From Candidatus Micrarchaeota archaeon (GTDB lineage: Archaea > Micrarchaeota > Micrarchaeia > Burarchaeales > Fermentimicrarchaeaceae), in contig JAPLWT010000030.1 of the NCBI GenBank assembly GCA_026396455.1, positions 1-45,284 on the forward strand: DNA of 45,284 nt. Reading direction: 5' to 3'. Shown in pieces: positions 1-45,284 of this stretch. Position numbers and translations under genes: made by a program. Under the pieces are notes generated by a model. That model searched no databases, was not told where the DNA came from, and saw only the letters and a list, made by a program, of their open reading frames with translations. Numbering within the stretch: position 1 is the first letter of the stretch; every line of letters starts with the position of its first letter.

Positions 1-40
1 AAGTAAAGGGGGTGGTTGAACGGTAAAGGTTAAGGAGATA

Positions 41-460
41 ATGCATGGGATAACTTTAGTGAATCAAGAGGCAACAATATTGGAAATTGCAAAGCTTATG
101 GAGAGAAAAGGGATAGGTTCTGTTTTGGTTGAGACTAGGAATGGAGTTAATGGAATTTTAACGGAGAGGGACATTTTAAAGAAAGTTGTTGCCAGTGGCT
201 TGGATCCGTCAGTTGCAAAAGCGAAGCAGGCAATGACAAAAATGATCAAAACAATAGGCAATGAAGCCGATGTCTTTGAGGCTAATGAGCTATTCAATAA
301 GTATGATATAAGGAGATTGCCTGTCACAGACTCAAAAGGGAAAATTATTGGCATAATAACGACACGAGATGTTACAAAAATCTTACCATATGCATTCCGC
401 AAACTGATAAGGGATGATGATTACAGGGGGGCGGTAGTCTTCTCAAAAAAAGATGATTAG
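41..460 (+). CDS. CBS-domain pair protein
   Basis: 139 aa with two tandem CBS-like units (GILTERDILKKV; IGIITTRDVTKIL). GGAG lies 6 nt before the ATG. Confidence 0.8.
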   Translation: MHGITLVNQEATILEIAKLMERKGIGSVLVETRNGVNGILTERDILKKVVASGLDPSVAKAKQAMTKMIKTIGNEADVFEANELFNKYDIRRLPVTDSKGKIIGIITTRDVTKILPYAFRKLIRDDDYRGAVVFSKKDD

Positions 461-502
461 TGCAGGAAAGTTATTTTTAATCCTTGTATACAAAATTAGG
501 TT

Positions 503-814
503 ATGGAGTGCAGCCACTGCCACAAGGTTTCAAACGAGCTGCCTTACAGATGCAAGTTCTGCGGGGGCACCTTCTGCTCAGACCACAGGTTGCCTGAGAA
601 CCACGATTGCGTAGGGCTGGAGAGCTACAAGGATAACAAGCATGAGGAGTTCAAGGGAGATGTGGTTAAGGCGGCGAAAGAATATGACGCAAAAGTCAAG
701 GCATACGAGAGAAGAGGGTTGGATACAAGGACAGTCGCAATGTGGATAGTAATTGTTGTGATACTGGCGTTCCTAGCTTATTATGTACTGAAATTGATGA
801 AGTTTTTGCCCTGA
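503..814 (+). CDS. AN1-type zinc finger protein with C-terminal transmembrane anchor
   Basis: Exact AN1 spacing C-x2-C-x10-C-x2-C-x4-C-x2-H-x5-H-x-C (CSHC..CKFC..CSDH..HDC). One hydrophobic helix (VAMWIVIVVILAFLAYYVL) near the C-terminus. Confidence 0.75.
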   Translation: MECSHCHKVSNELPYRCKFCGGTFCSDHRLPENHDCVGLESYKDNKHEEFKGDVVKAAKEYDAKVKAYERRGLDTRTVAMWIVIVVILAFLAYYVLKLMKFLP

Positions 815-966
815 GCGGGCTTTGCACACAAATCCCCCCTAAATGATGCTTGCGTCGGGTTTCATGTGCAGGTTCGGGAATAAATGTGCAGACCCTATTT
901 TATGTGCAAAGCCCCCTGAGCGGATAGGAATATAAATCAAAAACGTCAAAAGTAAAGCGGATAGGA
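811..966. promoter_or_regulatory. repeat-rich intergenic region with candidate operator array and TATA box upstream of the 966 gene
   Basis: 12-bp inverted repeat GGGCTTTGCACA (817-828) / TGTGCAAAGCCC (903-914). ATGTGCA at 864, 884 and 902. CTGAGCGG at 811 and 916. GCGGATAGGA at 920 and 957, flanking TATAAAT (931-937). Confidence 0.4.
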
Positions 967-1781
967 TGGTCAGACAAAAAAAGGAGAGAGTAAACAGGGA
1001 CTTGAGCTATCAAGATATCGTTGACAGGCTTGCTGAAGGCGACGATGTAAGCTTTGAGAGGATAGGAGACACCATAATAATGCGGAGGGATGAGGCTCCG
1101 GTGAGGAAAGTTATGGAGGAGCCAAAAATATACGAGGAGCCCAAGGAAAGTGACGATACTGAGGAAAGGCTCAGCCTGGTCAAGAGGGAGATAGAGAAGA
1201 AGAAACCAAGAAGGGTTTCAAGAGAGGATTACGCGGATCTGGAGGAGGCTTTCGTGAGATTGGAGAGGAGGCTCGATTCATTGGACAAGGAGCTGAGGGG
1301 GCTGAGGGTGGAGCTCGGCTATCTGAGGGGGGTCATGCTCGATAGGCTTAGGGAGATGGCAAGCGAGGAGCCTGCCGCAGAGAGGATTGAACAACTCCAG
1401 GTGGAGGAGGTTGCTGTAGGGAGGGAGAACAAGCAGCTTCAGCTTGTGCAGGAGGACATTCCCGAGGTAACATTCGATGAAGAGAGGGGCGGAAGTAGGC
1501 TGGGTTTCATAACGAGCACGCTTTCCAACATATACAACTCATTCTTCCTCGGTGCAGACGAGAAGGAGAAGGATTCATACAAAGAGTTCCAGAAAAAGCT
1601 CTTCCTTCTTGTCAGGACGCAGCCGAGAAGCTTGGATGAGATTGCTTATAACACAGAGGAGAATAAGGCAAACTGCCTTATATGGCTGACAAGAATGGTT
1701 GACGAGGGGCTTCTGGAGGAGGCAGTCAAGGATACTGGAGGGAAGAAGGTGTATAGGATAGTCTGGGAAAAAGTCCTTTAA
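966..1781 (+). CDS. hypothetical E/R-rich coiled-coil protein with C-terminal winged-helix-like domain
   Basis: 271-aa ORF. Heptad-like central segment (LEEAFVRLERRLDSLDKELRGLRVELGYLRG). C-terminal segment SLDEIAYNT..CLIWLTRMVDEGLLEE..KVYRIVW resembles a wHTH. No family recognised. Confidence 0.6.
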   Translation: MVRQKKERVNRDLSYQDIVDRLAEGDDVSFERIGDTIIMRRDEAPVRKVMEEPKIYEEPKESDDTEERLSLVKREIEKKKPRRVSREDYADLEEAFVRLERRLDSLDKELRGLRVELGYLRGVMLDRLREMASEEPAAERIEQLQVEEVAVGRENKQLQLVQEDIPEVTFDEERGGSRLGFITSTLSNIYNSFFLGADEKEKDSYKEFQKKLFLLVRTQPRSLDEIAYNTEENKANCLIWLTRMVDEGLLEEAVKDTGGKKVYRIVWEKVL

Positions 1782-1798
1782 ATCCACTTGCTACCATA

Positions 1799-1942
1799 CT
1801 AAACTGACACAAGCCAGCCGTCCTTGTCAAGCTTGAACCTGTGTGCTTGGTTTCTTTTGCAGACAAACTCCCCGGAGTTCTCTTCCTTCAGCTCGGTTGC
1901 TATTGAACTTTCCATGTTGCACTTTGGGCAGATCTTCGCCAT
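1799..1942 (-). CDS. small zinc-ribbon protein (47 aa), absent from the ORF track
   Basis: Hand translation gives MAKICPKCNMESSIATELKEENSGEFVCKRNQAHRFKLDKDGWLVSV. It has CPKC plus C-x5-H ligands. GGGGGTGAGATA sits immediately upstream of the ATG (strong SD) and the ORF ends in TAG at 1799-1801. Confidence 0.5.
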   Translation of the reverse strand: MAKICPKCNMESSIATELKEENSGEFVCKRNQAHRFKLDKDGWLVSV

Positions 1943-2050
1943 TATCTCACCCCCTTCTTTAGAAGTAGAAGCTATCAGCCCTAAGGCAGTTCGGCGTCAA
2001 GCCAGGCTAGCTTCATAGCCCAGTATTTAATGCAAACTTCATTTAAATAT

Positions 2051-2071
2051 TTATAGCTAGAACAGCTATAA
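2051..2071 (-). terminator. hairpin just downstream of the enolase stop
   Basis: TTATAGCT-AGAAC-AGCTATAA (8-bp stem, 5-nt loop), 11 nt past the eno stop and followed by A/T-rich sequence. It may instead be part of the promoter of the small zinc-ribbon ORF. Confidence 0.3.
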
Positions 2072-2081
2072 GAATGGTGAA

Positions 2082-3362
2082 TCAGCCCCTTATCCTTTCC
2101 CCAAGAAACTTGGCTTTGTTTCCAAGCTCTTCCTCAATTCTAATCAACTGGTTGTATTTTGCATTCCTGTCGCTTCTTGCTGGCGCGCCAGTTTTTATCT
2201 GTCCCGCGTTGGTCCCCACGGCTAAGTCGGCTATAAAGCTGTCCTCCGTCTCGCCGCTTCTGTGACTCACTACGGCAGTCCAGCCATGCTCGTGGGCCAT
2301 TTTCACGGCATTCAACGTCTCTGTCACGGAGCCGACCTGGTTAGGCTTTATCAGAACGGAATTGGCGCATCCAAGCTGGATGCCTTTCTTTATCCTCGCG
2401 GTGTTTGTAACGAATATATCGTCTCCCACAATTTGTATTTTGTCTCCGAGCTTTCTTGTCATCTCGACCCAAGACTCCCAGTCATCTTCCGCGTGGCCGT
2501 CTTCAATGCTCACTATGGGGTAGGTGCTGCACAAGTCAGCATAGAAATCGACAAGCTCCACTCCGCTATAAGATTTTTTTCCAATCGTATAGACGCCTTC
2601 ATGGAAAAACTCGCTTGATGCGGGGTCAAGCGCAATCTTTATCTTTCCCTCGTAGCCTGCGTTTGCCACTGCCCTGAGCATCAGTTCCAATCTTTCACTG
2701 ACGTCTTCAATCTGCGATGGGGCGAAACCCCCCTCGTCCCCTATCAGCGTTGCCCCGGCACCGTATTTTTTCTTAAGCAGGCTGGCGAGATGATGATAGC
2801 TTTCTGAGACCATCCGTATCCCTTCAAGGAAATTCTTTGCCCCGACAGGCATGAGCATATGCTCCTGCACGGAATTTTCTTGGCCTGCGTGCTTCCCACC
2901 GTTGATGACATTGCACATGGGTACTGGAATCGTGTTTGCTTTTACTCCAAACAATTCTCCGATATACTGGTATAACGGAATGCCTTTTGCCGCGGCTCCT
3001 GCCCTTGCAGCTGCCATTGAAACTGGAAGTATCGCATTTGCCCCGAGCTTGCTCTTGTTTGGAGTGCCGTCGAGCCCAAGCAGAACATTATCTATCTCCT
3101 TTTGCAGCGTGCAGTCCATGCCGACAACTTTCGGGGCGATTATGCGGTTGATATTGGAAACTGCCTTCAGGGTGCCTTTCCCGAGGTATCTCTTGCTGTC
3201 CCCATCCCTTAGCTCAAGAGCCTCGTGCTGGCCTGCACTTGCTCCGCTGGGAACCATGCTCCTGAAGAGCCCGTTTTCCGTCGCCAAATCCACCTCGACC
3301 GTCGGGTTTCCCCTTGAGTCCAAAACTTCCCTGGCTTTTATCTGCTTTATCTCAGGTTTCAC
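2082..3362 (-). CDS. eno: enolase (phosphopyruvate hydratase)
   Basis: SRGNPTVEVDL, SHRSGETED and IKPNQVGSVTE motifs in 426 aa. GTG start follows GGGGTGA. Confidence 0.97.
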   Translation of the reverse strand: MKPEIKQIKAREVLDSRGNPTVEVDLATENGLFRSMVPSGASAGQHEALELRDGDSKRYLGKGTLKAVSNINRIIAPKVVGMDCTLQKEIDNVLLGLDGTPNKSKLGANAILPVSMAAARAGAAAKGIPLYQYIGELFGVKANTIPVPMCNVINGGKHAGQENSVQEHMLMPVGAKNFLEGIRMVSESYHHLASLLKKKYGAGATLIGDEGGFAPSQIEDVSERLELMLRAVANAGYEGKIKIALDPASSEFFHEGVYTIGKKSYSGVELVDFYADLCSTYPIVSIEDGHAEDDWESWVEMTRKLGDKIQIVGDDIFVTNTARIKKGIQLGCANSVLIKPNQVGSVTETLNAVKMAHEHGWTAVVSHRSGETEDSFIADLAVGTNAGQIKTGAPARSDRNAKYNQLIRIEEELGNKAKFLGERIRG

Positions 3363-3366
3363 CTGC

Positions 3367-3690
3367 TCACCCCTGAAGCTTCATTATAGCTTCTGCAATG
3401 TCGCCTTTGCATTCGTCAAGGGCTTGCTCAACCCTCTCCCTTGACGCTCCTGTCTTCTCCATCACGAGCTTTACGTCATCCTCTTTCATTGCATTCTTTT
3501 CCTCAACCTTCCCGACGATTTGGAAGCTCCTCTGCCCCTGCATTGTTATCTCCACAACCTGCGGCTCTGTTATTATCAACTGACCGTCTTCCTTTTCTAT
3601 TATCACTCTTTCTGCCTTTATCTCCTTGTTCTTTATGCCCATCTGCTCCATCATTCGCTGCATCTGCTTTGGGTTCATTCCCTGAAACAT
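3367..3690 (-). CDS. nac: nascent polypeptide-associated complex protein (archaeal NAC)
   Basis: 107 aa. NAC domain (KAERVIIEKEDGQLIITEPQVVEITMQGQRSFQIVG) plus a UBA-like C-terminus (EQALDECKGDIAEAIMKL). Confidence 0.9.
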   Translation of the reverse strand: MFQGMNPKQMQRMMEQMGIKNKEIKAERVIIEKEDGQLIITEPQVVEITMQGQRSFQIVGKVEEKNAMKEDDVKLVMEKTGASRERVEQALDECKGDIAEAIMKLQG

Positions 3691-3769
3691 ATCACCACTC
3701 CTAGAGAATATTTTAGTTGCGCATTTTATAAACTCTACCCCTGCGTGAAGAATTCAAATGAATGAGCGC

Positions 3770-4354
3770 TTAGGAAGAGAGGCTTTCAGACAACTCGGTC
3801 TTCTTTACCTCAATTCTCTTTAGCGGGCACAGCTTCTTTATTCTGTTGAATAGAGTTGCTGAGAACTTTCCAAATATTATTTCCTGGATAGTTTGCTGGA
3901 AATCCATGTCTTTCACTCTTGCCAAAACCTCGTCCTTTACCGCATTTCTCAGCGCTGTTTTCAGAGGAGAACTGACTCTCTTGGCGGTGAAAAGGGATAC
4001 CTGTATCCTGATCTTGGCCCCATCTTTTGTGGTGACATCAACGACCTCGTTTATCACATTCCTTCTCCTTCTCACAAGCGTTCTCAGGTAGCCTGCTGAA
4101 ATCTCGTGGCCTACGAGCTTTGTGTAGGCTGTTTTTCCCTTCACTTCAATTATCCTGAACTGCAGGTTGACGTAGGACTGGCTCATATCGCCTGTCAACT
4201 CGGTGAGGCTCACCTTGACGATCCTGTTGATTAGGTTGGCATCCTCAGTGGCAGGTATCTGGCCCAACTCCCTGCTATCGAACATCTGCGGAGCGAGCAC
4301 AGTATACCATATCTTGCTCTTCCAAGTATCAACAACCTTCTCTTTAGCCATCAC
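3770..4354 (-). CDS. rps3ae: 30S ribosomal protein S3Ae (eS1)
   Basis: N-terminal KVVDTWKSKIWYTVLAP, typical length and r-protein context. Confidence 0.93.
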   Translation of the reverse strand: MMAKEKVVDTWKSKIWYTVLAPQMFDSRELGQIPATEDANLINRIVKVSLTELTGDMSQSYVNLQFRIIEVKGKTAYTKLVGHEISAGYLRTLVRRRRNVINEVVDVTTKDGAKIRIQVSLFTAKRVSSPLKTALRNAVKDEVLARVKDMDFQQTIQEIIFGKFSATLFNRIKKLCPLKRIEVKKTELSESLSS

Positions 4355-4355
4355 A

Positions 4356-4811
4356 TTACCTCACAAGCAGAGCCGCCTGCTCTGGATCGTACTTCCAGTT
4401 CTTTGGAATCATCTCTGCTTCTCTGTAGTATTTCACAAGCCTCTTTATCTTTGATTCAACATGAATGAGCTTTGTCTTATTGTGAACATCACCCTTGTGA
4501 GTCTTGAGATGTTCCCTCATGTTCACTGCTTTCTTTATTAGATTCATCAAGTCATCAGGGTAAGCCGGGGTGAGGTTCTGCGATTGCAGGATTTTCTTTA
4601 TAGATTTGCCGGTCACGGATTCAACAGTCGGAACACCGTACTGGTCCCTCAGCCTCTGCCCAATAAGCGCAGCCGAGATGCCCTCCTTGTGCATCTTGAT
4701 GACCAGCGCTTCCACTTCCTGGGAGCTAAGCTCGATCCACTCCGGAGCTATTTTCACTGCTGGCCTTTTTGAGCCGGATTTGCCCTTCTTTCTTGAATGC
4801 ATCCTTGCCAT
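4356..4811 (-). CDS. rps15: 30S ribosomal protein S15 (uS15, S13e-type)
   Basis: MARMHSRKKGKSGSKRP N-terminus. I moved the start to the internal ATG at 4811, 6 nt after the upstream stop. The track ORF extends to 4832. Confidence 0.92.
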   Translation of the reverse strand: MARMHSRKKGKSGSKRPAVKIAPEWIELSSQEVEALVIKMHKEGISAALIGQRLRDQYGVPTVESVTGKSIKKILQSQNLTPAYPDDLMNLIKKAVNMREHLKTHKGDVHNKTKLIHVESKIKRLVKYYREAEMIPKNWKYDPEQAALLVR

Positions 4812-4816
4812 AAACA

Positions 4817-5362
4817 TCATCTCCTCAGCCACTTCGCCAATTTCTCAAGCGCACGCCTCCTGTGCGAGCACATCATTTTCGTTTTATTGTCCTCGGCAAA
4901 CGTTTTCCTTGAACCTTCAGGGATGAATATTGGGTCGTAGCCGAAGCCTTTCTCTTTTGAAGCTTTATTCGAAATATAACCCTTCACTTCTCCTTTCAGA
5001 ACCGCCTCCCCCTTCCCATCCCACACGGCAATTGACGAGACGAAGCAAGCATCTCTCACTTCCTTCCCTCTCATCAGCTCCAGGATGCCCTCATTTCCAA
5101 TCTTCTTGAAAACCCAGGAGGAGAACGTCCCTGGAAATCCATTCAGGGCTTTGATGAACAGACCGGAATCCTCAATGAAGAAAGGTTCGTTCACCTCGCT
5201 GCGCAGTTGCCTGAGACAGTCCAAGGCAACATCCTCGCAGTTCTCAGCCCTTGTTTCTTCGCATTCAACATCTTTGCGCCCTATAATTACGTTATATTCT
5301 TTTAAAATCCTTTCGGCTTCCCTGAATTTGTGTTTGCTTCCGGTTATGAAAAACAATTTCAT
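4817..5362 (-). CDS. non-canonical purine NTP pyrophosphatase (HAM1/RdgB/ITPase family)
   Basis: FITGSKHKFRE N-terminus, FIEDSGL and GFGYDPIF motifs in 181 aa. Confidence 0.85.
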   Translation of the reverse strand: MKLFFITGSKHKFREAERILKEYNVIIGRKDVECEETRAENCEDVALDCLRQLRSEVNEPFFIEDSGLFIKALNGFPGTFSSWVFKKIGNEGILELMRGKEVRDACFVSSIAVWDGKGEAVLKGEVKGYISNKASKEKGFGYDPIFIPEGSRKTFAEDNKTKMMCSHRRRALEKLAKWLRR

Positions 5363-5431
5363 GAAATCCCTGTTGCAATATTAAACTCCTGAACGACTTA
5401 TTTATATTGTTGGTAAGGTATAAAAATAAAC

Positions 5432-6163
5432 ATGGCAGTAACCACGAAAGGCTGGGAGGACAAGGGGGCAGTGGAGAAATTTACAACTAGAAGTCAGGAG
5501 CCGGATTTCTGGTCAGGGGTAGAGCCTTTTATACAGAAGGTGCTTATTCCATTATATAACACCGGAAAAAACGAAAGAAGAGAATTTAATAGAGCATTAG
5601 ATGCTGGTGCGGGCTGGGGCAGGCATTCCTTCTATCTTCTGCGGAAGATTTCCAAGGAAGTTGTCGCCCTTGAGCCTTCTGAGGAATTCGTGAAGAGAAT
5701 GAGGGAAATTGATAAGAAGGAGTACGGAGGAGGGTCGATTGAGATTATCAAGGGCGGGTTACCCAAAACATCTTTTAAGAATGGCGAGTTCAATTTGATT
5801 GTTTGCTGGGATGTTCTTGCCCATGGAACGATGGATAAGATTAAGGATTCCGCAGAAGAGCTGAAGCGCCTGCTCGCTCCCGGAGGAGTTTTAGTTTTGG
5901 GAACATTGTCAACAAACCACAAGAATTTTAAAATTGCAAGAAAGAAAGGGAAGGAGATTGAGAAAGGAACATTCGTTGGCGGATTTGAAGGAGAATGGGG
6001 AGGTACCCATCACTATTTCACAAGAGAGGAGCTGGAGGAACTTTTTAAAGGGCTTCGGATAGTGAGGCTTGAGGAAGAAATAAGAGAGACTGGCTACAAC
6101 AAGGGTGGGATACATTGGGCCATGTATGCCGAGAAGCCACTAAAACCAAAAGCACTATCTTGA
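5432..6163 (+). CDS. class I SAM-dependent methyltransferase
   Basis: Motif I LDAGAGWGRHS followed by an acidic residue at the beta2 end (VVALEPS). Rossmann-like layout. Substrate unknown. Confidence 0.7.
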   Translation: MAVTTKGWEDKGAVEKFTTRSQEPDFWSGVEPFIQKVLIPLYNTGKNERREFNRALDAGAGWGRHSFYLLRKISKEVVALEPSEEFVKRMREIDKKEYGGGSIEIIKGGLPKTSFKNGEFNLIVCWDVLAHGTMDKIKDSAEELKRLLAPGGVLVLGTLSTNHKNFKIARKKGKEIEKGTFVGGFEGEWGGTHHYFTREELEELFKGLRIVRLEEEIRETGYNKGGIHWAMYAEKPLKPKALS

Positions 6164-6168
6164 ATAGC

Positions 6169-8538
6169 TCATTTCGTGAGTTCAACTTTGAATTCCCCTT
6201 TTGAGATTTCTATTTTCTTAATCCTTCCTGCTGCTTCTATCTCCTCCTTAACAGAGTCTAGCTGTTCCGGCTTCTCCACACTTATTTTTGCTGATGAAAG
6301 TTCTGTATTAAGCGAGAGTTTCTGGCTCATCTTGAATTTCCTTATCTCACTCAGAACTTTGTTGAGGAGCATGACATTCTGCTCGCTCTCCTCATCAATC
6401 ATCTTTTTGTCCCCCTTGGGCCAGCTTTCTGCATGTATGCTTTCCTCCTTCGGGAAGAGCTGCTGGTAAAGCTCATCAGTCGTATAGGCGGCAAAGGGGG
6501 CTGTGAGCTTTAGGGAGGTCAACAGCACTGTTTTCAATGTGGACTGGGTAGCCCTCCTGCTTTCCATTCCGTATTTGTCAGGCTGGTAGAGCCTGTGCTT
6601 CACTTCCTCCAGGTAATAATCGCAGAACTCGTGCCAGAAGAACTCCGTGAGGGTGGTTATTGCGGTATAGAAATCGTAATTCTCCAGTGCATTTGTGCAT
6701 GTCTCCACAACCTTGTTCAGCCTGCTCAGAATCCATCTGTCGGTCACTCTGAGCTTCTGCTTGCCCCCATTAGATTCCTTGAGGGAGGATTCAATGAACT
6801 TCGAGGCGTTCCACAGCTTATTCAAGAAGGAGTGCGCGTAGTTCACATCCTTCCAGTAGAAGACATTGTCCTTGCCAGTGCTCCCGGAAAGGGCAGCCCA
6901 CATCCTGAGGGAATCGACTGAGGATTTCTTTATCACATCCTTTGCTTCCACATAATTGCCCAGGCTCTTGCTCATCTTCTTTCCATCAGAGCCGCACACC
7001 ATCCCGTTGATGAGCACATCCCTGAAGCAGGGTTTGCCGGTAAGCATGAGGCAGCGGTATATCGTATAGAAAGCCCAGGTGCGGATTATGTCAGTGCCCT
7101 GCGGCCTCACTGATGACGGGTACAGCACGGTGAATTTCTTCTCGTCATCGGGCCAGCCCGCTATTACGAGCGGTGTTATGCTGGAATCCACCCACCCGTC
7201 GCATATGCTTGTCTCCCCAATGAGCTTTCCCTCGCATTTTGGGCAGTTCTCTATAGGAGGCTTGTCCTTTGTGGGGTCAACAGGAAGATTGGAGTATCCC
7301 GGCGCTATGACGCAGTCGCATTTCTCGCAGTACCAGAATGGGATTGGAATGCCGAAAACCCTCTGCCTTGAGAAGCACCAGTCCCACTCCAAACCGCTGC
7401 ACCAGTCAATCAGAAGTTGAATTGAATGGGAGGGCACCCAGCGCATCTCATTCGCAGCCTTCATTATTTCCTCCTCATGCCCCTTGAGCTTCATGAACCA
7501 CTGGGCGGAGTTCAGGAATTCCGCCGGTCTCTTGCACCTGTCGTGTATCTTCACCATCTGCTTTAGCTTCTCCTTCTTCGTTATGAGCTTGAGCAGGTTG
7601 AGCTCCTCAAGTATTTTCTCCCTTGCCGCCTCTGCTTTCAAGCCTGTGAATTTGCCTGCGTTGAGCAGTTTTCCTCTCTCATCCATTGCCTCAATGACAG
7701 GGAGGTTGTGTCTGTATGACCATGTCACATCCTGTTTGTCACCGAATGTGCACACCATCACTATGCCGGTCCCGAAACTGGGGTCCACCTCGGAGTCGGG
7801 GATGATTTTAACCTCCCTGTTGAACAGCGGAACAACAGCGGTTTTTCCATGCAGCTGTTTGTAGCGCCCATCCTCTGGGTTGACCAGCACTGCAACGCAC
7901 GCATGCAGCAACTCCGGTCTGGTGGTTGCAATGACGAGAGGCTTTCCCTCGCATGAGAAGGATATGTAGTTGAGGGTAGTCTCCCTTTCTATTTCGTCTG
8001 TTTCGGCTTTGGCTATTGCGCTTCCGCAGCAGGTGCACCACAGCACCGGATGCTTGGAACGATAGACAAGACCTTTTTCAAACATCTTCAGTATGGAGTA
8101 CTGCACCTTCCGGTGGTACTCCTTGTCAATGGTATAGTACTCCTGCCTCCAGTCTATGGAGAAGCCCATCTCTTTCATCTGCGGCTTCATTGTGCTTATG
8201 ACATCCCTCGTCCACTCCAGACATTTTTCTTTGAACTGCTCCCTCGGAAGCCTCCCGTATTTCTTCTCCACTTTTACCTCTGTTGGGAAACCGTGGCAGT
8301 CCCAGCCCTGGGGGAAGAGGACGTTGTAGCCGCACATCCTCTTGTACCTTGCCACAAAATCCATGTAGCACCAGTTCAGAGTATTCCCGATATGAAACTC
8401 ACCTGTTGGAAAAGGCGGGGGCGTGTCTATGATGAAAACCTTTCTCTTGCTCTTCTCATCGAACTCATGAAGCTTAAGCTCGTCCCACCTCTTTCGCATC
8501 TTCTCCTCGAACTTATGCGGAGTATATTCATCTAGCAT
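6169..8538 (-). CDS. valS: valine--tRNA ligase (class Ia)
   Basis: IDTPPPFPTG-FHIGN, FPQGWDCHGFPTE, editing-domain TTRPELL and GTGIVMVCTFGDKQD, and KMSKS. The pattern matches archaeal ValRS rather than LeuRS or IleRS. Confidence 0.8.
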   Translation of the reverse strand: MLDEYTPHKFEEKMRKRWDELKLHEFDEKSKRKVFIIDTPPPFPTGEFHIGNTLNWCYMDFVARYKRMCGYNVLFPQGWDCHGFPTEVKVEKKYGRLPREQFKEKCLEWTRDVISTMKPQMKEMGFSIDWRQEYYTIDKEYHRKVQYSILKMFEKGLVYRSKHPVLWCTCCGSAIAKAETDEIERETTLNYISFSCEGKPLVIATTRPELLHACVAVLVNPEDGRYKQLHGKTAVVPLFNREVKIIPDSEVDPSFGTGIVMVCTFGDKQDVTWSYRHNLPVIEAMDERGKLLNAGKFTGLKAEAAREKILEELNLLKLITKKEKLKQMVKIHDRCKRPAEFLNSAQWFMKLKGHEEEIMKAANEMRWVPSHSIQLLIDWCSGLEWDWCFSRQRVFGIPIPFWYCEKCDCVIAPGYSNLPVDPTKDKPPIENCPKCEGKLIGETSICDGWVDSSITPLVIAGWPDDEKKFTVLYPSSVRPQGTDIIRTWAFYTIYRCLMLTGKPCFRDVLINGMVCGSDGKKMSKSLGNYVEAKDVIKKSSVDSLRMWAALSGSTGKDNVFYWKDVNYAHSFLNKLWNASKFIESSLKESNGGKQKLRVTDRWILSRLNKVVETCTNALENYDFYTAITTLTEFFWHEFCDYYLEEVKHRLYQPDKYGMESRRATQSTLKTVLLTSLKLTAPFAAYTTDELYQQLFPKEESIHAESWPKGDKKMIDEESEQNVMLLNKVLSEIRKFKMSQKLSLNTELSSAKISVEKPEQLDSVKEEIEAAGRIKKIEISKGEFKVELTK

Positions 8539-8539
8539 A

Positions 8540-9331
8540 TCATCCCTCGAAATCAGTAAGCCTCTTTCCCTCTTCTATCCTGACAACCATTCCATCTTTT
8601 GCCGCAATTGTCTCAACACCGCTTTCCTTCTGTATGAACCTTGCCTCTGCCTCAGGGCCTGCCCTCAGCATCCCCATTCCGAAATGCTGTATTATCGCTT
8701 TCTTTGGCTTTGCTTCTTTTAAAATTCTTATGCTCAGCTCGGAGTCCAGATGCCCGGGGTAGTGGCAGCCCGCAGGCTTGAGATTGTTCAGTATGAGGCA
8801 GTCGCAACCTGAGAAAATTTTCCCAAGCTCAGGTAGATAATCTGTGTCTCCGGTGTAGCCCAAAGTTTTTCCATCTGAAGTTATTTTGAAGCCAACTCCG
8901 CTTTCATCATCGTGCTTTGTGGGAGTAGCCTCGATTGAAACTCCTTTTACCGAGAGCTTGTCTCCGGGCTTTACGACAATCTTCTTCTCCGGGAGGTTCT
9001 GGTGGTAGGCGGAGACAACCCTGTCGAACCTCTCGTTTCCTTCAAGAGCAGAGCTGCTTCCTATAACTACTCCTCTCCTCCTCTTACCCCCGTTCGTCAT
9101 GGCCTCTATAATCAGGTTGCAGTCGTTTGAGTGGTCTATATGCGCATGCGTTACGGCAATAGCATCCAGCTTCTGCAAGTCCTGCTTCAGCTCAAGGCTG
9201 CGTATGAGCGCACCCGGGCCCGGGTCGAAGTAGATGTTGGCTTTGCCCTTAACTATGAAACCTCCGGTCGCCCTCAGCTGCTTTACTACAACGAACCTAG
9301 CACCGCCAGTTCCGCAGAATATTATTTCCAA
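8540..9331 (-). CDS. metallo-beta-lactamase fold hydrolase
   Basis: HAHIDHSND (HxHxDH) motif plus downstream His/Asp ligands in 263 aa. Confidence 0.8.
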   Translation of the reverse strand: MEIIFCGTGGARFVVVKQLRATGGFIVKGKANIYFDPGPGALIRSLELKQDLQKLDAIAVTHAHIDHSNDCNLIIEAMTNGGKRRRGVVIGSSSALEGNERFDRVVSAYHQNLPEKKIVVKPGDKLSVKGVSIEATPTKHDDESGVGFKITSDGKTLGYTGDTDYLPELGKIFSGCDCLILNNLKPAGCHYPGHLDSELSIRILKEAKPKKAIIQHFGMGMLRAGPEAEARFIQKESGVETIAAKDGMVVRIEEGKRLTDFEG

Positions 9332-9420
9332 ATAACCGCCTTACCTGCCCCAAAAGAATTCACTTAGTTTGTTGGGGAAAAGGCTTAATAAGATTATTCA
9401 ACCAATGGTATTTGAGGGTT

Positions 9421-10914
9421 ATGCCGGATATACGCAGTATTGACGATATAAACAAGAGGATAAGGAGTGGAGAGGTAGTTGTAGCCACTGCGCTTGAGAT
9501 GAAGGAGATAGTTGCCGAGAAAGGGGCTGAAAGGGCAGCCAAGGAGGTCGACGTTGTCACCACGGGAACATTCGGAATGACAACCAGCTCGGGAGCATTT
9601 CTTAACTTCGGCCATTCTGACCCGCAGATAAAGATGGGGGGAGGAGAAGTTCTGCTCAACGACGTCCCGGCATACGCAGGGCTGAGTTCTGTGGATACGT
9701 ACATAGGGGCGACGCAGTTATCAAAGGTACATAAGCTGGAGTATGGCGGGGCGCACGTGATAGAGGACCTTGTAAGCGGAAAATCGATAAATCTGAAAGC
9801 ATACGGTTCTGCCACCCAGTGCCATCCAATAAAAGAGATAGGGGGGGAGTTCACAATAGGCGACTTGAACCAGGCAATAATGGTAAACCCGAGGTCTTTC
9901 TACCAGAGGTATAACGCCGCAACGAACTCTTCTGATGCGCCAATATGCACCTATCTCGGGACACTGCTCCCAAATTTTGGAAATGTTTCGTACTTCTCTG
10001 CGGGCTCCATAAGCCCGCTGTACAACGACCCCACTTTTGAAACAATTGGGATTGGGACGAGGATATTTCTTGCAGGCGGCATAGGCTATGTGATCGGGGA
10101 GGGAACACTGCACAATCCAAAAGCTATGTGCGGCTCGCTGATGGTGAAGGGAGACCTAAAGAAAATGAAGCAGAGGTACCTGAGAGGGGCCACAATAGCC
10201 AACTACGGAACTACTCTTTTCATAGGTGCTGGGGTTCCGATACCCGTACTGAATTCCACGATAGCAAAGAACTGCGGAGTAAGAGATGACGATATAAAAG
10301 TGAATATTTATGATTACCACATCCCGACAAGAGTGAAGCCTCTCGTTAAGAAGACAACCTACAAGGAGCTCAGATCCGGCAAGGTGGTCATAGGTGACAG
10401 AACTGTGAAGGCTTCGGGGCTCTCAAGCATGAAGATGGCAGTCGAGGTAATAGAGAAGCTTAAAGGTATGATAGAGGAGGGCGAGTTCTTCCTAACGAAG
10501 CCTGTTGAGAGGATAACAATGGAGTCTATGATGAGACCGATGAAGCTCGTCTATGTAAAGGCATCTGACGTCATGTCTGCCCCGGTTACATGCAGCGCGG
10601 ATGACAGCCTGAAGGATGTTGAGAGGCTCATGCTGGAGAAGAAAACAGGTTATTTTGTTGTGATTGACAAGCAGAGGCATGTGCAGGGAGTCTTAACTTC
10701 GTGGGATATCGCAAAGTCGATAGTGACAAACGGGACAAAGGTGAAGGATGTGATGACCTCGCAGAACATAAAAACAAGCAGGAAGGATGAGCCGGTTGAG
10801 GTGAGCATGAGAAAGCTGGAACAATACAGATTGAGGGGGCTGCCGGTTGTGGACGATGAGGGGAAGGTGCTTGGAGTTGTGAGGATGCAGGACCTGAAAC
10901 ACAAGGTGAAATGA
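9421..10914 (+). CDS. COG1900/DUF39 homocysteine-biosynthesis sulfur-incorporation enzyme with C-terminal CBS pair
   Basis: About 380-aa DUF39-like body followed by two CBS units (VQGVLTSWDIAKSI; VLGVVRMQDL). It is coupled by an ATGA overlap to a NIL-ferredoxin gene. I chose the ATG at 9421 (GAGGG SD); the track starts at TTG 9412. Confidence 0.8.
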   Translation: MPDIRSIDDINKRIRSGEVVVATALEMKEIVAEKGAERAAKEVDVVTTGTFGMTTSSGAFLNFGHSDPQIKMGGGEVLLNDVPAYAGLSSVDTYIGATQLSKVHKLEYGGAHVIEDLVSGKSINLKAYGSATQCHPIKEIGGEFTIGDLNQAIMVNPRSFYQRYNAATNSSDAPICTYLGTLLPNFGNVSYFSAGSISPLYNDPTFETIGIGTRIFLAGGIGYVIGEGTLHNPKAMCGSLMVKGDLKKMKQRYLRGATIANYGTTLFIGAGVPIPVLNSTIAKNCGVRDDDIKVNIYDYHIPTRVKPLVKKTTYKELRSGKVVIGDRTVKASGLSSMKMAVEVIEKLKGMIEEGEFFLTKPVERITMESMMRPMKLVYVKASDVMSAPVTCSADDSLKDVERLMLEKKTGYFVVIDKQRHVQGVLTSWDIAKSIVTNGTKVKDVMTSQNIKTSRKDEPVEVSMRKLEQYRLRGLPVVDDEGKVLGVVRMQDLKHKVK

Positions 10915-11315
10915 TGAGCAAAAGAGTGCTGGTATTCTTTCCTAGCAAGGAATACACGGAGTCCCTGGTACCCGAGATTGTTCTGAAGAGTGGGACTATT
11001 TTCAATACTATTAAAACTGAAGTCACACCGACACAAGTCAAGATTATGGGCGAAATAAAGGCGAACGAGGAGAAAGCACAGGAGTTCATCAGGATATTGA
11101 AGAGAAGGGGCGCAGTTGTGAAGGAGCTGGGGCTGATAATGAGGTTCGACCCGGACAAGTGCGTTGCCTGCGGAATGTGCGTCTCACTCTGCCCCACGGA
11201 TGCGATAACCTTCAATAAGGATTTCTCTGTCCGGTATGATTTTGATGAGTGCGTACTTTGCATGAACTGCGTTAAAAACTGCCCAGTGAAGGCTGTCAGC
11301 TATCTGGGTGACTAG
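10911..11315 (+). CDS. NIL-domain / 2x[4Fe-4S] ferredoxin partner of the COG1900 enzyme
   Basis: N-terminal NIL-like domain followed by CVACGMCVSLCP and CVLCMNCVKNCP clusters. 4-nt overlap with the upstream gene. Confidence 0.8.
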   Translation: MMSKRVLVFFPSKEYTESLVPEIVLKSGTIFNTIKTEVTPTQVKIMGEIKANEEKAQEFIRILKRRGAVVKELGLIMRFDPDKCVACGMCVSLCPTDAITFNKDFSVRYDFDECVLCMNCVKNCPVKAVSYLGD

Positions 11316-12038
11316 TTGATTGGGAGAAAGCTTGCGTTCAAGGAATCAAAGCTATTTCTGAAAATCGAAGGGGAGAAGTTTTTTGATATTGCGCATTCAT
11401 GCCTCCTGAAAAACAGGTCAGAACTGGAGGAGTATATCACGCTGCATCCATTCTTCCAGAGCACTCTGGAACCTTTTGATGTTGAGGGTGATTCGCCGAG
11501 AGTCGTGAGGCTGATGGCGCACGCGGCCAAGAGGACAGGGGTAGGTCCGATGGCGGCTGTTGCAGGCGCTCTTGCTGAGTTGATGCTAGAAGAGGTCGTG
11601 AAGAAAGGGTGCAGGTTTGCAATCATTGAAAATGGAGGAGATATTGCAATGAAGGTCGACAGAGCCGCGAAAGTAGCAGTATACGCGGGCTCCTCGCCTT
11701 TCTCGGGCAATATAGGCTTTGAGGTAATGCCCAAGGACACCCCTCTGGGTTTGTGCACCAGCTCCGGGACCGTGGGGCATTCGATATCATTTGGAAAAGC
11801 GGACGCGGCAGTTGCATTTGCAGACGGGGCGGCTCTTGCGGATGCTGCTGCAACTGCAATAGGGAATGCTGTAAAAAGTGAGAGAAAACTGGGGGAAGCT
11901 ATTGAAGTCGCAAAGAGCCTGCCGGTAAGGGGGGCAGTTGTGATCAAGGGAAAGAGCATTGCAGCTTGGGGGAGAATCCCGAAAATAGTGAAAAGCAAGG
12001 GGCTGCCGAGATACTTTTATAAGGAGTTTTTTGAATAA
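11316..12038 (+). CDS. UPF0280 / COG2122 ApbE-superfamily protein
   Basis: 240 aa. Family-level resemblance (GPMAAVAGALAE, ENGGDIA, CTSSGTVGHSISFG). TTG start follows GGTGA. Directly abuts the ferredoxin gene. Confidence 0.65.
   Translation: MIGRKLAFKESKLFLKIEGEKFFDIAHSCLLKNRSELEEYITLHPFFQSTLEPFDVEGDSPRVVRLMAHAAKRTGVGPMAAVAGALAELMLEEVVKKGCRFAIIENGGDIAMKVDRAAKVAVYAGSSPFSGNIGFEVMPKDTPLGLCTSSGTVGHSISFGKADAAVAFADGAALADAAATAIGNAVKSERKLGEAIEVAKSLPVRGAVVIKGKSIAAWGRIPKIVKSKGLPRYFYKEFFE
12015..12022 (+). promoter_or_regulatory. candidate TATA box for tRNA-His, embedded in the 3' end of the upstream CDS
   Basis: TTTTATAA lies about 35 nt upstream of G-1 of the tRNA, which implies a short leader. Confidence 0.35.
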
Positions 12039-12054
12039 TATACCCTACACGCAT

Positions 12055-12126
12055 GGCCGCGGTAGTCTAATGGCATGACGGCGGGCTGTGGACCCGCAGG
12101 AGGGGGTCCGATTCTCCCCCGCGGCC
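12055..12126 (+). tRNA. tRNA-His (anticodon GUG) with encoded G-1 and C73
   Basis: Hand fold: G-1, acceptor GCCGCGG/CCGCGGC, U8, anticodon arm GCGGG-CUGUGGA-CCCGC, 4-nt variable loop, T arm GGGGG-UCCGAUU-CUCCC. No encoded CCA. Confidence 0.85.
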
Positions 12127-12218
12127 CTGATATTTAAAATCAAGAATAAGCAAGCTAGTATGTAAAAATTAACGTAAAATCTTATAAAAAGAGTTAGTGT
12201 AATATATGTGGTGTTTTT

Positions 12219-12548
12219 TTGGAGAGAGAAAGGTTCAGCAAGGAGGATCTTGATTATATAAAGAAGTGGTCAGCTATTTTTGCGCAGAAATGGACGGTCG
12301 GTATTGTGGCAGCTCTCCCACAAAACGGAAACGAGGGCATAGGGTTCAATGAGCTTATGAAGCAACTGGATGGAATAAGCGCCGCAGTCCTCTCTAACAG
12401 GCTTAAGGCATTGCAGAAGCTGGGCTATGTTGAACGCAAGGTTCGTATCGGTCCACCAACAAGAACTAGGTACACGCTTGTAGGGAACGGGAAGATTCTA
12501 ATAGAAATCGCTAATTCTATCTTGGATAGGAGAGATAGTAAGCAATGA
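12219..12548 (+). CDS. HxlR-type winged-helix transcriptional regulator
   Basis: KWTVGIV..GFNELMKQLDGISAAVLSNRLKALQKLGYVERK matches the HxlR/MarR-like wHTH pattern. TTG start follows GTGGTG and there is no in-frame ATG near the N-terminus. Confidence 0.7.
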   Translation: MERERFSKEDLDYIKKWSAIFAQKWTVGIVAALPQNGNEGIGFNELMKQLDGISAAVLSNRLKALQKLGYVERKVRIGPPTRTRYTLVGNGKILIEIANSILDRRDSKQ

Positions 12549-12567
12549 CTGATGAAGCTGTATTGGA

Positions 12568-14463
12568 TTACTTAAGTCTTATTGCATCAAGGTTCATCGG
12601 TGCGCGCGTCTCTACCCTCATCATCTTGTTTATCGACTTTGCGAGGTCATCGCACTTGCTCTCATCACCGTGAAGCGTGAATATCCTCTCAGGGCTCGGC
12701 CTGAGGTTCCTGACGAAGTTTATGAGCTGGTGCCTGTCGCTGTGCCCTGAGAAACCATCCACCGTGTCAACGCTCATGTTCACCTTTACGGTCTCAAGAG
12801 TCCCGCTCTCCCCCATGAGTGGTATCTCCTTCATACCGTTTTGTATTTTCCTTCCAAGCGAGAGAGCGCTCTGGTATCCTACAAATATGAGCAGGTTTTT
12901 CGGGTCATCTGCCATCATCTTGAAGTAGTCCACCACAGGCCCTCCGCTCATCATTCCCGAGGGTGCAAGAATCACGCAGGGATCGCCCTCAACTACCTCC
13001 TTCCTGTTGTTTTTGACAGACTCGAATATCTTTGATTCGAACGGGCTCTTGTTTGAGAGCACCCTCCTCTGCACGTTCTGCCTCAGATATTCAGGATAGG
13101 CGGTGTGTATTGCTGATGCTTCCAGTATCATCCCATCTATGTATATGGGGCATTCGAAAGACGAGCCCATAGCCTGCGCATACTCTTCCATGACAAGCAT
13201 TATCTCCTGTGACCTGCCCACTGAGAAGACGGGTATCAGCACCTTTCCCTTGTTCTGTATAGTTTGGTGTATGAGCTCGTTGAGCCTCTTCTCCGCCTCC
13301 TGCCTCGGGGGCATCAGGTCATCCCTTCCCCCGTAGGTGCTTTCCATGAATAGCGTCTCTATCCTTGGGAAGGTGGTTGTGGCTTGGTCGAAGAGCCTTG
13401 TGAAACCGTATTTTATGTCTCCAGTGAAGATAAGGTTGTGCAACCCATCCCCTATGTGAAGGTGCACCATTGAGCTGCCCAGTATGTGCCCGGCATTGTG
13501 GAAGGTGAGCTTTATCTCAGGAGTTATATCTGTGACCTCCTCGTACTCCCTTGCAACGCACATGTTTAGTATCTTCCTTACGTCCTTCTCAGCATAGGGC
13601 GCAGTCATCCCATTCTTCTGTAGGACATTGACGTAATCAAACTGCAGCATCACCATGAGGTCCCTCGTTGGCGGGGTGCAGTAGATCGGCCCATCGTAAC
13701 CGTAAGCCACAAGGTAGGGCACAAAGCCCGAGTGGTCCAAGTGGGCATGAGTCACTATAACTGCGTCAAGCTCATCAAGGGCAAGATTCATCGCATTGAG
13801 GTAGGGATATGCCCTGCTAGCCTCTGTGGTCTCGGGGTTTACTCCGCAGTCAAGCAGTATTTTGTCATTGGAAGTCTGCAGAAGCAGGCAGGTCCTGCCA
13901 ACCTCTTTGAAACCCCCCAGGGCGGTAACCTTCACCCAGTCGCTCTTCTGGGGCTGGGCTGAGATCTTCTTTCCAAGCCCGGTGAGGAACTTCTTCCTGA
14001 AGTCGGACTCCTTGAAGAGGGATGATCGTATCCCCTTTATCGTATCTGACGGCATGGTTGGCGTTCTGAGTATCTTGGGAGCCCACCCGGTCTGGAGTAT
14101 TATTGCCTTCAGGGTGGAGCCTCCTTTCCCTATAACAAGACCGGGCTTCAAGGAATCTATTATCACTTCATTGAAGTCTGGGCAGAACTTTATATCCGTC
14201 ACGCCAGCCTCTTGGGGTATTATTTCCTGTATCTTTTTCAGCGCAACATCCGGAGGTGCCAGGCACGAGGTATCGCTCCTGACCAGAACCCTCTTTCTCA
14301 AAGCTCCGGCTATTTTCTTTATTAGGTTGGGGTCTGAGTAGAAAGCCTCTATATTGTTCAGGTATATAGCTATGTCGGGCCCCTCGTACTCCATCTTTGT
14401 GATAGTGCAGCCGCTAGGTAATATGGGCTCTAACTTCTTCTGCATATCGTTGCTATTGTTCAA
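12568..14463 (-). CDS. aCPSF1-type KH / metallo-beta-lactamase / beta-CASP ribonuclease
   Basis: N-terminal KH (GLVIGKGGSTLKAI), HAHLDHSG motif and beta-CASP body in about 630 aa. The start is either TTG 14463 or ATG 14445. Confidence 0.9.
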   Translation of the reverse strand: MNNSNDMQKKLEPILPSGCTITKMEYEGPDIAIYLNNIEAFYSDPNLIKKIAGALRKRVLVRSDTSCLAPPDVALKKIQEIIPQEAGVTDIKFCPDFNEVIIDSLKPGLVIGKGGSTLKAIILQTGWAPKILRTPTMPSDTIKGIRSSLFKESDFRKKFLTGLGKKISAQPQKSDWVKVTALGGFKEVGRTCLLLQTSNDKILLDCGVNPETTEASRAYPYLNAMNLALDELDAVIVTHAHLDHSGFVPYLVAYGYDGPIYCTPPTRDLMVMLQFDYVNVLQKNGMTAPYAEKDVRKILNMCVAREYEEVTDITPEIKLTFHNAGHILGSSMVHLHIGDGLHNLIFTGDIKYGFTRLFDQATTTFPRIETLFMESTYGGRDDLMPPRQEAEKRLNELIHQTIQNKGKVLIPVFSVGRSQEIMLVMEEYAQAMGSSFECPIYIDGMILEASAIHTAYPEYLRQNVQRRVLSNKSPFESKIFESVKNNRKEVVEGDPCVILAPSGMMSGGPVVDYFKMMADDPKNLLIFVGYQSALSLGRKIQNGMKEIPLMGESGTLETVKVNMSVDTVDGFSGHSDRHQLINFVRNLRPSPERIFTLHGDESKCDDLAKSINKMMRVETRAPMNLDAIRLK

Positions 14464-14523
14464 AAAAAACCGCCTTAATCTTCTTAGCTATTGAAAGACA
14501 GAAATATCGATAATTCAAATGAA

Positions 14524-15153
14524 TCACTCATGCTTCGCTTCCAGAAGCTTCTTTACAGTCTCTTTGTCGTACCTCTTGAACTCATCGGAAGTTATGGTAA
14601 CAAGGTCTATTCCATCTCCAGTCCCTGCATCCCTCTTCATGGCAACCGCAAGCGCCCTCAAAGCTATCTTTAGATTGTCTTTTATTGGCTTATCCTCCTT
14701 GAAGCTGTCCTCCATCAGCCCGTAGGCCACAGGGGAACCGCTGCCGGTTGAAACGAACTTCTCCTCAGTCACTCCCCCGACTGGGTCAAGGTTGAAGATG
14801 CGTGGTTTGTCGTCAAAACCGCCCACTAGAATCTGAACAAGGAATGGGGCGAACTTGTACTGCGAGAGTATGTTTGACAGAAGAGTAGTTGCGGCAGTAA
14901 CGCTCATGGACTTCCCATAGTTCATCTTGTAGAGCTGGGCCTCGAACTTCAGGTATCTGACCAGGCTCTGGGCATCTCCCACGCCGCCGGCAACTGTAAC
15001 GCCAAGCACGTCATCTATCTGAAATATCTTGTCCACTTCCCGGTTTGCTATGAAGTAGCCCATCGTGGCTCTCTTGTCGGAAGCCAGGATTATTCCATCG
15101 CTACAGACTAAACCCACTGTTGTTGTTCCTTTCAATGTTTTAGCTTCTTCCAT
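14524..15153 (-). CDS. psmB: proteasome subunit beta
   Basis: Propeptide MEEAKTLKG followed by catalytic TTTVGL, then SDKRAT. ATG at 15153 follows AGGTG; the track's GTG at 15162 lies inside that SD. Confidence 0.93.
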   Translation of the reverse strand: MEEAKTLKGTTTVGLVCSDGIILASDKRATMGYFIANREVDKIFQIDDVLGVTVAGGVGDAQSLVRYLKFEAQLYKMNYGKSMSVTAATTLLSNILSQYKFAPFLVQILVGGFDDKPRIFNLDPVGGVTEEKFVSTGSGSPVAYGLMEDSFKEDKPIKDNLKIALRALAVAMKRDAGTGDGIDLVTITSDEFKRYDKETVKKLLEAKHE

Positions 15154-15206
15154 TATACACACCTAATGGTCGCAGAAAAAGCAATACTATTACTGCATAC
15201 ATATTT

Positions 15207-15902
15207 TTAAGCCTTATGCTCCTTCTCCTCCAAGGAGTACTCCTCGGTTATGTTGAGCTTCTTTATGCCGCCAAGCAGGTCATGCAGCGAGTTGGCGAAA
15301 GTCGATTTGTTGATTAGGAAATCCACATCCTTATTCACTGACGCGGAGAATGTTATGTTGAGCACCCCTTCCTCAAGCTTTAAGCTGTCTGCCTTGAGGT
15401 TGAAGGTGTCAAGAATTGCCCCTATCTTGGAGTTGTCATCCGCCAGCTTCTCCTCAACCTTCAGGTCGTATATCAGCTTCTCTCCTGCAAGCGGGTGGTT
15501 GAGGTCAACCATCACTCTTCCACCGCTGACGCTCTTCACAGTCCCCTTCGTGCCATCCAAGTCCAGCACAAGCCCGGGGAATGGGTCTATATCCCTCTTC
15601 CTGAACTCTGAGAGAGGGAGTATCCTGACGAGGTTCGGGTTCCTGTTGCCAAAAGCATCCTCAGGTGAAAGTTCGATTGATTTCTGCTCCCCCACGCTCA
15701 TGTCGCGCAGGGACGCATCAAGGCCCTTTACGAGATAGCCCTTGCCGATTACGATGAGGGCTGGGACGTATTTCCTCTTTTCATCGAATATGCCAGCCTC
15801 CTTAGCTTTGTCCCCGAAAGTGGTGTCGAATACCTTTCCGGTCACAGCGCTTCTGCTAGTGTAGCTCACCTTTACGAAATCGCCATCCTTGAGTTTCTCC
15901 AT
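15207..15902 (-). CDS. FKBP-type peptidyl-prolyl cis-trans isomerase (long archaeal SlyD-like type)
   Basis: GDFVKVSYT..GKVFDTT, GLDASLRDMSVGE and NHPLAGEKLIYDLKV motifs, plus a C-terminal extension. Confidence 0.85.
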   Translation of the reverse strand: MEKLKDGDFVKVSYTSRSAVTGKVFDTTFGDKAKEAGIFDEKRKYVPALIVIGKGYLVKGLDASLRDMSVGEQKSIELSPEDAFGNRNPNLVRILPLSEFRKRDIDPFPGLVLDLDGTKGTVKSVSGGRVMVDLNHPLAGEKLIYDLKVEEKLADDNSKIGAILDTFNLKADSLKLEEGVLNITFSASVNKDVDFLINKSTFANSLHDLLGGIKKLNITEEYSLEEKEHKA

Positions 15903-15949
15903 ACGAAAACCTCCACTAATTTAATATTTTGCTGTTTAAATCCTTATTT

Positions 15950-17143
15950 ATGGAGAGGGACACTTTAATAAAAGTATTTACGCTGGTGCTCGTAGCGGCT
16001 TTCATGCTCGAGTTGTTCAGCATGCGCTCGTCAGTTACGAATACCACATCCTTGAACAGTACAACGCCGAGCCAGGAGCCTTCCCTGTATGGGACAGGCC
16101 AGACATCGGCAACCCTCCTATCCTACAAGGAGTATCTGAATGTCTTCAAAGCTGGGAGGGATCTGACGATTAACTCCTCATTAGGAGAGATCAGGGATAT
16201 AGACGGGGTTGGCTACCTTAACAGACAGGGCGGGGCGTTAATTGTCGTCCTCGACCAGAGCGCTAACGTGCCTCTTATAGCCAGTGAGATAGAGCAGATG
16301 TTCCCGGACCTCAACGTAACCGCAGTCGGACAGTTCGAACTGCCACCAACTGTTGAATTCACAACTTCGGAGGGCAAGAGGAATGTCAGCATGAACGCAG
16401 TAATAGAACTTGAGATAGAACCCAATATTCTTCCGAGTGACAATGTCACCCTGTCGCTCATAGGGCTTGTGTCCGGGGATAACCTTGCTGGAAGTCCTGT
16501 GGCAAAGGTGATACCAACACAGGGGGAGGCCCTTGCGAATGCCACCATAAAAGAAGCAACTTATGATTATGGGGCAGTTGCCATAATTCCCTGGGGGAGC
16601 AGGAATTTGAATGCAAGCAGGATAAGGGAGGCCCTCTCAAATGAGGTTTGGAATCTTAGCATGAATTACAGCCCCAGGTCTTTCGTTTTGGTGAATGGCC
16701 TTGACTCAGCAAGTGATGAAATCGTGAAGAAGGTTGAGAACCTGAGCTATGTTACGGGTGTGTTCAGCACTGAGGTTGATTTGAGAGACGAGATGAATGA
16801 CTCCGAAAAGCTTGGAAGCGATATAAAAGGAATTCTTGGAGACAACACCACCATTGACTACCCAAGCTCTGTGATAGAGATGACATTCCACTCCGAAAAT
16901 CTTAGCAAGGATGGGCTGTTCAAGAGTATTGGTTGGACTCCGGTGGTATACAGGAGGATGTCTATTGAGGTTAGCGGAAAGCTGAACATATCTGGAGTGG
17001 AGTATGACGTGCCCAGCAATACTACTTTTGACGAGATGCTTGTTGATTCCTATTCTGTCGGGCAGCAAATTGGCGTGTGGCTCGATACGGGGACAATAGG
17101 CAGAAGGATTGTGAATTTGAAGCTTGATAGAATCGCGCAATAG
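15950..17143 (+). CDS. membrane-anchored, N-glycosylation-sequon-rich surface protein (hypothetical)
   Basis: N-terminal hydrophobic helix (IKVFTLVLVAAFMLELF) followed by about 16 N-x-S/T sequons by my count. ATG at 15950 follows a TTTAAAT box; the track starts at TTG 15929. Confidence 0.6.
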   Translation: MERDTLIKVFTLVLVAAFMLELFSMRSSVTNTTSLNSTTPSQEPSLYGTGQTSATLLSYKEYLNVFKAGRDLTINSSLGEIRDIDGVGYLNRQGGALIVVLDQSANVPLIASEIEQMFPDLNVTAVGQFELPPTVEFTTSEGKRNVSMNAVIELEIEPNILPSDNVTLSLIGLVSGDNLAGSPVAKVIPTQGEALANATIKEATYDYGAVAIIPWGSRNLNASRIREALSNEVWNLSMNYSPRSFVLVNGLDSASDEIVKKVENLSYVTGVFSTEVDLRDEMNDSEKLGSDIKGILGDNTTIDYPSSVIEMTFHSENLSKDGLFKSIGWTPVVYRRMSIEVSGKLNISGVEYDVPSNTTFDEMLVDSYSVGQQIGVWLDTGTIGRRIVNLKLDRIAQ

Positions 17144-17335
17144 GACACTCGCAATCCTCTTAGATATTGCCTGCGACGCATTCCTTTTAATATAAGGGAT
17201 GAGCAGTATTAACTGGCAATGACGATACCGTCCCAGAGGGATACAATATGACCGACGGAGTAGCTTCGGAGCCAATCTCGAATACTGCACAAACAATAAA
17301 TACCTAGCTTGCGTCTTACCTATTGCGCGATAAGC

Positions 17336-18010
17336 ATGGTTAGGTTAGAGATAAAGAAAAAAGTTATCTTGTTATACACAGCTGCACTGCTAGTGATAGG
17401 TCTTGCGCTTTTCCTGCCTGCGGGCACGCTGGACTACTGGCAGGCGTGGGTGTACATGGCCATCCTGTTCGTGCCAATGCTGTTTGTAGGCCTGTATTTC
17501 CTGAAGAACGACCCGGAGTTTTTGGAGCGAAGGTTTAAACTGAAGGAGAAGGAGGCGAAGCAGGACCTCATCCAGAAGGTCGGGATACCCATTTTCATAA
17601 TCGGCTTCTTGCTTCCTGGGCTTGACCACCGCTTCGGGTGGTCGAACACGCCATTTGGATTTGTATTCGCGGCAGATGTTATAGTCTTCTTGGGCTATGC
17701 GTTGATTTTCCTCGTCTTCAGGGAGAACAGCTACGCTGGGCGGACAGTTCGGGTTGAAAAGGGGCAGAAGGTCATATCCACCGGCCCCTACTCTGTCATC
17801 AGGCACCCCATGTATTTCGGCACGATTTTCCTGTACCTCGCCACCCCAATAGCGCTAGGCTCATATGTTGCCGTGCTTCCTTTTCTGCTTCTCGTCCCGA
17901 TACTTGTCTTCCGCATACTGAATGAGGAGGAAGTGCTAAGGCGCGAGCTGCCGGGCTACAAGGAATATTGCAAAAAAGTGAGATACAGGCTGATTCCGTT
18001 TGTTTGGTGA
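17336..18010 (+). CDS. isoprenylcysteine carboxyl methyltransferase (ICMT/PEMT) family membrane protein
   Basis: Polytopic membrane protein with the signature GPYSVIRHPMYFG. ATG at 17336; the track starts at TTG 17309. Confidence 0.8.
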   Translation: MVRLEIKKKVILLYTAALLVIGLALFLPAGTLDYWQAWVYMAILFVPMLFVGLYFLKNDPEFLERRFKLKEKEAKQDLIQKVGIPIFIIGFLLPGLDHRFGWSNTPFGFVFAADVIVFLGYALIFLVFRENSYAGRTVRVEKGQKVISTGPYSVIRHPMYFGTIFLYLATPIALGSYVAVLPFLLLVPILVFRILNEEEVLRRELPGYKEYCKKVRYRLIPFVW

Positions 18011-18079
18011 GCTCTGACGCCGCATCGGTTCAAGTTCAGCTTATCTCTTTTAGTTAAACCTGCTTTGGAACATACGAAT

Positions 18080-18361
18080 TCATCCATATGTAACTGAGAA
18101 GGAGCTGAACTCCCCCTTGAAATCATCCCATGAATGCTCAATCCTATCAACCTTGGCGGTTGGAGGCCCTTTCCTGCACCAGTTGAGCAGCGCCTCAAGA
18201 GCTTCCCTCTCACCTTCTGCAAGTATCTCAACCGAGCCGTCCCTCCTGTTCCTCACCCAGCCTCTTATGCCTAGGCTGAAAGCTTTCTGCTCTGCGCCGG
18301 ACCTGAAGAAGACTCCCTGGACAATTCCGTAGACCTCAATATGCAGCCTGGCTTTTGCCAT
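18080..18361 (-). CDS. acyP: acylphosphatase
   Basis: 93 aa with VYGIVQGVFFR and GWVRNRRDGSVE motifs. Confidence 0.9.
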   Translation of the reverse strand: MAKARLHIEVYGIVQGVFFRSGAEQKAFSLGIRGWVRNRRDGSVEILAEGEREALEALLNWCRKGPPTAKVDRIEHSWDDFKGEFSSFSVTYG

Positions 18362-18426
18362 GCTTTTTATATCATGCCAGATGTTTTATATTTCTTACGC
18401 GAGAATGCTATTTGGGAGGGATTTTT

Positions 18427-19470
18427 ATGAAAGGTGAGATGAAGGCTATTATGAAGAAGAAGCCAGGTCTTGGAGCGGAGCTGGTGACTGTTCCCATACC
18501 GAAAATAGGCCCGAGGGATATATTGGTGAAGGTTAAGGCAACCTCCATCTGCGGAACCGATTCGCACATATACGAATGGAATGCGTGGGCGCAGAGGAGG
18601 ATAAAGCCGCCTAGGATAATGGGGCATGAGTTCGGGGGAGAGGTTGTAGAGGCAGGAAAGGATGTCACTTTTGTTTCAATTGGTGATCATGTCTCTGCTG
18701 AGACGCATATAGTGTGCAACAAGTGCTTCCAATGCAGGACTGGTCAGGCGCATGTATGCCAGAATGTCAAGATACTTGGAGTGGACACGGACGGTTGCTT
18801 CGCGGAATACGTCGCAATCCCGGAGGAGAATGCATGGGTGAACGACAAGAAGCTCCCTCCGGAAATAGCTGCTATACAGGAGCCTTTTGGGAATGCTGTG
18901 CACACTGTCTTTACGGAGGGCGTTGCCGGCAAGACTGTCGCGGTTTTCGGGCTTGGCCCAATCGGGATATGCGCTGTTGCCATATGCAAGGCAGCAGGAG
19001 CGGCACATGTGTTTGCGATTGGGAGGAAGAACGAGTACAGGCTGAACCTTGCAAAGAAGATGGGCGCGGACACTGTGATAAAGTCGAACGAGCAGGATGT
19101 CGTGAAGCTGGTGAAGGAGGCAACCGGCGGCTCCGGGGTGGATGTGTCCCTGGAGATGGCGGGCTCCCAGGAGGCGATAAGCCAGTGCTTCAAGGTGCTG
19201 AAGTTCGGTGGGAGGGTTTCGCTGCTTGGTCTGCCGCCGGATAAGATAACGCTGGACTGGGCTGATGACATAGTTTTCAAGGCAGCGAGGATTTACGGAA
19301 TAGCAGGAAGGAGGATGTACGGCACGTGGTACACCACTGCTGGCTTGCTTAAATCAGGCAGGGTGAATGTTGAGCCGATAATCACGCACAAATTCAAGCT
19401 CGAGGAGTTTGAGAAAGGAATGCAGCTTATGCATGAAGGAAAATGCGGAAAGGTAGTTTTATATCCATAG
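18427..19470 (+). CDS. tdh: L-threonine 3-dehydrogenase (Zn-dependent MDR family)
   Basis: CGTDSH, GHEFGGEVVEAG, structural-Zn Cys cluster CNKCFQCRTGQAHVC and GLGPIG Rossmann motif, followed by kbl. ATG at 18427 follows GGGAGG; the track's upstream extension overlaps acyP. Confidence 0.88.
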   Translation: MKGEMKAIMKKKPGLGAELVTVPIPKIGPRDILVKVKATSICGTDSHIYEWNAWAQRRIKPPRIMGHEFGGEVVEAGKDVTFVSIGDHVSAETHIVCNKCFQCRTGQAHVCQNVKILGVDTDGCFAEYVAIPEENAWVNDKKLPPEIAAIQEPFGNAVHTVFTEGVAGKTVAVFGLGPIGICAVAICKAAGAAHVFAIGRKNEYRLNLAKKMGADTVIKSNEQDVVKLVKEATGGSGVDVSLEMAGSQEAISQCFKVLKFGGRVSLLGLPPDKITLDWADDIVFKAARIYGIAGRRMYGTWYTTAGLLKSGRVNVEPIITHKFKLEEFEKGMQLMHEGKCGKVVLYP

Positions 19471-19483
19471 TGGAGGTGTGTTT

Positions 19484-20659
19484 ATGGGAAGCAGACTTGG
19501 TTTCATAACGACGGAAATTGAGGGTATGAAGAGCAAGGGTCTTTTCAAAGTTCCACCCATACTGGGAAGCCCACAGGGAGCAAGGGCGGTTGTGAACGGC
19601 AAGGAGGTTATTAACCTCTCATCGAACAGCTACCTTCAGCTCACAACCAACAAAAAAATGAAGAAGGCGGCAATCGAGGCAATAAGGAAATACGGAGTTG
19701 GGACAGGAGCTGTAAGGCAGATAATTGGAACAATGGGCATACACGAGGACCTTGAGAAGAAAGTTGCGCAGTTCAAGGGGGCAGAAGCAGTGCTCGTGTT
19801 CTCATCAGGAGTTGCGGCCAACAGCGGGACGATTCCTACCCTTGTTGGAGAGGGCGACCTGATAATAAGCGATGAGCTGAACCACGGAAGCATAATTGAC
19901 GGATGCAGGCTCACCAAGGCAGAGAGAAAAATCTACCCGCACTTGGATATGACGGGACTTGAGAATGTGCTTAAGGAGAGCAAGCACAGGAGGAAGCTCA
20001 TCATCACTGATGGAGTGTTCAGCATGGACGGGGATATTGCCCCGATGGACAGGATAGTGGAACTGGCAGAGAAATATGACGCGATGACATACGTGGATGA
20101 CGCCCATGGCGAGGGAGTTCTTGGGAAGAACGGCAGGGGGATAGTGGACCACTTCAACCTGCATGGGAGGGTTGATGTTGAGATGGGAACATTCTCCAAG
20201 GCATTCGGGTGCATGGGAGGCTATATTGCCGGAACAAACGATTTGAGGAGCTACTTGATACAGAGGGCCAGGTCATTCCTTTTCAGCACGTCACACCCGC
20301 CAGCCACAGTGGCTGCAATAAGCGCTGCGATAGATGTTGCGCTGGAGCAACCACAGCTTTTTGACAAGCTCTGGAGCAACACCAAGTACTTCAGGAAGAA
20401 GCTTCAGAAGCTAGGGTTCAACACGGGCAACAGCCAGACGCCGATAATACCAGTCATAACAGGTGAGAGCTCTCTAGCGCAGCAGCTCTCTGCGAAGCTG
20501 TTCGAGAAGGGAGTGTATGTGAACCCTATACTGTACCCGATGGTTGCAATGGACAAGGCAAGGGTCAGGAACATAGTGACCGCAGGGCACAAGAGGAAGG
20601 ACTTGGATTATGCGATAGGGGCATTCGAGGAAGTCGGCAAGGAGCTGAAGCTGATATAG
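19484..20659 (+). CDS. kbl: 2-amino-3-ketobutyrate CoA ligase (glycine C-acetyltransferase)
   Basis: Alpha-oxoamine synthase family: DDAHG and FSKAFGCMGGY (PLP lysine). Immediately downstream of tdh. ATG at 19484 follows GGAGGTG. Confidence 0.88.
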   Translation: MGSRLGFITTEIEGMKSKGLFKVPPILGSPQGARAVVNGKEVINLSSNSYLQLTTNKKMKKAAIEAIRKYGVGTGAVRQIIGTMGIHEDLEKKVAQFKGAEAVLVFSSGVAANSGTIPTLVGEGDLIISDELNHGSIIDGCRLTKAERKIYPHLDMTGLENVLKESKHRRKLIITDGVFSMDGDIAPMDRIVELAEKYDAMTYVDDAHGEGVLGKNGRGIVDHFNLHGRVDVEMGTFSKAFGCMGGYIAGTNDLRSYLIQRARSFLFSTSHPPATVAAISAAIDVALEQPQLFDKLWSNTKYFRKKLQKLGFNTGNSQTPIIPVITGESSLAQQLSAKLFEKGVYVNPILYPMVAMDKARVRNIVTAGHKRKDLDYAIGAFEEVGKELKLI

Positions 20660-20699
20660 TTTAGAAATAGTTATAAGGCTCCATTGAGCAAAATATATC

Positions 20700-21629
20700 A
20701 TGAACGGGGCATTGAGAGAGATTAAGCAATCTCCACCTGCGGAGAAACCAAACGTATTTCTAGAGGGGATAGCAAGCAGAGTTAGGCAGCTCCCTCCTTC
20801 CGAGCTCGAGAGAATTGGGGAAGATAGGCCCGAGTCTGTCCGCGAGCGTGTTAGAGAAAAAATCAAGAATAAGTTTCCACCCAACCTTTCTTTTGAGATA
20901 AACGGAAGAATCTACGGGATAACCTACAACGAAGGTGTCAGGCCACTCGACTTAACAGTGATTAAGGCATTTATCTACCAGTTGGATGTTGCAGCAAGTA
21001 GGTTTCCCACTATTGAAGGATGCGACCCTTACACGTATAGTGGTAAACAGCTTCCTATATTCGTAGATAAGGGAAGCCTAGGATATTTCCAGTTCTACAA
21101 TAGTTTTCAAATAAGAATTGGCAGAGATGATATTGAGGAACTGGCTAAGTTTCCGAAAGACTATAAGGACATCTCCATGCTAATTCAGAGCGGTGCTTTT
21201 CACGAATACATACACATGCTTCAGGTTGACCTGTGCCTGAATAAGATGATGCCGAGAGGGTCTGCAAGCGAACTCGTAAGCCAACTTGGCGAGTTTTTGT
21301 ATAACCCGAAGGAGAATAAACTGGTGAATGATAATTTTAAAGGATACGTCGAAGGATTTAGGAAGGGCGAAAAAATTGGTGAGCACGGCAGTGATTGGAT
21401 TACAATGACGAAGATATTGCTCTGGGAGTACAGACAGCTAACTCCGAGCTTTTCAATTCCTGAATCTCGTGAAGCACAAATAGACCTCATTTCCAAACTG
21501 GATTCGTTGTATGCAGACATGCCTCAAAAACAAAGGGACGAAATTATAAAAAAATATGTGGTATTAAGCCACGACGAAATAGAAAAACGCTCGGCAGCTT
21601 GTTCAAAAGAATTAAATCTTAAATTTTAG
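20700..21629 (+). CDS. hypothetical protein with HExxH motif (putative zinc metallopeptidase)
   Basis: 309 aa with no signal peptide or TM helix. AFHEYIHMLQ, with Glu residues about 20-27 aa downstream (SELVSQLGE). No family recognised. Confidence 0.55.
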   Translation: MNGALREIKQSPPAEKPNVFLEGIASRVRQLPPSELERIGEDRPESVRERVREKIKNKFPPNLSFEINGRIYGITYNEGVRPLDLTVIKAFIYQLDVAASRFPTIEGCDPYTYSGKQLPIFVDKGSLGYFQFYNSFQIRIGRDDIEELAKFPKDYKDISMLIQSGAFHEYIHMLQVDLCLNKMMPRGSASELVSQLGEFLYNPKENKLVNDNFKGYVEGFRKGEKIGEHGSDWITMTKILLWEYRQLTPSFSIPESREAQIDLISKLDSLYADMPQKQRDEIIKKYVVLSHDEIEKRSAACSKELNLKF

Positions 21630-21690
21630 CTAATTCAAAAGGTATTTATAAGAATCTTGGCATATAGTATGTCCAGTTGAAGGGGTAGCT

Positions 21691-23112
21691 ATGGTTGAGG
21701 AAGGAGAATACAGCGAGGAGGATGCAGAGAGCTACTACAAGACGGGTAATGAGTACTACGAGAAGGGCAACTTCGACCTCGCGGTGGAGTACTACAACAA
21801 GGCAATAAGAGCAGACCCCATGTTTGACAAGGCGTATTACAACAGGGGGCTGGCCTATGCCTGCAAGGAGGAGTATGACAAGGCTATTGACGATATAAAC
21901 AAGATGATTGAGCTGAAGCCGAATTTTGCTGAAGCATACTATATTCTGGGGCTGGCTTATGAGTACAAGAACATGCCCGACAACGCTATCGAGAACTACG
22001 ACAAGGCGCTGGAGCTCAACCCGGATTTCAAGGATGCCCAGAATAGATTGGAGCTGGCAAAGGGCAAGAAGGAGAAGGCGAAGCAGGTTACCACAACGGA
22101 GCCTGGCACCCTCATGAAAGTTGAGTTCATAGAGAAGCCAGATATGAACTTCAATGACGTTGCGGGAATGGAGCATGCTAAGGAGACCATAAATGAGCAG
22201 ATAGTCTACCCGTTCAAGAACCCCCAGCTGGCTAAGAAGTATGGAAAGAGCGCCGGGGGAGGCCTATTGTTCTACGGCCCTCCAGGATGCGGTAAAACCT
22301 TCATGGCAAAGGCAACTGCCGGCCAGTGCGACCTGAAATTCATACACGCCAGGATAAACGAAATTGTCGACATGTATGCCGGGAATACTGAGAAGAACCT
22401 GCACAGGGTTTTTGAGACTGCAAGAAAAAATGCTCCTGCCGTGGTCTTCTTTGACGAGATGGAGGCTATGGGAGGCAAGAGGGAGGGGGATATGCAGGGA
22501 TTCCAGAAAATGGCAATCAACCAGTTCCTTGCGGAGATGGACGGGCTTGAGAGCACCACTGAGAACATTCTGGTGATAGGAGCGACAAACGCCCCCTGGG
22601 ATGTGGATCCTGCCCTCAAGAGGTCCGGAAGGTTCGGCAAAACGATATATGTCGGGCTTCCTGACAAGAAGTCTAGGGAGGCGCTGTTCAAGCTTTACTC
22701 TAAGGACAGGCCTGTCAAGGGGATATGGTGGGGCAGGCTTGCCCGAGCCACCGAGGGGTATTCAAGCGCGGACATAAAGCAGCTTTGCGAGGATGCCGCG
22801 ACAATACCTTGGAAGGAAGCATATCAGGGTAAAAAGGAGAGGCCGATTGCGATGAAGGACTTCATGAAAGCGATAAGGAAGAGGAAATCCACCCTTCCAG
22901 AGTGGTTCGGCACTGTCAGGAAGCAGCTCGTTGGGAAGAAGGAGAAGGTTGTGCAGGATGGAAAAGAGCACTGGGTTGAGCACGAGAGCAAGCTTTCGCC
23001 TGAGGAGAGGCAACTTTACAAGGACTTGGTAAAGGATGTCCGCCAGTATACCGAATGGAAGTACAAAGTTCCGAGAATGATAAAGACTGAATTCGCCAGG
23101 TGGGTTTTCTAG
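21691..23112 (+). CDS. TPR-repeat / classical AAA+ ATPase fusion
   Basis: Three 34-aa TPRs (AESYYKTGNEYY.., DKAYYNRGLAYA.., AEAYYILGLAYE..). Walker A GPPGCGKT, Walker B VVFFDEME and an SRH region ATNAPWDVDPALKRSGRFG. Confidence 0.85.
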   Translation: MVEEGEYSEEDAESYYKTGNEYYEKGNFDLAVEYYNKAIRADPMFDKAYYNRGLAYACKEEYDKAIDDINKMIELKPNFAEAYYILGLAYEYKNMPDNAIENYDKALELNPDFKDAQNRLELAKGKKEKAKQVTTTEPGTLMKVEFIEKPDMNFNDVAGMEHAKETINEQIVYPFKNPQLAKKYGKSAGGGLLFYGPPGCGKTFMAKATAGQCDLKFIHARINEIVDMYAGNTEKNLHRVFETARKNAPAVVFFDEMEAMGGKREGDMQGFQKMAINQFLAEMDGLESTTENILVIGATNAPWDVDPALKRSGRFGKTIYVGLPDKKSREALFKLYSKDRPVKGIWWGRLARATEGYSSADIKQLCEDAATIPWKEAYQGKKERPIAMKDFMKAIRKRKSTLPEWFGTVRKQLVGKKEKVVQDGKEHWVEHESKLSPEERQLYKDLVKDVRQYTEWKYKVPRMIKTEFARWVF

Positions 23113-24080
23113 CTTATCCTGTCTATTACCTTAACTGCTCCTTTTATGCCAAGCAAGTCAACCATCACGTTCATGGAGCGTGTCAGGAGGGCAAAGGCAA
23201 CGCTTTCGTATGGGGGAACACCGAACAGGTAGAGCACTGCGGCAGCGCCTCCCTCTGACAGGCCCATTCCGGCAAGCGTTGGGGCTGGTATAAACTGGAG
23301 CATTGTTATAAGCGGTTGGAGGAAGGCGAAGAAAATAATTTCTGGCAGCTGGGAATTCACCTGCATGCCAACGCTCTTCGCAACAAGCAGCCATTCCAGC
23401 GATTTCAATGCCCAGGTTATGGCGAGGAGCACAGCTATCTGGGGGATGAATTTCCTCACGGTTCTTGAGTTTCTCTGCATGTCTGAAAGAAGGGAGTGGG
23501 CATGATCGCCGTAGGGAAACATCCTTATGAAGGAGATGCTCTTGACAAACTTGCTTGAGAAAAGCAACAGCGCCATGAGCACTACCATTGCTAAGAAGAT
23601 ACCGAACCCTACTATCATTCCGACGAACTTCATCTCGCCCCCGGTTTTGTATGAGATGAGTTCCAGTATGTACCACATTGCAATCGCCCCTGCTATGCAT
23701 TTGAAGGCGAATTCGAACAGCTGTGGACCGAATATGGAAAGCATTGATTTGTGCAGTTTTATTTTTGAGTTGGCGGTTATGAGGAATGCGGTTGCGAAGT
23801 AGCCTGTCCTGCCAGGAGTGAAATCCGAGGCGAGCATCCCCGACAGGCCGGCCTCAGTGGAATCGGCCAGGCTTATCTTCTCGTTTAAATCATTGAGGAG
23901 CATTCTTATCCTGAACCCCATGAGAATGTTGATTGCAAGGTAGACCAGCATGGAGGCGAATAGGTAGAATAGGTTGACCCTCCATATTATTGCCAAAACC
24001 TTATCAAAATCCGAGAGGTATAGGACAACAGCAATGGCAAGCAGAGAGACGAGAATTTGAATTATGGTTGATTTCTTCAT
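23109..24080 (-). CDS. UPF0104 (LPG-synthase-TM / flippase-like) family membrane protein
   Basis: Polytopic protein with an N-terminal pattern typical of UPF0104. C-terminal PAPTLAGMGLSEGGAAAVL..ALLTRSMN resembles the family's P-G-G-x-G-x-E ... R motif. Confidence 0.6.
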   Translation of the reverse strand: MKKSTIIQILVSLLAIAVVLYLSDFDKVLAIIWRVNLFYLFASMLVYLAINILMGFRIRMLLNDLNEKISLADSTEAGLSGMLASDFTPGRTGYFATAFLITANSKIKLHKSMLSIFGPQLFEFAFKCIAGAIAMWYILELISYKTGGEMKFVGMIVGFGIFLAMVVLMALLLFSSKFVKSISFIRMFPYGDHAHSLLSDMQRNSRTVRKFIPQIAVLLAITWALKSLEWLLVAKSVGMQVNSQLPEIIFFAFLQPLITMLQFIPAPTLAGMGLSEGGAAAVLYLFGVPPYESVAFALLTRSMNVMVDLLGIKGAVKVIDRIS

Positions 24081-24161
24081 GTTGCACCGGTGGATAGCTT
24101 TAAGGTCTTCTCATTTTTTAAACTTTACAGTCATTAACCTATTGGAGGTGCTGGGGTAATC

Positions 24162-25142
24162 ATGAGTGGGGAGATAGTGCAGAATCTAGAGCTTCTTTTC
24201 AAGAAATTCGTTAAGAAAGCTAGAATCCGCACCGATTGGGGAATTCTCGCAAGAACAGAGAGGTATCTTGCACCCTATGTGAATGTTCTAAGGAGCGAAC
24301 TTAGTGCCTCAGAGTGGACTGTCCTGATAGCACTCTCTTCAATGATGGGTTTCATCATCCTGCTGCTTCCCGCGTATGCGCTTACCGAATCACCTGAACT
24401 CGCGCTTCTGTTCTCGTTTATGGGTGCAATATTCATCGGTTATGTCTTCATAACAATACCAACAATGCTGGCGTTCATGAAAGTGGAGAGGATGGAGAGG
24501 GCAATGCCCATGTTTCTTTCCCACTTGACTGCAGTCTACGCTGATAGGAAGAATATGAGGGATGCTCTGCTCAGCGTCATGCCCATGAATTACGGCCCGC
24601 TTTCCTATGAACTGAGGGAATCAATCTCCAATTTTGAGGTGAGCGGGAATCCTATAACCGCCTTCAGGAGATTGAGGGAGACGATAAAATCCAGAAGGAT
24701 AAACAGGGCTTTTGACCTTATAATCAAATCGATAGAGGGCGGAGTGAATGTTTCGGAGTCCCTCGGCATACTGACGAATAACATAACATCTGACTTGGAG
24801 GCGGAGGCAGAGAAGAGCAGCAGGATAGGGATGTCAACTTGGATGATTTTCCTCTCATCATCGTTCTTCTACCCGCTCTTCGCTGGAGTGGGCTACAACA
24901 TCACCTTGATATTGGAGGGGCTGATGGGTGCGCCTCTCTACTCCAGTATAGAGAAACAATTCCTGTTATTCAGCTTGCTCATGTACATGCTGATGGGAAC
25001 TGCGCTTGATTCGATGTTCATAGGGCAGGCCAGATATGGCTCGTTTAGGAGAGGATTGGTGATAGTCTTCCCATTGATGTTGCTCATGGCTTGCGTTGTT
25101 TTCATTATTTCGATGAAACTTACTGGAATATTTGTGGGGTGA
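24162..25142 (+). CDS. half-size T2SSF-domain (TadB/C, FlaJ, PilC-like) pilus assembly platform protein
   Basis: A single T2SSF-like segment (MPMFLSHLTAVYADRKNMRDALLSV..GPLSYELRES..GNPITAFRRLRE..RRINRAFDLIIKSIEGGVNVSESLGILTN) flanked by TM helices. GGAGGTG SD. Confidence 0.65.
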   Translation: MSGEIVQNLELLFKKFVKKARIRTDWGILARTERYLAPYVNVLRSELSASEWTVLIALSSMMGFIILLLPAYALTESPELALLFSFMGAIFIGYVFITIPTMLAFMKVERMERAMPMFLSHLTAVYADRKNMRDALLSVMPMNYGPLSYELRESISNFEVSGNPITAFRRLRETIKSRRINRAFDLIIKSIEGGVNVSESLGILTNNITSDLEAEAEKSSRIGMSTWMIFLSSSFFYPLFAGVGYNITLILEGLMGAPLYSSIEKQFLLFSLLMYMLMGTALDSMFIGQARYGSFRRGLVIVFPLMLLMACVVFIISMKLTGIFVG

Positions 25143-25146
25143 GTGT

Positions 25147-25425
25147 ATGGCGTGCATATCGATTGAACTTGCAGTGGCGATGTTGTTCTTCGCTGGAGCG
25201 ATGATACTCTTCAGGGAATACCAGAACATGAAGACGCTGAACGTTCTGAAGAATGAGAGCGACGACTTGAGGGATGCAATATACGCACTGCAGAAGGAGG
25301 AGAAGAACTTCAGGGAGAAGGATTTCAGGAAGCTGCTGGGCGACTTCAACAGGCTCAAGGAAAGGGCTGATGAAGCGGAAAATGAAAATATAAGGCTGAA
25401 GAAGAGCTTAGGAAACAGAAAATGA
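25147..25425 (+). CDS. pilin-like N-terminal helix fused to a charged coiled coil (hypothetical pilus accessory protein)
   Basis: MACISIELAVAMLFFAGAMILF resembles the mature N-termini of the neighbouring pilins (QISIELYASIAAV). An approximately 65-aa K/E/R-rich heptad segment follows. GGGGTGA SD lies 4 nt before the ATG. Confidence 0.5.
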   Translation: MACISIELAVAMLFFAGAMILFREYQNMKTLNVLKNESDDLRDAIYALQKEEKNFREKDFRKLLGDFNRLKERADEAENENIRLKKSLGNRK

Positions 25426-25752
25426 AGTGCTTAACCCGCTGCTGGGGTCGGTCACGTTTACCATTATAGGGTAGCTTGAGGAATCCATGGAGACCTTCAG
25501 CCCATAGCTGTTTGAGAGCGAGTCTGCTATCGAGGTAGCCCACTGCACCCTTCCCTTTTCATCAACATGCCTGTAACTCCTTGTTATTATATTCCTCGCA
25601 ATCGCTATTCTGTCCGAATGTATCTCGGCAGACACCATGGAGCGGTAGTTCTTGCTGGCTATGTACTGCGAGTGCGAGCTAAGCAGGAATACGAAACCCA
25701 GCATGAAGACTGAGAGCACAAGCAGGCCTGCAAATCCTCTTCTCATCGCCAT
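25408..25752 (-). CDS. prepilin-like protein (class III signal peptide-like N-terminus)
   Basis: MAMRRG-FAGLLVLSVFMLGFVFLL: basic residues, Gly, then a hydrophobic helix. Last gene of the overlapping pilin operon. Confidence 0.55.
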   Translation of the reverse strand: MAMRRGFAGLLVLSVFMLGFVFLLSSHSQYIASKNYRSMVSAEIHSDRIAIARNIITRSYRHVDEKGRVQWATSIADSLSNSYGLKVSMDSSSYPIMVNVTDPSSGLSTSFSVS

Positions 25753-26180
25753 AAGCTCACCCGGATAAGCCTGCTGTCAGCCCCTCCTTTCAGCGGAATT
25801 ATTACTGGGAACTGTTCCTTGTGCGTAAGCGGTGCGCTGCTTATCTGGACCGAGAATGAAGTGGAGCCTTCTATATCCACGTCAATCCTGCTCACCCCCA
25901 GCAGCTTGCCGTAGTTGTACAGCCTCAGACTCAGCGAATTGATCTCCCCTCCCGAGAGGTATCCCTTGAATTCAAGCCCCCGGGCTATTGTTGAGTATAT
26001 CATCTCATCCTCATAGAAGGCATTCACAATGTCATAGCCCGCCCTCTCCAGAGCCAGATCGCCCGTCTCGTGCCTGTCCTGCGGCCATGCTGCAAACAGC
26101 GAATAGGAAAGAATGATTGCAAGGAATAGGGAGAGCACGCCGTCTATTATCATTATCTGGGCTTTCTTAAGACTCGGCAT
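25743..26180 (-). CDS. prepilin-like protein (class III signal peptide)
   Basis: MPSLKKA-QIMIIDGVLSLFLAIIL. 14-nt overlap with the upstream gene and 10-nt overlap with the downstream gene. Confidence 0.6.
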   Translation of the reverse strand: MPSLKKAQIMIIDGVLSLFLAIILSYSLFAAWPQDRHETGDLALERAGYDIVNAFYEDEMIYSTIARGLEFKGYLSGGEINSLSLRLYNYGKLLGVSRIDVDIEGSTSFSVQISSAPLTHKEQFPVIIPLKGGADSRLIRVSLWR

Positions 26181-27435
26181 AGTTCACCACCAAGCGGTAG
26201 TTGAAGCTTCCCTGTATTGCGCCAAACGAAAGCGTGTTGTCTCCTCCCTTCAGGTACTTTGAGATATCGGTAACTGAATTGGCTGGGATGGAGTTGCCGT
26301 TTACTGAGATGCCAGTCACAGTGCTGGGGTCTGCAGTCTCACTTGCCGGGGCGTAGTAGTTTATCACAAGAGTTGCATCTCCTGCCGCAACATTCGAACC
26401 ATAACCGCCAGGCGGGCATGGACTGATTGCTGGCTGCATGGTGATGCTTACTGTGTTCAGACCGGCTTTTACAACGTCTGAGGGGGTTGCTGTCTTGACG
26501 CCATTAACGTATACCTCCATTGAACCGCTGAGCGGGTGATTGTATAGCAATGCACTTGTTATGAAGCTTTCCTGGGGTATCTCAACAGTGCCCTGCTGGC
26601 TGAAGAAGTTTGATGAACTGATTCCTTCAGAGTCTCCCCCGAGAGTGCATGGGGAAATTTGGGAATATCCGTAGGAAGCTTGCGCGCTTGCACTTCTGTC
26701 CTCGTACAGATGGGCATCCGTTATCTCAAGCACTGCTGAATAGATCACTGCATCCTGGGGCAGCGAGAAAATCTCCGTGTATGAGGAAGTATCCTTCGCA
26801 ACTATCTTCTTGTCTATGTTGAATGTCCTTACAAAACCGCTCGCAGGCGCCCTCGTGTCAAGTACTGTGAGGTTAGTGCTAACGACCAGTGACTCGTTGG
26901 TGACTGGATTCACAAGCACGCTCCCGTTATCATCCTGCGCCACAGCTGTGACGTTATAAACGCCTGGGTTGGAGGGCACAAATGTTGATGTGATTGTATG
27001 CGAGATGACCACCGTGACATTGTACTCATCCGAAACGGAAAGAGAAGTCTCATTGCCAGATGCGTTCACGACGCGTATGAGGAGATGCGGCACCTTCATC
27101 GGGTTGGGGTAGTTGTTCCATGCCGTGAGCTGTATCATCGAAGGCTGGTAGAGGAAGTACGGCTCGCTCTTTTTAATCTCGAGAGAAACCAAACTGGCAT
27201 TCGCGTACTCTCCTGAGCCGCCGGAGACTGGGTAGAAGCCTGTGCCGAAACTCTCATTGCTGAGGTATGACAGGAGACCGGTTGATGCGTTCTCCACACC
27301 TCCGCGTGTTGCGGAGTAGGCTCCCTGCTGAACCTTCATTATCTCGGACAGGCTCATCACTCCAGCGAGCACTACGAGCACAACTGCGGAGAGTATCAGA
27401 AGAAATTCTATAGAAGTCTGAGCTCTCACGGCCAT
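26167..27435 (-). CDS. large pilin-like protein, candidate tip adhesin (class III signal peptide plus glycosylated Ig/PKD-like region plus Cys-bearing C-terminal domain)
   Basis: MAVRA-QTSIEFLLILSAVVLVVL. 10 sequons, all within residues 49-190. PKD-like stretch SNPGVYNVTAVAQDDNGS. ISPC-x2-GG occurs twice. Confidence 0.7.
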   Translation of the reverse strand: MAVRAQTSIEFLLILSAVVLVVLAGVMSLSEIMKVQQGAYSATRGGVENASTGLLSYLSNESFGTGFYPVSGGSGEYANASLVSLEIKKSEPYFLYQPSMIQLTAWNNYPNPMKVPHLLIRVVNASGNETSLSVSDEYNVTVVISHTITSTFVPSNPGVYNVTAVAQDDNGSVLVNPVTNESLVVSTNLTVLDTRAPASGFVRTFNIDKKIVAKDTSSYTEIFSLPQDAVIYSAVLEITDAHLYEDRSASAQASYGYSQISPCTLGGDSEGISSSNFFSQQGTVEIPQESFITSALLYNHPLSGSMEVYVNGVKTATPSDVVKAGLNTVSITMQPAISPCPPGGYGSNVAAGDATLVINYYAPASETADPSTVTGISVNGNSIPANSVTDISKYLKGGDNTLSFGAIQGSFNYRLVVNYAES

Positions 27436-27791
27436 ACCTTCACCTCCATAAGAATGGGTTGGTTGTTGACAAAAACCAATCTCCTAGCTGAATATACATT
27501 GACGTTGTCGGGCGCATAACCCCCGAAATGCGCCTCACCGATACTGACCTCGACTTTGTCCCTGAAAGTTGTGTTGAGCCTTACCAGATCCAAGTTTCCT
27601 CCCGGGCCCACATACCTCTTCGCTATCATGTCTGCAATATTGTCGGCAACCAGGTTCATCCTCTCATCCGCTATGTAAACGTTGGTTCTCTTCTCAAGAA
27701 TTAAAAAATTCGAACCGAGCAGCATCATGGCTAGGAAAGCGACCAGAATGGAAAGCATTTCCTCGCCAAATATCAATATTCCTTTCCTCAT
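27426..27791 (-). CDS. prepilin-like protein (degenerate class III signal peptide)
   Basis: MRKG-ILIFGEEMLSILVAFLAMMLL. ATGA overlap with the upstream gene. Confidence 0.5.
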   Translation of the reverse strand: MRKGILIFGEEMLSILVAFLAMMLLGSNFLILEKRTNVYIADERMNLVADNIADMIAKRYVGPGGNLDLVRLNTTFRDKVEVSIGEAHFGGYAPDNVNVYSARRLVFVNNQPILMEVKVWP

Positions 27792-28216
27792 CCACTTCCC
27801 TCCATTACAAGGAGCTTGCCTCCGTCAGTTTGGGTTATGGATACCCTTAATCCCTCAAGAGTGGTGCCTGCTATTGTGCTGGCGGAAGGATATCCGTCAG
27901 GAGTTACTATGACCCTGTTTGAGCTGAAGCTTATGTTGTAGTCAACCTCTTTTGAGAAGCTGACTCCCCGGAGCTTATTCGGGAGCATGAGGGAGATTGA
28001 ACAGCTGCCTTCCCTGCACAGGTTCCTCTGCAGCATGTCCGCTGAATTTGCTATTCTCTGCGCGAGCATAACTGATGCCATATTTATCTGGTTATTCTCC
28101 TCGCTCCTGCTTATCTGAATGGTGAAAACCAAGGAGGACAGGAAGAGCAGCAGAACTGCCGCTATGGAGGCGTAAAGCTCTATGGATATCTGCCCTCTAG
28201 TACATGAATTCAACAA
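27788..28216 (-). CDS. prepilin-like protein (class III signal peptide)
   Basis: ..CTRG-QISIELYASIAAVLLLFL. TTG start follows GGGTGA. Confidence 0.65.
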   Translation of the reverse strand: MLNSCTRGQISIELYASIAAVLLLFLSSLVFTIQISRSEENNQINMASVMLAQRIANSADMLQRNLCREGSCSISLMLPNKLRGVSFSKEVDYNISFSSNRVIVTPDGYPSASTIAGTTLEGLRVSITQTDGGKLLVMEGSG

Positions 28217-28613
28217 TCACTTCACCCGTTTTCCTGCAGTACATCCTTGCCACATGTCTTCCTCCGGATAGCGTGAAATTGCTGGGGAGGATGGATAACC
28301 TGTAGGGAGTCACCCTGCTGAGGTTCATCCCGCGGAATGTGAATGAGGTTATGTACTGGCCGTCAGCAATTCGCGTCTGGGAGTAGTTCGTCAGCCCATC
28401 GGGCACGTATATCGATATTATCCTCTGGGATCCCTCGACCATCACATCCGCATTCCCGTAAATCGTTTCAATAGAATCCGCGAACCTTGCTGTTGAAAGA
28501 GAGGGGCCTATGCTTCTGACACCTCCCTGCAATGAGTACAGAGTGAAGACGAGCAGCGTTACACCTACTGCTAATATGAGAAGGAATTCGACGCTTGTTT
28601 GTCCCCTCAACAT
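28197..28613 (-). CDS. prepilin-like protein (class III signal peptide)
   Basis: MLRG-QTSVEFLLILAVGVTLL. I chose the ATG at 28613, 5 nt after the upstream stop. The track ORF starts at 28658, which would give a longer leader. Confidence 0.65.
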   Translation of the reverse strand: MLRGQTSVEFLLILAVGVTLLVFTLYSLQGGVRSIGPSLSTARFADSIETIYGNADVMVEGSQRIISIYVPDGLTNYSQTRIADGQYITSFTFRGMNLSRVTPYRLSILPSNFTLSGGRHVARMYCRKTGEVIVEFMY

Positions 28614-28617
28614 GGCA

Positions 28618-28845
28618 TCAAGTGCTATTCGTATTGTTTGTCGAGTTTCTGAGCTCATTCAGTTGTCCTTCTATAGCCTGCACTGGAGACTGACTCTTAT
28701 TGTCTATTGTCACATTGCCCTGGGTGCTGGACCTGAGCTCTTTAATCGTTAAGAAAAGGCTTATCATCAGCAGCACGACAACTGAAATTAGCAGCAGATA
28801 CTCTATCGTAGTCTGTGCTTTTTTCAACTGGGGGCGTGTTTTCAT
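28618..28845 (-). CDS. very short prepilin, candidate major pilin (class III signal peptide)
   Basis: MKTRPQLKKA-QTTIEYLLLISVVVLLM. 75 aa with 5 N-x-S/T sequons in the tail. First gene of the operon, with GGTGAG SD. Confidence 0.7.
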   Translation of the reverse strand: MKTRPQLKKAQTTIEYLLLISVVVLLMISLFLTIKELRSSTQGNVTIDNKSQSPVQAIEGQLNELRNSTNNTNST

Positions 28846-28895
28846 GATCTCACCATCCGGAATATATTAGGGAGCGGATTATTTAAACTTTATAC
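28846..28895 (-). promoter_or_regulatory. promoter and SD region of the pilin operon
   Basis: The minus strand reads GGTATAAAGTTTAAATAATCC...GGATGGTGAGATC-ATG. This gives an A/T-rich TATA-like element and GGTGAG 4 nt before the start, in the 50-nt gap after thyX. Confidence 0.4.
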
Positions 28896-29600
28896 CTACA
28901 GTTTGGCGTACTTTTCCTTCATCTCCTTGAGCTTGCCGCAAGAGAACTCCCCCTCGGGGCAGGTTCCCAGCTGGACACACGAGGGGCCTGCCTTCTCGAA
29001 TATGACAGGGGCAACTTTCCTGCACTCCCTCGCCATCATCTCGGCAAGCTCCCTTATCTCCCACTGCGCCCTCTCACAGCATCGCAGGGAGAAGAAGTGA
29101 AGCAGCTCCCTGCCGTTCATCGTTATGGTGATTGTGGTCTTCGTGGCATTGGGAAGTATGTACCTCGCATCCTCAACCGGTATGCCAGTCCCTATGAGCT
29201 CATCATAATCCTTCCTTATTTCGGAAAGGGCTGCCTTGAAGAGCTTTGAAGCCTTTTCATTTGCTTTTATGGTTGCGGGAATTACGAATGCATCCTCTCC
29301 GCCTACCCTTACATACCTCTGGCTCTGCTGGGTGTAGGATGCCATCCTGTGCCTGACAAGCTCGTGGGTGAGGGCCCTTGAAACTCCGGAAACGCCGAAT
29401 GTGAATGAGACATGCTCCGTGACAGATGCGTGGCCGGATTTGATTATCTCCTTTAGCAGCTTCAGCGACTTCTCCTTCGCCTCTGCCGAACTGGCCTTTT
29501 CAAACAGCTCTGCAGGTGAGAGGTTGCTTCTGGAAGTCCTTGCTGCAGCTGCACACACTAGGTCAGGATGGGGAGTATAAGCTATGAGTTTTACTTCCAT
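28896..29600 (-). CDS. thyX: flavin-dependent thymidylate synthase
   Basis: ThyX signature RHRMASYTQQSQRY in 234 aa. Confidence 0.95.
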   Translation of the reverse strand: MEVKLIAYTPHPDLVCAAAARTSRSNLSPAELFEKASSAEAKEKSLKLLKEIIKSGHASVTEHVSFTFGVSGVSRALTHELVRHRMASYTQQSQRYVRVGGEDAFVIPATIKANEKASKLFKAALSEIRKDYDELIGTGIPVEDARYILPNATKTTITITMNGRELLHFFSLRCCERAQWEIRELAEMMARECRKVAPVIFEKAGPSCVQLGTCPEGEFSCGKLKEMKEKYAKL

Positions 29601-29633
29601 GAAAAAACCTCCAAATACTCTTTAAAGAAGAAG

Positions 29634-29641
29634 ATATAAAA
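29634..29641 (+). promoter_or_regulatory. candidate TATA box for tRNA-Leu
   Basis: ATATAAAA is centred about 29 nt upstream of tRNA position 1. Confidence 0.45.
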
Positions 29642-29666
29642 ATGTTGCAAGGAGCAATTAACTTAC

Positions 29667-29753
29667 GCGGGGGTGTCTGAGCCTGGTCAAAGGAGCAGGG
29701 CTTAGGACCCTGTGCGCTTAGGCGCTTCGTGGGTTCAAATCCCTCCCCCCGCA
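29667..29753 (+). tRNA. tRNA-Leu (anticodon UAG), class II with long variable arm
   Basis: Acceptor GCGGGGG/CCCCCGC, anticodon arm CAGGG-CUUAGGA-CCCUG, variable arm GCGC-UUAG-GCGC, T loop UUCAAAU, discriminator A. Confidence 0.85.
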
Positions 29754-29807
29754 TAAGGGCCTGTGAATATATAAAAAGAGTGAGCGCTGAAGGCACTCCT
29801 TCTATTC

Positions 29808-29966
29808 CTAAACTGCCTTCTTCGCCCTGATATCCTTTCTCTTAGGCCTCAGATGCGTGTAGAAGCATTTCCTGCATCTCTCGGCTCCTCTAGGGTTCCT
29901 TGCCTTGCATTTCCTGCATATCCATACCTTGGATATCTCTGCGTCAGCGAGTGGAAACTTCCCCAT
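29808..29966 (-). CDS. rpl40e: 50S ribosomal protein L40e
   Basis: MGKFPLADAE..ICRKCKARNPRGAERCRKC zinc ribbon, 52 aa. ATG at 29966 follows AGGTGA; the track ORF extends to 30002. Confidence 0.85.
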   Translation of the reverse strand: MGKFPLADAEISKVWICRKCKARNPRGAERCRKCFYTHLRPKRKDIRAKKAV

Positions 29967-30003
29967 AAACATCACCTGGAAGTAGATATTTTGAGCATGC
30001 AAG

Positions 30004-30010
30004 TTTAAAT
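30004..30010 (+). promoter_or_regulatory. candidate TATA box for tRNA-Thr
   Basis: TTTAAAT is centred about 32 nt upstream of tRNA position 1. Confidence 0.45.
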
Positions 30011-30038
30011 TCGTATTTATTCATAATTTTATCTCTGA

Positions 30039-30110
30039 GCCCCGGTAGCTCAGTGGTAGAGCGAACGCCTTGTAAGCGTTAGGTCGCGAGTTCAATCCTC
30101 GCTCGGGGCT
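30039..30110 (+). tRNA. tRNA-Thr (anticodon UGU)
   Basis: Canonical cloverleaf: GCCCCGG acceptor, GCUC-AGUGGU-AGAGC D arm, AACGC-CUUGUAA-GCGUU, GCGAG-UUCAAUC-CUCGC. Confidence 0.9.
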
Positions 30111-30161
30111 TTCAAAAATCTTGAAAGGTATTTAATAATCGCCAGTTAAAAGGGAAAAACG

Positions 30162-31949
30162 ATGTGCGGAATTTTCGGCATTATAACTCTGAAGCCAAGA
30201 GCCATAGGTAGGGATTTGACTGCAGGTGGAAAGAGGCTTAGCTACAGGGGATATGATTCTGTGGGATGCGCAGTTATGTCTGACGGAAAGATAGACCTTA
30301 GAAAGGATGTCGGCAAAGTGGATGAGGTGAGCAAGAAGCTGAAGTTCTCAGAGATGCACGGTGACAGGGGAGTGATGCAACTCAGATGGGCAACCTTTGG
30401 AGCTCCTTCCAAGAATAATGCTCAGCCCCACTTGGACTGCGATGGGGATATGGTTGGCGCCCATAACGGCAATATAGTGAACACACCCCAGCTCAGGGAG
30501 CAGTTCATCAGGGAAGGCCACAGGGTAAGGAGCACAAATGACGGGGAACTGTGCATACACGCGGTTGAGAAGTACTATGATAAAGGATACAACATGGTTG
30601 ATAGCATAAGAAAGGCTTACGGCGATTTGAGGGGCGACTATGCATTCATCATATTCAACAACAAGGAGAAGAAGCTCTACGCGGTGAAGAAGGGCTCCGG
30701 CCTGGTTGTCGGAATCGGGAAGGATGAGATGTACTGTTCATCAGACTTACCCTCACTTCTCCCTCTGACAAAGAAGATTATATTCTTAAGCGATGGTGAG
30801 ATTGTTTCATTATCTCCAAAAGAGGCCAAAGTCTTAGGAGTTGGCGATGGAAAGGAGATAAAGAAGAAGATTATTGAGTACAGGGAGAATGCCGAGCATG
30901 CCAAAAAAGGCGGGTACGAGCACTTCATGCTTAAGGAGATAAATGAACAGCCAGTTGCAGTTGAAGATTTGGTTGAGCTGCTTGACGAGTCGAAATATGC
31001 TGATAAATTCCTCGATGTGATAAAGAGTTCTGACAAGGTTTTCTTCGTTGGGTGCGGCTCTAGTTACCATGCCTGCCTGCTCGGCTCATACTACTTTGGG
31101 AATATAGCGAAGAAAGTTGTGATTCCGGTTGTTGCACCGCAGTTCATCAGCGAGTACGGGCATACAATTGATGACAAAACCTGTGTTGTGCTTGTGAGCC
31201 AGAGTGGTGAAACTAAAGACGTGATAAACGCGATGAACTATGCAAAAGATAGGACTGATAAGATACTTGGAGTGATAAATGTGATTGGCTCAACCCTGAT
31301 GAACTCCAGCAAGGTGTATCTGCCTCTTGCTGCGGGCTATGAAGTCAGCGTTCCTGCCACGAAGACGTTTATCAACCAGTGCGTGATGTTCCTTTACCTT
31401 GCTAAAAAGATGGGGGGGAAATCGTGCGATGATATGAAGAAGCTTTCACCTCTGATAAAGGGTACTATAGAATCAACAAAGGATGATTGCAAGAGACTGG
31501 CGGGATACCTGAAAAAATGGGGCGATATGTATTGTCTGGGTTATGGGTCAACATACGGGATTGCAAAAGAGGCCGCCCTGAAGATAAAGGAGATAACATA
31601 CTCGCATTGCGAGGGGATGTATAGTTCTGAGTTCAAGCATGGGCCGCTCTCAGCTGTGAAGAGAGGTTACCCGGTAATATTCATCAGCTCTCTGAAAGAT
31701 GGGGATGTGATGGTCAGCCATATGAACGAGGTTACATGCCGGGGTGGCAGGGCCATATCCATTGCGGAGAAAAGCGAGAGCATGGCGAGAAATGCGAGTG
31801 AACTGATTGAGCTGCCGCATTCAACTGATTACTTCTCGCCCCTGCTTGCCGCAATTCCGGCACAGCTTATAGCATACTACCTGAGTGTCAGCAGGGGAAT
31901 CGACCCGGACTTCCCAAGGAACCTGAGCAAGACGATTACTGTAGATTAA
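30162..31949 (+). CDS. glmS: glutamine--fructose-6-phosphate aminotransferase (isomerizing)
   Basis: MCGIFG Ntn-Cys start, two SIS domains (GCGSSYHA; SQSGETKD) and C-terminal NLSKTITVD in 595 aa. Confidence 0.96.
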   Translation: MCGIFGIITLKPRAIGRDLTAGGKRLSYRGYDSVGCAVMSDGKIDLRKDVGKVDEVSKKLKFSEMHGDRGVMQLRWATFGAPSKNNAQPHLDCDGDMVGAHNGNIVNTPQLREQFIREGHRVRSTNDGELCIHAVEKYYDKGYNMVDSIRKAYGDLRGDYAFIIFNNKEKKLYAVKKGSGLVVGIGKDEMYCSSDLPSLLPLTKKIIFLSDGEIVSLSPKEAKVLGVGDGKEIKKKIIEYRENAEHAKKGGYEHFMLKEINEQPVAVEDLVELLDESKYADKFLDVIKSSDKVFFVGCGSSYHACLLGSYYFGNIAKKVVIPVVAPQFISEYGHTIDDKTCVVLVSQSGETKDVINAMNYAKDRTDKILGVINVIGSTLMNSSKVYLPLAAGYEVSVPATKTFINQCVMFLYLAKKMGGKSCDDMKKLSPLIKGTIESTKDDCKRLAGYLKKWGDMYCLGYGSTYGIAKEAALKIKEITYSHCEGMYSSEFKHGPLSAVKRGYPVIFISSLKDGDVMVSHMNEVTCRGGRAISIAEKSESMARNASELIELPHSTDYFSPLLAAIPAQLIAYYLSVSRGIDPDFPRNLSKTITVD

Positions 31950-31953
31950 GCTA

Positions 31954-31987
31954 TTTTTCTTTTTATAATTCTGATTAGATGAATCAG
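31954..31987 (+). terminator. oligo-T tract plus hairpin after glmS
   Basis: TTTTTCTTTTT (31954-31964) starts 5 nt after the TAA. It is followed by CTGATT-AGATG-AATCAG (31971-31987). Oligo-T is the usual archaeal termination signal. Confidence 0.45.
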
Positions 31988-32025
31988 TAACGTATCATTA
32001 AGGATATAAACACTGGGAGATATAG

Positions 32026-32931
32026 ATGGTTGTAGTGATTTTTATGAAAATAGGTACCAAGACTCTCAAAGAAGGCTTTGCTAAGATGCAGAAGGGAGGG
32101 GTGATAATGGATGTCGTCACCCCAAAGCAGGCACTGATTGCAGAGAAAGCTGGAGCTGTTGCCGTAATGGCCCTGCATGCGGTTCCGGCGGACATAAGGG
32201 CAAGAGGGGGCGTTGCAAGAATGGCTGACCCCGCGATTATTGAAAAAATAATGAAAACTGTGACAATTCCCGTTATGGCAAAGGTGAGGATAGGGCATTT
32301 TGCTGAAGCGCAGGTGCTTGAAGAACTCGGAGTGGACATGATCGATGAGTCCGAAGTCCTGACTCCTGCAGATGAACAGTTCCACATAGACAAGAAGAAA
32401 TTCAAAATTCCGTTTGTATGCGGTGCCAGGAACCTCGGGGAGGCTTTGAGAAGAATGAACGAGGGGGCAGCCATGATAAGAACGAAGGGGGAGCCTGGCA
32501 CTGGCGATGTCGCTGAAGCAGTAAAGCATGTGAGGCAGATAAACAGGGAGGTAGAGGAGCTTGTTTCATTCCAGAAGCACAGGGGGATGCTGAGGAGCAA
32601 GGCGGAGGAATTCGGAGTTCCTTTCGCGCTGGTCGAGGAGACTGCAAAGCAGGGCAGGCTTCCTGTTGTGAACTTTGCTGCTGGCGGGATAGCAACGCCT
32701 GCTGATGCAGCGCTCATGATGCAGCTCGGAGTGGATGGAATATTTGTCGGCTCGGGAATATTCAAGTCTTCCCACCCGGAGAGGTATGCCAAAGCAATCG
32801 TTGAGGCTACGAGGAGCTATGGCAGACCAGAGGTTGTTCTGAAAGTCTCGAAGGGGCTGGGGGATGCAATGCACGGAATTGATGCGAAGAGCCTGCAGGA
32901 TTCGCAGAAGATGCAGTTGAGGAGCCACTAG
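32026..32931 (+). CDS. pdxS: pyridoxal 5'-phosphate synthase lyase subunit PdxS
   Basis: [21 protein letters not shown] and [10 protein letters not shown] motifs. The start is either 32026 or the ATG at 32044. Confidence 0.95.
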
Positions 32932-32948
32932 TTTTGCGGGTAGTTCAA

Positions 32949-33524
32949 ATGAGAGTAGGGGTTATTGCGTTTCAGGGAGCTGTGAGTGAGCACATGCGCA
33001 TGGTTGATGCAGTGCTAGGCAGCGGAAGTGCCCTTGCGGTCAGAAGGGCTGAGGAGCTTGATGATGTTTCCGCAGCCATAATTCCTGGAGGGGAATCGAC
33101 GACCATAGGGAGGCTCATGCGCAATTCAGGCGTTTTTGAAAAGCTGAAGCAGCTGGGTGATGGGGGCTTTCCCATATGGGGAACATGCGCGGGAATGATT
33201 ATGCTGGCAAAGGAAGGAGACGAGCAGGCGAAAAGAACGGGCGAGCTTCTGGGACTTATGGACATGAAGGTGAAGAGAAATACATTCGGAAGGCAGAGGG
33301 AGTCCTTTGAGGAGGAACTGGAAGTGAAAGGGATAGGTAAATCCCACTGTGTTTTTATAAGAGCACCTGCAGCTGAGAGGGTATACGGAAAATGCAAAGC
33401 CATTGCGCATCTAGGAAAATACGTGGTTGCTGCTGAACAGGAGAACCTGCTCGCAACAGCTTTTCACCCTGAGTTGACAAACGATCTAAGGCTTCATAGG
33501 TACTTTCTCGAGAAGGCGAGATGA
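32949..33524 (+). CDS. pdxT: pyridoxal 5'-phosphate synthase glutaminase subunit PdxT
   Basis: MRVGVIAFQGA, GGESTT, GTCAGMIML (catalytic Cys) and AFHPELT. The track starts at TTG 32934. Confidence 0.92.
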   Translation: MRVGVIAFQGAVSEHMRMVDAVLGSGSALAVRRAEELDDVSAAIIPGGESTTIGRLMRNSGVFEKLKQLGDGGFPIWGTCAGMIMLAKEGDEQAKRTGELLGLMDMKVKRNTFGRQRESFEEELEVKGIGKSHCVFIRAPAAERVYGKCKAIAHLGKYVVAAEQENLLATAFHPELTNDLRLHRYFLEKAR

Positions 33525-33528
33525 GTAT

Positions 33529-33555
33529 ATGTTTTTAAACATGTTTTTGCAAAAA
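33529..33555. promoter_or_regulatory. two adjacent palindromes upstream of the small wHTH gene
   Basis: ATGTTT-TT-AAACAT (33529-33542) and the perfect 12-mer TTTTTGCAAAAA (33544-33555), 27-53 nt upstream of the ATG at 33582. Confidence 0.35.
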
Positions 33556-33581
33556 GAAATGTATTCACAGGAGGTGTGTAA

Positions 33582-33803
33582 ATGGCAGAATTGACCCCAG
33601 TAGAGCAGATTGTTTTGAAGGCATTGCAGGACATCGGAGCAAGCGATGAAAGTAAGATGAAAACAGCAGACGATGTTCAGAAAAAGTGCAACAGGCCAAA
33701 AGGGCAAGTTAACAACGCGCTTATGAGCTTGGTAAGCAAGGGGGTTGTCATAAGGAAGGTCAGGGAGAAGGCTGCTGGCTACTACTTGAATAAGACAGGT
33801 TAA
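33582..33803 (+). CDS. small winged-helix DNA-binding protein (hypothetical)
   Basis: 73 aa. IVLKALQDIG..VNNALMSLVSKGVVIRK..GYYL fits a wHTH. GGAGGTG SD. Confidence 0.55.
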   Translation: MAELTPVEQIVLKALQDIGASDESKMKTADDVQKKCNRPKGQVNNALMSLVSKGVVIRKVREKAAGYYLNKTG

Positions 33804-33806
33804 GTC

Positions 33807-35177
33807 ATGAAAACAATAGTTGTTGGTGCTGGCCCCGCCGGGCTTTTCTGCGCGTATGAGCTCGCCAAAGCTGGTGCTAAAGTAGTTGTGGTGGAGAGCG
33901 GAAGCGCCGTAGAAAGAAGAAGATGCCCGATGAAGAAGATGGGCTACTGCGCCAAATGCGAGCCCTGCAACCTCATACACGGAGTTGGAGGGGCTGGCTT
34001 ATTCTCTGACGGGAAGCTTAACCTGGACCCAAGGATAGGAGGAGACATGCTGCAGTTCATGAAAGATGATGAAGCCCGCAGGCTGATAGAGTATGTTAAC
34101 AGTGTTTTCAGCGAACATGGGGCGAAGGGGGAGAAGACTATTATTGATGAGAGGGCCGGGGCTCTTATAAGAAAGGCCAAGATGGCTGGAGTGACGTTCA
34201 TACCGATCGTGCAGAGGCACATAGGCTCCGACATGCTGCCAGATGTTATAGAATCTCTGAAGAGCTACATGGAATCTCTTGGCGTGGAGTTCGTACTCAA
34301 TACAACTGTGAGAGACATTGATGTGCACAACGGTGCTGCGAAGGGAGTTATTGTAGGCAGGAGGGTGATAAAAGGGGATTTTGTGGTGCTGGCAACTGGC
34401 AGGGGAGGGGCGCAGTGGCTTGCGAGGAAATGCATGCAGCTTGGCATTCCAACGCAACACCAGCCCCTTGATGTTGGTGTGAGGGTTGAGGTACCTGCCG
34501 AGATAATGAAGGAAGTTACAGATGTGTTCTGGGACCCGAAGTTCCACATACAGACAGGCCAGTATGACGATTTTGTCAGGACATTCTGCACATGCCCCTA
34601 CGGCTTTGTGATATCCGAGAGCTACAACAACTTCATCTGCACCAATGGCCACTCGATGATATCGGTCAAATCGGAAAATACCAACTTCGCCCTGCTTGTC
34701 AGAGTCGCTCTCACGCATCCTGTCGAGAACACAACGGAATACGGCGAGTCAATAGCGAGGACAGCCTCAACGATAGGCGGCGGCAAGCCCGTACTCCAGA
34801 GGTTCGGGGACCTGAAGGCGGGCAGGAGGTCGACCTGGGAGAGGATAAAGAGGAGCTACGTCAAGCCCACATTCACGTACGTCACACCGGGGGATGTGAG
34901 CATGGTGCTTCCTGGGAGGATAATGGCGGACCTAAGGGAGGCGCTTGAGACGCTCAACAAAGTCATCCCGGGCGTTGCCGAGGATTCGACATTGCTTTAT
35001 GCTCCTGAGATAAAGTTCCACGCGCTGAGGGTGAACGTGAGCAAGAAGATGGAAACGAATGTGGAAAACCTCTTTGCAGTTGGCGATGGTGCTGGAGTTT
35101 CTAGGGGGATAGTGGGAGCCGCGCTGAGCGGGGTTGTGGCTGCGAGAGAGATAATTAAGAGGTGTAGGGATGGATGA
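33807..35177 (+). CDS. FAD-dependent oxidoreductase (COG2509-like, function unknown)
   Basis: IVVGAGPAGLFCAYELA dinucleotide-binding motif, a Cys cluster CPMKKMGYCAKCEPC and C-terminal FAVGDGAG. Confidence 0.75.
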   Translation: MKTIVVGAGPAGLFCAYELAKAGAKVVVVESGSAVERRRCPMKKMGYCAKCEPCNLIHGVGGAGLFSDGKLNLDPRIGGDMLQFMKDDEARRLIEYVNSVFSEHGAKGEKTIIDERAGALIRKAKMAGVTFIPIVQRHIGSDMLPDVIESLKSYMESLGVEFVLNTTVRDIDVHNGAAKGVIVGRRVIKGDFVVLATGRGGAQWLARKCMQLGIPTQHQPLDVGVRVEVPAEIMKEVTDVFWDPKFHIQTGQYDDFVRTFCTCPYGFVISESYNNFICTNGHSMISVKSENTNFALLVRVALTHPVENTTEYGESIARTASTIGGGKPVLQRFGDLKAGRRSTWERIKRSYVKPTFTYVTPGDVSMVLPGRIMADLREALETLNKVIPGVAEDSTLLYAPEIKFHALRVNVSKKMETNVENLFAVGDGAGVSRGIVGAALSGVVAAREIIKRCRDG

Positions 35178-35610
35178 GATAGCTTTCTCAGCAAAGTACA
35201 AGGAATGGATCTCGATCAAGAAGATGGATATAGACGAAAAAACGACTCCGCCGGAAGTTGTGCACATGCTCTCGAATTTAAGAGAGTCCATCTCAAGGAA
35301 GGCTTTTGAGCTGAGCGGGATAGACAAGGGCAAAATAGATGCCTATGCGCTTGAATTGATTAAGGGGAAGAGGAAGGGCTATTCAACGCTCTCCGAGATA
35401 TTCGGAGGGATGAAGCAGAAGGAAGTCAGGGAGGTGCTGCTGTCAGCATCAAGCGAGCAACTGCTTCCTATTGCGGAAACGTATTTTATGAAGAAGCTAC
35501 TTACAAGCCTGGGTTATGAAGTCGATATAAGCGGGGAGATGATGTCAAAGATGTACCCAGAACTGAAGCTGCCAAAGCCAAAGGGCAGGTTTGGGAAGAA
35601 AAAAGAATGA
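35170..35610 (+). CDS. hypothetical protein
   Basis: 146-aa ORF with an 8-nt start/stop overlap with the upstream gene and a basic C-terminal tail. No family recognised. Confidence 0.5.
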   Translation: MDEIAFSAKYKEWISIKKMDIDEKTTPPEVVHMLSNLRESISRKAFELSGIDKGKIDAYALELIKGKRKGYSTLSEIFGGMKQKEVREVLLSASSEQLLPIAETYFMKKLLTSLGYEVDISGEMMSKMYPELKLPKPKGRFGKKKE

Positions 35611-35627
35611 GCTGAATGAAGAGAAGG

Positions 35628-35635
35628 TATTTATC
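35628..35635 (+). promoter_or_regulatory. candidate TATA box for tRNA-Pro
   Basis: TATTTATC is centred about 31 nt upstream of tRNA position 1. Confidence 0.45.
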
Positions 35636-35662
35636 TTTTGAATGATTAAATAATGCCTCTGA

Positions 35663-35735
35663 GGGGGGATGTGCTAGTCTGGTATGCTTCGGGGTTTGGG
35701 ACCCCGCGACCCGAGTTCAAATCTCGGTCCCCCCA
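35663..35735 (+). tRNA. tRNA-Pro (anticodon UGG)
   Basis: Acceptor GGGGGGA/UCCCCCC, U8, anticodon arm CGGGG-UUUGGGA-CCCCG, T arm CCGAG-UUCAAAU-CUCGG, discriminator A. The D stem is weak (see findings). Confidence 0.8.
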
Positions 35736-35808
35736 CTTGAGATATACGACACCGAATCATAGCTCACCTTCTTAAATATTTAATCTTCTAAATATCTTGC
35801 TGAATTGT

Positions 35809-37026
35809 ATGATTCCTGACAAGGAGCTTGAGAGAATAAGAAACGATTTCCCAATCTTGAGTAGAGGAATCAACGGAAAGCCTGTAATCTACTTCGATAA
35901 CGCGTGCATGAGCCTCAGGCCCAAGCAGGTAATGCAAGCGATGAACCAGTATTACGAGGAATATCCTGCATGCGCCGGGAGGAGCATACACAAACTTGGG
36001 AGGGCAGTGACTGAGAGAGTTGCTGAAGCAAGGAAAACGATGGCAAAGTTTCTTGGTGCAAAGGTGGAGGAGATAGTTTTCACAAGAAATACGACCGAAG
36101 CCATAAATCTCGTTTCGCACTCGCTTGACTTCAAGAGAGGAGATGCGGTGGTAACCAGTGATAGGGAGCACAACTCCAATCTGCTCCCTTGGCAGTTCCT
36201 CTCCAAGAAAGCGGGAGTGGAGCACAGGGTGGTTTACTCCGATGACAACATGGAGTTTGACTTGGAAAGATTTGAGGAGGCTGTTGGCAAAGGAGTCAAA
36301 CTTGTTTCCCTTTTTCACACTTCCAACCTGGACGGGTACACTCTCCCCGCAAGGGAGATAATCAAGATATCCCACGAGCATGGCTCTCTTGTTATGCTTG
36401 ACGGAGCGCAGTCAGCCTCTCACAAGCAGGTGGATGTCAAAAAGCTGGATGTTGATTTTTTTGCTCTCTCCGGGCACAAGATGCTTGGACCATCGGGGAC
36501 GGGAGTGCTTTACGGCAGGTATGAGCTACTTGAGAAGCTGGAGCCTTTCATGCTTGGCGGGGATACCGTGCAGAGCTCCACATACGATTCACATGTCCTG
36601 CTGAAGCCACCTGAGAAGTTCGAGGCGGGCTTACAGAACTATGCAGGCAGCATGGGGCTTGCGGAGGCAGCACGGTACATTGAGAAGGTTGGAAAGGATA
36701 AAATTGAGAAGCATGAAAATGAACTGAATAGATTCATCAGCGAAAGGCTTCTGCAAATCAAAGGCACTAGCATAATAGGCCCCAAACAGGTTGAACTCAG
36801 GGGCGGTGTAGTATCCTTCAACATTGAAGGACTGAACCACCACGATGTGGCTATAATGCTTGATGAGAGCAACATAATGGTGCGCTCTGGGCAGCACTGC
36901 GTTCACTCATGGTTCAACGCGCATAATATTCCGGGATGCGTGAGGGCATCTTTATATCTTTATAATACGAAAGAGGAAGCTGAGAAGTTCTTGGATAAGG
37001 TTGCGGAAATTGCAAAGTTGGGGTGA
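35809..37026 (+). CDS. cysteine desulfurase (class V aminotransferase, SufS/CsdA-type)
   Basis: SGHKMLGPSGTG (PLP lysine), RSGQHCVH active-site Cys loop and HTSN. ATG at 35809; the track starts at TTG 35797. Confidence 0.88.
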   Translation: MIPDKELERIRNDFPILSRGINGKPVIYFDNACMSLRPKQVMQAMNQYYEEYPACAGRSIHKLGRAVTERVAEARKTMAKFLGAKVEEIVFTRNTTEAINLVSHSLDFKRGDAVVTSDREHNSNLLPWQFLSKKAGVEHRVVYSDDNMEFDLERFEEAVGKGVKLVSLFHTSNLDGYTLPAREIIKISHEHGSLVMLDGAQSASHKQVDVKKLDVDFFALSGHKMLGPSGTGVLYGRYELLEKLEPFMLGGDTVQSSTYDSHVLLKPPEKFEAGLQNYAGSMGLAEAARYIEKVGKDKIEKHENELNRFISERLLQIKGTSIIGPKQVELRGGVVSFNIEGLNHHDVAIMLDESNIMVRSGQHCVHSWFNAHNIPGCVRASLYLYNTKEEAEKFLDKVAEIAKLG

Positions 37027-37030
37027 ATTG

Positions 37031-37690
37031 ATGATCCTATGTGTTGTTGCAATGGTGATATTCGGTGTGCTGGGGATATTCTCGGCAAAATACCGCGAGC
37101 TTGCAAAGGAGGCATTCAGCTGCGTCTTCAAAACAATTCAGCTCAAGCCATGCGACACCAAGCTTGACCAGAGGATAAAATCGAAGCTTATTGCAAAACT
37201 GATGAAGTATTCGCCTTGGCTTGCAAAGCTTACGTATAAAAATTTCTACATTCTCTCCTGGATCTTCACCTTGCTCTTCTTCGGCAGCATGGCTTACACC
37301 GCATACTCGTTATATAACTTGGCCGTTTATGGGAGCTGCAGCCCTGGCAGCTTCTGCATATTCAACCCAAATGCGAATGTTACGAAGGACAATAATGTCT
37401 GCAACATAACTGGTAAGTTCATTGAATTCTACGGGGAGGAGTGCCCTCACTGCAGGAAGATGATTCCCGTAGTCGCACAGGTTGAGAATGAAACAGGTGT
37501 GCATTTCGATAAGCTTGAGATATGGCACAACGACACCAACAAGAATATTTACCTGGTATATTCAGAGTACATAAACAGGGACTGCGGTTCTCTCGGCATA
37601 CCTACGTTTGTAGCATTGAAGACAAACAATTCGATGTGCGGGGAGAAGAGCACTGATGAGCTGAAGACATTCATAATGCAGAATGGCTAG
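37031..37690 (+). CDS. membrane-anchored thioredoxin-fold thiol:disulfide oxidoreductase
   Basis: Two TM helices, then a Trx-like domain with CPHC and a cis-Pro loop GIPTF. Extra Cys pairs CVFKTIQLKPC and CSPGSFC. Sequons in the Trx part suggest an extracytoplasmic location. GGGGTGA SD. Confidence 0.65.
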   Translation: MILCVVAMVIFGVLGIFSAKYRELAKEAFSCVFKTIQLKPCDTKLDQRIKSKLIAKLMKYSPWLAKLTYKNFYILSWIFTLLFFGSMAYTAYSLYNLAVYGSCSPGSFCIFNPNANVTKDNNVCNITGKFIEFYGEECPHCRKMIPVVAQVENETGVHFDKLEIWHNDTNKNIYLVYSEYINRDCGSLGIPTFVALKTNNSMCGEKSTDELKTFIMQNG

Positions 37691-38133
37691 ATCTCCAGGC
37701 TCTTTGACATGACGTAGAAACTCTCTGCCCCTTTCTCGACTTTCCTTGTTATAACGAAGCCATTTCTCTGGTATAGTTTTATTGCGGGAAGATTGCTCTG
37801 TTTGACCTGCAGATATGCCGCACTCTTGCCTTCCCTGACTGCAACCTCGCATATTTTGGCGAGGAGGGCACTTCCAATTCCCATCTGCCTGAATTCCGGG
37901 TCAACTGCAAGTTCCATAAGTTTCACTTTTCTTTCCATCAGCTTGAAGTCAGCAAACCCCGCAACAACTCCGTCAACTACGGCAACAAAGTAATCAAAAC
38001 CCTTGGAGAGCCTTTTTAGTATTTTAGATGGAGTTGCTCGGCGATGCGGGAAGTGGTAATTTGTTATCCCGGAAACTCGCTCGAAATCCCTCTTCTCAAT
38101 TCTTCGGATTAACAAATGTGGAATGCCCATCAA
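37687..38133 (-). CDS. GNAT family N-acetyltransferase (RimI-like)
   Basis: Motif A LAVDPEFRQMGIGSALL in 148 aa. Confidence 0.8.
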   Translation of the reverse strand: MMGIPHLLIRRIEKRDFERVSGITNYHFPHRRATPSKILKRLSKGFDYFVAVVDGVVAGFADFKLMERKVKLMELAVDPEFRQMGIGSALLAKICEVAVREGKSAAYLQVKQSNLPAIKLYQRNGFVITRKVEKGAESFYVMSKSLEI

Positions 38134-38205
38134 AATATCTTTAGCAATAATCTTTTAAGAGTTTACGTTGAATAGTAGTGAATTGCGATAGAATAGGTTG
38201 GGTAT

Positions 38206-38751
38206 ATGCGAATAAATGAATTGTTCCAGGGAATTGCAATGGGGCTAATGGACGGGCTGATTACTATACTAGGCATTATTATTGGAGTTGGGATAGCAAC
38301 AGATGACGCGAGAGTAGTTATAATCTCTGGGTTGATAGGCGGGATTTCAAACAGCTTCGGCACATCAATAGGTTTCTATACCTCAGAAAATGCAGAGAGA
38401 GGTCAGCAGATAGAGTTTTACAAGAGGAACAAGGGCGCTCGAAAAAACCAGCAGTACATTCACTCGCATTCGGAAATACTTGGCAGCACAGTTCTAAGCT
38501 TTATGGCGGGGGCTTTAGCCCTAATCCTACCGCTCCTTCCATTCTTCTTACTGTATGATATAACAGCTAGCATGACCAGCTCACTTATAATCTGCGCCGT
38601 GCTACTCTTTGCACTCGGGTATTACATTGGAAAGGTCAACGAGACTGACAGGTTAAGAAGTGGATTGAAGTATGCTAGTCTAGGAATCATAAGCTCCTTT
38701 ATCGCTTTTATTTTAGGAGAAATTCTGAGGACTTTTATACTTGGAAAATGA
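38206..38751 (+). CDS. VIT1/CCC1 family (DUF125) membrane protein, putative Fe/Mn transporter
   Basis: GLMDGLITILGIIIGV motif and the expected TM layout. Short form without the N-terminal ferritin-like domain. Confidence 0.75.
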   Translation: MRINELFQGIAMGLMDGLITILGIIIGVGIATDDARVVIISGLIGGISNSFGTSIGFYTSENAERGQQIEFYKRNKGARKNQQYIHSHSEILGSTVLSFMAGALALILPLLPFFLLYDITASMTSSLIICAVLLFALGYYIGKVNETDRLRSGLKYASLGIISSFIAFILGEILRTFILGK

Positions 38752-38842
38752 GGAGTTCTTTGGGGATAAGACAAGCAACAGCAAGCAATTATCTTGGGTG
38801 TTTACAATAAGTTTTTAATATAGATGCTCAAAAAATTATTGC

Positions 38843-39397
38843 ATGGAAAACATTGTACCAAAGAAAATTTTCTTGACTAAAGGCGTAGGGAAAGATAGAG
38901 ATCCTTTATCTTCTTTTGAGCGCGCCTTGAAAGACGCCGGAATTGAGAGATGCAATCTAGTGAACGTCTCAAGCATTCTTCCTCCCAACTGCGAGGTAAT
39001 GCCGCGTGAGAGGGGAATTGAACTGCTTAAGCCGGGACAGATAACCTTTGTGGTGATGAGCAGGAATTCATCGAACGAGCCGAACAGGCTTTTGGCATCT
39101 TCCATAGGAGTTGCTATACCTGCCGACAGGTCCATGTACGGCTACCTCAGCGAGTACCACTCCTTTGGGGAGACTGACGAGAAGGCCGGTGAGAAGGCGG
39201 AGGATCTGGCTGCGAGCATGCTTGCATCAACCCTTGGCATAGACTTCGATGTAAAGCAGAGCTGGGATGAGAAGGAGCAGCTCTTCAAGCTCAGCGGAAA
39301 AATAGTCAAAACAAGGAATATCGCACAGTCAGCAATTGTTGACAAGGACGGAATGTGGATGACGGTTCTTTCCGCTGCGGTTCTGCTTCTTGAGTAG
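38843..39397 (+). CDS. pdaD: pyruvoyl-dependent arginine decarboxylase
   Basis: [33 protein letters not shown] includes the self-cleavage Ser-Ser site. Also [16 protein letters not shown]. Confidence 0.9.
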
Positions 39398-39454
39398 TTT
39401 AAAAACAAGGAGAGATAACTCTGGGTGCATAAGCGCTGTGAGATGCCCTTGATA

Positions 39455-41644
39455 CTAGTCTAGGAAATCCTGCGGTGTGGGAGGCTCTTTCTTGTCTCCT
39501 TTCCTCTCCCTTATCTGCCCCACTATCTTGTCCTGCAAATCTTTGGGCAGCCTCTCAAACCCTGCGTGTTCATAGTACCAGAGTGCCCTGCCCTGAGTTG
39601 CTCCTCTTATATCATCCGAGAACCCGAACATGTCCGCAACAGGCACCTTTGCAGTTAGCGTCACAATTTCGTCTTCCTGCTGTATATCCAAAACCTGGCC
39701 TCTCCTTGCCTGTACCTGAGATATTATTGGGCCCATGTATTCCTGGGGAGCCTGGACAAGCAGCTTCTGCTTTGGCTCTAGAAGGACAGTTCCTGCTATA
39801 AGCATAGCAGCGTATATGGGCCTCTTTATTGCAGGTATTATCTGGGCGGGACCCCTGTGAACAGGATCCTCATGAATTGTAGCATCTGTTATTTTCACCT
39901 TGACCCCCATCACCTTCTCCTTTGCCAGCGGTCCAAGGTTCACCGCTTCCTCAAAACCCTGCATGAGGAGTTCCATCACTTCGTTCATATACTGAATTCC
40001 CCTTGTCATATCGATGAGAACACACCTGTTGAAAACATCCTTGACATTCTTCGCCTCTTCCCTGTTCATTCCGCCCTCTATGAAGACATCAACCAGTTTC
40101 TTTCCTTTGGGCTTTCCATCGGGAATCTCGCCCTCAACCATCTTCTTGTAGACTCCTTCCTCGAGGGGCTCAACAATAACCTTGAATTTGCTGTGCTTGT
40201 TCGGTGACTTACCCTCAACAGGCCCTGCAGAACCGATGATGTTTTCCCTGTAGACCACGATTGGTTTTGAGGTCTCTATCTCAATCTTCGCATCCTTCAG
40301 CAGCTTGTACTCTATAATCTCCAAATGAAGCTCGCCCATCCCAGATATGAGGTGCTCGCCGGTCTCCTGGTTTATCTCGATCTTTATGGTGGGATCCTCC
40401 TTCGCGAGCCTTCTGAGCGCCTCGACAAGTTTTACCAGGTCCTTGGTGTTCTTGGCTTCTATTGATTTTGTGACAACTGGCTCAGAGGAGTGCTTTATCT
40501 GCTCGAATGGCTCTATCTTCTCCTCGCTCACCGTCTCTCCAACATAAAGATTGCGGAGCCCAACGATTGCGGCTATGTTTCCGGCCGGGACCTCTTCCAC
40601 CATAACCCTGTTCGGCCCCATGTATACCCCAACCTGCTGGATTTTCTCGACTGAGAGAGTCGATGCAACATTCACTTCAACCCCTTTCTTTGCAACCCCT
40701 GAGAAAAACATTCCGACTCCTACCTCGCCGGCATGCTCATCCATCACAACTCCAAATATTATCATGCACAGCTTGCCTTTGGGGTCGCAATTGATCATGT
40801 CCTTCCCAGAAGTGCTGTTCAAATCGCCTTTCCAGAGAGTTTGAATTCTGTACTTCTGCGCAACTGCGGGGTTGGGAAGGTGAGTGATTACCATCTCAAG
40901 CAATACTTCCTCAAGAGGTGCTTTTTCAACAAGCGATTTATGGTCCTCAACGCTGCAGTATTTGTATATATCTTTGAAATTCAGTTTCGTCTTCTGCATG
41001 CAAGGGAAGCTCAGTCCCCATTTGTTGTAAGCAGAACCGAATGCCACATTGCCCTTCTCAACCTTTATGAGCCACTCCTCCTTGAATTCCTTAGGACCAT
41101 ATCGGGTTATCAAAACGTTTACAGAATTTATTATTTTGACAAGCCTCTCATACATGTCTTCAGGCCCCAATTTCAATTCATTTATCAGTCTGTCAATCTT
41201 GTTTATGAAGAGAACCGGTTTTGCTTTCTCCTTCATGGCCTGCCTCAAGACAGTTTCAGTCTGCGGCATAACCCCTTCCACTGAATCTATGACAAGGATA
41301 ACACCATCAATTGCTCTCATGGCTCTTGTGACATGCCCTCCGAAGTCTATGTGGCCTGGCGTGTCTATGAGGTTTACGAGGTAATCCTTTCCCCCATAGT
41401 GGAACCCCAGCGATATGTCTGATGCCTTTATTGTCATGCTCCTCTGCTGCTCTATCTCCTCAGAGTCCATGACTTTGAGCTCTCCTGCCAAATCCTTCGA
41501 TATGAGTCCTGCACCTGCCACAAGCGAGTCAGTCAGTGTGGTTTTGCCATGGTCCACATGGGCGATTATTGCCACATTCCTTATATGCTCTGGTTGGAAC
41601 ATGAGTTTCTGAATTTCTTCTACGACAAACTCCTTTCTGACCAT
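39455..41644 (-). CDS. fusA: translation elongation factor 2 (aEF-2)
   Basis: AHVDHGKTTL, DTPGHIDF, NKIDR and the diphthamide-site loop HEDPVHRGPAQ in 729 aa. Confidence 0.97.
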   Translation of the reverse strand: MVRKEFVVEEIQKLMFQPEHIRNVAIIAHVDHGKTTLTDSLVAGAGLISKDLAGELKVMDSEEIEQQRSMTIKASDISLGFHYGGKDYLVNLIDTPGHIDFGGHVTRAMRAIDGVILVIDSVEGVMPQTETVLRQAMKEKAKPVLFINKIDRLINELKLGPEDMYERLVKIINSVNVLITRYGPKEFKEEWLIKVEKGNVAFGSAYNKWGLSFPCMQKTKLNFKDIYKYCSVEDHKSLVEKAPLEEVLLEMVITHLPNPAVAQKYRIQTLWKGDLNSTSGKDMINCDPKGKLCMIIFGVVMDEHAGEVGVGMFFSGVAKKGVEVNVASTLSVEKIQQVGVYMGPNRVMVEEVPAGNIAAIVGLRNLYVGETVSEEKIEPFEQIKHSSEPVVTKSIEAKNTKDLVKLVEALRRLAKEDPTIKIEINQETGEHLISGMGELHLEIIEYKLLKDAKIEIETSKPIVVYRENIIGSAGPVEGKSPNKHSKFKVIVEPLEEGVYKKMVEGEIPDGKPKGKKLVDVFIEGGMNREEAKNVKDVFNRCVLIDMTRGIQYMNEVMELLMQGFEEAVNLGPLAKEKVMGVKVKITDATIHEDPVHRGPAQIIPAIKRPIYAAMLIAGTVLLEPKQKLLVQAPQEYMGPIISQVQARRGQVLDIQQEDEIVTLTAKVPVADMFGFSDDIRGATQGRALWYYEHAGFERLPKDLQDKIVGQIRERKGDKKEPPTPQDFLD

Positions 41645-41661
41645 AGAACCACCAAAAGAGA

Positions 41662-42264
41662 TTACCTGGCGCTCCTAGCCATTCTCTCAGTCTCATCCCT
41701 CTTCTTTATTGCATAGCTGCTCTGGTCGTTCTTTGCAGCAAGGGTAATTTCATCCGAAAGCGCCTGCGCGAGGGTCTTCTTCTTATCAAAAGCACCCATG
41801 ATTGCAGCCAGGCTGAGGTTCCTCAGCGCCATGTCTAGCCTCCTGCTGGCTGAAACATCAACCGCAACCTGATAGGAGACACCCCCGTACTGCACCCTCG
41901 TAGTATCCTCCCTTGGGGCAGTGTTCTGGATGGCATCAACAAGAACCTGCACGGGGTTGAATTTGGTCGCCTTTGCTATTGAATCGAAAGCATCCTCCAC
42001 AATTTTCATTGCCTTGAACTTCTTGCCCTGCAGCCTTCCGTGGGTCCTTATAACTTTGCCTGATGTTTTCTCACCAGTGCCTCCCCTCATGAGCTTGTTC
42101 ACCAGCCTCTCCACAACATTCACCTTCATCTTCCCGAACTGCTTGTCGCCGTGCCTGCCGTGGGAGTGCGGTATTGAAACTGGAGTCAGGTCAAGATACT
42201 TGCTGAGGCTTGGGTCAATGACCTTAACCTCTGATATATCATATTTTCCGAAAATCTTTTCCAT
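41662..42264 (-). CDS. rps7: 30S ribosomal protein S7 (uS7)
   Basis: Family-level match and conserved S12-S7-EF2 order. Confidence 0.95.
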   Translation of the reverse strand: MEKIFGKYDISEVKVIDPSLSKYLDLTPVSIPHSHGRHGDKQFGKMKVNVVERLVNKLMRGGTGEKTSGKVIRTHGRLQGKKFKAMKIVEDAFDSIAKATKFNPVQVLVDAIQNTAPREDTTRVQYGGVSYQVAVDVSASRRLDMALRNLSLAAIMGAFDKKKTLAQALSDEITLAAKNDQSSYAIKKRDETERMARSAR

Positions 42265-42269
42265 TGAAA

Positions 42270-42698
42270 CTACCTCTTTGGCTTCTCCCTCTTTCCAACT
42301 CTCACGTCTTCAAGCGGTACGCCGTTTACGGCAACTACCTTATGCCTCACTCCAGGTATTGAGCCCATCTGCCCCCTCTGGGAGCCTCCAAGTCCCTCCA
42401 CGGTTACCTCATCGTGCTCATCTATGAAGCTTATTGCACCGTCTTTTGGAGCGAAAGCAGTGATTACCTTGCCGCTCCTTATGAGCTGAACTTTCACGCA
42501 TTTTATAAGACCGGAGTGGGGTTGCTTCTGCTCAAGAGCCTTCTTCTCCAAAACAATTCCCTTGGCCTGGGGAGAACCTTCAAGTGGGTCGAACTTATCC
42601 TTAAGCTTAAGCTTTTTCCTCTTCCAGGATTTTTTCAACCATCTCATCTTCTTTCTTCTCCTCTGCATATCCCTTCCTGCAAATTCTCCTAGTCCCAT
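42270..42698 (-). CDS. rps12: 30S ribosomal protein S12 (uS12)
   Basis: Archaeal S12/S23e pattern ([36 protein letters not shown]) and operon context. Confidence 0.95.
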
Positions 42699-42707
42699 AC
42701 AAGCACC

Positions 42708-43124
42708 TTAGATCAATTTTAGATCCATGTTGAAGTATCTCTGCACCAGCATCCTTGCCAGCTTGACTCTCTCACCATTCCTCCCAATTGCGGCACCCCT
42801 GTCACGGGGGTCAACGGTCACATAGGCAACCTTGCCGCCATCTCCTTCCTCAATTTTGAGGTTTTTTATTTCGATGCTGGAGAATATATTCCTTACGAAT
42901 CTCTCCGGGTCATCCGCATGCTCAACAACGTCAACCTTTCTCTTGAAAGCATCCTTGACGCGCATTATTGCGCTTCCGCCCTTCCCAATTGCCCTTCCGA
43001 GCTCACCTTCGCTCACGACGAAAACTGCACTCTCCTTACTTATCACGCAGTCCCTCACAGATGCGCCAGTAAGTTGCTGGAAGAGCGAGATGCATTTTAT
43101 GTCGTCATTGTTCAACTTTACCAA
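42708..43124 (-). CDS. nusA: archaeal NusA-like protein (two KH domains)
   Basis: GRAIGKGGSAIMRVK and GAAIGRNGERVKLAR GxxG KH motifs. Conserved position between L30e and S12. Confidence 0.88.
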   Translation of the reverse strand: MVKLNNDDIKCISLFQQLTGASVRDCVISKESAVFVVSEGELGRAIGKGGSAIMRVKDAFKRKVDVVEHADDPERFVRNIFSSIEIKNLKIEEGDGGKVAYVTVDPRDRGAAIGRNGERVKLARMLVQRYFNMDLKLI

Positions 43125-43128
43125 GCAA

Positions 43129-43428
43129 TCACTTCACGAGCTCTAGCACGTTTGAGTTCCCGGGGTCATGTATGCTCAACGCAGAAATCGGGAATGGCTT
43201 TCCGCATAAGGAGCCTAATTCCAGAGAAGTCTCGCTGGACACATAGACAGCCGTTTTGGACAACTTAGAATAATATGTAATATCTTCTTTAAATTTCTTT
43301 GGGCAATTGCTTGAGATAATTATCAGTCTTGCCTCTCCGCTTGAAGCGAGGCGCAGGGCGCTCTTCACTCCGAAATCCACTTTTCCCGTATCCACGGCCA
43401 TTCTTATTGCTTTATCTATATCCGCCAT
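43129..43428 (-). CDS. rpl30e: 50S ribosomal protein L30e
   Basis: KAIRMAVDTGKVDFGVKSALR..ARLIIISSNCP. ATG at 43428 follows the rpoA2 stop by a few nt; the track starts at TTG 43446. Confidence 0.88.
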   Translation of the reverse strand: MADIDKAIRMAVDTGKVDFGVKSALRLASSGEARLIIISSNCPKKFKEDITYYSKLSKTAVYVSSETSLELGSLCGKPFPISALSIHDPGNSNVLELVK

Positions 43429-43432
43429 CTTA

Positions 43433-45284
<1,852 letters not shown>

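Follow-up and report, generated by a model that had tools for sequence, protein, structure and literature searches.

The window, by which we mean the whole 45,284-nt stretch of DNA analysed, is part of the chromosome of an archaeon related to Ca. Fermentimicrarchaeum limneticum. Its source belongs to the DPANN archaea, in keeping with a sequence-only reading that had supposed a compact, possibly host-dependent archaeon. All nine ORFs of the pilin locus lie where that reading had placed them, seven on the minus strand and two on the plus strand (Table 1). P1-P7 are consecutive minus-strand genes, running from 28845 to 25408, and each product starts with a short basic leader followed by G or A and then a hydrophobic helix. 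The pilin genes had been described as overlapping throughout: this holds from P2 to P7, where successive overlaps measure 20, 4, 10, 14 and 10 nt, but P1 and P2 are separated by a 4-nt gap. P7 and the coiled-coil gene converge and share 18 nt at their 3' ends. A GGTGAG Shine-Dalgarno-like motif stands 5-10 nt before the P1 ATG and motifs of this type also precede P3-P7, while the TATA-box-like element upstream of P1, as read from the sequence, is a candidate promoter for the operon. A longer form of P2 (153 aa, with the start extended to 28658) was rejected: its start is absent from the orthologues and the gene call on an identical Logan contig gives 138 aa.

Table 1. Features of the pilin locus, by position in the window (a slash marks the predicted cleavage site)
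Feature	Position	Strand	Description
T2SSF-2	24162..25142	+	326-aa polytopic membrane protein, one divergent T2SSF domain
Coiled-coil protein	25147..25425	+	92-aa bitopic protein; start from the gene call on an identical contig
P7	25408..25752	-	114-aa prepilin-like protein, MAMRRG/FAGLLVLSVF, mature 108 aa; last operon gene
P6	25743..26180	-	145-aa prepilin, KKA/QIMIID, mature 138 aa; candidate minor pilin
P5	26167..27435	-	422-aa modular prepilin, MAVRA/QTSIEF, mature 417 aa
P4	27426..27791	-	121-aa prepilin-like protein, MRKG/ILIFGEEMLS, mature 117 aa; candidate minor pilin
P3	27788..28216	-	142-aa prepilin, TRG/QISIEL, mature 134 aa; candidate minor pilin
P2	28197..28613	-	138-aa prepilin, MLRG/QTSVEF, mature 134 aa; candidate minor pilin
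P1	28618..28845	-	75-aa prepilin, MKTRPQLKKA/QTTIEY (leader before the slash)
TATA-box-like TTTAAATA	28880..28887	-	Immediately follows the stop codon of thyX; P1 starts ~35 nt downstream

The seven prepilin-like products

Two rules were applied to the 189 window ORFs of at least 60 aa. A strict, FlaFind-like regular expression combined with an uncharged hydrophobic core picks out four ORFs, all inside the pilin operon and P1 and P3 among them. The relaxed rule asks for [KR][GA] in the first 30 residues and, after it, 22 residues with a mean hydropathy >=1.5 and no K or R. It picks out eight: the seven operon genes and 1 of the 182 others, a spurious ORF lying antisense to genes for ribosomal proteins. 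The class III-type N-termini claimed for the minus-strand products are thus found on all seven under the relaxed rule, and they are retained in the orthologues. Pfam Class_IIIsignal appears in P1 (E=3.9e-4, 20.7 bits against a cut-off of 23.7 bits), P2 (E=1.4e-3) and P5 (E=6.3e-4), and T2SSF in T2SSF-2, but every Pfam or NCBIfam match of the pilins and T2SSF-2 falls under its curated threshold. N-x-S/T sequons are dense in the pilins, 1.79 per 100 aa vs 0.31 in 14 other window proteins assumed to be cytoplasmic on the basis of Pfam family.

Mature P1 begins QTTIEYLLLISVVVLL, has no globular domain and carries five sequons in its 75-aa precursor. Its N-terminus is near-identical among four orthologues (L001, L003, L013, L017), and the orthologue in the closest complete genome, Sv326 (CP058998.1), is named Class III signal peptide / UPF0333 protein (UniRef, JGI). 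P1 is a candidate for the major pilin, of Epd/Flp type, that builds the shaft. The mature length of P2 is 133-134 aa in five of six orthologues (L001, L003, L012, L013, L017) and 135 aa in L015, even though identity outside L001 is only 29-37%; P3 has orthologues at the equivalent operon position with a conserved [KR][GA] site in those same five loci. P4, P6 and P7 pass the relaxed rule. P4 lacks Gln at +1 and has its acidic residues at +6/+7 (at +5 in the L003, L013 and L017 orthologues), with a weak C-terminal match to Pfam DUF7287 (E=6e-3); P6 has an acidic residue at +6; both have orthologues in six loci, those of P6 keeping the site as [KR][GA]/Q (e.g. QALTLE). P7 has no acidic residue around +5, and an R/K-G/A site followed by a hydrophobic helix is present in six of its seven orthologous loci (R-S in L017); the Sv326 orthologue bears the UniRef name 'PilX N-terminal domain-containing protein'. 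Some bacterial minor pilins also lack Glu5, and P7 may be comparable to these.

P5 stands apart by its size and build. Its N-terminal pilin helix is followed by an Ig-like beta domain and then, at the C-terminus, by a large and variable beta-sandwich; AF2 models a helix (3-41), a beta domain (82-191) and a confident beta-sandwich (200-422). Foldseek returned weak local matches only, of Ig/filamin/CARDB-like type, and matched no known adhesin with confidence. Across 22 orthologues mean pairwise identity drops from 88% in the helix to 47-52% in the C-domain, where all 37 indel columns fall. P5 also carries ten sequons; it is a candidate tip adhesin. The globular parts of the seven pilins show no relationship to each other, which points to a fixed set of distinct subunits, and the seven-gene order recurs across Micrarchaeota as the synteny search proposed earlier would have it: orthologues of all seven keep gene order and cleavage site, the sites and mature lengths being conserved even at 25-50% identity.

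The platform protein and a motor probably encoded elsewhere

The larger plus-strand protein had been read as a single-domain T2SSF protein, and several comparisons support it as a T2SSF paralogue. T2SSF-2 matches NCBIfam ArlJ/FlaJ (E=2.5e-9, model positions 189-454 of 465), aligns with the T2SSF-1 family in hhalign (probability 95.6%, E=1.3e-8, 185 columns) and gives a sub-threshold Pfam T2SSF match (E=0.021). For its AF2 model (pLDDT 78.5), the top local matches in Foldseek are T2SSF cytoplasmic domains (OutF 5NBG, EpsF 2VMB, TcpE 4HHX), with TM 0.61-0.69 and non-significant E-values. The N-terminal half of the ArlJ model is matched by T2SSF-1 and the C-terminal half by T2SSF-2, the counterpart of that half in a FlaJ/TadC-type platform. 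The small neighbouring protein had been called pilin-like; it is not, having no [KR][GA] site and its basic residues after the TM helix. An N-terminal TM helix precedes a charged coiled coil with an LQ.EE..FRE.D motif conserved in the L001 and L012 orthologues, and orthologues occur only in Fermentimicrarchaeum-like and L012 loci. To judge by its sequence, it is probably an accessory component with its coiled coil in the cytoplasm.

Neither a T2SSE ATPase nor an A24 peptidase is present among the 37 window ORFs scanned with Pfam, that is, nearly all large ORFs outside antisense-within-gene positions, five of which had no Pfam match and were read by eye; the absence of both in cis had been noted before. 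The 18 related loci searched, like the window, yielded no prepilin peptidase. In distant Micrarchaeota a single locus encodes the seven pilins together with the ATPase, T2SSF-1 and T2SSF-2, and T2SSF-2 always adjoins T2SSF-1 and the ATPase: in L003 the T2SSE (563 aa), T2SSF (335 aa) and T2SSF-2 (310 aa) genes converge on the seven, and in the L015/P0036 and L012 loci all genes are co-directional. Members of the Fermentimicrarchaeum clade have a separate, conserved locus for the ATPase and T2SSF-1, which we read from the genomes of close relatives (T2SSF-2 ~70% identical). Sv326 encodes a Fer4-T2SSE protein (733 aa) with an N-terminal 16-cysteine Fe-S domain and, immediately downstream, T2SSF-1 (288 aa; Pfam T2SSF E=2e-16) at ~194-196 kb, and its pilin locus lies at ~710 kb, ~514 kb away; the neighbourhood of the ATPase locus is shared by L006 and L086. 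The suspicion that the machinery is split across the genome is thus supported, and the ATPase and second T2SSF sought outside the window are both located in this closest complete genome.

Could the pilins instead be an orphan cassette driven by the motor and platform of another, non-cognate type IV system in the cell, the borrowed motor that the earlier reading gave as its second option? No ATPase is encoded in cis, more than one T2SSE ATPase is common in Micrarchaeota (~500-aa paralogues at 35-44% identity), and 'Ca. Mancarchaeum acidiphilum' Mia14 has two systems (PMC5498576). We nevertheless find this quite unlikely: a profile of the ATPases that stand in cis beside T2SSF-1/T2SSF-2 in L003, L012 and L015 matches the Sv326 ATPase over its full length (86% identical to P0028), T2SSF-1 still sits directly behind that ATPase, and the retention of T2SSF-2 with the pilins is sensible only if the partner half-platform was also kept. 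That the cassette has decayed since parting from its ATPase is very hard to credit. The pilin locus is physically apart from the motor and mature P1 has 65 residues vs 151 in Burarchaeum-like relatives, as if cut short, but all nine ORFs are intact, their orthologues in many Fermentimicrarchaeum-clade genomes are 54-98% identical with overlaps and start sites conserved, and the ATPase/T2SSF-1 locus is also intact and conserved.

Proposed assembly and function of the filament

Class III N-termini, T2SSF homology and synteny with complete Micrarchaeota loci uphold the view of a type IV pilus-like locus, and we consider it likely that the locus supplies the filament-and-adaptor half of a type IV pilus in Micrarchaeota, one that belongs to the archaeal two-platform-gene (Epd/Tad-like) kind. 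A single operon, with a TATA-like box of its own and Shine-Dalgarno-like motifs before P1 and P3-P7, would make the seven prepilins, which an unlinked class III signal peptidase would cut after [KR][GA]. The shaft would then be built from the 65-aa mature P1, with P2-P4, P6, P7 and the modular 417-aa P5 forming the priming and tip complex and the fast-evolving beta-sandwich of P5 pointing outward. T2SSF-2, encoded convergently on the pilin operon, may form a heteromeric platform with T2SSF-1, encoded elsewhere directly downstream of a presumed cognate PilB/FlaI-type ATPase, the one that in the Fermentimicrarchaeum clade bears the 16-Cys Fe-S domain.

Such a pilus would most likely be adhesive, whether towards a host cell or towards surfaces, and a role in host attachment is suggested. 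Alternatively, the machine might be real but non-adhesive: it could be a short pseudopilus or an uptake apparatus, in the manner of Com-like DNA uptake or a T2SS-like piston, or it could display class III-signal proteins as a bindosome does. Com and T2SS pseudopili likewise combine one tiny major pilin with five or six minor pilins, DPANN archaea need imported nucleotides and DNA, and the ATPase matches NCBIfam BasE (bindosome ATPase; E=5e-24), with FlaI and TadA scoring higher; class III-signal substrate-binding proteins have also been proposed to functionalise type IV filaments (10.64898/2026.04.22.720090). This option seems unlikely to us, since none of the seven proteins matches a substrate-binding or DNA-binding family in Pfam or NCBIfam, P5 resembles a modular Ig/beta-sandwich surface protein whose hypervariable distal domain fits adhesion better, and the Epd system of Methanococcus, the closest one characterised, makes adhesive pili.

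Comparison with known pilus systems

The Aap pilus of Sulfolobus acidocaldarius has an Fe-S protein, AapX, as a separate protein (PMC11178785), whereas here the Fe-S domain is fused to the cognate assembly ATPase, AapX and the Fer4 N-domain being likened by description only; unlike the studied system, the Aap pilus relies on a single platform gene and on two pilins (PMC11178785). Bacterial Tad/Flp systems (TadA/CpaF, TadB, TadC, Flp, TadE/F) share two half-size platform proteins (PMC6668835), a CpaF-like ATPase (PDB CpaF 8RKD, E=2.7e-29) and a very short major pilin, and the mature QTTIEY of P1 fits the Flp G/XXXXEY pattern by eye. Against this, the outer-membrane and periplasmic parts (RcpA, TadD, TadZ) are absent here, Pfam Flp_Fap has no match, there are seven distinct pilins, one of 422 aa, and the host is an archaeon.

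Within the phylum, Mia14, compared by published description and not by gene sequence, has clade 1 and clade 2 (euryarchaeal clade) type IV pili loci, a single FlaK-like prepilin peptidase unlinked from them, and pili for which a host-interface role was proposed by its authors (PMC5498576). Its loci are described as contiguous gene runs, unlike the split locus here, and the description makes no mention of a split platform or an Fe-S ATPase (PMC5498576).

The closest system is archaeal TFF 'System 1' (Makarova clade 1), whose type is the Epd pilus of Methanococcus maripaludis (PMC4858521; 10.64898/2026.04.22.720090). Clade 1 is modelled with major pilins of ~70 aa and at least five minor pilins (PMC4858521), and the studied system has in common with it: (i), a platform split over two TadC-like genes; (ii), a major pilin of ~65-75 aa without globular domain; (iii), the Q-x-S/T-x-E N-terminal motif (Class_IIIsignal/DUF361/UPF0333); and (iv), at least five distinct minor pilins with a large adhesin-like class III protein. 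It differs in that the studied locus has no EppA-like peptidase, FleN/MinD ATPase or DUF2341 adhesin, in that the pilins and the second platform gene are encoded apart from the ATPase and the first platform gene, and in the Fe-S N-domain on the ATPase. Two platform genes are also found in some DPANN subsystem 4A loci, so platform count does not fix the subsystem assignment. System 1 with its two platform genes is present in DPANN (10.64898/2026.04.22.720090), so that the architecture has already been reported in these archaea; as some half a megabase separates it, in the closest complete genome, from the genes for the motor ATPase and the remaining half of the platform, the locus is a rearranged form of an archaeal pilus system already known rather than a novel type of machine.

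Seven pilin genes and their products

The locus is very probably part of a rearranged Micrarchaeota type IV pilus of a kind already known from archaea, and the type IV pilus-like character proposed by the sequence-only reading proved essentially right: the operon products carry class III signals, a T2SSF platform protein is encoded beside them and the ATPase is found in relatives. All nine proposed ORFs are where that reading had placed them.

Genes of the pilus locus in the window
Feature	Position	Strand	Description
P1-P7, prepilin-type genes (the operon)	28845-25408	minus	products of 75, 138 (or 153), 142, 121, 422, 145 and 114 aa
TM-plus-coiled-coil protein	25147-25425	plus	92 aa; 3' end overlaps the operon 3' end by 18 nt
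T2SSF-2	24162-25142	plus	326-aa membrane protein; converges on the operon

Each of P1-P7 opens with a leader of 4-10 residues, the last two being [KR][GA]; a hydrophobic helix of ~20 residues comes next. Five of the seven combine Gln at +1 with an acidic residue at +5/+6 (QTTIEY, QTSVEF, QISIEL, QTSIEF, QIMIID). The concentration of this N-terminal pattern in the operon far exceeds chance: among 189 window ORFs of at least 60 aa, a strict FlaFind-like class III pattern (with an uncharged hydrophobic core) matches four, all in the operon, and none of the 185 others; a relaxed rule ([KR][GA] in the first 30 residues, then a hydrophobic 22-residue stretch without K or R) matches eight, which are the seven operon genes, as the proposed basic leader, G/A and helix would have it, and one of the 182 others, a spurious antisense ORF. 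The Pfam model PF04021 (Class_IIIsignal; DUF361/UPF0333, QxSxExxxL) matches P1, P5 and P2 at 20.7, 20.0 and 18.9 bits (E=4e-4 to 1.4e-3), none of them reaching the gathering threshold of 23.7 bits although the Q-T-T/S-I/V-E motif is visible. Because all seven genes answer to the relaxed rule and four of them to the strict one, and because the sites are kept in orthologues, the operon carries the class III signals required of the TFF superfamily. P7 lacks an acidic residue near +5 and can be likened to those bacterial minor pilins that have no Glu5.

The genes, all of which had been described as overlapping, do so from P2 on (by 20, 4, 10, 14 and 10 nt) but P1 and P2 lie 4 nt apart if P2 is read from the conserved start that gives 138 aa. 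A GGTGA or GGAGG-like motif precedes the starts of P1 and P3-P7 by 5-10 nt, while no clear Shine-Dalgarno-type motif stands upstream of the P2 start. Immediately 3' of the thyX stop codon, ~35 nt ahead of P1, there is a TTTAAATA box; the scan for sigma-70 promoters and terminators used bacterial models and is uninformative for an archaeal host.

BLAST against the ORFs of related loci recovers orthologues of all seven pilins in unchanged order (L001, L003, L012, L013, L015, L017 from Burarchaeum, and L018), the seven-gene arrangement thus recurring in related Micrarchaeota. A basic residue and G/A (S once) precede the helix in nearly every orthologue, the leader being variable in length, and two L012 entries were returned by the cleavage-site picking without an N-terminal site; the mature proteins hardly vary in length, with P2 at 133-135 aa in all seven lineages. 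No similarity is detected among the globular parts of P1-P7, which argues against recent duplication and for seven separate subunits, each conserved in its own right. The pilins show an about six-fold enrichment of N-glycosylation sequons, with 1.79 per 100 aa vs 0.31 in 14 other window proteins taken as cytoplasmic from their Pfam families.

Mature P1 consists of 65 aa without a globular domain, and its first 16 residues are identical or near-identical in four of five orthologues (the exception is L012). Together with the six further class III proteins P2-P7, it corresponds to a ~70-aa major pilin lacking a globular domain and accompanied by at least five minor pilins. In Burarchaeum-like relatives the P1 orthologue (L003:14701-15174, minus strand; also L013 and L017) has ~151 aa when mature and bears an extra C-terminal domain of ~90 aa, which is Ig-like and CarboxypepD_reg-like (E=1e-5), suggesting that the putative shaft pilin acquired or shed a globular domain in the course of micrarchaeal evolution. 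A search of the PDB with the P1 sequence gave spurious matches only.

In the AF2 model of the 422-aa P5, a pilin helix at 3-41 leads through a linker of poor model quality to a beta domain at 82-191 and a confidently predicted beta-sandwich at 200-422 (pLDDT ~90). A Foldseek search with P5 returned weak local Ig, filamin or CARDB-like similarity and no specific adhesin match. Pairwise identity across 22 orthologues averages 88% in the helix and drops to 47-52% in the C-terminal domain, which also holds all 37 indel columns; this sequence pattern is consistent with an exposed, fast-evolving distal module.

A divided platform and, in relatives, a distant motor

The gene facing the operon had been proposed to encode a half-size T2SSF platform, and its product, T2SSF-2, is indeed a divergent single-domain T2SSF protein (Pfam E=0.021, sub-threshold; NCBIfam ArlJ/FlaJ E=2.5e-9). 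A second T2SSF gene, which the sequence-only reading suggested looking for elsewhere in the genome, is present downstream of the ATPase in Sv326 (Ca. Fermentimicrarchaeum limneticum, the closest complete genome); its product, T2SSF-1, matches Pfam T2SSF with E=2e-16. Aligned with hhalign, the two families match with a probability of 95.6% (E=1.3e-8, 185 columns), and the N-terminal half of the NCBIfam FlaJ/ArlJ model aligns with T2SSF-1, its C-terminal half with T2SSF-2. These alignments indicate that the two together amount to a full-length platform in two genes, that is, a T2SSF/PilC/FlaJ/TadC-family protein encoded by two separate TadC-like genes. The AF2 model of T2SSF-2 is all-helical, with best local Foldseek matches to the cytoplasmic domains of OutF, EpsF and TcpE (TM 0.61-0.69, E-values non-significant); its profile run against PDB sequences gave spurious matches only.

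The neighbouring 92-aa protein had been called pilin-like, a claim that does not survive: it is without a [KR][GA] cleavage site, and its basic residues come after the TM helix. It is probably a membrane-anchored coiled-coil accessory with a cytoplasmic location and, by analogy, could be a FlaX-like scaffold.

No T2SSE ATPase was detected by Pfam scans of the 45-kb window, and no candidate peptidase of the A24/PibD/FlaK/EppA family in the window (Pfam) or within ~10 kb of 18 related loci (a heuristic scan of window and loci for multi-TM proteins with GxGD-like motifs), in keeping with the earlier remark that neither is encoded in cis. The micrarchaeon Mia14 has just one FlaK-like peptidase, encoded apart from both of its pilus loci (PMC5498576).

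Of the two explanations then offered, machinery split across the genome is the one supported here. An ATPase-profile scan of species-representative genomes located the orthologue in the Sv326 chromosome (CP058998.1) at ~193.9-196.2 kb (L007:8001-10202), followed immediately by T2SSF-1 (288 aa), whereas the pilins and T2SSF-2 of Sv326 lie at ~710 kb, ~514 kb away. The ATPase/T2SSF-1 locus is known from Sv326 and other clade members, relatives of the window's genome, and a PilB/FlaI/TadA-type (T2SSE) ATPase is thus assigned through relatives, not from the window itself. The Sv326 protein matches Pfam T2SSE (E=5e-22), afGspE in the PDB (2OAP, E=6e-50) and CpaF (E=2.7e-29); its NCBIfam matches to FlaI, TadA and BasE are all far under cut-offs and non-discriminating. 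It stands in a neighbourhood of a TrbC-like pilin gene, an arrestin-N-like gene, the Fer4-T2SSE gene itself, T2SSF-1, AMMECR1, a PAS protein and LigD_N; since this neighbourhood recurs in clade members L006 and L086, the split appears stable and clade-wide and not an assembly artefact.

More distant Micrarchaeota keep the system together. A T2SSE ATPase lies in cis with the pilins in L003, L012, L013, L015, L017 and L018, and T2SSF-1 adjoins T2SSF-2 in the first five of these. In L003, genes for the ATPase (563 aa), T2SSF-1 (335 aa) and T2SSF-2 (310 aa, sharing 40% identity with its window counterpart) follow one another and converge on the seven pilin genes; in L015/P0036 and L012 all genes of the system point the same way, and the coiled-coil gene is present in L012 as well.

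Two further observations concern these loci. The genes directly upstream of the Fer4-ATPase, conserved in L006 and L086, encode a TrbC/VirB2-type 'T4SS_pilin' of 106 aa (L007:5761-6081, minus strand; PF18895 5.6e-9, TrbC 5.6e-7) and an arrestin-N/Spo0M-like protein of 147 aa (L007:6154-6597, plus strand); a conjugative-type pilin beside a type IV pilus motor is odd for an archaeon. Some Micrarchaeota have two paralogous Fer4-ATPase loci (L012 and L015 in MAG AlinenSediments_bin-3476; L008 and L010 in MAG Sv174). Both copies in bin-3476 are complete, co-directional ATPase/T2SSF-1/T2SSF-2/pilin operons, L012 with a 535-aa insert gene (weak DNA_primase_lrg match) that separates pilin 1 from the coiled-coil gene, L015 with an additional 246-aa class III protein.

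The ATPase carries, fused to its T2SSE core, an N-terminal domain of ~150 aa with 16 Cys in four CxxCxxCxxxC-like ferredoxin-type motifs (Pfam Fer4_7 2e-9; DmsB/NrfC/AegA-like models; PDB 9MQX_E 2e-9). The domain is present in Sv326 (L007) and in L006, L008-L012, L015, L016 and L086, and missing from the Burarchaeum-like orthologues (563-580 aa). Sulfolobus Aap pili require an Fe-S protein, AapX, for a reason left unexplained (PMC11178785); by analogy the ATPase domain may be linked to that requirement, and its place on the cognate motor offers a clue to the dependence of some archaeal pili on an Fe-S protein. It is conceivable, if improbable, that the platform halves are uncoupled on purpose, T2SSF-2 being an adaptor for the pilin cassette and T2SSF-1 going with an ATPase that senses redox or energy state through its four-cluster Fe-S domain. 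Reducing power, whether the cell's own or taken from a host, would in that case act as a gate on pilus assembly in a metabolically dependent DPANN archaeon, and the same fusion would explain the AapX need of Aap pili.

Genomic setting

The window is a segment of archaeal chromosome, with genes for FttA, a proteasome subunit, EF-2, ThyX, GlmS, PdxS/T, RpoA'', ribosomal proteins S7 and S12, NusA and four tRNAs. Homologues of its 326-aa and 422-aa proteins occur in Micrarchaeota only; in Sv326 (complete, 1.18 Mb) they are 70% and 59% identical, respectively, and the flanking genes and gene order of the pilin locus (L001) are those of the window.

T2SSF-2 is directly adjoined by a TPR-AAA ATPase gene (21691-23112, plus strand) and a gene for an LPG_synthase_TM/flippase-like membrane protein (23109-24080, minus strand). 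The TPR-AAA protein was considered as the pilus motor and rejected, being a classical AAA (PF00004) and not a T2SSE ATPase. The pair stands beside T2SSF-2 in the window and in Sv326 (L001) and not in distant complete loci, and this adjacency is probably coincidental synteny; as a neighbour, the TPR-AAA gene is confined to the Fermentimicrarchaeum clade.

Farther off, a 404-aa protein (15929-17143, plus strand) without a Pfam match has a hydrophobic segment at its N-terminus and carries 16 N-x-S/T sequons, or 3.96 per 100 aa; it is conserved in Sv326 (L001:2021-3220) and is probably exposed at the cell surface and heavily glycosylated. A fluoride riboswitch (1959-2029, minus strand; Rfam RF01734, 39.9 bits) lies immediately 3' of the gene for enolase, and downstream of the riboswitch comes a 47-aa Cys-rich, zinc-ribbon-like ORF (1799-1942, minus strand; MAKICPKCN...); CrcB or another recognizable fluoride exporter is absent behind this riboswitch in the window.

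Assembly, role and known filament systems

We propose that the operon has a promoter of its own and that the tightly packed genes are translated as a polycistron. The prepilins would be cleaved after [KR][GA], and a heteromer of T2SSF-1 and T2SSF-2 would dock the hexameric ATPase; the minor pilins P2-P4, P6 and P7 would, with P5, prime assembly and cap the fibre, while P1 would polymerize into a thin, glycosylated, Flp/Epd-like shaft, the likely binding module being the variable beta-sandwich of P5. The most probable role, by analogy, is adhesion to a host cell or surface, given the DPANN lifestyle, the adhesion reported for the characterized Epd pilus (10.64898/2026.04.22.720090) and the pilus-dependent episymbiosis reported for CPR bacteria; a pseudopilus or a part in uptake could be envisaged instead.

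Adhesive or not, the filament now has a complete, testable parts list for a widespread freshwater/sediment Micrarchaeota clade: a putative shaft pilin, six accessory pilins (one of them the candidate adhesin, hypervariable and 422 aa long), two platform halves, a coiled-coil accessory and a motor. The Sv326 genes are all annotated as "hypothetical" in GenBank, and the automatic UniRef names for the proteins are in line with these parts at the level of domains: GspF domain, Class III signal peptide, PilX N-terminal domain and 4Fe-4S ferredoxin-type domain. The system is mildly unusual in two respects: its platform halves are encoded ~0.5 Mb from each other, T2SSF-1 beside the motor and T2SSF-2 beside the pilins, and its cognate ATPase has the 16-Cys N-terminal domain. 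Essential pilus machinery can thus be split across ~0.5 Mb, and detectors requiring a co-located ATPase and both platform genes would therefore miss such a locus or call it incomplete. The basic picture of archaeal type IV pili is unchanged by these findings.

An archaellum was rejected, as neither the Pfam/NCBIfam scans of the window nor the gene calls at related loci show an archaellin (PF01917), FlaF/G/H/X or FlaC/D/E. Likeness to bacterial Tad/Flp systems is found in the two half-size platform proteins (TadB and TadC there), in the CpaF-like ATPase (E=2.7e-29) and, by eye, in the QTTIEY of P1, which fits G/XXXXEY. Yet P1 has no Pfam Flp_Fap match, and neither a secretin (RcpA) nor TadZ or TadD occurs among 37 Pfam-scanned window ORFs and the gene calls of related loci, which argues that the pilus works like Tad without being a member of the Tad family.

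Among archaeal systems, System 1 is listed as present in DPANN, some of which have 4A loci with two platform genes, and split loci are noted in subsystem 4E (10.64898/2026.04.22.720090). The likeness to System 1 is one of gene architecture, and the pilus may instead belong with the DPANN subsystem 4A loci that have two platform genes. What the Micrarchaeota pilus shares with archaeal System 1, or clade 1 (Epd-like), is an ATPase, two half-size platform genes and a ~70-aa Q-x-S/T-x-E major pilin, along with five or more minor pilins and a class III protein that is large and adhesin-like (PMC4858521).
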